From assembly GCF_055900595.2 (NCBI RefSeq), contig NZ_CM148325.1: a DNA stretch of 64,000 nt. The stretch is one strand, 5' to 3'. How positions within the stretch are numbered: position 1 is the first letter of the stretch; each line of letters starts with the position of its first letter. Shown piece by piece: positions 1 through 64,000 of this stretch. The notes under the pieces were generated by a model. The model had not been told where the DNA came from and searched no databases. It saw only the letters and a program-made list of their open reading frames with translations. The position numbers and the translations under genes are program-made.

Positions 1-2
1 AC

Positions 3-1886
3 ACGCTCAAGATATACCCCACATCTTACATCTACGAAGATAGTTCATTAGGGTATTGGCCCAGTTATTCCTCACTTTCACCTGAAGCACGTGGCGCGTA
101 CCTGAGTTGGCTTACCAGCGACAGATGTGACACTTCTTGCCCAATTGGTTACGTTTTTATTTATCTGTATGGTCTGGAAAGACGGGCGCTTGTTGACAGC
201 AGGGACAGCAATATATCTGACGATGAGTTCTATTCTCTTTTCAAAGAGATCTGCCGTCTCAGATCTGTTTTCAATGAAAACAGATCATTCCGGAACTACT
301 CGTCCCAGTTACTTGAAGCGATGTCCATTCTTCGTCCGAACGAAAATCTTGCAGCAGCTCTCAGCGATGATTCAGAGTTCAGCAATAGCATGCAGTTCAG
401 GTTAATCCTGGCAAAGACTGTTGATGCAGGAGCCCCGGTTCCAGCGGATCTGGCTCTGACGTGGGTGACAAACCATACTGAATACTCATTACGAACCCCC
501 GCCCGCCGCTGTGCGAAAGAATTTGCTGCACTATTTAAACGGCGTTACACCCTTAAATACGGTGAAGGGATGGTAGTGAAGCCGAATAAAGCGCGTCTGC
601 GTTTAGATTACACGCCTGCAAGTCCCAGTTTGAGAGGTATTCGGCTTCCTGTTCCTGACTTGCCTGATCCAAGTGCATTGAAAGGCCCTGTTCAGAAGCT
701 TATGACTCTTGCTGATATATGCACAGGTGAACTGGATGCTTACAGTCGTTACCTTGGTAGAAAAGGCACTTCAGCAAATGATACCGTTGCAATTTTGTTG
801 CTGCCTTCAGAAATCGTTAACGAAAGCGCAGATAAAATATTAAGTGCATTCAAACGCTGGGCTGATGACGCGATCCTCAGTAAGGGGGGAGTAGTTTCAG
901 TTGCTGACTTCTGGTCACACATGAATGCTACCTGTCCGGCAAAGATCAACAAAAAAGAGGCCGACTTGATGCAGGCCTTTGCACAGAAAATGGGGTACTG
1001 CCTGGCTCCTGACCCCTATTACCACCACGTAAAAGCAGATGTCGATGGTGTTCTTGTTTTATTCCCTGCTGGTGAAAGTGGCCGCTTCTCTCCTTCTCCT
1101 GAATTTATCACAGCTGTATTGACGCTCCGATTAGGTTCGGTAGTCGCCTTGATTGACAATTCTTTCGATCAAGCCGAACAGAAAGTGCTTGAGAATGCCA
1201 TCAACAACAATGTCAGCTTCAGCGATGATGAAAAGCGCTCTCTGCACGCATATTTAACGTGGCAGCTTCATACCCCGGCGAATATGACGGGAATGAAAAG
1301 CCGGATTGAATTACTCGGTGCAGCGGAAAAATCAGCTGTGGGTAAGGTTATCGTTAGTGTCGCTTGCTCTGACGGCAGAATTACGCCTGCCGAAATCAAA
1401 CAGCTTGAGAAGATTTATACAAGCCTGGGGTTGGATCCCTCATCCGTATCAAGCAATATCCATCAGCATTCCGTAACTGAAACTGCTCTCGTTTCATCTG
1501 TACCAGCTAATCAGTCGACGGCAGGGTTTACGCTGGATGCCAATGTACTTGCCCGCCACGAATCTGCCACTGATGATGTTCGTAAATTACTGAACTCGAT
1601 TTTCACTGAAGAAGAACCAGAACAACCAGAAAGCGCTCCAGCCTCATTAACCGGGGAAGGGGGGCTTGACTCCGCTCATAGCCAACTTTATCGCAGGTTG
1701 CTGGAGAAAGAACAATGGTCCAGAAAAGAGGCGACAGAGTTGTGTAGTAACTGGAACCTGATGCTCGGCGGTGCGCTTGAGGTGATTAACGATTGGTCCT
1801 ATGCGGTGGTTGATGCACCAGTGCTGGAAGATGCTGATGATCACATTTGGGTTGACCTGGAAATAGCCAAAGAATTAGAGGGTTAG
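3..1886 (+). CDS. TerB-N/TerB-C-like domain protein, 5'-truncated by window edge; first gene of Shango-like defence operon
   Basis: Frame 3 is open from window start with no stop before the annotated Met at 321; upstream translation reads ...YWPSYSSLSPEARGAYLSWL...GYVFIYLYGLERR (TerB-N-like); C-terminal region has VACSDGRITPAEIKQLEKIY (TerB-like). Stop at 1886, 3 nt before next gene. Confidence 0.6.
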   Translation, partial: TLKIYPTSYIYEDSSLGYWPSYSSLSPEARGAYLSWLTSDRCDTSCPIGYVFIYLYGLERRALVDSRDSNISDDEFYSLFKEICRLRSVFNENRSFRNYSSQLLEAMSILRPNENLAAALSDDSEFSNSMQFRLILAKTVDAGAPVPADLALTWVTNHTEYSLRTPARRCAKEFAALFKRRYTLKYGEGMVVKPNKARLRLDYTPASPSLRGIRLPVPDLPDPSALKGPVQKLMTLADICTGELDAYSRYLGRKGTSANDTVAILLLPSEIVNESADKILSAFKRWADDAILSKGGVVSVADFWSHMNATCPAKINKKEADLMQAFAQKMGYCLAPDPYYHHVKADVDGVLVLFPAGESGRFSPSPEFITAVLTLRLGSVVALIDNSFDQAEQKVLENAINNNVSFSDDEKRSLHAYLTWQLHTPANMTGMKSRIELLGAAEKSAVGKVIVSVACSDGRITPAEIKQLEKIYTSLGLDPSSVSSNIHQHSVTETALVSSVPANQSTAGFTLDANVLARHESATDDVRKLLNSIFTEEEPEQPESAPASLTGEGGLDSAHSQLYRRLLEKEQWSRKEATELCSNWNLMLGGALEVINDWSYAVVDAPVLEDADDHIWVDLEIAKELEG

Positions 1887-1889
1887 TGA

Positions 1890-3206
1890 ATGTCTGTAAC
1901 ACGTATAAGAGTGAAAGAGCGCGACGCTATTATTCAGTCACTTAAGTCGGGAGTAACGCCAAGGATAGGTATTCAGCATATCCAGGTTGGCCGCGTGAAT
2001 GAGATAACCGCCCTCCATCAGGATATTGAACGGATTGCTGATGGCGGGGCAAGCTTCAGACTTATCATTGGTGAGTATGGTTCCGGCAAAACGTTCTTTT
2101 TAAGTGTTGTACGGTCTATTGCGTTAGAGAAAAAGCTGGTCACGGTCAGTGCAGACCTTTCTCCCGACAGACGTATTCACTCATCGGGAGGTCAGGCTCG
2201 TAATCTCTACTCAGAGCTTATGAAAAATATGTCCACCAGAAACAAACCAGATGGCAATGCATTACTTAGCGTTGTGGAAAGGTTTGTTACTGAGGCAAGG
2301 AAGGAAGCTGATGCGAACGGCTCCCAGGTCTCATCCGTTATTCATAAACGCCTTGCTGCTTTGTCAGATATGGTGGGTGGATATGACTTTGCGAAGGTCA
2401 TTGACGCATTCTGGCGCGGGCATGAGCAGGATAACGAAACCTTAAAATCCAATGCTATTCGCTGGTTGCGGGGCGAGTACACCACAAAAACTGATGCCCG
2501 TAATGATCTTGACGTCCGAACGATTATCTCAGACGCCTCGTTCTATGACTCTTTGAAGTTGATGAGCCTTTTTGTCCGTCAGGCAGGCTATGCCGGACTT
2601 TTAGTTAGCCTCGACGAGATGGTGAACCTCTTCAAGTTGAATAATACGCAAGCGAGAACGGCCAACTACGAACAAATTTTGCGGATCCTGAATGACTGCC
2701 TGCAAGGCTCCGCCGAAAATATTGGTTTTATCCTCGGGGGGACGCCAGAGTTTCTTTTCGATCCACGTAAGGGGCTCTACAGCTATGAAGCGCTCCAGTC
2801 GCGTCTGGCAGAAAATCGATTCGCACAGAAAGCTGGCGTGATTGACTACTCGTCTCCCACGCTACATCTTGCCAGCCTCACTCCTGAGGAACTGTATATT
2901 TTACTGAAAAATCTTCGTCATGTTTATGCTGGTGGAGATCCCGCAAATTATCTGGTGCCAGATGAGGCTCTGACCGGGTTTCTGCATCACTGCAGCAAAA
3001 CCATCGGAGATGCTTACTTTCGAACTCCCCGCAATACCATAAAAGGTTTTCTGGATATGCTGGCTGTGCTGGAACAAAACAGTACGATGAACTGGCAAGC
3101 TCTCATTGAGGGGGTGGCGATTGAAGAAGACAAGCCCAGCGATATGGGGGATGCCATTGTGGAGGAAAGTGATGACGATGATGGCCTGGCGAATTTCAGA
3201 CTATGA
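1890..3206 (+). CDS. P-loop ATPase (DUF2791/BrxD-like family), second gene of Shango-like operon
   Basis: 438 aa; Walker A GEYGSGKTFFLS; Walker B-like LLVSLDEM; GAGGG RBS upstream; stop overlaps next start (ATGA at 3203-3206). Confidence 0.7.
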   Translation: MSVTRIRVKERDAIIQSLKSGVTPRIGIQHIQVGRVNEITALHQDIERIADGGASFRLIIGEYGSGKTFFLSVVRSIALEKKLVTVSADLSPDRRIHSSGGQARNLYSELMKNMSTRNKPDGNALLSVVERFVTEARKEADANGSQVSSVIHKRLAALSDMVGGYDFAKVIDAFWRGHEQDNETLKSNAIRWLRGEYTTKTDARNDLDVRTIISDASFYDSLKLMSLFVRQAGYAGLLVSLDEMVNLFKLNNTQARTANYEQILRILNDCLQGSAENIGFILGGTPEFLFDPRKGLYSYEALQSRLAENRFAQKAGVIDYSSPTLHLASLTPEELYILLKNLRHVYAGGDPANYLVPDEALTGFLHHCSKTIGDAYFRTPRNTIKGFLDMLAVLEQNSTMNWQALIEGVAIEEDKPSDMGDAIVEESDDDDGLANFRL

Positions 3207-5401
3207 GCAGTGCCTACAATAGTCTCGATCCCCGTGTCCGTAAGTGGATTTATAAGCAGGGCTGGTCATCATTAAGGCCCTTGCAGGAGAGCTCTATTCC
3301 GGCAATTTTAGCCCGTGATCGTGATGTACTAATTAGTGCAGGTACAGCTGCGGGTAAAACAGAGGCTTTCTTTCTTCCTGCCTGTTCAGCGATTGCAGAT
3401 CTCACTGGTGGATTTGGCATTATCTATATCAGTCCGTTGAAGGCATTGATTAACGATCAGCACCGTCGTCTTGAGAGCCTGGGGGAAGCCCTGGAAATGC
3501 AAGTGACGCCCTGGCACGGGGATGTACCACAAAGCAAAAAGAAGAAAGCACGGACAAGCCCGTCAGGTATCTTACTTATCACACCTGAATCACTTGAGTC
3601 TTTGCTCATAAACTCATTGGGTTGGCTCAAACAGGCGTTTTCTTCAGTGGCATACATTGTTATTGATGAGTTCCACGCTTTTATTGGCTCAGAGCGTGGT
3701 ATACAACTGCTTTCGCTGCTTAATAGAATTGACCATGTGCTGGGACGCCAGTTAAATCCAGTTCCCCGTGTCGCGTTGAGTGCCACTCTGGGAGAGCTGG
3801 AAAAAGTGCCAGAATTATTGCGTCCGGATAAGAGATTACCTTGTGAAACGGTAACAGACAGTAATAGCACCGCTACACTACAAGTTCAGGTTAAAGGTTA
3901 TCTTGAGCGGGTGCCCGAAAAAGGGGAAGAGCTCCAGAGCTCTGCTGAACAGCTCGTCTGCGCGGATATTTTCAGGCTCTGTCGTGGCGATTCCCACCTG
4001 GTCTTTGCTAACAGTCGAAAGCGTACTGAAAGCATAGCGGCAATACTGAGCGACATGTGTGAAGCAAATGTCGTTCCTAATGAATTCTTTCCTCATCATG
4101 GCTCCCTTGCCAGGGAGTTACGTGAGGCGCTTGAAGCCCGACTGCAGAAAGGGAATTTGCCCACAACCGCTGTTTGTACAATGACGCTGGAGCTGGGTAT
4201 TGATATTGGTAAGGTGCAGTCTGTCATACAAGTGACACCTCCGCATTCTGTTTCCAGTCTGCGTCAACGCATGGGACGTTCAGGGCGGCGCGATTCCCCA
4301 TCGGTGCTGAGAATGTTAATTACTGAACCTGAACTTACCGCAACCAGCAGCATTGTGGATCATTTACGGCTGCAGTTGGTTCAGGCGATGGCAATGATCA
4401 GGTTGATGATCTCTAAGCGCTGGTTCGAGCCTGCAGATATCCGGCAGAAACATTACTCCACACTACTACACCAGATCCTGGCTATTACTGCACAATGGGG
4501 AGGTGTTCGTGCCGATCAACTCTGGTCACAACTTTGCCAGACAGGTCCGTTCCGGAATGTGGATATAAATGACTTTAAAAGTCTGCTTAAACATATGGGG
4601 ACATGTGGCCTGCTCAGTCAACTAGCCAGCGGTGAAATAGTTGTCGGGGCTGAGGGGGAGAAGCTGACTAATCACTACACGTTTTATGCCGTATTCAATA
4701 CACCTGAGGAGTTTCGCATTGTAACGGGAAACCGAACTCTTGGCACAGTGCCTGTAGACTCCCCACTTTTGCCGGAGCAGCACATCATCTTCGGCGGACG
4801 GCGCTGGAAAGTGACAGAGATCGAGGTTGAAAAAAAGGTTATCTATGTTGAGGCGACTAAAGGCGGTCAGCCACCACTATTCAGTGGTAGCGGGATGTCT
4901 GTTCATGATGTTGTTCGCCAGGAGATGCTCGCTATCTACAGGGAAAATGATTACCGTATCGCGGTAGGCAACAAGAGAGTCGATTATGCTGATGCCGCAG
5001 CCAGAAGCCTCTTTGCGGAAGGAAGTGACAACTTCCAACGCTACAATCTACACAATGACTGTTTTATTGCCAGTGGTCAGAACTGCTACGTGATCCCGTG
5101 GATGGGGGATAAAATTGTCAATACAATTACGTCCCTGCTTATACGTTGTGGCTTTAAAGCCAGTTCATTTGCAGGTGTGATAGAGGTAGAGGACTCAGGC
5201 GTTGCCTCTGTCCAGCGTGTACTTAAGAAAATGCTATTGTCGGGGTTACCTTCAGAGTTTGAGCTTGCTGCAGTTGTTCCTGACAAGTATCTGGATAAAT
5301 ATGACGAGTATTTACCAGAGACTTTGCTTGCTAAAGGGTATGGGGCACAGGCGTATGATATAGAAGGAACGTGCACCTGGCTGCAGAAACACCTTCAGTA
5401 G
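3203..5401 (+). CDS. Superfamily-2 DExH helicase (Lhr/DEAD-DEAH-like) with about 300 aa C-terminal extension, third gene of Shango-like operon
   Basis: 732 aa; motif I GTAAGKTEAF, motif II VIDEFHAF, motif III ALSATLG, motif VI QRMGRSGRRD; translationally coupled to the ATPase. Confidence 0.75.
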   Translation: MSSAYNSLDPRVRKWIYKQGWSSLRPLQESSIPAILARDRDVLISAGTAAGKTEAFFLPACSAIADLTGGFGIIYISPLKALINDQHRRLESLGEALEMQVTPWHGDVPQSKKKKARTSPSGILLITPESLESLLINSLGWLKQAFSSVAYIVIDEFHAFIGSERGIQLLSLLNRIDHVLGRQLNPVPRVALSATLGELEKVPELLRPDKRLPCETVTDSNSTATLQVQVKGYLERVPEKGEELQSSAEQLVCADIFRLCRGDSHLVFANSRKRTESIAAILSDMCEANVVPNEFFPHHGSLARELREALEARLQKGNLPTTAVCTMTLELGIDIGKVQSVIQVTPPHSVSSLRQRMGRSGRRDSPSVLRMLITEPELTATSSIVDHLRLQLVQAMAMIRLMISKRWFEPADIRQKHYSTLLHQILAITAQWGGVRADQLWSQLCQTGPFRNVDINDFKSLLKHMGTCGLLSQLASGEIVVGAEGEKLTNHYTFYAVFNTPEEFRIVTGNRTLGTVPVDSPLLPEQHIIFGGRRWKVTEIEVEKKVIYVEATKGGQPPLFSGSGMSVHDVVRQEMLAIYRENDYRIAVGNKRVDYADAAARSLFAEGSDNFQRYNLHNDCFIASGQNCYVIPWMGDKIVNTITSLLIRCGFKASSFAGVIEVEDSGVASVQRVLKKMLLSGLPSEFELAAVVPDKYLDKYDEYLPETLLAKGYGAQAYDIEGTCTWLQKHLQ

Positions 5402-5415
5402 ACTGGATATGTAGT

Positions 5416-5452
5416 CAGGGTATAAATAACTTATTTATACCCTGATTTTTTT
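5416..5452 (+). terminator. Rho-independent terminator after helicase gene
   Basis: 13-bp stem CAGGGTATAAATA/TATTTATACCCTG with 5-nt loop, followed by TTTTTTT, 15 nt downstream of the stop at 5401. Confidence 0.6.
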
Positions 5453-5578
5453 ACTTCCCGGTGGACTTACTTGGCTTTAGTCCCGGAGTGTTGCCAGGAG
5501 TATCTTTATTATCTCGTCGGCGTTGATCTGGTTTTCCTGTCGATTTAGCAATTGGTTTTGGACCAGGTTTAAGACCCA
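5451..5578 (-). CDS. Hypothetical small basic K/P-rich protein (42 aa from internal Met; the ORF track extends it to 5651)
   Basis: MGLKPGPKPIAKSTGKPDQRRRDNKDTPGNTPGLKPSKSTGK; AAGGA RBS about 9 nt upstream of the ATG at 5578; convergent with the helicase and sharing the hairpin. Coding status uncertain. Confidence 0.2.
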
Positions 5579-5882
5579 TGATAGTTATCCTTTTGAGATG
5601 TAAGAGGGAAGCCCTCAACATTGGTATATTGGATACTGAGAAATTTTTCAATGGGAGTGATAAACGGCCGAATGATTAACTCGATATTGTGATCAACGTC
5701 TGTTTTTTGCACACTGTAGACTGACTCTTGGAGCAGAAGGTTGCTCTGAGCGAGGAATGGACAGTTACACTCATCACCAACGCCAATAGCCTCATTACGC
5801 GTATAAAGCTGTATTAATCATTGGGGAACAGTTTAATGCGGGATTTTCGACTTATGGACTTGATTCAGGTGTCAAAATTAAA

Positions 5883-6899
5883 ATGAGCAGTGTAAGGACA
5901 GACAAGTTCATTAGGTATGGTTTTGCGGTTGTGGCGATAGTTGCCATACTCATTACTACTATCACAACCCCCAATCCCACACCTTATCAATATATAGTTT
6001 ACCGAATAGTTCTGGCTCTGGCTGCCGGATGTATTGGTGCAGTTCTGCCTGGTTTCCTTGAAGTAAAATTTAATGGGTGGTTAAGAGCATCTGGCGCAGT
6101 GGCGATCTTCGCTATAGTGTTTTTCATAAGCCCAGATTTGCTTCAACAAAATCCTGAATCTGCAAGTAAACCTGTACCGCCTACTGTGATTGATGCATAT
6201 GCCGTTAATAGTTCCAATCGCGACAGATACCTCGAATTATTTCGAACAGGACAGTTCGGTCAGCGGGACAAGCTGCGCATCGGTTGTGTTGAGTGGAGTG
6301 AATCATCGTGCGTGGCTGCTGGTAATTTTTTGCGATTGTTAAGCGAAGCTGGCTGGGAAATCGATTCTGACGCTGTATTCAGAATGCAACCATCCGTGCC
6401 AGTTGAGGGGGTATCGATTGTAAGCCGTGGCGATGATCTGGTCGGTTTGCCAAAAGTACCACCCCACATGGGCCGTTGGAGTCGATCAGACATTAGTTAT
6501 GAAATTTTGACAGCGGCATTTAAATTGATGGGAGTTCCGGTTTATTTTTCCAGTGACCCGACATTACAACCAGGTACTACCGGAGTGTACTTTGGACCGA
6601 AACCGAAACTGGATGCACCAGTCATGCAAAAAGATGAGAATGTGCGACGTGAGCTTCTCCGCTACGTCGGTTTGGGAATGACTATTCAGCGAGCCTGCTC
6701 TCAGCAGCCCGTCGAACTTTGTGGGGGTGAAATCTTTTCCTGGGAAACGTCGGTATCTTCGTTCCTAAGGCAGCAGAGATTCAACTCCGATGCCGTAAAC
6801 AGATGGCTTGCCTTGCCGCAGGTTAATGCGGCTTCGGCAACTGCAGACATGAAAATAAAGCTAGATTTGTTAATGTCATTTGTTCTGGGCATCGAGTAA
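5883..6899 (+). CDS. Hypothetical membrane-anchored protein: three predicted N-terminal TM helices plus about 250 aa soluble domain
   Basis: 338 aa; hydrophobic segments FAVVAIVAILITTITT, IVLALAAGCIGAVLPGFL, ASGAVAIFAIVFFI; no motif I recognise in the soluble part. Confidence 0.55.
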   Translation: MSSVRTDKFIRYGFAVVAIVAILITTITTPNPTPYQYIVYRIVLALAAGCIGAVLPGFLEVKFNGWLRASGAVAIFAIVFFISPDLLQQNPESASKPVPPTVIDAYAVNSSNRDRYLELFRTGQFGQRDKLRIGCVEWSESSCVAAGNFLRLLSEAGWEIDSDAVFRMQPSVPVEGVSIVSRGDDLVGLPKVPPHMGRWSRSDISYEILTAAFKLMGVPVYFSSDPTLQPGTTGVYFGPKPKLDAPVMQKDENVRRELLRYVGLGMTIQRACSQQPVELCGGEIFSWETSVSSFLRQQRFNSDAVNRWLALPQVNAASATADMKIKLDLLMSFVLGIE

Positions 6900-7542
6900 C
6901 TATACCTCTTGCGAGGATGATTGAGCGTCTAATGGACCAGCTTAGCCGTTAGCGCTATTTGTTTACGTAAGCCTGTGGAATCCAACTAGTGCTTCTACGA
7001 TGCGTTGTTTGGTGAAAAAAAAGTGTTGAAGCACTGGTTTTAGACAACTAAAGCCACGATTTGCTCATGCGTCGAAAATGTAGTCGTCTACTGTGTAGCA
7101 CGGAGGCGATATTCGTACGCTTACACTTGCCGATAGGCCACTGGGGAGTGTTCTTGGCACTAAGCTGCCAGGCCCGAAGGTCTGCTATGAGCGAGGGGCT
7201 GACATTCCTATTGGCATTCGGTGTGAGTTATCGGGGGCGGTCATGCGGCATACTTCCGATACAGGCGTTTCCAGCTCTGCCTGTTTCAGGGTTATATTAA
7301 TCTGCTTTAGAATTAATCGTGGCTTTAGCATCTGCACATCGTGCTGGAGAAACCTGAGTGAACTAAATCATATTCCCTTTCTTCAGCTAATCAATTGATA
7401 GTTATGCGGAAAAAGTTACTTTGCTTGTCAATAATCCATTTCACATCCGTTAATTCAATGCTATGCGTCTTCGCATTAATCTGGAAAGGTAGTAAGTGAA
7501 ATAAAAACTTAGCCAATGACTAATATCTGAGGATACTTTGTC

Positions 7543-44987: not shown

Positions 44988-45799
44988 TGTCCGACCAGCA
45001 ACAACCGCCAGTTTACAAAATTGCGCTGGGCATTGAGTACGACGGCAGTAAGTATTACGGCTGGCAACGGCAGAACGAAGTACGCAGTGTGCAGGAGAAA
45101 CTGGAAAAGGCACTCTCTCAGGTGGCGAACGAACCGATCACCGTCTTTTGTGCCGGGCGTACCGACGCAGGCGTACACGGTACAGGGCAGGTTGTGCATT
45201 TCGAAACTACCGCGCAGCGTAAAGACGCTGCGTGGACGTTGGGCGTAAATGCGAATTTACCTGGTGACATCGCCGTGCGTTGGGTTAAAGCTGTACCTGA
45301 TGATTTTCATGCCCGATTTAGCGCCACGGCTCGCCGTTATCGCTACATCATCTACAATCATCGGCTGCGTCCGGCAGTGCTGAGTAAAGGGGTAACCCAT
45401 TTTTACGAACCGCTGGACGCTGAACGGATGCATCGGGCCGCGCAATGCCTGCTGGGCGAGAATGATTTCACCTCGTTCCGTGCGGTGCAGTGCCAGTCCC
45501 GAACCCCGTGGCGCAATGTTATGCATATTAACGTCACGCGTCACGGTCCTTATGTGGTGGTAGATATCAAAGCAAATGCCTTTGTACATCATATGGTGAG
45601 GAATATTGTCGGCAGCCTGATGGAAGTCGGTGCCAACAACCAGCCGGAGAGCTGGATAGCAGAACTGCTGGCAGCAAAGGACAGAACGCTGGCGGCAGCA
45701 ACGGCAAAAGCGGAAGGGCTGTATCTGGTTGCGGTGGATTACCCTGACCGGTTTGATCTTCCAAAACCGCCAATGGGCCCGCTATTTCTGGCGGACTAA
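44987..45799 (+). CDS. truA: tRNA pseudouridine(38-40) synthase TruA
   Basis: 270 aa; start overlaps the usg stop. Confidence 0.93.
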
Positions 45800-45881
45800 C
45801 GAGAATAAAGCTCGGAAAATTTCAGGCTGTAGCCAACGTAGTTACGGCCTGAGAGATAACGAGTACAAGGCATAGGCAAAT

Positions 45882-46541
45882 ATGGACCTGATTTATTTCC
45901 TCATCGATTTTATCCTGCACATTGACGTGCATCTGGCAGAACTGGTCGCAGAGTACGGCGTCTGGGTTTATGCCATCCTGTTTTTGATTTTGTTCTGTGA
46001 AACCGGTCTGGTGGTAACGCCGTTCTTACCGGGAGATTCGCTGCTGTTTGTTGCAGGGGCACTGGCCTCGCTTGAAACCAACGATCTCAATGTTCATATG
46101 ATGGTGGTACTGATGTTAATTGCCGCGATTGTTGGTGATGCGGTCAACTACACCATAGGACGGTTGTTCGGTGAGAAATTATTCAGTAATCCGAACTCGA
46201 AAATTTTTCGTCGTAGCTATCTCGACAAAACTCATCAGTTTTATGAAAAACACGGCGGCAAAACCATTATTCTCGCCCGTTTTGTGCCAATCGTCAGAAC
46301 GTTTGCCCCCTTTGTCGCAGGGATGGGCCACATGTCGTACCGTCATTTCGCTGCCTATAACGTGATCGGCGCACTGTTGTGGGTACTGCTTTTTACCTAC
46401 GCAGGCTATTTCTTCGGTACAATTCCGATGGTTCAGGATAACCTTAAGCTGCTGATCGTCGGGATTATTGTGGTTTCCATTTTGCCGGGCGTTATCGAAA
46501 TTATCCGTCACAAACGCGCTGCGGCACGCGCCGCAAAATAA
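45882..46541 (+). CDS. dedA: DedA family inner membrane protein
   Basis: 219 aa. Confidence 0.9.
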
Positions 46542-46696
46542 AAAGTAACTCCGCGGTTCGACCACTTTTTTATCCAAAGTTTCGGGCTGTTATGTTTTAA
46601 TGTGCAACATTCATGGTCTGTTGGGGGCAAAAATGGCATTATGCGTCCCCAAAGATAAAACTGGCATCGAACCAGGTTCAGACAGAAAGGTCCCTA

Positions 46697-47611
46697 ATGA
46701 GCTGGATTGAACGAATTAAAAGCAACATTACTCCCACCCGCAAGGCGAGCATTCCTGAAGGTGTGTGGACTAAGTGTGATAGCTGCGGTCAGGTATTATA
46801 CCGCGCTGAGCTGGAACGTAATCTTGAGGTCTGTCCGAAGTGTGACCATCACATGCGTATGACAGCGCGTAATCGCCTGCATAGCCTGTTAGATGAAGGA
46901 AGCCTTGTGGAGCTGGGTAGCGAGCTTGAGCCGAAAGATGTGCTGAAGTTTCGTGACTCCAAGAAGTATAAAGACCGTCTGGCATCTGCGCAGAAAGAAA
47001 CCGGCGAAAAAGATGCGCTGGTGGTGATGAAAGGCACCCTGTATGGAATGCCGGTTGTCGCTGCGGCATTCGAGTTCGCCTTTATGGGCGGTTCCATGGG
47101 GTCTGTGGTAGGTGCACGTTTCGTACGTGCCGTTGAGCAGGCGCTGGAAGATAACTGCCCGCTGATCTGCTTCTCCGCCTCTGGTGGCGCACGTATGCAG
47201 GAAGCACTGATGTCGCTGATGCAGATGGCGAAAACCTCTGCGGCACTGGCAAAAATGCAGGAGCGCGGCTTGCCGTACATCTCCGTGCTGACCGACCCGA
47301 CCATGGGCGGTGTTTCTGCAAGTTTCGCCATGCTGGGCGATCTCAATATTGCTGAACCGAAAGCGTTAATCGGCTTTGCCGGTCCGCGTGTTATCGAACA
47401 GACCGTTCGCGAAAAACTGCCGCCAGGATTCCAGCGCAGTGAATTCCTGATCGAGAAAGGTGCGATTGACATGATCGTCCGTCGTCCGGAAATGCGCCTG
47501 AAACTGGCGAGTATTCTGGCGAAGTTGATGAATTTGCCAGCGCCGAATCCTGAAGCGCCGCGTGAAGGCGTAGTGGTGCCACCGGTACCGGATCAGGAAC
47601 CTGAGGCCTGA
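46697..47611 (+). CDS. accD: Acetyl-CoA carboxylase carboxyltransferase beta subunit
   Basis: [35 protein letters not shown]... with Zn-finger CxxC...CxxC; 304 aa; the track ORF is extended upstream. Confidence 0.93.
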
Positions 47612-47680
47612 TAACTGATAAGGGCAGGGCCACTGGCTCTGCCCTTTTGCTATTCTCACCGTAACGAATCAGCGGATACC

Positions 47681-48949
47681 ATGATTATCAAACGCACTCC
47701 TCAAGCCGCGTCGCCTCTGGCTTCGTGGCTTTCTTATCTGGAAAACCTGCACAGTAAAACTATCGATCTTGGCCTTGAGCGCGTAAGCCAGGTCGCGGCA
47801 CGTCTTGGCGTTCTGAAACCAGCGCCATTTGTGTTTACCGTTGCGGGTACGAATGGCAAAGGCACCACCTGCCGTACGCTGGAGTCGATTCTGATGGCGG
47901 CAGGGTACAGAGTGGGCGTCTACAGTTCGCCGCATCTGGTGCGTTATACCGAGCGCGTACGTGTGCAGGGCCAGGAATTGCCGGAATCGGCCCACACAGC
48001 CTCTTTTGCGGAGATTGAATCGGCACGCGGTGATATTTCCCTGACCTATTTCGAGTACGGTACGCTGTCGGCGTTGTGGCTGTTCAAACAGGCACAACTT
48101 GACGTGGTGATTCTGGAAGTAGGGCTGGGCGGACGTCTGGATGCAACCAATATTGTCGATGCTGATGTTGCGGTGGTGACCAGCATTGCGCTGGATCATA
48201 CCGACTGGTTGGGGCCAGATCGCGAAAGCATTGGTCGTGAGAAAGCAGGGATTTTCCGCAATGAAAAACCGGCAATTGTCGGAGAGCCGGAAATGCCTTC
48301 TACCATTGCTGATGTGGCGCAGGAAAAAGGTGCACTGTTACAACGTCGGGGCGTTGAGTGGAACTATTCCGTCAGCGATCATGACTGGACGTTTAGCGAT
48401 GCTCACGGCACGCTGGAAAATCTGCCGTTGCCGCTTGTCCCGCAACCGAATGCCGCAACGGCGCTGGCGGCACTGCGTGCCAGCGGGCTGGAGGTCAGTG
48501 AAAATGCCATTCGCGACGGGATTGCCAGCGCAATTTTGCCGGGACGTTTCCAGATTGTGAGCGAGTCGCCACGCGTTATTTTTGATGTCGCGCATAATCC
48601 ACATGCGGCGGAATATCTCACCGGGCGTATGAAAGCGCTACCGAAAAACGGGCGCGTGCTGGCGGTTATCGGTATGCTACATGATAAAGATATTGCCGGA
48701 ACTCTGGCCTGGTTGAAAAGCGTGGTTGATGACTGGTATTGTGCGCCACTGGAAGGGCCGCGCGGTGCCACGGCAGAACAACTGCTTGAGCATTTGGGTA
48801 ACGGCAAATCATTTGATAGCGTGGCGCAGGCATGGGATGCCGCAATGGCGGACGCTAAAGCGGAAGATACCGTGCTGGTGTGTGGTTCGTTCCACACGGT
48901 CGCACATGTCATGGAAGTGATTGACGCGAGGAGAAGCGGTGGCAAGTAA
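47681..48949 (+). CDS. folC: Dihydrofolate synthase / folylpolyglutamate synthase
   Basis: 422 aa; P-loop GTNGKGTT. Confidence 0.93.
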   Translation: MIIKRTPQAASPLASWLSYLENLHSKTIDLGLERVSQVAARLGVLKPAPFVFTVAGTNGKGTTCRTLESILMAAGYRVGVYSSPHLVRYTERVRVQGQELPESAHTASFAEIESARGDISLTYFEYGTLSALWLFKQAQLDVVILEVGLGGRLDATNIVDADVAVVTSIALDHTDWLGPDRESIGREKAGIFRNEKPAIVGEPEMPSTIADVAQEKGALLQRRGVEWNYSVSDHDWTFSDAHGTLENLPLPLVPQPNAATALAALRASGLEVSENAIRDGIASAILPGRFQIVSESPRVIFDVAHNPHAAEYLTGRMKALPKNGRVLAVIGMLHDKDIAGTLAWLKSVVDDWYCAPLEGPRGATAEQLLEHLGNGKSFDSVAQAWDAAMADAKAEDTVLVCGSFHTVAHVMEVIDARRSGGK

Positions 48950-49601
48950 GTTTCAGAATCGGTTAGTGGGTACGATCGTGCTGGTGGCGCTGGGGGTGAT
49001 TGTACTTCCAGGGTTGCTGGACGGGCAGAAAAAACATTATCAGGATGAGTTCGCGGCTATCCCGCTGGTGCCAAAAGCGGGCGATCGCGATGAGCCTGAT
49101 ATGATGCCAGCCGCCACCCAGGCGCTGCCGACGCAGCCGCCGGAAGGCGCAGCGGAAGAGGTGCGGGCAGGTGATGCCGCCGCGCCGTCGCTCGATCCGG
49201 CCACTATTGCAGCCAATAACACCGAGTTTGAACCGGAACCTGCACCGGTCGCTCCACCGAAGCCGAAACCGGTGGAACCGCCTAAACCGAAGGTTGAAGC
49301 AGCACCTGCGCCGAAGCCAGAACCGAAGCCGGTCGTGGAAGAAAAAGCCGCCCCGACGGGTAAAGCGTATGTCGTCCAGCTGGGCGCGCTGAAAAATGCC
49401 GATAAAGTGAATGAGATTGTCGGTAAGCTGCGCGGTGCCGGTTATCGGGTTTATACGTCGCCATCCACGCCGGTGCAGGGTAAAATTACCCGTATTCTGG
49501 TTGGGCCAGATGCCTCGAAAGATAAGCTGAAAGGTTCGCTGGGTGAACTCAAGCAGCTTTCTGGCTTAAGTGGCGTGGTGATGGGCTATACACCGAATTA
49601 A
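48939..49601 (+). CDS. dedD: Cell division protein DedD (SPOR domain)
   Basis: Likely GTG start (V)ASKFQNRLVGTIVLVALGV...; 220 aa; Pro-rich linker; overlaps the folC 3' end. Confidence 0.88.
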   Translation: MASKFQNRLVGTIVLVALGVIVLPGLLDGQKKHYQDEFAAIPLVPKAGDRDEPDMMPAATQALPTQPPEGAAEEVRAGDAAAPSLDPATIAANNTEFEPEPAPVAPPKPKPVEPPKPKVEAAPAPKPEPKPVVEEKAAPTGKAYVVQLGALKNADKVNEIVGKLRGAGYRVYTSPSTPVQGKITRILVGPDASKDKLKGSLGELKQLSGLSGVVMGYTPN

Positions 49602-49611
49602 TACGGTTTTG

Positions 49612-49772
<161 letters not shown>

Positions 49773-49863
49773 TGATTGCCCGATGCCGCAAAGGCATGAA
49801 AAGTCGATGGCGTTGAATATATTTTCAGCGCCATTTTTATTGATGCGCGGGAAGGAAATCCCT

Positions 49864-49879
49864 ACGCAAACGTTTTCTT
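49864..49879. promoter_or_regulatory. PurR operator (pur box) of the cvpA-purF operon
   Basis: ACGCAAACGTTTTCTT matches the PurR box consensus; 57 bp upstream of cvpA. Confidence 0.7.
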
Positions 49880-49935
49880 TTTCTGTTAGAATGCGCCCCG
49901 AACAGGATGACAGGGCGTAAAATCGTGGGACACAT

Positions 49936-50424
49936 ATGGTCTGGATTGATTACGCCATAATCGCGGTGATTGCTTTTTCCTCTCTGGTTAGCCTGATCCG
50001 CGGCTTTGTTCGTGAAACGTTATCGCTGGTGACATGGGGTTGTGCTTTCTTTGTCGCCAGTCATTACTACACTTACCTGTCAGTCTGGTTTACGGGCTTT
50101 GAAGACGAACTGGTTCGAAATGGGATTGCCATCGCGGTACTGTTTATCGCGACACTGATCGTTGGCGCTATCGTGAACTTCGTGATAGGTCAGTTGGTTG
50201 AGAAAACCCACCTGACGGGCACCGACCGGGTGCTGGGCGTCTGTTTCGGTGCGTTGCGCGGTGTGTTGATTGTTGCTGCCATTCTCTTCTTTCTCGACTC
50301 CTTTACCGGGGTGTCGAAAAGCGAAGACTGGAGCAAATCACAGCTGATCCCGCAGTTCAGTTTTATCATCAGATGGTTTTTTGATTATCTGCAAAGCTCG
50401 TCAAGTTTCTTGCCCAGAGCGTAA
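49936..50424 (+). CDS. cvpA: Colicin V production protein CvpA
   Basis: 162 aa membrane protein. Confidence 0.92.
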   Translation: MVWIDYAIIAVIAFSSLVSLIRGFVRETLSLVTWGCAFFVASHYYTYLSVWFTGFEDELVRNGIAIAVLFIATLIVGAIVNFVIGQLVEKTHLTGTDRVLGVCFGALRGVLIVAAILFFLDSFTGVSKSEDWSKSQLIPQFSFIIRWFFDYLQSSSSFLPRA

Positions 50425-50460
50425 GTGCTCTGAGATGTGGCTTAACGAGGAAAAAGACGT

Positions 50461-51978
50461 ATGTGCGGTATTGTCGGTATCGCCGGTGTTATGCCGGTTA
50501 ACCAGTCGATTTATGATGCCTTAACGGTGCTTCAGCATCGCGGTCAGGATGCCGCCGGCATCATCACCATTGATGCCAATAACTGCTTCCGTTTGCGTAA
50601 AGCGAACGGGCTGGTGAGCGATGTCTTCGAAGCTCGCCATATGCAGCGTTTGCAGGGCAATATGGGCATTGGTCATGTGCGTTACCCCACGGCTGGTAGC
50701 TCCAGCGCCTCTGAAGCGCAGCCGTTTTACGTTAACTCCCCGTATGGCATCACGCTTGCCCACAACGGCAATCTGACCAACGCTCATGAGTTGCGTAAAA
50801 AACTGTTTGAAGAAAAACGCCGCCACATCAACACCACTTCCGACTCGGAAATTCTGCTTAATATCTTCGCCAGCGAGCTGGACAACTTCCGCCACTACCC
50901 GCTGGAAGCCGACAACATCTTCGCCGCCATCGCCGCTACAAACCGCTTAATCCGCGGCGCGTATGCCTGTGTGGCGATGATTATCGGCCACGGTATGGTG
51001 GCTTTCCGCGATCCTAACGGTATTCGTCCGCTGGTACTGGGGAAACGTGATATCGACGACAATCGCACAGAATATATGGTCGCTTCCGAAAGCGTTGCGC
51101 TCGATACCCTGGGCTTTGAGTTCCTGCGTGATGTCGCCCCAGGCGAGGCGATTTACATCACTGAAGAAGGGCAGCTGTTTACCCGTCAGTGCGCTGACAA
51201 CCCGGTCAGCAATCCGTGCCTGTTCGAGTATGTTTACTTTGCCCGTCCGGACTCGTTCATCGACAAAATTTCCGTTTACAGCGCACGTGTGAATATGGGC
51301 ACCAAGCTGGGCGAGAAAATTGCTCGTGAATGGGAAGATCTGGATATCGACGTGGTGATCCCCATTCCGGAAACCTCGTGTGATATCGCGCTGGAAATCG
51401 CCCGTATTCTGGGTAAACCGTATCGTCAGGGCTTTGTGAAAAACCGCTACGTTGGTCGCACGTTTATCATGCCGGGTCAGCAGCTGCGTCGTAAGTCCGT
51501 GCGCCGTAAACTGAACGCCAACCGCGCTGAATTCCGTGATAAAAACGTCCTGCTGGTCGATGACTCCATCGTCCGTGGCACCACTTCTGAGCAGATTATC
51601 GAGATGGCACGCGAAGCCGGAGCGAAGAAAGTGTATCTCGCCTCAGCGGCACCGGAAATTCGCTTCCCGAACGTTTACGGTATCGATATGCCGAGCGCCA
51701 CGGAACTGATCGCTCACGGTCGCGAAGTAGATGAAATTCGCCAGATCATCGGTGCTGACGGGTTGATTTTCCAGGACCTCAACGATTTGATCGAAGCCGT
51801 TCGCGCTGAAAACCCGGATATCCAGCAGTTTGAATGCTCGGTGTTCAACGGCGTCTACGTCACCAAAGATGTTGATCAGGGCTACCTCGATTTTCTCGAT
51901 ACTTTACGTAATGACGACGCCAAAGCAGTGCAACGTCAGAACGAAGTGGAAAATCTCGAAATGCATAACGAAGGATGA
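50461..51978 (+). CDS. purF: Amidophosphoribosyltransferase
   Basis: 505 aa [21 protein letters not shown]... Confidence 0.95.
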
Positions 51979-52072
51979 TGCCTTCGCTCAGGGTGCCGGT
52001 CTGGCACCCTGACTTGCAACTCCCGCCGAAATCCTGCAAAGTCTGCCTGCAAGTCTGACAGGGCAACTATTT

Positions 52073-52642
52073 ATGAAACGACTCATTGTAGGCATCAGCG
52101 GTGCCAGCGGCGCGATTTATGGCGTGCGTTTATTACAGGTTCTGCGTGATGTCGCAGATGTTGAAACGCATCTGGTAATGAGCCAGGCGGCGCGCCAGAC
52201 CTTATCCCTTGAAACGGATTTCTCCCTGCGTGATGTGCAGGCATTAGCCGATGTCACGCACGATGCGCGCGATATTGCCGCCAGCATCTCTTCTGGTTCT
52301 TTCCAGACGTTGGGGATGGTGATTTTACCCTGTTCAATCAAAACCCTGTCCGGCATTGTGCATAGCTATACGGATGGCTTACTGACCCGTGCGGCAGATG
52401 TGGTGCTGAAAGAGCGTCGCCCGCTGGTGCTCTGCGTGCGTGAAACACCGCTGCACTTAGGCCACCTGCGTTTAATGACTCAGGCGGCGGAAATCGGTGC
52501 GGTAATTATGCCTCCCGTTCCGGCATTTTATCATCGCCCGCAATCCCTTGATGATGTTATAAATCAGACGGTTAACCGTGTTCTTGACCAGTTTGCGATA
52601 AATCTACCCGAAGATCTCTTTGCCCGCTGGCAGGGCGCATAA
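52073..52642 (+). CDS. ubiX: Flavin prenyltransferase UbiX
   Basis: 189 aa MKRLIVGISGASGAIYG... Confidence 0.93.
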   Translation: MKRLIVGISGASGAIYGVRLLQVLRDVADVETHLVMSQAARQTLSLETDFSLRDVQALADVTHDARDIAASISSGSFQTLGMVILPCSIKTLSGIVHSYTDGLLTRAADVVLKERRPLVLCVRETPLHLGHLRLMTQAAEIGAVIMPPVPAFYHRPQSLDDVINQTVNRVLDQFAINLPEDLFARWQGA

Positions 52643-52823
52643 CTCCACTGTTGCCCTGTTTCAGGGCAATTTTGCAACCGCGATCAAATCCTCAACATTT
52701 TGTTTCTGCCATTCAATCGAAACGCTGCGATTCAACCGCTATACCTGCTATCTTCAACTTCAGGACAATAATGCAACGTCTTGTTAACATATTTAACGTT
52801 GAATGTTACTGTTGTCGTCAAGA

Positions 52824-52840
52824 TGGCATAAGACCTGCAT
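52824..52840 (+). promoter_or_regulatory. Sigma-54 type promoter upstream of argT
   Basis: TGGCAT-N-CTGCAT with the GG and GC elements at -24/-12 spacing; argT is known to be nitrogen-regulated. Confidence 0.5.
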
Positions 52841-52906
52841 GAACGAGCCTGCAAACACACAACACAATACACAACATAAAAAAGCCATTTCACTTGAGGG
52901 TTATGT

Positions 52907-53689
52907 ATGAAGAAGTCGATTCTCGCTCTGTCTTTGTTAGTCGGGATTTCCGCAGCAGCTTCCAGCTACGCGGCGCTGCCGGAGACGGTACGTATCGGAA
53001 CGGATACCACCTATGCACCGTTCTCATCGAAAGATGCCAAAGGTGACTTTGTTGGCTTTGATATCGATCTCGGTAACGAGATGTGCAAACGGATGCAGGT
53101 GAAATGTACCTGGGTTGCCAGTGACTTTGACGCGCTGATCCCCTCACTGAAAGCGAAAAAGATCGACGCCATTATTTCGTCGCTTTCCATTACCGATAAA
53201 CGTCAGCAGGAGATTGCCTTCTCCGACAAACTGTACGCCGCAGACTCTCGTCTGATTGCTGCCAAAGGTTCACCGATTCAGCCAACGCTGGATTCACTGA
53301 AAGGTAAACATGTGGGTGTGCTGCAGGGATCAACCCAGGAAGCGTATGCCAATGATAACTGGCGCAGTAAGGGTGTCGATGTGGTGGCCTATGCTAACCA
53401 GGATTTGGTCTATTCCGATCTGGCTGCAGGACGCCTGGATGCCGCTCTGCAAGATGAGGTTGCTGCCAGCGAAGGTTTCCTCAAGCAACCTGCCGGTAAA
53501 GATTTCGCTTTTGCAGGCCCTTCAGTGAAAGACAAAAAATACTTCGGTGACGGCACCGGTGTCGGGCTACGTAAAGATGATGCTGAACTGACGGCTGCGT
53601 TTAATAAGGCGCTTGGCGAGCTGCGTCAGGACGGCACCTACGACAAGATGGCGAAAAAGTATTTCGACTTTAATGTCTACGGTGACTGA
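52907..53689 (+). CDS. argT: Lysine/arginine/ornithine-binding periplasmic protein
   Basis: 260 aa with signal peptide. Confidence 0.93.
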
Positions 53690-53906
53690 TACGTCGCAGG
53701 GAAGCTGTACCTGATGGAATGATCATGGTGCACGCCAGGTTTGTTGCACTATCGTGGTGCATTAAAATGCATACTTAAGCATTTTTAATGAAAAATAATA
53801 CGTCTAACGGGGCGGGATATTTTGCCTTGATGGTCAATTTTATGGCACGATAAGTGTAACAAACCTGTAAATATTCCCTATAAAAAGACTGTCAGTTGAG
53901 GACATT

Positions 53907-54689
53907 ATGAAAAAACTGGTGCTATCGCTCTCTCTGGTTCTGGCCTTCTCCAGCGCAACGGCGGCGTTTGCTGCGATTCCGCAAAACATCCGCATCGGTA
54001 CCGATCCGACCTATGCGCCATTTGAATCAAAAAATTCACAAGGTGAACTGGTTGGCTTCGATATCGATCTGGCGAAGGAATTGTGCAAACGCATCAATAC
54101 GCAATGTACGTTTGTCGAAAACCCGCTGGATGCGTTAATCCCGTCCTTAAAAGCGAAGAAGATTGACGCCATCATGTCATCGCTTTCCATTACGGAAAAA
54201 CGTCAGCAGGAAATTGCCTTCACCGACAAACTGTACGCTGCCGACTCTCGTCTGGTAGTGGCGAAAAATTCCGATATTCAGCCGACAGTCGAGTCGCTGA
54301 AAGGCAAGCGCGTAGGCGTATTGCAGGGCACCACCCAGGAGACGTTCGGTAACGAACACTGGGCACCAAAAGGCATTGAAATCGTCTCTTATCAGGGGCA
54401 GGACAACATTTATTCTGACCTGACTGCCGGACGTATTGATGCCGCATTCCAGGATGAGGTCGCCGCCAGCGAAGGTTTCCTCAAACAACCCGTTGGTAAA
54501 GATTACAAATTCGGTGGCCCGTCTGTTAAAGATGAAAAACTGTTTGGCGTAGGGACCGGCATGGGTCTGCGTAAAGAAGATAACGAATTGCGCGAGGCAC
54601 TGAACAAAGCCTTTGCCGAAATGCGCGCTGACGGTACTTACGAGAAATTAGCGAAAAAGTACTTCGATTTTGATGTTTATGGTGGTTAA
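53907..54689 (+). CDS. hisJ: Histidine-binding periplasmic protein
   Basis: 260 aa, paralogue of ArgT. Confidence 0.93.
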
Positions 54690-54778
54690 TCGCCATCGGT
54701 GAAAGAAAGCCCGCTCCCTTCGGGTAACCGGAGGGAGACAAGAGGCGGTAATTCACCACACACGACAGGACAGGCAGC

Positions 54779-55465
54779 ATGTTGTATGGGTTTTCAGGTG
54801 TTATTTTACAGGGTGCGCTCGTCACGCTGGAGCTGGCTATCAGCTCTGTAGTGCTCGCTGTAATCATCGGTTTAATTGGCGCTGGCGGTAAGCTCTCGCA
54901 AAATCGGCTTTCGGGCCTTATTTTCGAAGGCTACACCACGCTGATTCGTGGCGTGCCGGACTTGGTGTTGATGCTGCTGATTTTCTACGGTTTGCAGATT
55001 GCACTAAACACGGTGACGGAGGCGATGGGCGTCGGGCAGATTGATATCGATCCGATGGTCGCTGGTATTATTACTCTCGGTTTTATCTACGGTGCTTATT
55101 TTACCGAAACGTTCCGTGGCGCGTTTATGGCTGTGCCGAAAGGGCATATAGAGGCGGCGACGGCGTTCGGTTTTACTCGTGGGCAAGTGTTTCGGCGGAT
55201 CATGTTTCCGGCGATGATGCGTTACGCCCTGCCAGGCATTGGCAACAACTGGCAGGTGATTCTCAAATCTACCGCTTTGGTTTCGTTACTCGGCCTGGAA
55301 GATGTGGTCAAAGCCACGCAACTGGCAGGCAAAAGTACCTGGGAACCGTTCTATTTCGCCATCGTCTGTGGCGTGATTTATCTGGTTTTCACCACCGTTT
55401 CCAATGGTGTGCTGCTGTTCCTTGAGCGCCGCTACTCCGTGGGTGTGAAGAGGGCTGACCTGTGA
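54779..55465 (+). CDS. hisQ: Histidine ABC transporter permease HisQ
   Basis: 228 aa. Confidence 0.93.
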   Translation: MLYGFSGVILQGALVTLELAISSVVLAVIIGLIGAGGKLSQNRLSGLIFEGYTTLIRGVPDLVLMLLIFYGLQIALNTVTEAMGVGQIDIDPMVAGIITLGFIYGAYFTETFRGAFMAVPKGHIEAATAFGFTRGQVFRRIMFPAMMRYALPGIGNNWQVILKSTALVSLLGLEDVVKATQLAGKSTWEPFYFAIVCGVIYLVFTTVSNGVLLFLERRYSVGVKRADL

Positions 55466-56178
55466 TCGAAATCTTACATGAATACTGGAAACCGCTGTTG
55501 TGGACCGACGGTTATCGCTTTACCGGTGTGGCGATTACCCTTTGGTTGCTGATTTTGTCGGTTGTGATAGGTGGAGTTCTGGCGCTGTTTCTGGCGATTG
55601 GTCGCGTCTCCAGCAATAAATACATCCAGTTTCCAATCTGGTTATTTACTTATATTTTTCGCGGTACACCGCTGTATGTTCAATTGCTGGTGTTCTATTC
55701 CGGCATGTACACGCTGGAGATTGTTAAGGGTACCGAGTTCCTTAACGCCTTTTTCCGCAGTGGCCTGAATTGTACTGTGCTGGCGCTGACGCTTAACACC
55801 TGTGCTTACACCACCGAGATTTTTGCCGGAGCAATCCGTTCGGTACCGCACGGAGAAATTGAAGCCGCCAGAGCCTATGGCTTTTCGACCTTTAAAATGT
55901 ATCGCTGCATTATTTTGCCTTCAGCGCTGCGTATTGCGTTACCGGCCTACAGTAATGAAGTAATCCTGATGCTGCACTCTACTGCGCTGGCGTTTACGGC
56001 CACGGTGCCGGATCTGCTGAAAATAGCCCGTGATATTAACGCCGCCACGTATCAACCTTTTACCGCTTTCGGTATCGCCGCGGTGCTCTATTTAATCATC
56101 TCTTATGTCCTGATCAGTCTGTTCCGCAAAGCGGAAAAACGCTGGTTGCAGCATGTGAAACCTTCTTCAACGCACTGA
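55462..56178 (+). CDS. hisM: Histidine ABC transporter permease HisM
   Basis: 238 aa; overlaps the hisQ stop. Confidence 0.93.
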
Positions 56179-56185
56179 GAATACG

Positions 56186-56959
56186 ATGTCCGAGAATAAA
56201 TTAAACGTTATCGATTTGCACAAACGCTACGGCGAACACGAAGTGCTGAAAGGGGTCTCACTGCAAGCGAATGCCGGTGATGTCATAAGTATCATCGGTT
56301 CGTCGGGATCGGGGAAAAGTACCTTTCTGCGCTGCATTAACTTCCTCGAAAAACCGAGCGAAGGATCGATCGTCGTTAACGGCCAGACGATCAATCTGGT
56401 GCGCGATAAAGACGGTCAACTCAAAGTCGCCGATAAAAATCAGCTGCGCTTACTGCGCACACGCCTGACGATGGTATTCCAGCACTTCAATCTCTGGAGC
56501 CATATGACGGTGCTGGAAAACGTCATGGAAGCGCCGATTCAGGTGTTAGGCCTGAGCAAGCAGGAAGCGCGCGAGCGGGCGGTGAAGTATCTGGCGAAAG
56601 TCGGGATAGACGAACGTGCGCAGGGGAAATACCCGGTGCATCTGTCCGGTGGTCAGCAACAGCGTGTTTCCATCGCGCGGGCGCTGGCGATGGAACCGGA
56701 AGTTTTACTGTTTGATGAACCTACCTCGGCGCTCGATCCTGAACTGGTAGGCGAAGTGCTGCGTATTATGCAGCAACTGGCAGAAGAGGGAAAAACCATG
56801 GTGGTGGTGACTCACGAAATGGGCTTTGCTCGCCATGTTTCTACTCACGTCATTTTTCTCCATCAGGGGAAAATAGAGGAAGAGGGCGCGCCAGAACAGT
56901 TATTCGGTAACCCGCAAAGTCCTCGTCTGCAACAGTTCCTTAAAGGTTCGCTGAAATAA
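56186..56959 (+). CDS. hisP: Histidine ABC transporter ATP-binding protein HisP
   Basis: 257 aa; Walker [13 protein letters not shown] signature LSGGQQQR. Confidence 0.95.
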
Positions 56960-57154
56960 TTCCCTCTCCGGTGGCTAACGCTGCCGGAGTATTTCATGGG
57001 GAATTTGCGAGTCCGCTTCCGCTGAAATGTAAAAGTTGCAGTCCGCTAAAAATACTTCTGAATTCGCTGTCCAAAGATAAAAACTGCCTGCTGCATTGGG
57101 TGTAAATCGTGGTTATTGTCGCGTCATCTTAAATTTGAGGGGTGACGGAACGCC

Positions 57155-64000: not shown

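What the first reader, a model, noticed from the sequence alone, without database searches (positions are those of the whole stretch)
3..5401. Translationally coupled TerB-domain / ATPase / DExH-helicase operon (Shango-type architecture)
Three same-strand genes have overlapping or abutting start and stop codons (TAG..ATG with 3-nt spacer; ATGA overlap). The first has TerB-N/TerB-C-like motifs, the second is a DUF2791-like P-loop ATPase, and the third is an SF2 helicase with motifs I, II (DEFH), III and VI. This TerB + ATPase + helicase triad is the composition reported for the Shango anti-phage system and for the earlier predicted TerB-associated DNA-processing system. The first gene starts upstream of the window.
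Basis: partly seen in the sequence, partly recalled or inferred. Interest (0 to 1): 0.6.

Follow-up and report, generated by a model that had tools for sequence, protein, structure and literature searches.

The report
Known Shango anti-phage operon (SngABC)
This is an ordinary copy of Shango, a three-gene bacterial anti-virus system that was already tested in a nearly identical Escherichia coli version in 2022, although how Shango stops viruses is still unknown.

Summary
Window 3-5401 holds three same-strand genes joined by a 3-nt spacer (TAG-tga-ATG, 1884-1892) and a 4-nt ATGA overlap (3203-3206), followed by a strong intrinsic terminator (5413-5454).

PADLOC models identify them as SngA (E 1e-90), SngB (1e-187) and SngC (8e-278). 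Pfam finds TerB_N, TerB and TerB_C in gene 1, BrxC_BrxD (PF10923, which I recall as the former DUF2791) in gene 2, and DEAD plus Helicase_C in gene 3.

The proteins have the same lengths (769/438/732 aa) as the Shango system from E. coli KTE113 that Millman et al. 2022 validated. They are 94%, 99% and 97% identical to it over the 399 residues listed for each. The operon is present in 442 of 5426 complete E. coli genomes. Here it lies in an island integrated at tRNA-Arg(CCT).

So this is an already known system, and nothing in this copy departs from the reference. The mechanism is unpublished in the library searched. My best inference is that membrane-anchored SngA acts as sensor or scaffold, and that the BrxD-like AAA+ ATPase SngB loads or activates the Lhr/BrxHI-like helicase SngC on phage DNA. 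Interest is low.

The parts
3..1886 (+). sngA, 3' part (codons 143-769 plus stop). The first 142 codons, which include an N-terminal membrane helix, lie upstream of the window.
   Evidence: Open frame with no stop. PADLOC SngA E 1e-90. The full-length 769-aa gene is present in the identical island of E. coli FY10 (L001:11577-13886), with SngA E 2e-102. 94% identical to KTE113 SngA.
27..503 (+). TerB_N domain of SngA (truncated at its N-terminal side by the window edge)
   Evidence: Pfam PF13208, E 1.3e-41, fragment residues 9-167, model positions 46-207 of 207.
1131..1448 (+). TerB domain of SngA
   Evidence: Pfam PF05099, E 6.2e-6, fragment residues 377-482.
1506..1880 (+). TerB_C domain of SngA. 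The model shows a helix-strand-helix-helix-strand-strand layout here.
   Evidence: Pfam PF15615, E 5.6e-27, fragment residues 502-626. Secondary structure from the AF2 model, full-length residues 697-768. Only weak winged-helix fold hits, probability 0.4-0.85, E > 0.7; the output does not say which residues they cover.
1884..1892 (+). sngA-sngB junction: TAG stop, 3-nt spacer 'tga', ATG start
   Evidence: Read directly from the sequence. The same spacing occurs in Sodalis ligni L004 and Dickeya solani L005.
1890..3206 (+). sngB, a BrxD-like AAA+ ATPase (438 aa)
   Evidence: PADLOC SngB E 1.3e-187 over the full length; BrxD 1.1e-43. Pfam BrxC_BrxD PF10923 E 2.2e-151. 99% identical to KTE113 SngB.
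2070..2093 (+). SngB Walker A, GEYGSGKT (K67)
   Evidence: Motif located by script. Identical in the validated KTE113 allele.
2598..2618 (+). SngB Walker B, LLVSLDE (D242, E243)
   Evidence: Motif located by script. Identical in KTE113.
3203..3206 (+). sngB-sngC junction: ATGA start/stop overlap
   Evidence: Read directly from the sequence. The same 4-nt overlap occurs in Sodalis ligni L004.
3203..5401 (+). sngC, an SF2 helicase of the Lhr/BrxHI (Ski2-like) type (732 aa)
   Evidence: PADLOC SngC E 8e-278 over the full length; BrxHI 1.6e-115 over residues 3-730. Pfam DEAD plus Helicase_C. Nearest solved relatives are the Lhr cores 5v9x and 7lhl and YprA (MrfA by my recollection) 6znp. 97% identical to KTE113 SngC.
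3338..3361 (+). SngC helicase motif I, AGTAAGKT (K52)
   Evidence: identical in KTE113.
3665..3676 (+). SngC helicase motif II, DEFH (D155, E156)
   Evidence: identical in KTE113.
3779..3787 (+). SngC helicase motif III, SAT
   Evidence: identical in KTE113.
4265..4291 (+). SngC helicase motif VI, QRMGRSGRR
   Evidence: identical in KTE113.
5413..5454 (+). Intrinsic terminator closing the operon: a 16-bp hairpin followed by a T-run, 12 nt after the sngC stop
   Evidence: Terminator scan. RNA fold dG -19.4 kcal/mol, z -5.2, 0 of 200 shuffles as stable.

Best explanation
The region is a Shango anti-phage defence operon, sngA-sngB-sngC, carried on a genomic island integrated at the tRNA-Arg(CCT) gene of an Escherichia chromosome.

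Shown here:
- The three proteins belong to the SngA, SngB and SngC families.
- They are almost identical to the E. coli KTE113 system, which reduced phage plating when cloned alone under its native promoter.

Inferred mechanism (not shown; roughly 0.35 confidence):
- SngA is tethered to the inner membrane by its N-terminal helix. Its TerB_N, TerB and TerB_C domains act as the sensor or scaffold that detects an infection-associated change at the membrane or at the incoming DNA.
- SngB, an ORC/Cdc6-type AAA+ ATPase homologous to BrxD, uses ATP to load or activate SngC.
- SngC, an Lhr/BrxHI-like (Ski2-like) helicase, translocates on or unwinds phage DNA or replication intermediates and so blocks replication.
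- No nuclease domain is detectable in any of the three proteins. Any degradation would therefore depend on host nucleases.
- The effect is more likely direct interference than cell suicide.
For: Identity:
- PADLOC SngA, SngB and SngC are the top hits, at E 1e-90, 1.3e-187 and 8e-278.
- Pfam finds TerB_N + TerB + TerB_C, BrxC_BrxD, and DEAD + Helicase_C.
- The genes are contiguous, co-oriented and tightly joined, and they end in a strong terminator.
- Table S2 of Millman et al. 2022 (bioRxiv 10.1101/2022.05.11.491447) lists validated system SG206 'Shango' from E. coli KTE113 with SngA 769, SngB 438 and SngC 732 aa. The window proteins are 94%, 99% and 97% identical over the 399 residues listed for each. 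The ATPase and helicase motifs are identical.
- The tested insert was 6700 bp. That is the three genes plus about 470 nt upstream and about 400 nt downstream. Its 5' end matches L001:11108-11505 at 95%. The three genes were therefore sufficient.
- A Pseudomonas aeruginosa PA14 homologue also protects (PMC10250203).
- The triad is conserved at 52% SngA identity in Sodalis ligni.
- The distribution is patchy and island-borne: 442 of 5426 complete E. coli genomes, in islands at tRNA-Arg and tRNA-Phe.

Mechanism:
- The N-terminal hydrophobic helix MELWIFIVAIYLIYILFF gives the top hydropathy score and is a helix in the AF2 model.
- SngB matches BrxD and SngC matches BrxHI over its full length.
- PMC12839542 classifies BrxD as an ORC/Cdc6 AAA+ ATPase. 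It classifies BrxHI as a Ski2-like helicase with wHTH, HAS-barrel and Lhr-CTD DNA-binding modules. It describes the two as a tightly linked dyad and proposes a loader role for BrxD.
[quoted passage not shown] This is not the usual abortive-infection pattern.
Against: - This exact allele has not been assayed.
- The first 426 nt of sngA lie outside the window, so its intactness in the source genome is inferred from an identical island in strain FY10.
- Reported protection by the E. coli system is modest: about 10-fold on two phages, according to PMC10250203.
- No step of the mechanism has experimental support in the library searched.
- SngA and SngB have no solved relatives.
- The SngA model has only moderate confidence (pLDDT 68) and no significant fold match.
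- The absence of a nuclease rests on Pfam-level searches only.
Confidence: 0.9

Rival explanations
1. Shango works by abortive infection. Once SngA senses infection, the SngB/SngC motor attacks or unwinds host as well as phage DNA, or drains ATP. The infected cell dies or arrests before phage are released.
For: Many helicase- or ATPase-containing defence systems described in the same screen act by abortive infection (Millman et al. 2022 preprint). TerB systems such as Dionysus pair TerB with a membrane pore-forming toxin (10.1101/2025.09.30.679545). No self/non-self marking enzyme, such as a methyltransferase, is present in the operon.
Against: The PA14 Shango protected liquid cultures across a broad range of phage doses (PMC10250203). 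This is atypical for abortive infection. No toxin, nuclease or pore-forming domain is detectable in SngA, SngB or SngC.
Confidence: 0.2
2. The ATPase and helicase are a leftover of a type 2 BREX (Pgl) system, whose hallmark accessory pair is BrxD plus BrxHI. On this reading they are not a self-standing Shango system.
For: SngB hits BrxD (PADLOC 1.1e-43; NCBIfam BREX_BrxD 1.8e-42). SngC hits BrxHI (1.6e-115 over the full length).
Against: - The Sng models score far higher than the BREX models: 622 vs 148 bits for SngB, and 922 vs 385 bits for SngC.
- The BrxD NCBIfam score of 145.9 is far below its cut-off of 350.
- No PglZ, PglX, BrxC or PglW gene lies within 12 kb on either side in the identical island.
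- The pair is always preceded by the TerB gene, including in Sodalis and Dickeya.
- The three genes alone protect.
Confidence: 0.02
3. The genes are a tellurite-resistance or general stress (ter) locus, as the RefSeq product name 'tellurite resistance TerB family protein' suggests. Alternatively they are a housekeeping Lhr-type DNA-repair helicase operon.
For: RefSeq annotation of some alleles uses the tellurite-resistance name. SngC's nearest solved relatives are the repair helicases Lhr and YprA, which I recall as MrfA. It also gives a partial hit to the ligase-associated DEXH helicase model.
Against: - No terZ, terA, terC, terD or terE genes are nearby.
- The TIGR04121 score of 235.8 is far below its cut-off of 850.
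- The operon is in only 8% of complete E. coli genomes, on tRNA-linked islands with integrases and IS elements. Decayed remnants occur in other genomes. This pattern fits mobile accessory DNA, not housekeeping genes.
- Phage protection has been shown directly for the near-identical allele.
Confidence: 0.03

Closest known systems
Shango (SngABC) of E. coli KTE113, system SG206 of Millman et al. 2022
   Same: Same three genes in the same order. Identical protein lengths (769/438/732 aa). 94/99/97% amino-acid identity over the residues listed, with identical Walker and helicase motifs. The upstream (promoter) region is 95% identical in the FY10-type island.
   Different: A few dozen substitutions, mostly in SngA. 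The chromosomal island may differ. This allele has not itself been assayed.
Shango of Pseudomonas aeruginosa PA14 (PA14_RS11735-11745; Johnson et al., NAR 2023)
   Same: The same TerB-like + ATPase + DEAD/DEAH helicase triad with anti-phage activity.
   Different: It sits in a core defence hotspot (cDHS1) rather than a tRNA-linked island. Its sequence was not compared here. It showed broader protection in liquid culture.
BrxD-BrxHI dyad of type 2 BREX (Pgl)
   Same: SngB is homologous to BrxD and shares PF10923. SngC is homologous to BrxHI over its whole length. In both systems the two genes are adjacent.
   Different: Shango has no PglZ, PglX, BrxC or PglW, and therefore no methylation-based self-marking. 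It has a membrane-anchored TerB protein instead. HMM scores separate the two families clearly.
Lhr-core and MrfA/YprA DNA-repair helicases (PDB 5v9x, 7lhl, 6znp)
   Same: SF2 helicase core with a DExH motif II. These are the best solved-structure relatives, at E 1e-25 to 3e-29.
   Different: The similarity covers the motor core (query residues 6-374 in the best stretches). Shango's helicase is encoded with an AAA+ ATPase and a TerB protein on mobile islands. It does not reach the NCBIfam cut-offs for those families.
Other TerB-containing defence systems (Bunzi BnzA, Dionysus DinB)
   Same: They use a TerB domain protein with a membrane association in anti-phage defence.
   Different: Their partner proteins are unrelated: an uncharacterised BnzB in Bunzi (listed as 'hypothetical' in Table S2), and MAEBL-like DinA plus the pore-forming DinC in Dionysus. 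There is no ATPase/helicase pair.

Membership tests
Shango (SngABC) | A protein matching the SngA model, with TerB_N, TerB and TerB_C domains | tested here: met
   PADLOC SngA E 1e-90 for the window fragment and 2e-102 for the full-length protein in the identical FY10 island. Pfam TerB_N 1.3e-41, TerB 6e-6, TerB_C 5.6e-27.
Shango (SngABC) | A protein matching the SngB model (PF10923 ATPase) with an intact Walker A and Walker B | tested here: met
   PADLOC SngB E 1.3e-187, residues 1-438 against model 1-439. PF10923 E 2.2e-151. GEYGSGKT and LLVSLDE are present.
Shango (SngABC) | A protein matching the SngC model (SF2 helicase) with intact motifs I, II, III and VI | tested here: met
   PADLOC SngC E 8e-278, residues 2-729 against model 3-719 of 720. 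DEAD plus Helicase_C. Motifs located.
Shango (SngABC) | The three genes adjacent, on one strand, forming one unit | tested here: met
   3-nt spacer and 4-nt overlap, with a terminator 12 nt after sngC. The same layout occurs in Sodalis ligni.
Shango (SngABC) | A complete, uninterrupted sngA in the source genome | tested here: inconclusive
   The window starts at codon 143. The 627 codons present have no stop. The island that is 100% identical over window 1-10000 in E. coli FY10 has an intact 769-aa gene.
Shango (SngABC) | Confers protection against phage | not testable with these tools
   Shown for the 94-99% identical KTE113 allele cloned alone (Millman et al. 2022, Table S2, marked 'v') and for the PA14 homologue. 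Not assayed for this allele.
BREX type 2 (Pgl) | Core genes pglZ, pglX and brxC, plus pglW, next to brxD and brxHI | tested here: not met
   None are annotated within 12 kb on either side in the identical island. SngB scores 145.9 bits against the BREX_BrxD cut-off of 350.
Tellurite-resistance ter operon | terZABCDE-type genes (TerC membrane protein, TerD paralogues) around the TerB gene | tested here: not met
   The neighbours are the ATPase, the helicase, IS elements, an integrase and hypothetical proteins. No ter genes are present.
Lhr / ligase-associated DEXH helicase | A score above the curated family cut-off | tested here: not met
   TIGR04121 scores 235.8 bits against a cut-off of 850. 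PRK13767 scores 191.9 against 849.

The most novel reading that the evidence does not exclude
Shango may be a nuclease-free exclusion machine tethered to the inner membrane. On this reading SngA holds a portable 'AAA+ loader plus Lhr-like helicase' module, the same dyad used by type 2 BREX, at the site where phage DNA enters. SngA would perhaps bind DNA through a winged-helix-like TerB_C domain. The helicase would then strip or unwind the incoming genome without killing the cell. If this is right, it would also explain what BrxD and BrxHI do in BREX.
Probability: 0.25. Interest if true: 0.55.

Novelty: already known. Interest (0 to 1): 0.15.

Why it matters
For genome annotation, the locus should be labelled Shango (sngABC) rather than 'tellurite resistance TerB family protein / ATP-binding protein / DEAD/DEAH box helicase'. 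It adds nothing new to the catalogue of defence systems.

Its remaining value is as a convenient natural allele of a system whose mechanism is still unknown. The homology of SngB and SngC to the BrxD-BrxHI pair means that solving Shango would probably also explain that part of type 2 BREX.

Tried and rejected
1. Solved-structure sequence searches. Nothing was found for SngA or SngB. For SngC, only generic SF2 helicase cores turned up.

2. AlphaFold2 model of full-length SngA from a 43-sequence Enterobacterales alignment. Mean pLDDT was 68 and pTM 0.51. A Foldseek search against the PDB gave no match with E <= 0.001. There were only weak winged-helix-like hits; I place them in the C-terminal domain because of its helix/strand order in the model, since the output gives no query coordinates. 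I treat this as a hint only.

3. Literature on a Shango mechanism. Three searches found only the two discovery papers plus surveys. The Anantharaman, Iyer and Aravind 2012 paper that first predicted a TerB-associated DNA-processing system is not in the held library. What I say of it comes from citations in other papers and from memory.

4. BREX type 2 remnant, ter operon and Lhr repair helicase readings. All were rejected on HMM cut-offs and gene neighbourhood.

5. Whether the two downstream genes (338 aa and 786 aa) belong to the system. This was rejected for four reasons:
- A strong terminator separates them from sngC.
- The validated insert does not include them.
- Shango occurs without them in a tRNA-Phe island.
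- They persist where Shango is absent.

6. Whether the window comes from strain FY10. It does not. The island is identical, but the flanking core is only 94-97% identical.


Full report
**Observation.** The ORF list and the sequence itself show three co-oriented genes on the + strand.
- Frame 3 is open from nt 3 to a TAG at 1884-1886. That is 627 codons with no stop.
- The next gene starts at ATG 1890, after the three bases 'tga', and ends at TGA 3204-3206.
- The third gene starts at ATG 3203, so start and stop overlap as ATGA. It ends at 5401.
- Twelve bases after the third stop lies a 16-bp hairpin followed by a T-run (5413-5454). Its fold energy is -19.4 kcal/mol, z = -5.2, and none of 200 shuffles folds as well.

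The transcription unit therefore consists of exactly these three genes.

**What it is.** The PADLOC profile library gives SngA (E 1e-90), SngB (1.3e-187, full length) and SngC (8e-278, full length) as the best hits for genes 1, 2 and 3. Pfam agrees:
- Gene 1 has TerB_N (1.3e-41), TerB (6e-6) and TerB_C (5.6e-27).
- Gene 2 has BrxC_BrxD, PF10923 (2.2e-151). From memory, this family was formerly named DUF2791.
- Gene 3 has DEAD (3.7e-32) and Helicase_C (2.4e-14).

The first 10 kb of the window are 100% identical to the chromosome of E. coli FY10. There the first gene is a complete 769-aa protein with an N-terminal hydrophobic helix, MELWIFIVAIYLIYILFF.

**Comparison with the validated system.** Millman et al. 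2022 named Shango and tested it experimentally (bioRxiv 10.1101/2022.05.11.491447).
- Their Table S2 lists system SG206, 'Shango', marked as validated. It comes from E. coli KTE113, on a 6700-bp insert encoding SngA (769 aa), SngB (438 aa) and the helicase (732 aa).
- The table gives the first 399 residues of each protein. Over these, the proteins here are 94%, 99% and 97% identical, without gaps and with identical ATPase and helicase motifs.
- The 5' 399 nt of the tested insert match the region upstream of sngA in the FY10-type island at 95%.
- By arithmetic, the insert holds the three genes plus about 470 nt upstream and about 400 nt downstream. The three genes alone were therefore sufficient for the reported phenotype.
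- A homologous triad from Pseudomonas aeruginosa PA14 was independently shown to protect against several phage families (PMC10250203).

**Distribution and context.**
- The operon is present at >= 80% coverage in 442 of 5426 complete E. coli genomes. A further ~360 genomes hold only partial matches. In the one such genome examined, this is the last ~150 nt of sngC annotated as a pseudogene. I read these partial matches as decayed remnants.
- In the window, the operon lies in an island that ends at tRNA-Arg(CCT) (14003-14077, - strand). The island also has an integrase, a PapB-like regulator and a frameshifted IS3.
- In another strain the operon sits in a tRNA-Phe island.
- The triad, with the same 3-nt spacer and 4-nt overlap, is conserved in Sodalis ligni, where SngA is 52% identical.
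- In Dickeya solani an IS element separates sngB from sngC.

This is the pattern of a mobile accessory defence cassette.

**Rivals considered.**
- *BREX type 2 remnant.* This is suggested by the BrxD and BrxHI hits. It is rejected because the Sng models score far higher (622 vs 148 bits and 922 vs 385 bits). The NCBIfam BrxD score (145.9) is well below its cut-off (350). No BREX core genes lie within 12 kb.
- *Tellurite-resistance locus.* Some RefSeq product names suggest this. It is rejected because no other ter genes are present.
- *Housekeeping Lhr-type repair helicase.* This is rejected on family cut-offs and on the patchy, island-borne distribution.

**How it probably works.** No mechanistic study of Shango is in the library searched. 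As late as 2025, authors state that the role of TerB domains in defence is unclear. The following facts bear on mechanism:
- SngA carries an N-terminal membrane helix followed by a disordered linker. Millman et al. suggested 'membrane surveillance' for TerB systems.
- SngB and SngC are homologues of the BrxD-BrxHI dyad.
- A 2026 comparative study classifies BrxD as an ORC/Cdc6-type AAA+ ATPase. It classifies BrxHI as a Ski2-like helicase with winged-helix, HAS-barrel and Lhr-CTD DNA-binding modules. It proposes that BrxD loads or activates BrxHI (PMC12839542).
- SngC's nearest solved relatives are Lhr and YprA, which I recall as MrfA.
- No nuclease, toxin or modification domain is detected in any of the three proteins.
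[quoted passage not shown] This argues against abortive infection.

My best inference, at about 0.35 confidence, is this. Membrane-anchored SngA senses or scaffolds at the site of infection. SngB then loads or activates SngC on phage DNA. The helicase blocks phage replication, possibly exposing the DNA to host nucleases. Abortive infection is the main alternative, at about 0.2.

**Structure attempt.** I modelled full-length SngA from 43 homologues. Mean pLDDT was 68. No PDB fold match reached significance. There were only weak winged-helix-like hits. The TerB_C region of the model has a helix-strand-helix-helix-strand-strand order, so these hits probably fall there, although the output gives no query coordinates. 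This is a lead, not a result.

**Verdict.** This is a correct reading of a known, experimentally validated defence system. It is a near-identical allele of the reference E. coli Shango, with nothing unusual in its architecture. Novelty: already known. Interest is low (0.15). What interest remains comes from the unsolved mechanism of Shango itself and its link to the BrxD-BrxHI module of type 2 BREX.

Noticed in passing
window 7543-9903 (+): A 786-aa protein with an N-terminal HsdR_N-type PD-(D/E)xK nuclease domain (residues 63-131, E about 1e-8). It also has a weak P-loop region (AAA_22, residues 220-320, Walker-A-like GDAQSGKSS). It matches no PADLOC system model. It lies just downstream of Shango in a defence-type island, so it is a candidate uncharacterised nuclease-ATPase defence gene. 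It is kept in a strain that has the same island without Shango (L009).
   Followed up: partly
window 5883-6899 (+): A 338-aa protein with a hydrophobic N-terminal region. It has no hit in Pfam, NCBIfam or PADLOC. The 4.6-kb segment holding this gene and the 786-aa gene is present at >= 80% coverage in 232 of 5426 complete E. coli genomes, and in 147 genomes together with Shango.
   Followed up: partly
window 1-14100 versus 14105-64000: The island part is 100% identical to E. coli FY10, but the chromosomal core after tRNA-Arg is only 94-97% identical to FY10. The core segment 14001-36000 is >= 99% identical in only 9 of 5426 complete 'E. coli' genomes and 90-95% in most. The window therefore comes from a divergent Escherichia lineage that recently acquired the island horizontally.
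   Followed up: partly
window 14003-14077 (-), tRNA-Arg(CCT); compare L008: In strain E400634, whose core is 100% identical to the window, the same tRNA-Arg site holds a P22-like prophage with IntS instead of the Shango island. This tRNA gene is therefore an integration hotspot with alternative occupants.
   Followed up: partly
window 10080-11219 (+): An IS3-family element whose transposase is split over overlapping frames; it is annotated as frameshifted in the identical FY10 island. It is followed by a small PapB/FocB-like regulator gene and an integrase gene (12637-13854, - strand) at the island edge.
   Followed up: no
L003 (E. coli APEC E12053) 9002-9526; window 5248-5713: About 360 complete E. 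coli genomes hold only partial matches to the operon. Many retain only the last ~150 nt of sngC. In the genome examined, this fragment is annotated as a pseudogene. It is followed by about 310 nt of conserved downstream sequence, next to PerC-like and IbrB-like genes. I read these as decayed Shango remnants that mark a recurrent recombination or deletion junction.
   Followed up: partly
L009 (E. coli 12867) 6270-7420: In this strain, the same tRNA-Arg island has IS66 elements ending 62 nt after the position of the sngC stop, and no Shango genes. This looks like an IS-mediated loss of the defence operon.
   Followed up: no
L004 6649-7599 and L005 6341-7285: In Sodalis ligni and Dickeya solani, an ArdC-like gene (ArdcN + MPTase-PolyVal domains; ArdC is an anti-restriction protein by my recollection) lies divergently just upstream of sngA. 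This suggests carriage on conjugative or integrative elements in those hosts.
   Followed up: no
window 36614-36786 and 49649-49719 (+): Three Rfam naRNA4 (CssrE) matches above the gathering score (78-82 bits), in the core-genome part of the window. They are unrelated to the finding.
   Followed up: no
window about 24700-28800: A stretch that is only about 75% identical to the corresponding FY10 region, which by position is the yfc-type chaperone-usher fimbrial operon. It is much more divergent than the flanking core.
   Followed up: no

What the first reader, a model, noticed from the sequence alone, without database searches (positions are those of the whole stretch)
5451..5651. Small basic K/P-rich ORF convergent with the helicase, sharing its terminator hairpin
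A 42-66-aa ORF (MGLKPGPKPIAKSTGKPDQRRRDNKDTPGNTPGLKPSKSTGK) has an AAGGA RBS and ends at the hairpin that terminates the helicase transcript. It is low-complexity and highly basic, so it may be a nucleic-acid-binding peptide or a non-coding artefact.
Basis: seen in the sequence. Interest (0 to 1): 0.3.

Follow-up and report, generated by a model that had tools for sequence, protein, structure and literature searches.

The report
Widely conserved mobile 42-residue basic microprotein
The small ORF is a real gene for a 42-amino-acid, very basic, probably unstructured protein that is kept almost unchanged in hundreds of bacterial species and travels on plasmids, integron cassettes and defence islands, yet has no described function.

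Summary
The real gene is the 42-codon ATG version (window 5451-5579, minus strand), not the 66-codon TTG version.

It is not an artefact:
- The same peptide is found in at least 544 species-representative genomes, from Enterobacterales to Rhizobiales, Burkholderiales, Leptospira and Chlorobium.
- It is also in 1,424 of 72,556 plasmids and 876 of 5,426 complete E. coli genomes.
- Synonymous sites are saturated, while amino acids are 86-100% identical (pN/pS about 0.1 in frame, above 2 in the other two frames).
- It matches nothing in Pfam, NCBIfam, PADLOC, PHROGs or the PDB.

In the window it sits tail-to-tail with sngC of a Shango defence system. The hairpin between them is a canonical terminator only for sngC.

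Relatives occur without Shango: as promoterless integron cassettes, or as complete small transcription units on plasmids. The peptide is therefore autonomous.

The gammaproteobacterial copies, this one included, share three upstream features: a promoter that resembles the sigma-32 heat-shock consensus, a leader hairpin that keeps pairing through compensatory changes, and a Shine-Dalgarno site.

Function is unknown. My best guess is a stress-induced peptide that binds a universally conserved polyanionic target such as the ribosome, RNA or DNA. The gene itself is certain; this mechanism is a weak inference.

The parts
5451..5579 (-). Coding sequence of the 42-aa basic microprotein (ATG 5579-5577, TAA 5453-5451).
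   Evidence: Translation. The identical protein is annotated as WP_001347255.1 in E. coli H6. Purifying selection. Family alignment A2.
5588..5592 (-). Shine-Dalgarno sequence AAGGA, 8 nt upstream of the ATG.
   Evidence: Sequence. An SD core is present in 79 of 83 distinct leaders of relatives.
5604..5616 (-). Leader stem-loop GAGGG-CUU-CCCUC, with a purine-rich 5' arm and a pyrimidine-rich 3' arm.
   Evidence: Folds at -9.1 kcal/mol, z = -2.7. A 4-7 bp stem with the same polarity is present in all 33 distinct gammaproteobacterial-type leaders examined, with compensatory variants such as GAGAG/CTCTC, GGGAG/CTCCC and ACGAGG/CCTCGT.
5623..5633 (-). Promoter -10 region: TCCAATAT (5633-5626, sigma-32-like CCCCATNT), overlapping TATACC (5628-5623, sigma-70-like).
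   Evidence: Sequence. Position conserved in relatives as CCCCTTAT, TCCCATAT, ACCAATAT and CCCCAAGA. Consensus taken from PMC3168786 and PMC10216364. Inferred only; no transcript data.
5646..5652 (-). Promoter -35 element ATTGAAA. It contains the TTG that the ORF listing used as the start of the 66-aa ORF.
   Evidence: CTTGAAA, CTTGATA or ATTGAAA sits at the same distance from the ATG in 51 distinct leaders.
5413..5452 (+). Stem-loop (5413-5447) plus T-run (5446-5452). It is an intrinsic terminator of sngC; on the minus strand the same hairpin follows the peptide's stop codon but has no U-tract.
   Evidence: The hairpin position is conserved between sngC and the peptide gene in a Klebsiella plasmid, Serratia and Pectobacterium.
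5684..5713 (-). Upstream border of the shared module: a degenerate small inverted repeat plus GATCACAATAT. Homology with differently placed E. coli copies ends at about 5713.
   Evidence: Role unexplained.

Best explanation
SHOWN: window 5451-5579 (-) is a genuine protein-coding gene for a 42-aa protein that is strongly basic, proline- and lysine-rich and largely unstructured. It belongs to an undescribed family that moves horizontally as a self-contained unit. It is not a dedicated part of the neighbouring Shango system.

INFERRED FROM CONSERVED ANATOMY: in the window the gene is its own transcription unit. This comprises a -35 ATTGAAA and a -10 TCCAATAT/TATACC that fit the sigma-32 heat-shock consensus at least as well as sigma-70, a start site predicted at the foot of a conserved leader hairpin, and an AAGGA Shine-Dalgarno site. 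The 3' end is formed at or near the hairpin that terminates the convergent sngC.

INFERRED, WEAK: the peptide acts in trans as an extended ligand of a target that is nearly identical in all these bacteria. Given its +8 charge, that target is most likely a polyanion: ribosomal or other RNA, or DNA. The peptide would modulate that machine under heat or proteotoxic stress, or under infection stress.

The confidence of 0.4 applies to the whole statement including the weak mechanistic step. The SHOWN part alone I put above 0.9.
For: Coding and selection:
- pN/pS is 0.106 in frame versus 2.35 and 2.86 out of frame. Synonymous sites are saturated (pS 0.54-1.0) against relatives from other orders, while pN is at most 0.13.
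- The two internal GLKP..KSTGK repeats differ only at third codon positions, 9 of 9 codons (sequence).
- The start is ATG in 82 of 83 distinct leaders, and 79 of 83 have an SD core.

Breadth:
- 340 clusters at 90% identity.
- 1,424 plasmids and 876 of 5,426 complete E. coli genomes.

Stand-alone family:
- In a profile search of 1.84 billion representatives, all of the best 150 matches are 33-164 aa, and there are no multidomain hosts.
- Shango is the only recurrent neighbour system besides one MkoC-like helicase. It is found in only 22 of 119 loci, all Enterobacterales.
- In other lineages the gene is a promoterless cassette flanked by attC-like hairpins next to an integrase.
- On the small plasmid pCKO2 it is a complete unit with TTGATA-17-TATATC, the leader hairpin, an SD and a rho-independent terminator.

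Promoter:
- 39 of 51 distinct gamma-type leaders score at least 11 of 14 against CTTGAAA-N12-15-CCCCATNT, versus 1.4% of shuffles (consensus).

Leader hairpin:
- Present in 33 of 33 distinct leaders, with compensatory changes.

Physical character:
- pI 10.8, net charge +8, GRAVY -1.64.
- AlphaFold gives mostly coil with one short helix at QRRRD, mean pLDDT 73.

Not a Shango part:
- Shango is defined as three genes, and a three-gene Pseudomonas aeruginosa PA14 clone expressed in PAO1 protects against phages.
Against: - There is no expression data of any kind for this gene. I found no literature on it: peptide strings and WP accessions return nothing.
- The sigma-32 reading is weak for the window copy alone. 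It scores 11 of 14, and 15 sites score that well on the two strands of the 64-kb window. The leaders are related by descent, so they are not independent. A sigma-70 reading (TTGAAA-17-TATACC, 9 of 12) is also possible.
- No known nucleic-acid-binding motif is present: no AT-hook GRP core and no Pfam hit even at E = 10.
- Cassette-type relatives lack both the promoter and the leader hairpin, so these elements are not tied to the peptide's function.
- Strict position-specific conservation would fit a protein target just as well as an RNA target.
Confidence: 0.4

Rival explanations
1. The peptide is a modulator of a conserved protein machine rather than of nucleic acid. It could be, for example, a chaperone or protease ligand (DnaK, FtsH, Lon, Clp) that tunes the heat-shock response for the benefit of the mobile element, in the way phage lambda CIII (a peptide of about 54 aa) inhibits FtsH and stabilises sigma-32. 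The lambda CIII comparison rests on my own knowledge.
For: - Sigma-32-like promoter.
- Position-specific conservation along the whole length, typical of an extended peptide-protein interface.
- A diverged paralogue lies beside the clpK-htpX-psiE heat-resistance locus on Klebsiella IncFIB plasmids.
Against: - No similarity to CIII or to any known ligand.
- Only 5 hydrophobic residues, which is poor for a DnaK-type site.
- The paralogue's position next to the heat-resistance locus may be coincidental, since an ISNCY transposase lies between them.
Confidence: 0.15
2. The peptide is a growth-inhibiting effector of a minimal addiction or abortive-infection module. It would be kept silent until stress or infection, which would explain its persistence as a tiny selfish cassette on integrons, plasmids and defence islands.
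For: - It is found where toxin-antitoxin and defence genes accumulate: next to Shango and to an MkoC-like helicase, in integron arrays, and divergent from DUF6290-RelE/ParE on pCKO2 and pZF2-7kb.
- It is almost absent from phage genomes: 1 of 50,697.
Against: - No hydrophobic segment like those of type I toxins.
- The roughly 300-bp cassette form has no room for an antitoxin gene and no conserved partner.
- The ORF is intact in nearly all copies rather than frequently inactivated.
- Cassette copies would be expressed constitutively from the integron promoter.
Confidence: 0.12
3. The peptide is an accessory or regulator of Shango: a fourth gene, or a convergent transcript that tunes sngC.
For: - Tail-to-tail arrangement with sngC, 50-71 nt apart, in E. 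coli, Klebsiella plasmids, Pectobacterium, Serratia, Citrobacter, Buttiauxella, Kluyvera, Dryocola and Ewingella.
- The two genes share a hairpin.
Against: - These Shango loci form one clade (SngC 85-89% identical), so the linkage can be hitch-hiking.
- 97 of 119 loci have no Shango within 6 kb.
- In E. coli HS13-1 the peptide gene persists where only a 93-nt helicase remnant is left.
- The peptide has no PADLOC model.
- Three-gene Shango is active.
Confidence: 0.1
4. The ORF is the 3' part of a longer gene, as in NCBI's 107-aa models WP_001564033.1 and WP_015953064.1, or in the 66-aa TTG ORF.
For: PGAP annotates a 107-aa GTG-initiated protein over the homologous region in many E. coli genomes.
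Against: - The extension is thrown out of frame in the window by a 1-nt indel.
- Its few differences between window and ESY002 are mostly non-synonymous.
- It is unrelated in H6 and in all other lineages, whereas the Met is universal.
- It covers the conserved promoter, leader hairpin and SD.
Confidence: 0.02
5. There is no protein. The conservation belongs to an RNA or DNA element (terminator, attC-like site), or the ORF is a chance one.
For: The ORF is short and adjoins a strong hairpin. PGAP leaves it unannotated in window-type genomes.
Against: - Variation is concentrated at third codon positions (entropy 49 versus 9 and 7), and pN/pS is 0.1 only in this frame.
- No Rfam match.
- Flanks are unrelated while the peptide is identical.
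Confidence: 0.01

Closest known systems
Small basic ribosome-associated stress proteins of E. coli (Sra/bS22, RMF); own knowledge
   Same: Size of 45-55 aa, strongly basic and hydrophilic, little predicted structure, stress-linked expression. Conservation is at a level otherwise typical of ribosomal peptides.
   Different: No sequence similarity was detected to any Pfam, NCBIfam or PDB entry. Those proteins are chromosomal core genes, whereas this one is mobile. Ribosome binding was not tested.
Integron gene cassettes of unknown function
   Same: In Acidovorax, Janthinobacterium, Paucibacter, Comamonas and Chlorobium relatives the gene is a promoterless unit of about 300 bp. It starts at GTTAGA(A/C)GG and is followed by an attC-like hairpin, and in L012 it lies in an array beside a tyrosine integrase.
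   Different: The window copy has no attC-like site on either side, has its own promoter and leader hairpin, and lies in a tRNA-Arg island.
Shango anti-phage system (SngA TerB, SngB ATPase, SngC helicase)
   Same: It is the immediate neighbour. Window 321-5401 matches SngA, SngB and SngC at E = 2.5e-65, 1.3e-187 and 8e-278. The convergent arrangement recurs in Enterobacterales.
   Different: The peptide is not part of the defined three-gene system, and most of its relatives lie away from any Shango.
Arginine-rich-motif peptides (lambda N, BIV Tat) and AT-hook or SPKK minor-groove arms; own knowledge
   Same: A disordered basic peptide with a central RRR cluster (QRRRDNK) flanked by two Lys/Pro arms. 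The gene's own leader carries a short stem-loop.
   Different: No GRP core and no homology. The leader loop sequence is not conserved (CUU, AAUAA, GCUUU). Binding is untested.
Lambda CIII-type small regulators of the heat-shock response encoded by mobile elements; own knowledge
   Same: A peptide of about 50 aa carried by a mobile element, with a possible link to sigma-32.
   Different: CIII works through an amphipathic helix, whereas this peptide is proline-rich coil. No similarity.

Membership tests
Shango defence system | Protein matches an SngA, SngB or SngC model. | tested here: not met
   The PADLOC scan of the peptide gives 0 families, while the three upstream genes match SngA/B/C.
Shango defence system | Obligate co-occurrence with the other components. 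| tested here: not met
   SngC lies within 6 kb in 22 of 119 loci, all Enterobacterales. The peptide gene persists next to a helicase remnant in HS13-1.
Shango defence system | Required for anti-phage activity. | not testable with these tools
   The literature reports activity of a three-gene Pseudomonas aeruginosa PA14 clone expressed in PAO1. The E. coli system with and without the peptide has not been tested.
Integron gene cassette | attC recombination site (imperfect inverted repeat with ..TAAC / GTTA.. ends) at the 3' end. | tested here: not met
   My attC-like scan found such sites only in L011-L013, L016, L090 and L103, not in the window. Window flanks are the sngC terminator and a promoter. 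The scan was narrow, tuned to one attC type.
Integron gene cassette | Lies in an array next to an integron integrase. | tested here: not met
   In the window the nearest integrase is the tRNA-Arg island integrase, several kb away. The feature is met for relative L012.
Sigma-32 (RpoH) promoter | CTTGAAA, 13-15 bp, CCCCAT(NT) upstream of the transcript start. | tested here: inconclusive
   The window has ATTGAAA-12-TCCAATAT, scoring 11 of 14. Relatives reach 12 of 14, and 39 of 51 leaders score at least 11 versus 1.4% of shuffles. However, there are 15 equally good sites on the two strands of the 64-kb window, and there are no transcript data.
Intrinsic (rho-independent) terminator for the peptide transcript | GC-containing stem followed by a U-tract on the transcribed strand. 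| tested here: not met
   The stem is present on both strands, but the U-tract exists only on the + strand (sngC). The minus-strand RNA continues ACUACAUAUCC.
Type I toxin or small membrane toxin | Hydrophobic transmembrane segment. | tested here: not met
   GRAVY -1.64, with 5 hydrophobic residues scattered along the peptide.
Type II toxin-antitoxin pair | Conserved adjacent partner gene. | tested here: not met
   No shared neighbour exists outside Shango and the MkoC-like helicase. DUF6290-RelE/ParE lies divergent on two small plasmids only.
AT-hook DNA-binding motif | Arg-Gly-Arg-Pro core flanked by basic residues. | tested here: not met
   The sequence has KPGPKP and no GRP.
Hydrophilins (Gly above 6%, high hydrophilicity); definition from own knowledge | Composition criteria. 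| tested here: met
   Gly is 6 of 42 (14%) and GRAVY is -1.64. This is a compositional class, not a homology family, and it does not explain the strict positional conservation.

The most novel reading that the evidence does not exclude
The peptide is the first member of a new class of mobile-element-borne microproteins that dock, as an extended chain, on a universally conserved machine.

The most interesting version is that it docks on the 30S subunit at or near the Shine-Dalgarno:anti-Shine-Dalgarno helix. In that case the GAGG/CCUC hairpin kept in the gene's own leader would be a mimic of that helix, used for autoregulation.

The peptide would reprogram or pause translation when sigma-32 is activated by heat, proteotoxic stress or phage infection. 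That would explain three things: near-identity across phyla, independence from any partner gene, and residence in defence islands, plasmids and integrons but almost never in phages.
Probability: 0.12. Interest if true: 0.8.

Novelty: new member of a known kind. Interest (0 to 1): 0.5.

Why it matters
Small proteins are systematically missed or mis-called. This gene is unannotated in the window-type genomes, over-extended to 107 aa in several hundred E. coli genomes, and labelled "hypothetical" elsewhere.

It is nevertheless one of the more widely spread and more tightly conserved accessory genes I could trace. It occurs in at least 544 species, about 2% of sequenced plasmids (about 1,000 of them Klebsiella plasmids) and 16% of complete E. 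coli genomes.

Conservation of this kind in a 42-residue disordered peptide implies a precise interaction with something common to very different bacteria. Identifying that target would probably reveal a new way in which mobile elements manipulate a core process.

The gene is small, autonomous and easy to test. It also cautions against counting it as part of Shango or of the other defence systems it flanks.

I filed it as a "new member of a known kind" only in the broad sense of a small protein carried by a mobile element. The family itself matches nothing described.

Tried and rejected
Family and structure searches:
- Pfam, NCBIfam, PADLOC and PHROGs scans of the peptide, including all 88 alignment members against Pfam at E up to 10, gave nothing. 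The only hit was a PHROG of unknown function at E = 0.1.
- The PDB profile search gave only a chance match at E = 5.8.
- The profile search of 1.84 billion representatives, done to find a larger protein carrying this segment as a domain, found none among the best 150.
- AlphaFold gave mostly coil, so I did not run fold searches because they would be meaningless.
- Rfam scans of the window region and of four relatives found nothing at the locus.

Literature:
- Searches by peptide strings, by WP accessions and in the supplements of an Enterobacteriaceae microproteome survey gave nothing.

Neighbour analysis:
- Clustering of neighbours to find a partner gene produced only Shango and an MkoC-like helicase, both lineage-restricted.
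- A divergent 61-aa ORF in the Vibrionaceae module looked like a partner, but it is decaying, with stops and frameshifts in many copies, and is absent elsewhere.
- The 338-aa gene next to the peptide in the window and the 350-aa gene in the H6 island are unrelated.

Other ideas dropped:
- My first two attC detectors were too strict and found nothing. The third finds only one attC type, so the share of cassette-type copies is not quantified.
- A LexA-box reading of the alphaproteobacterial upstream region does not fit either the gamma or the alpha consensus.
- I considered an RNA thermometer or SD-sequestering role for the leader hairpin. The 3' arm pairs only weakly with the SD in the window and not at all in relatives (by inspection).
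Full report
**1. The observation**

The window is Escherichia coli. It is 100% identical to strains FY10 and 13TMH22 over 3000-8000.

The region is a genomic island inserted at a tRNA-Arg gene next to yfdC, with a tyrosine integrase.

Upstream of the finding, on the + strand, lie three genes:
- a TerB-domain gene that runs off the window start,
- a BrxC/D-like ATPase (1890-3206),
- a DEAD helicase (3203-5401).

PADLOC models identify these as SngA, SngB and SngC of the Shango anti-phage system, at E = 2.5e-65, 1.3e-187 and 8e-278.

The ORF of the finding is listed at 5451..5651 on the minus strand, 66 aa from a TTG. Its translation contains the quoted peptide from the ATG at 5579. AAGGA lies 8 nt before that ATG.

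Twelve nucleotides after the sngC stop codon begins a 16-pair stem-loop (5413-5447), followed by a T-run (5446-5452) that overlaps the peptide's stop codon. The scan calls it a terminator on the + strand only.

The hairpin is stable on both strands, at -19.4 and -17.5 kcal/mol. On the peptide's strand, however, it is followed by ACUACAUAUCC, not by a U-tract.

So the description is correct, with two amendments. The 66-aa form has no support. The hairpin is a canonical terminator only for sngC.

**2. Is it a gene?**

ORFs of this size are everywhere: there are 118 of at least 30 aa in the first 12 kb. The ORF alone therefore proves nothing.

*The decisive comparison.* E. coli strain H6 carries a copy in a different setting. 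It encodes the identical 42 residues but differs from the window at 16 synonymous and 0 non-synonymous sites in the first 38 codons. The DNA upstream of its Shine-Dalgarno site is unrelated.

*Across 96 distinct DNA versions collected from 122 loci:*
- Summed column entropy is 9.4, 7.4 and 49.2 at codon positions 1, 2 and 3.
- pN/pS over all pairs is 0.106 in this frame, against 2.35 and 2.86 in the other two frames.
- Against relatives from other orders, synonymous sites are saturated (pS 0.54-1.0) while pN stays at or below 0.13.

*Within the window copy itself.* The two halves of an internal repeat (GLKP..KSTGK, twice) encode the same nine residues with nine different third bases.

*Start and length.* The start is ATG in 82 of 83 distinct leaders. 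A Shine-Dalgarno core is present in 79 of 83. Products are 39-47 aa in nearly all copies.

*The 107-aa PGAP model.* NCBI's pipeline annotates a GTG-extended 107-aa protein over the homologous place in many E. coli genomes. That extension is out of frame in the window because of a 1-nt indel. It is also unrelated in every other lineage, so it is an over-extension.

**3. The family**

The consensus is MxLKPGPKPIAKSTGKPDQRRRDNKxTPGNTPxLKPSKSxxK, with 9 invariant and 20 nearly invariant positions. Only the last few residues vary, forming a Lys-rich tail.

*Distribution:*
- A search of 5.8 billion clustered proteins returns 340 clusters. All are short, none has a Pfam domain, and all are named "hypothetical".
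The hosts include Enterobacterales, Vibrionales, Aeromonas, Shewanella, Psychrobacter, Rhizobiales, Rhodobacterales, Sphingomonadales, Burkholderiales, Luteimonas and Leptospira, at 86-100% identity. Chlorobium appears.
- It is in 1,424 of 72,556 plasmid records, 1,009 of them Klebsiella.
- It is in 876 of 5,426 complete E. coli genomes.
- It is in only 1 of 50,697 phage records and in 22 IMG/VR contigs. One of the two IMG/VR contigs I examined places it beside an integrase at the edge of an integrated element.

*No known relatives:*
- A profile search of 1.84 billion representatives finds 237 matches. The best 150 are all 33-164 aa, so the peptide is not a domain of anything larger.
- Pfam, NCBIfam, PADLOC, PHROGs and PDB sequence searches give nothing.

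*Physical character:*
- AlphaFold predicts coil with one short helix over QRRRD, at mean pLDDT 73.
- The peptide has pI 10.8, net charge +8, GRAVY -1.64, no aromatic residues and no cysteine.

**4. Contexts**

I clustered all ORFs within 6 kb in 119 loci. This yields only two recurrent neighbours.

*Neighbour 1: Shango.*
- It is present in 22 loci, all Enterobacterales.
- In most of them the peptide gene lies tail-to-tail with sngC at 50-71 nt, exactly as in the window. These include Klebsiella IncF plasmids.
- These SngC proteins are 85-89% identical to the window's, so this is one mobile clade.

*Neighbour 2: a 1,210-aa MkoC-like helicase.* It lies directly upstream on the same strand in a second enterobacterial arrangement.

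*Elsewhere the gene stands alone:*
- In Acidovorax and other Burkholderiales, and in Chlorobium, it is a promoterless unit. It begins at GTTAGA(A/C)GG and is followed by an attC-like hairpin. In L012 it lies in an array next to a tyrosine integrase, so it is an integron cassette.
- In Vibrionaceae, Shewanella, Aliidiomarina, Zobellella and Dickeya it lies in a discrete module of about 600 bp with sharp borders. Decayed extra copies occur nearby.
- On metagenomic conjugative elements it ends an operon of unknown genes, convergent with umuDC.
- On the 5.6-kb plasmid pCKO2 it is a complete unit with promoter, leader hairpin, SD and a canonical terminator. It lies divergent from a DUF6290-RelE/ParE pair. 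The same pairing occurs on pZF2-7kb.

Shango is defined and active as three genes. In E. coli HS13-1 the peptide gene survives beside a 93-nt helicase remnant. I therefore conclude that the peptide is autonomous and that its link to Shango is most likely hitch-hiking.

**5. Anatomy of the window copy**

All gammaproteobacterial-type leaders share the same layout.

*Promoter.*
- In the window the -35 element is ATTGAAA (5652-5646). Twelve nucleotides further on is TCCAATAT (5633-5626), which overlaps TATACC.
- This can be read as a mediocre sigma-70 promoter: TTGAAA-17-TATACC, lacking the final T.
- The conserved C-rich run before ATAT resembles the sigma-32 consensus CTTGAAA-13/15-CCCCAT quoted in PMC3168786 and PMC10216364. 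Examples are CCCCTTAT in the H6 type, TCCCATAT in Pectobacterium, ACCAATAT on plasmids and CCCCAAGA in Shewanella and Zobellella.
- 39 of 51 distinct leaders score at least 11 of 14, against 1.4% of shuffles.
- The window site alone (11 of 14) is not remarkable: 15 equally good sites occur on the two strands of the 64-kb window. The leaders also share ancestry. I therefore treat heat-shock control as a lead, not a result.

*Leader hairpin.*
- About 6-8 nt after the -10 begins a stem-loop: GAGGG-CUU-CCCUC, 5616-5604, at -9.1 kcal/mol.
- A 4-7 bp stem at this place is present in all 33 distinct leaders examined. The loops differ and the changes are compensatory (GAGAG/CTCTC, GGGAG/CTCCC, ACGAGG/CCTCGT, GTGAGG/CCTCAT).
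- The 5' arm is always purine-rich and the 3' arm always pyrimidine-rich.
- Its position fits a 5'-terminal stabilising hairpin. The fixed polarity, SD-like paired with anti-SD-like, is unexplained.

*What this does not show.* Cassette-type relatives have neither the promoter nor the hairpin. These elements therefore serve expression, not the peptide's activity.

**6. What it does**

Nothing here shows the function. The constraints are as follows:
- It is a 42-residue disordered chain conserved position by position from Enterobacterales to Leptospira and Chlorobium.
- It has no partner gene.
- It carries a high positive charge.
- It resides on plasmids, integrons and islands but almost never in phages.
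- In one lineage its promoter looks heat-shock-like.

The simplest reading is an extended ligand of a target that is itself almost invariant among bacteria. Given the charge, that target would be a polyanion: ribosomal or other RNA, or DNA. I put this at about 0.4 as a whole. The parts "real, translated, autonomous, mobile gene" stand at above 0.9.

*Rivals:*
- A protein target such as a chaperone or protease of the heat-shock circuit (0.15). A diverged paralogue lies beside the clpK-htpX-psiE heat-resistance locus.
- A growth-arresting effector of a minimal addiction or abortive-infection module (0.12).
- A Shango accessory (0.10).
- Part of a longer gene (0.02).
- No protein at all (0.01).

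**7. Comparison and novelty**

In size, charge and stress link, the peptide resembles small ribosome-associated proteins such as Sra and RMF. In composition it meets the hydrophilin criteria. It shares no detectable sequence with any of them, and these comparisons rest on my own knowledge, not on a test.

It is a member of the integron-cassette world in some lineages but not in the window. It fails the membership tests for Shango, type I toxins, type II pairs and AT-hooks.

The sequences are already in the databases as hypothetical proteins, but I found no description of the family. I file it as a new member of a broad known kind, small accessory proteins of mobile elements. The real possibility remains that the mechanism, once found, will be new.

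Noticed in passing
L003:6048-6371 (-), L004:6049-6372 (-); homologous to window 5451-5713: NCBI's pipeline annotates a 107-aa GTG-initiated hypothetical protein (WP_001564033.1, WP_015953064.1) over the 42-aa gene in the ibrAB-linked E. coli islands. The extension covers the promoter, leader hairpin and SD, is out of frame in the window, and is not conserved. In window-type genomes the gene is not annotated at all.
   Followed up: yes
window 5883-6899 (+): A 338-aa protein with hydrophobic N-terminal segments is transcribed away from the peptide gene. It has a strong match to phrog_23803 of unknown function (E = 1.8e-169) and no Pfam, NCBIfam or PADLOC hit. It is unrelated to the 350-aa gene at the equivalent place in strain H6.
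   Followed up: partly
window 7543-9903 (+): A 786-aa protein with an HsdR N-terminal (restriction-endonuclease-like) domain and a weak AAA match. It is uncharacterised and sits in the same island, so it may be a single-gene defence candidate.
   Followed up: no
L005:6344-9973 (-), L024:2154-5786 (+): In a second enterobacterial arrangement the peptide gene follows, on the same strand, a 1,210-aa helicase matching the Mokosh MkoC model (E = 5e-63). This two-gene block lies near Shango, separated from it by a GNAT gene or a gene of unknown function.
   Followed up: partly
L049:5596-6190 and the same span in L050-L062, L073, L081, L093, L107: A discrete module of about 600 bp (-405 to +190 around the ATG) has sharp borders (TTATTCCCACTCGAATATCAA... 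on the left) and is shared by Vibrio, Photobacterium, Salinivibrio, Pseudoalteromonas, Shewanella, Aliidiomarina, Zobellella and Dickeya in different surroundings. It also holds a divergent 61-aa ORF that is decaying, with stops and frameshifts. L054 has two further decayed copies.
   Followed up: partly
L069:5600-6000 and alignment A3: In Rhizobiales, Sphingomonadales and Achromobacter, about 450 nt upstream of the cassette are conserved without an intact ORF. The reverse strand starts like a short XRE-type regulator (MDEVSERLLSARIGVS...) and then breaks off.
   Followed up: partly
window 5684-5712 (-); L005, L010, L024 at the equivalent place: A small inverted repeat followed by GCTCACAnAAT lies about 95-120 nt upstream of the ATG. 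It is perfect in some relatives, with compensatory arms (ATGTCA-N5-TGACAT; TGTAC-N6-GTACA), and degenerate in the window. Homology between differently placed copies ends exactly here, and a similar hairpin lies downstream of the gene in L005 and L024. It may be a module border.
   Followed up: partly
L134:5001-5132 (+): A diverged paralogue (MGIKPGPKPIAESTGKEDKRRRVTPENKPKHPGLKEHDHKKGE, WP_004218042.1) on Klebsiella IncFIB plasmids keeps only the N-terminal half of the motif. It lies between an ISNCY transposase and the htpX-psiE-clpK heat-resistance genes.
   Followed up: partly
L131 (pCKO2) 2296-3061; L132 (pZF2-7kb) 5254-6041: On two unrelated small plasmids the peptide gene is divergent from a DUF6290-RelE/ParE toxin-antitoxin operon, 160-190 nt away. 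In Chlorobium a BrnA antitoxin gene follows it. This may be coincidence or a shared cassette history.
   Followed up: no

Follow-up and report, generated by a model that had tools for sequence, protein, structure and literature searches.

Purine and nitrogen control in Escherichia coli supply several well-described systems with which the locus studied here can be compared. The purF operator belongs to the pur regulon, which is governed by PurR, a repressor of the LacI/GalR family, and reportedly both Rolfes & Zalkin 1988 and Schumacher et al. 1997 carry it in their titles. PurR at purF and NtrC at argT are reference examples, respectively, of repressor-operator control and of enhancer-dependent sigma-54 transcription. 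NtrC is able to act over some distance, whichever side of the promoter it is bound on, and in the glnAp2-type architecture a pair of NtrC sites, separated by about three helical turns, lies approximately 100-150 bp upstream of the sigma-54 promoter. Overlap of sigma-70 and sigma-54 promoters is documented for glmY and glmZ (PMC3844500). For argT, transcription from a sigma-54 promoter under activation by NtrC has been described (PMC6640053); this promoter, argTp, is known in E. coli and Salmonella.

The analyzed stretch of 64 kb (the window) is E. coli chromosome and contains dedD, cvpA-purF-ubiX, argT and hisJQMP; this locus is 100% identical to E. coli chromosomes with the RefSeq-annotated gene order dedD-cvpA-purF-ubiX-argT-hisJ. 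The strain is not K-12; its PurR box is identical to that of K-12, and the distance from this box to the argT motif is the same in both. We are highly confident that the locus carries three classical, already characterized control elements of cvpA-purF-ubiX, argT and hisJQMP, i.e., the purF operator, argTp, and a degraded copy of a sigma-54 promoter before hisJ (Table 1). The first two are textbook sites that are already known, and published experiments on this very sequence demonstrate occupancy by PurR, sigma-54 and NtrC. The present analysis adds that the hisJ motif has the full consensus in Citrobacter and several other genera, and that a near-consensus NtrC site lies about 116 bp upstream of it, under a strong published NtrC ChIP-seq peak.

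Table 1. Genes and regulatory features of the cvpA-hisJ region (positions in the window)
Feature	Position	Strand	Basis
PurR operator (pur box) ACGCAAACGTTTTCTT	49864-49879	+	consensus, matrix, conservation, published ChIP-chip
Probable sigma-70 -10 TAGAAT, cvpA-purF-ubiX promoter	49887-49892	+	invariant across genera; predicted from sequence
cvpA-purF-ubiX operon under the PurR box	49936-52642	+	ORFs and RefSeq annotation, identical E. coli locus
cvpA	49936-50424	+	ORF, RefSeq
purF	50461-51978	+	ORF, RefSeq
ubiX	52073-52642	+	ORF, RefSeq
Palindrome TGCCCTGTTTCAGGGCA, candidate weak NtrC upstream activating site and/or ubiX terminator stem	52652-52668	.	conserved block
Sigma-54 promoter argTp ATGGCATAAGACCTGCA	52823-52839	+	matrix, ChIP-seq OS22, conservation
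C/A-rich argT 5' leader, probable GcvB (R1 seed) pairing site	52853-52885	+	sequence
argT, lysine/arginine/ornithine-binding periplasmic protein	52907-53689	+	ORF, RefSeq
Possible second, weaker NtrC site GGAATGATCATGGTGCA, only the right half good	53716-53732	.	predicted; sequence
NtrC binding site TGCACTATCGTGGTGCA	53745-53761	.	consensus, published ChIP-seq, conservation
A/T-rich conserved block, probable pair of ArgR boxes	53766-53804	.	conserved AATGCATACTTAAGC...TTTTNATGCAAAATAA
Probable -35 TTGCCT, sigma-70 hisJ promoter	53822-53827	+	conserved TTTGCC block; predicted
Sigma-54-like motif ATGGCACGATAAGTGTA before hisJ	53842-53858	+	matrix, conservation
hisJ, histidine-binding periplasmic protein, first gene of hisJQMP	53907-54689	+	ORF, RefSeq

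The initial annotation had placed a pur operator upstream of cvpA, and this assignment holds. The string is in place; it forms an imperfect palindrome of 16 bp around a central CG and matches the PurR consensus (ACGCAAACGTTTTCNT / ACGNAAACGTTTGCNT) with zero mismatches; for ACGCAAACGTTTTCNT this is the only such match on both strands of the 64 kb, compared to about 1e-4 matches expected by chance (128,000 positions / 4^15). Using a matrix of 27 other published, ChIP-supported PurR sites, from which the site itself was left out, we calculated a score of 21.4 bits for the box, the highest in the window and above the training median of 20.0; the runner-up (13.3 bits) is itself a training site, and the best non-training match reaches 10.5 bits. 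The cvpA-purF-ubiX promoter is among the previously characterized PurR targets in the ChIP-chip study of Cho et al. 2011, where the peak at 2,428,603-2,428,965 was detected with adenine only, and the motif under it, AAGAAAACGTTTGCGT (2,428,842-2,428,857), is the reverse complement of the box and corresponds to window positions 49864-49879 (PMC3159470). The box has the same sequence, the same gene and the same position as the known purF operator, with no difference between the two. Of 68 Enterobacteriaceae loci, which represent about 30 genera, 67 share the 16-mer unchanged, the single variant being a T-to-A change in the center that is common among PurR sites, and its distance to the cvpA ATG is 71-74 nt across these loci and 72 nt in the window.

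In the alignment across genera, the box is part of a 50-nt fully conserved block that includes the hexamer TAGAAT, which probably represents the -10 element of the cvpA promoter. This hexamer is located 7 bp downstream of the box, so that the box would lie over the -35/spacer region. We infer from this arrangement that operator and promoter overlap. PurR, with hypoxanthine or guanine bound, occupies the operator, and from its place across the -35/spacer region it would block RNA polymerase, such that the operon would be repressed when purines are plentiful. A sigma-70 promoter scan called no promoter at cvpA, argT or hisJ, and is uninformative for these weak or non-sigma-70 promoters. The -10 and -35 assignments at cvpA and hisJ are predictions from sequence, as is the start of argT.

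The initial annotation had also proposed a sigma-54 type promoter under NtrC control for argT, on the basis of the string TGGCATAAGACCTGCAT, which we located at 52824-52840, and both parts of this proposal are supported by published binding in E. coli and Salmonella and by the literature on argT transcription cited above. The GG at 52825-52826 (-24) and the GC at 52837-52838 (-12) are exactly 10 bp apart, and the sequence TGGCAT-AAGAC-CTGCA differs from the consensus TGGCAC-N5-TTGCW by two mismatches, both in non-critical positions. The predicted start of transcription is at about 52850, 57 nt before the argT ATG. With a matrix of 41 other ChIP-bound sites, argTp ranks second among 128,000 positions (14.8 bits, compared to a lower quartile of 14.6 for the bound sites, i.e., within the bound range). 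The TGGCA and TGC blocks, including the invariant GG and GC, are retained in all 81 loci examined, amid spacers that vary (AAGAC, AAAAC, AAAAG, GAGAC and GGTAA are among the variants).

The argT promoter is the sigma-54 ChIP-seq site OS22 of Bonocora et al. 2015, with a distance of 58 to argT and a FAT score (fold above threshold, a measure of ChIP-seq enrichment) of 12; in the EcoCyc column of that study, in which entries are P or C, argT carries P, which we read as “predicted” rather than experimentally confirmed (PMC4591121). PurR ChIP-chip (PMC3159470) and sigma-54 ChIP-seq (PMC4591121) coincide with the PurR box and the argT motif, respectively. In Salmonella, the identical 18-mer was bound in ChIP-chip experiments and listed as a known NtrC/sigma-54 promoter, with 3.5-fold rpoN-dependent expression (PMC3844500). 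Published gSELEX data for RpoN holoenzyme show a peak at the argT spacer, and a published argTp-lacZ fusion at the lac locus responds to deletion of glnK. When 12 sigma-54 promoters were tested on a plasmid, a 198-bp clone of argTp (52652-52849) had the highest activity (primers in the supplement of PMC7045595). The 17-mer of the window is identical to OS22 and to the Salmonella LT2 STM2355 promoter, at the same distance to the start codon; the window, with TGAACGAGCC, differs by one base just 3' of the core from K-12, whose primer sequence reads TGAAAGAGCC, and this base is outside the -24 and -12 elements. In the mechanism that we propose, the sigma-54 holoenzyme would wait at argTp as a closed complex until NtrC, phosphorylated under nitrogen limitation, reaches it by DNA looping; firing would induce the Lys/Arg/Orn binding protein and also hisJQMP, the latter probably by read-through.

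It should be noted that the sigma-54 sequence match alone is within chance expectation across the 64-kb window. Simple consensus counting yielded 36 matches with at most two mismatches versus 42.6 expected; we rejected such counting for both sigma-54 and NtrC, because match counts equal to the shuffle expectation cannot validate sigma-54 sites, and used leave-one-out matrices, positional probability, conservation and published binding data instead. Dinucleotide shuffles of the window contain on average 1.3 matches scoring at least as high as argTp and 4.8 scoring at least as high as the hisJ motif, and the non-random part is the placement of these two motifs upstream of genes: the probability of such a match in a given 120-nt upstream window on the same strand is about 0.001 for argTp and about 0.0045 for the hisJ motif. 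The top matrix match of the window, at 42411-42427, lies inside a 331-aa ORF and is absent from the available portions of the published sigma-54 binding lists; therefore, a matrix score alone is no proof of binding. The number of sigma-54 matrix matches in the window, which does not exceed that in shuffled sequence, is the one observation that would fit an interpretation of the motifs as functionless chance matches. This interpretation has a vanishingly small probability, given the published in vivo occupancy of these exact bases by PurR, sigma-54 and NtrC, the fact that about 30 genera keep the PurR box and the argT GG/GC amid variable spacers, and the rarity of the exact PurR consensus; for the PurR box and argTp, it is refuted by the binding data. 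For calibration, it is of value that a reading of the raw sequence placed three real regulatory sites correctly.

The element before hisJ, described in the initial annotation as weaker than that of argT (string TGGCACGATAAGTGTAA, found at 53843-53859), is indeed weaker in Escherichia. The motif TGGCAC-GATAA-GTGTA has a perfect -24 TGGCAC; its -12 element is GT rather than GC, so that the GG/GC pair at 10-bp spacing is lacking, and it ranks third among the 128,000 matrix positions, with 12.5 bits versus 14.8 for argT. Across the 81 loci, TGGCA is present before hisJ without exception, the -12 GC in 44, and the full TGC in 28. All seven Escherichia sequences have GTGTA at this position, whereas Citrobacter and other genera have ATGGCACGATAACTGCA (18.2 bits), and full-consensus motifs in Citrobacter, Franconibacter, Superficieibacter and others score 17.5-18.4 bits. 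The hisJ motif is not found in published sigma-54 lists: neither the motif nor the gene appears in the main text and eight supplementary text files of Bonocora et al. 2015 as available, among which the low-stringency (5-fold relaxed) S2 Table is expected (PMC4591121); both are likewise absent from the main text of the Salmonella sigma-54 ChIP-chip study (PMC3844500) and from the published RpoN gSELEX tables, in which argT is present.

The hisJQMP operon is transcribed by sigma-70 and regulated by ArgR, which binds a pair of 18-bp boxes that stop 17 bp upstream of the -35 element of hisJ (PMC6640053). In the window, TTGCCT follows the second putative ArgR box by 17 bp, in agreement with that description. 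The boundaries of the boxes within 53766-53804 are uncertain, because a scan with the ArgR-box consensus gave one match, with three mismatches, at 53756-53773, in a register different from that of the conserved block. The sigma-54-like motif overlaps the -10 region of this promoter (TGgCACGAT read as an extended -10), an overlap that the initial annotation missed. The likeness to glmY and glmZ is that the hisJ motif sits atop the -10 region of a sigma-70 promoter, much as the two promoters of each of those genes overlap fully; the difference is that the sigma-54 half of the E. coli hisJ promoter looks degraded, and dual use of the hisJ region is hypothetical in every species.

The overlap raises the question of whether the conserved TGGCACGAT is only a sigma-70 extended -10 (TGn followed by CACGAT), with a coincidental resemblance to a -24 element. 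Consistent with this, TGGCACGAT follows the conserved -35 TTGCCT by 15 bp with constant spacing between genera, the position of the -35 agrees with ArgR boxes ending 17 bp upstream (PMC6640053), and the -12 part is unconserved in 37 of the 81 loci, in contrast to TGGCAC, which every locus retains. However, CACGAT is a poor -10 (three of six positions) and yet is invariant, with no drift; 44 of the 81 loci have GC precisely at -12, compared to a random expectation of about 6%, although the loci are related and not independent; the full TGC in 28 of 81 loci brings scores of up to 18.4 bits; and an NtrC enhancer lies at the canonical distance. We regard an exclusively sigma-70 function as somewhat improbable.

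This NtrC site, the strongest of the locus, is upstream of hisJ rather than argT, which the initial annotation did not notice. TGCACTATCGTGGTGCA has one mismatch to the 17-bp dyad TGCACCAnnnTGGTGCA (the NtrC consensus as quoted in PMC8743547) and is the best NtrC match on both strands of the window, with about 0.02 one-mismatch matches expected by chance. Its center is approximately 116 bp upstream of the would-be hisJ sigma-54 start and approximately 900 bp downstream of argTp. NtrC ChIP-seq peak 12, “hisJQMP” (2424941-2425021, 23.7-fold), corresponds to window positions 53700-53780 (PMC4066584); the site is real and occupied in vivo. The center of GGAATGATCATGGTGCA is 29 bp from that of TGCACTATCGTGGTGCA, at about -145 from the would-be hisJ start; its TGGTGCA half is conserved in the alignment, and the site lies inside the published peak interval. 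Across genera, NtrC-like sites are kept at the position 53745-53761, irrespective of how good the -12 element of hisJ is. The region upstream of hisJ thus resembles the glnAp2-type architecture, with its near-consensus NtrC site (about -116) accompanied by a half-site (about -145), and differs from it in that the Escherichia core is without the -12 GC and no sigma-54 binding has been reported there.

A functional interpretation of this arrangement is that the hisJ motif is a working, weak, NtrC-activated sigma-54 promoter overlapping the sigma-70 promoter, with the sites at about -116 and -145 as its enhancer. The typical architecture, in which a perfect TGGCAC and the right promoter spacing are combined with a near-consensus NtrC site and a half-site 29 bp further upstream, together with a strong NtrC ChIP-seq peak annotated to the nitrogen-induced hisJQMP, are in line with this interpretation, as are the full consensus at this place in Citrobacter, Franconibacter, Superficieibacter and others, the existence of bound sites with TGTA at -12 (pspA, TTGGCACGCAAATTGTA; pspG; Salmonella hydN, TGGCACGATTCGTGTATA), and the documented overlap at glmY and glmZ (PMC3844500). 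We nevertheless consider it unlikely in E. coli, where the -12 GC is lost in seven of seven Escherichia sequences, the literature gives hisJQMP to sigma-70 (PMC6640053), and hisJ is missing from the available texts of Bonocora et al. and of the Salmonella study and from the gSELEX list.

Our tentative interpretation, which is possible rather than probable, is that the hisJ motif is what remains of an ancestral sigma-54 promoter activated by NtrC, of which the -12 GC was lost in the Escherichia lineage and the NtrC enhancer was retained and is still heavily occupied. If so, the enhancer of E. coli must now have another role, either activating argTp, to which it lies about 900 bp downstream, or influencing the sigma-70 promoter of hisJ, and the locus would represent a natural case in which, within a pair of paralogous genes, a promoter has turned over and its enhancer was kept. 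As part of the main interpretation given above, the Escherichia motif is a degraded copy of a sigma-54 promoter over the working, ArgR-controlled sigma-70 promoter. The loose end is that the best NtrC site of the locus in Escherichia fronts a sigma-54-like core without the -12 GC, while the same core has the full consensus in neighboring genera.

At argT, compared to the glnAp2-type architecture, a good core is combined with a poor local NtrC-like site that is farther away, at about -190. This site, TGCCCTGTTTCAGGGCA, directly follows ubiX; the assignment is tentative, because it has five mismatches to the NtrC consensus. In E. coli, the spacer between ubiX and argT contains no match with fewer than five mismatches, and the best one in the 200 bp before argTp likewise has five. 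Klebsiella has TGCGCTGCGGTGGTGCA at this position, which is nearer to the consensus, and most genera have two NtrC-like sites upstream of argT, at about -190 and -222. The published argTp clone begins exactly at 52652 (primer argTp-F, supplement of PMC7045595). In the NtrC ChIP-seq data, argT has a weak peak (5.4-fold) that had been called by eye (PMC4066584).

Which NtrC sites serve argTp can be inferred provisionally from these data. The enhancer of argTp could be the strong site pair between argT and hisJ, acting by looping from about 900 bp downstream, and not the ubiX-argT spacer. The argT-hisJ site is the sole near-consensus NtrC site of the locus, is retained across genera regardless of hisJ -12 quality, and shows 23.7-fold enrichment, versus the weak, hand-called 5.4-fold signal, which is centered on the argT core promoter and might come from cross-linking through the loop. 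On the other hand, the 198-bp fragment (52652-52849), which is without the hisJ-proximal sites, was the strongest of the 12 sigma-54 promoters, argTp-lacZ at the lac locus was still responsive to glnK deletion, and the pair of NtrC-like sites at about -190 and -222 in most genera suggests a local enhancer. We therefore consider control of argTp solely from the downstream sites to be quite unlikely.

An Rfam scan of positions 49400-54100 gave a single match, the REP-derived naRNA4, and neither a riboswitch nor a leader RNA at cvpA, argT or hisJ. The argT leader at 52853-52885 probably contains a pairing site for the small RNA GcvB, as judged from its base composition: the equivalent segment is C/A-rich in all genera of the alignment, with variable length, and in Salmonella argT has been verified as an R1 target of GcvB, which is listed as conserved for E. 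coli (PMC9299463).

The initial annotation had proposed a PurR box upstream of cvpA-purF, a sigma-54-type promoter under nitrogen (NtrC) control upstream of argT, and a weaker sigma-54-type element upstream of hisJ. Each of these three proposals is supported, and the strings lie at the claimed positions, 49864-49879, 52824-52840 and 53843-53859. Several E. coli chromosomes match the segment 49500-54000 at 100% identity, and 5,424 of the 5,426 complete E. coli genomes cover at least 80% of it. An identical locus annotated in RefSeq has the plus-strand order dedD, cvpA, purF, ubiX, argT, hisJ, hisQ, hisM, hisP, in agreement with the open reading frames called in the window. The K-12 numbering runs opposite to that of the window, and published positions were converted as window = 52831 + (2425890 - genome). 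The published PurR and sigma-54 motifs convert exactly onto the annotated strings; thus, the mapping is internally consistent. For comparison, we used 80 orthologous loci, representing about 30 Enterobacteriaceae genera (81 sequences with the window); the order cvpA-purF-ubiX-argT-hisJ is unchanged across all fetched loci.

Genes around the three elements, in window coordinates
Feature	Position	Strand	Basis
cvpA	49936-50424	+	ORF
purF	50461-51978	+	ORF
ubiX	52073-52642	+	ORF
argT	52907-53689	+	ORF
hisJ	53907-54689	+	ORF

The PurR box matches ACGCAAACGTTTTCNT without mismatch, as does no other site in the window; about 1e-4 such matches are expected by chance. Using a leave-one-out position weight matrix, built from 27 PurR sites listed by Cho et al. 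2011 (PMC3159470), the cvpA site being excluded, we found that the box scores 21.4 bits, the highest value in the window (training-site median, 20.0), whereas the runner-up, itself a training site, reaches 13.3 bits and the best non-training match 10.5 bits. This match is far beyond chance. The same bases were recovered experimentally: a PurR ChIP-chip region was reported at cvpA-purF-ubiX in the adenine condition only, its motif AAGAAAACGTTTGCGT at 2,428,842-2,428,857 corresponds to the string at 49864-49879 read on the opposite strand, and the promoter was counted as a previously characterised PurR target (PMC3159470). The box is the purF operator, already in the literature. Of 68 loci, 67 carry the box unchanged, 71-74 nt upstream of cvpA; it belongs to an invariant 50-nt block that also holds TAGAAT, 7 bp downstream of the box. 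We infer that TAGAAT is the -10 hexamer, in which case the operator would overlap the -35/spacer region, so that PurR bound to it would occlude the promoter and repress cvpA-purF-ubiX. The runner-up, ACCAAAGCGATGGCAT at 39418-39433, is the motif under the PurR ChIP-chip region for fabB-mnmC (PMC3159470), and is the second-best match of the window, though within the training set.

Between dedD and cvpA, positions 49609-49790 contain a pair of 72-nt direct repeats with 92% identity, together with three 15-nt repeats, all of which look like REP/BIME elements; an Rfam match to naRNA4 (81.9 bits) covers 49649-49719. A low RpoN gSELEX peak at 2429072, assigned to the cvpA spacer by Shimada et al. 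2021, converts to about 49649, within these repeats and not at a sigma-54 motif. Between the REP elements and the PurR box, a terminator-like hairpin followed by a T run (GATGGCGTTGAATATATTTTCAGCGCCATT, 49806-49835) is kept across genera, and is presumably a terminator insulating the cvpA promoter.

By itself, a sigma-54 sequence match does not exceed chance in a 64-kb window: allowing at most two mismatches, the degenerate consensus gave 36 matches versus 42.6 expected. With a matrix derived from 41 other ChIP-bound sites, the argT and hisJ motifs rank second (14.8 bits) and third (12.5 bits) among 128,000 positions, and shuffled windows yield 1.3 and 4.8 matches at the respective cut-offs. 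The top match (CTGGCGCAACGTTTGCT, 42411-42427, minus strand, 15.8 bits) sits in sense orientation within a 331-aa ORF (41678-42673) and is absent from the published sigma-54 ChIP-seq lists; thus, a high matrix score is not in itself predictive of binding. More telling is where the motifs lie: both are on the coding strand, 65-85 nt upstream of a start codon, and the two genes are paralogues; the chance of a match this good in a given 120-nt window is about 0.001 for argT and about 0.0045 for hisJ.

The argT motif is argTp, the sigma-54 promoter of argT, which is already in the literature and has been employed as an engineering part (Ma et al. 2020, PMC7045595). The motif coincides with the sigma-54 ChIP-seq site OS22 (ATGGCATAAGACCTGCA, 58 nt from argT), which has a FAT score (fold above threshold, an enrichment measure) of 12 (Bonocora et al. 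2015, PMC4591121); an RpoN holoenzyme gSELEX peak is also located in the argT spacer (Shimada et al. 2021). TGGCA and TGC are correctly spaced in all 81 sequences, with the five spacer bases varying, and such fixed blocks with a drifting spacer are the signature expected of a sigma-54 promoter. The NtrC control proposed for argT likewise agrees with published data: in Salmonella, the identical TGGCATAAGACCTGCATG of argT was bound in ChIP-chip and is listed as a known NtrC/sigma-54 promoter, expression being 3.5-fold rpoN-dependent (Samuels et al. 2013, PMC3844500), and a weak NtrC ChIP-seq peak at argT (5.4-fold) was added by eye (Brown et al. 2014, PMC4066584). Just past the -12 element (52840-52849), the window has TGAACGAGCC versus TGAAAGAGCC in the K-12 primer, a difference of one base. 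The argT leader contains a stretch, ACACACAACACAATACACAACAT (52853-52885), that is rich in C and A in every genus and expanded in Trabulsiella. This composition suits the C/A-rich targets known for the small RNA GcvB, of which argT is a verified one in Salmonella (PMC9299463).

The hisJ element, whose motif spans 53842-53858, is indeed the weaker one, in score and in the replacement of the -12 GC by GT in Escherichia (GTGTA in 7/7 sequences; CCGCA in Salmonella). TGGCA is kept in 81/81 sequences, about 65 nt upstream of the ATG, and the -12 GC in 44. Full-consensus motifs (ATGGCACGATAACTGCA/T), found in Citrobacter, Franconibacter, Superficieibacter, Pseudocitrobacter and others, score 17.5-18.4 bits (18.2 for ATGGCACGATAACTGCA) and outscore argT. 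TGgCACGAT can also be read as the extended -10 of a sigma-70 hisJ promoter, with the conserved TTGCCT (53822-53827), 15 bp upstream of TGGCAC, as its -35; this reading would account for TGGCAC being invariant even in loci with a decayed -12 part. Superimposed on this sigma-70 promoter there may be a sigma-54 promoter, either ancestral or lineage-specific; in its favour are the GC found precisely at -12 in over half of the loci, the occurrence of full-consensus versions in several genera, and the canonical distance of an NtrC enhancer. That the motif still works as a weak sigma-54 promoter in E. coli appears unlikely; we leave it some room because TGTA-type -12 elements occur in the bound promoters pspA, pspG and Salmonella hydN (PMC4591121, PMC3844500). 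Its absence from the main text of Bonocora et al. (PMC4591121) and from eight supplementary files, possibly truncated but expected to contain the low-stringency S2 Table, argues against its working at present in E. coli K-12.

The enhancer in question, TGCACTATCGTGGTGCA at 53745-53761 between argT and hisJ, is the single near-consensus NtrC site in the window (one mismatch; about 0.02 expected). Its centre lies about 116 bp upstream of the would-be hisJ sigma-54 start, a putative NtrC half-site (53716-53732) lies 29 bp further upstream, and the main site is enclosed by the strong hisJQMP NtrC ChIP-seq interval (23.7-fold; PMC4066584), which converts to 53700-53780. NtrC-like sites at this position are present in 11/30 loci with a strong hisJ motif versus 37/51 with a weak one, i.e., they are retained irrespective of -12 quality. 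The annotation can thus be refined: the hisJ element appears to overlap a sigma-70 promoter, downstream of the strongest NtrC site of the locus. It should be noted that the literature already contains this NtrC site as well as hisJ control by sigma-70 and ArgR, and that nothing in the initial annotation is new. Two minor, testable points we have not found stated there are the between-genus hisJ pattern (full consensus in Citrobacter and others; -12 lost and enhancer retained in Escherichia) and which NtrC sites feed argTp.

In the E. coli spacer upstream of argT, good NtrC sites are lacking; the closest candidate, with five mismatches, is a conserved palindrome directly after ubiX (TGCCCTGTTTCAGGGCA, 52652-52668, centred at about -190). 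This palindrome may be the terminator stem of ubiX, a degenerate NtrC site, or both. The same position is much nearer the NtrC consensus in Klebsiella, Raoultella and Entomohabitans, and most genera have a second NtrC site about 32 bp further upstream; Escherichia lacks it. The published argTp clone, a 198-bp fragment, begins exactly at the palindrome and was the most active among 12 sigma-54 promoters (PMC7045595), which argues that the fragment is self-sufficient.
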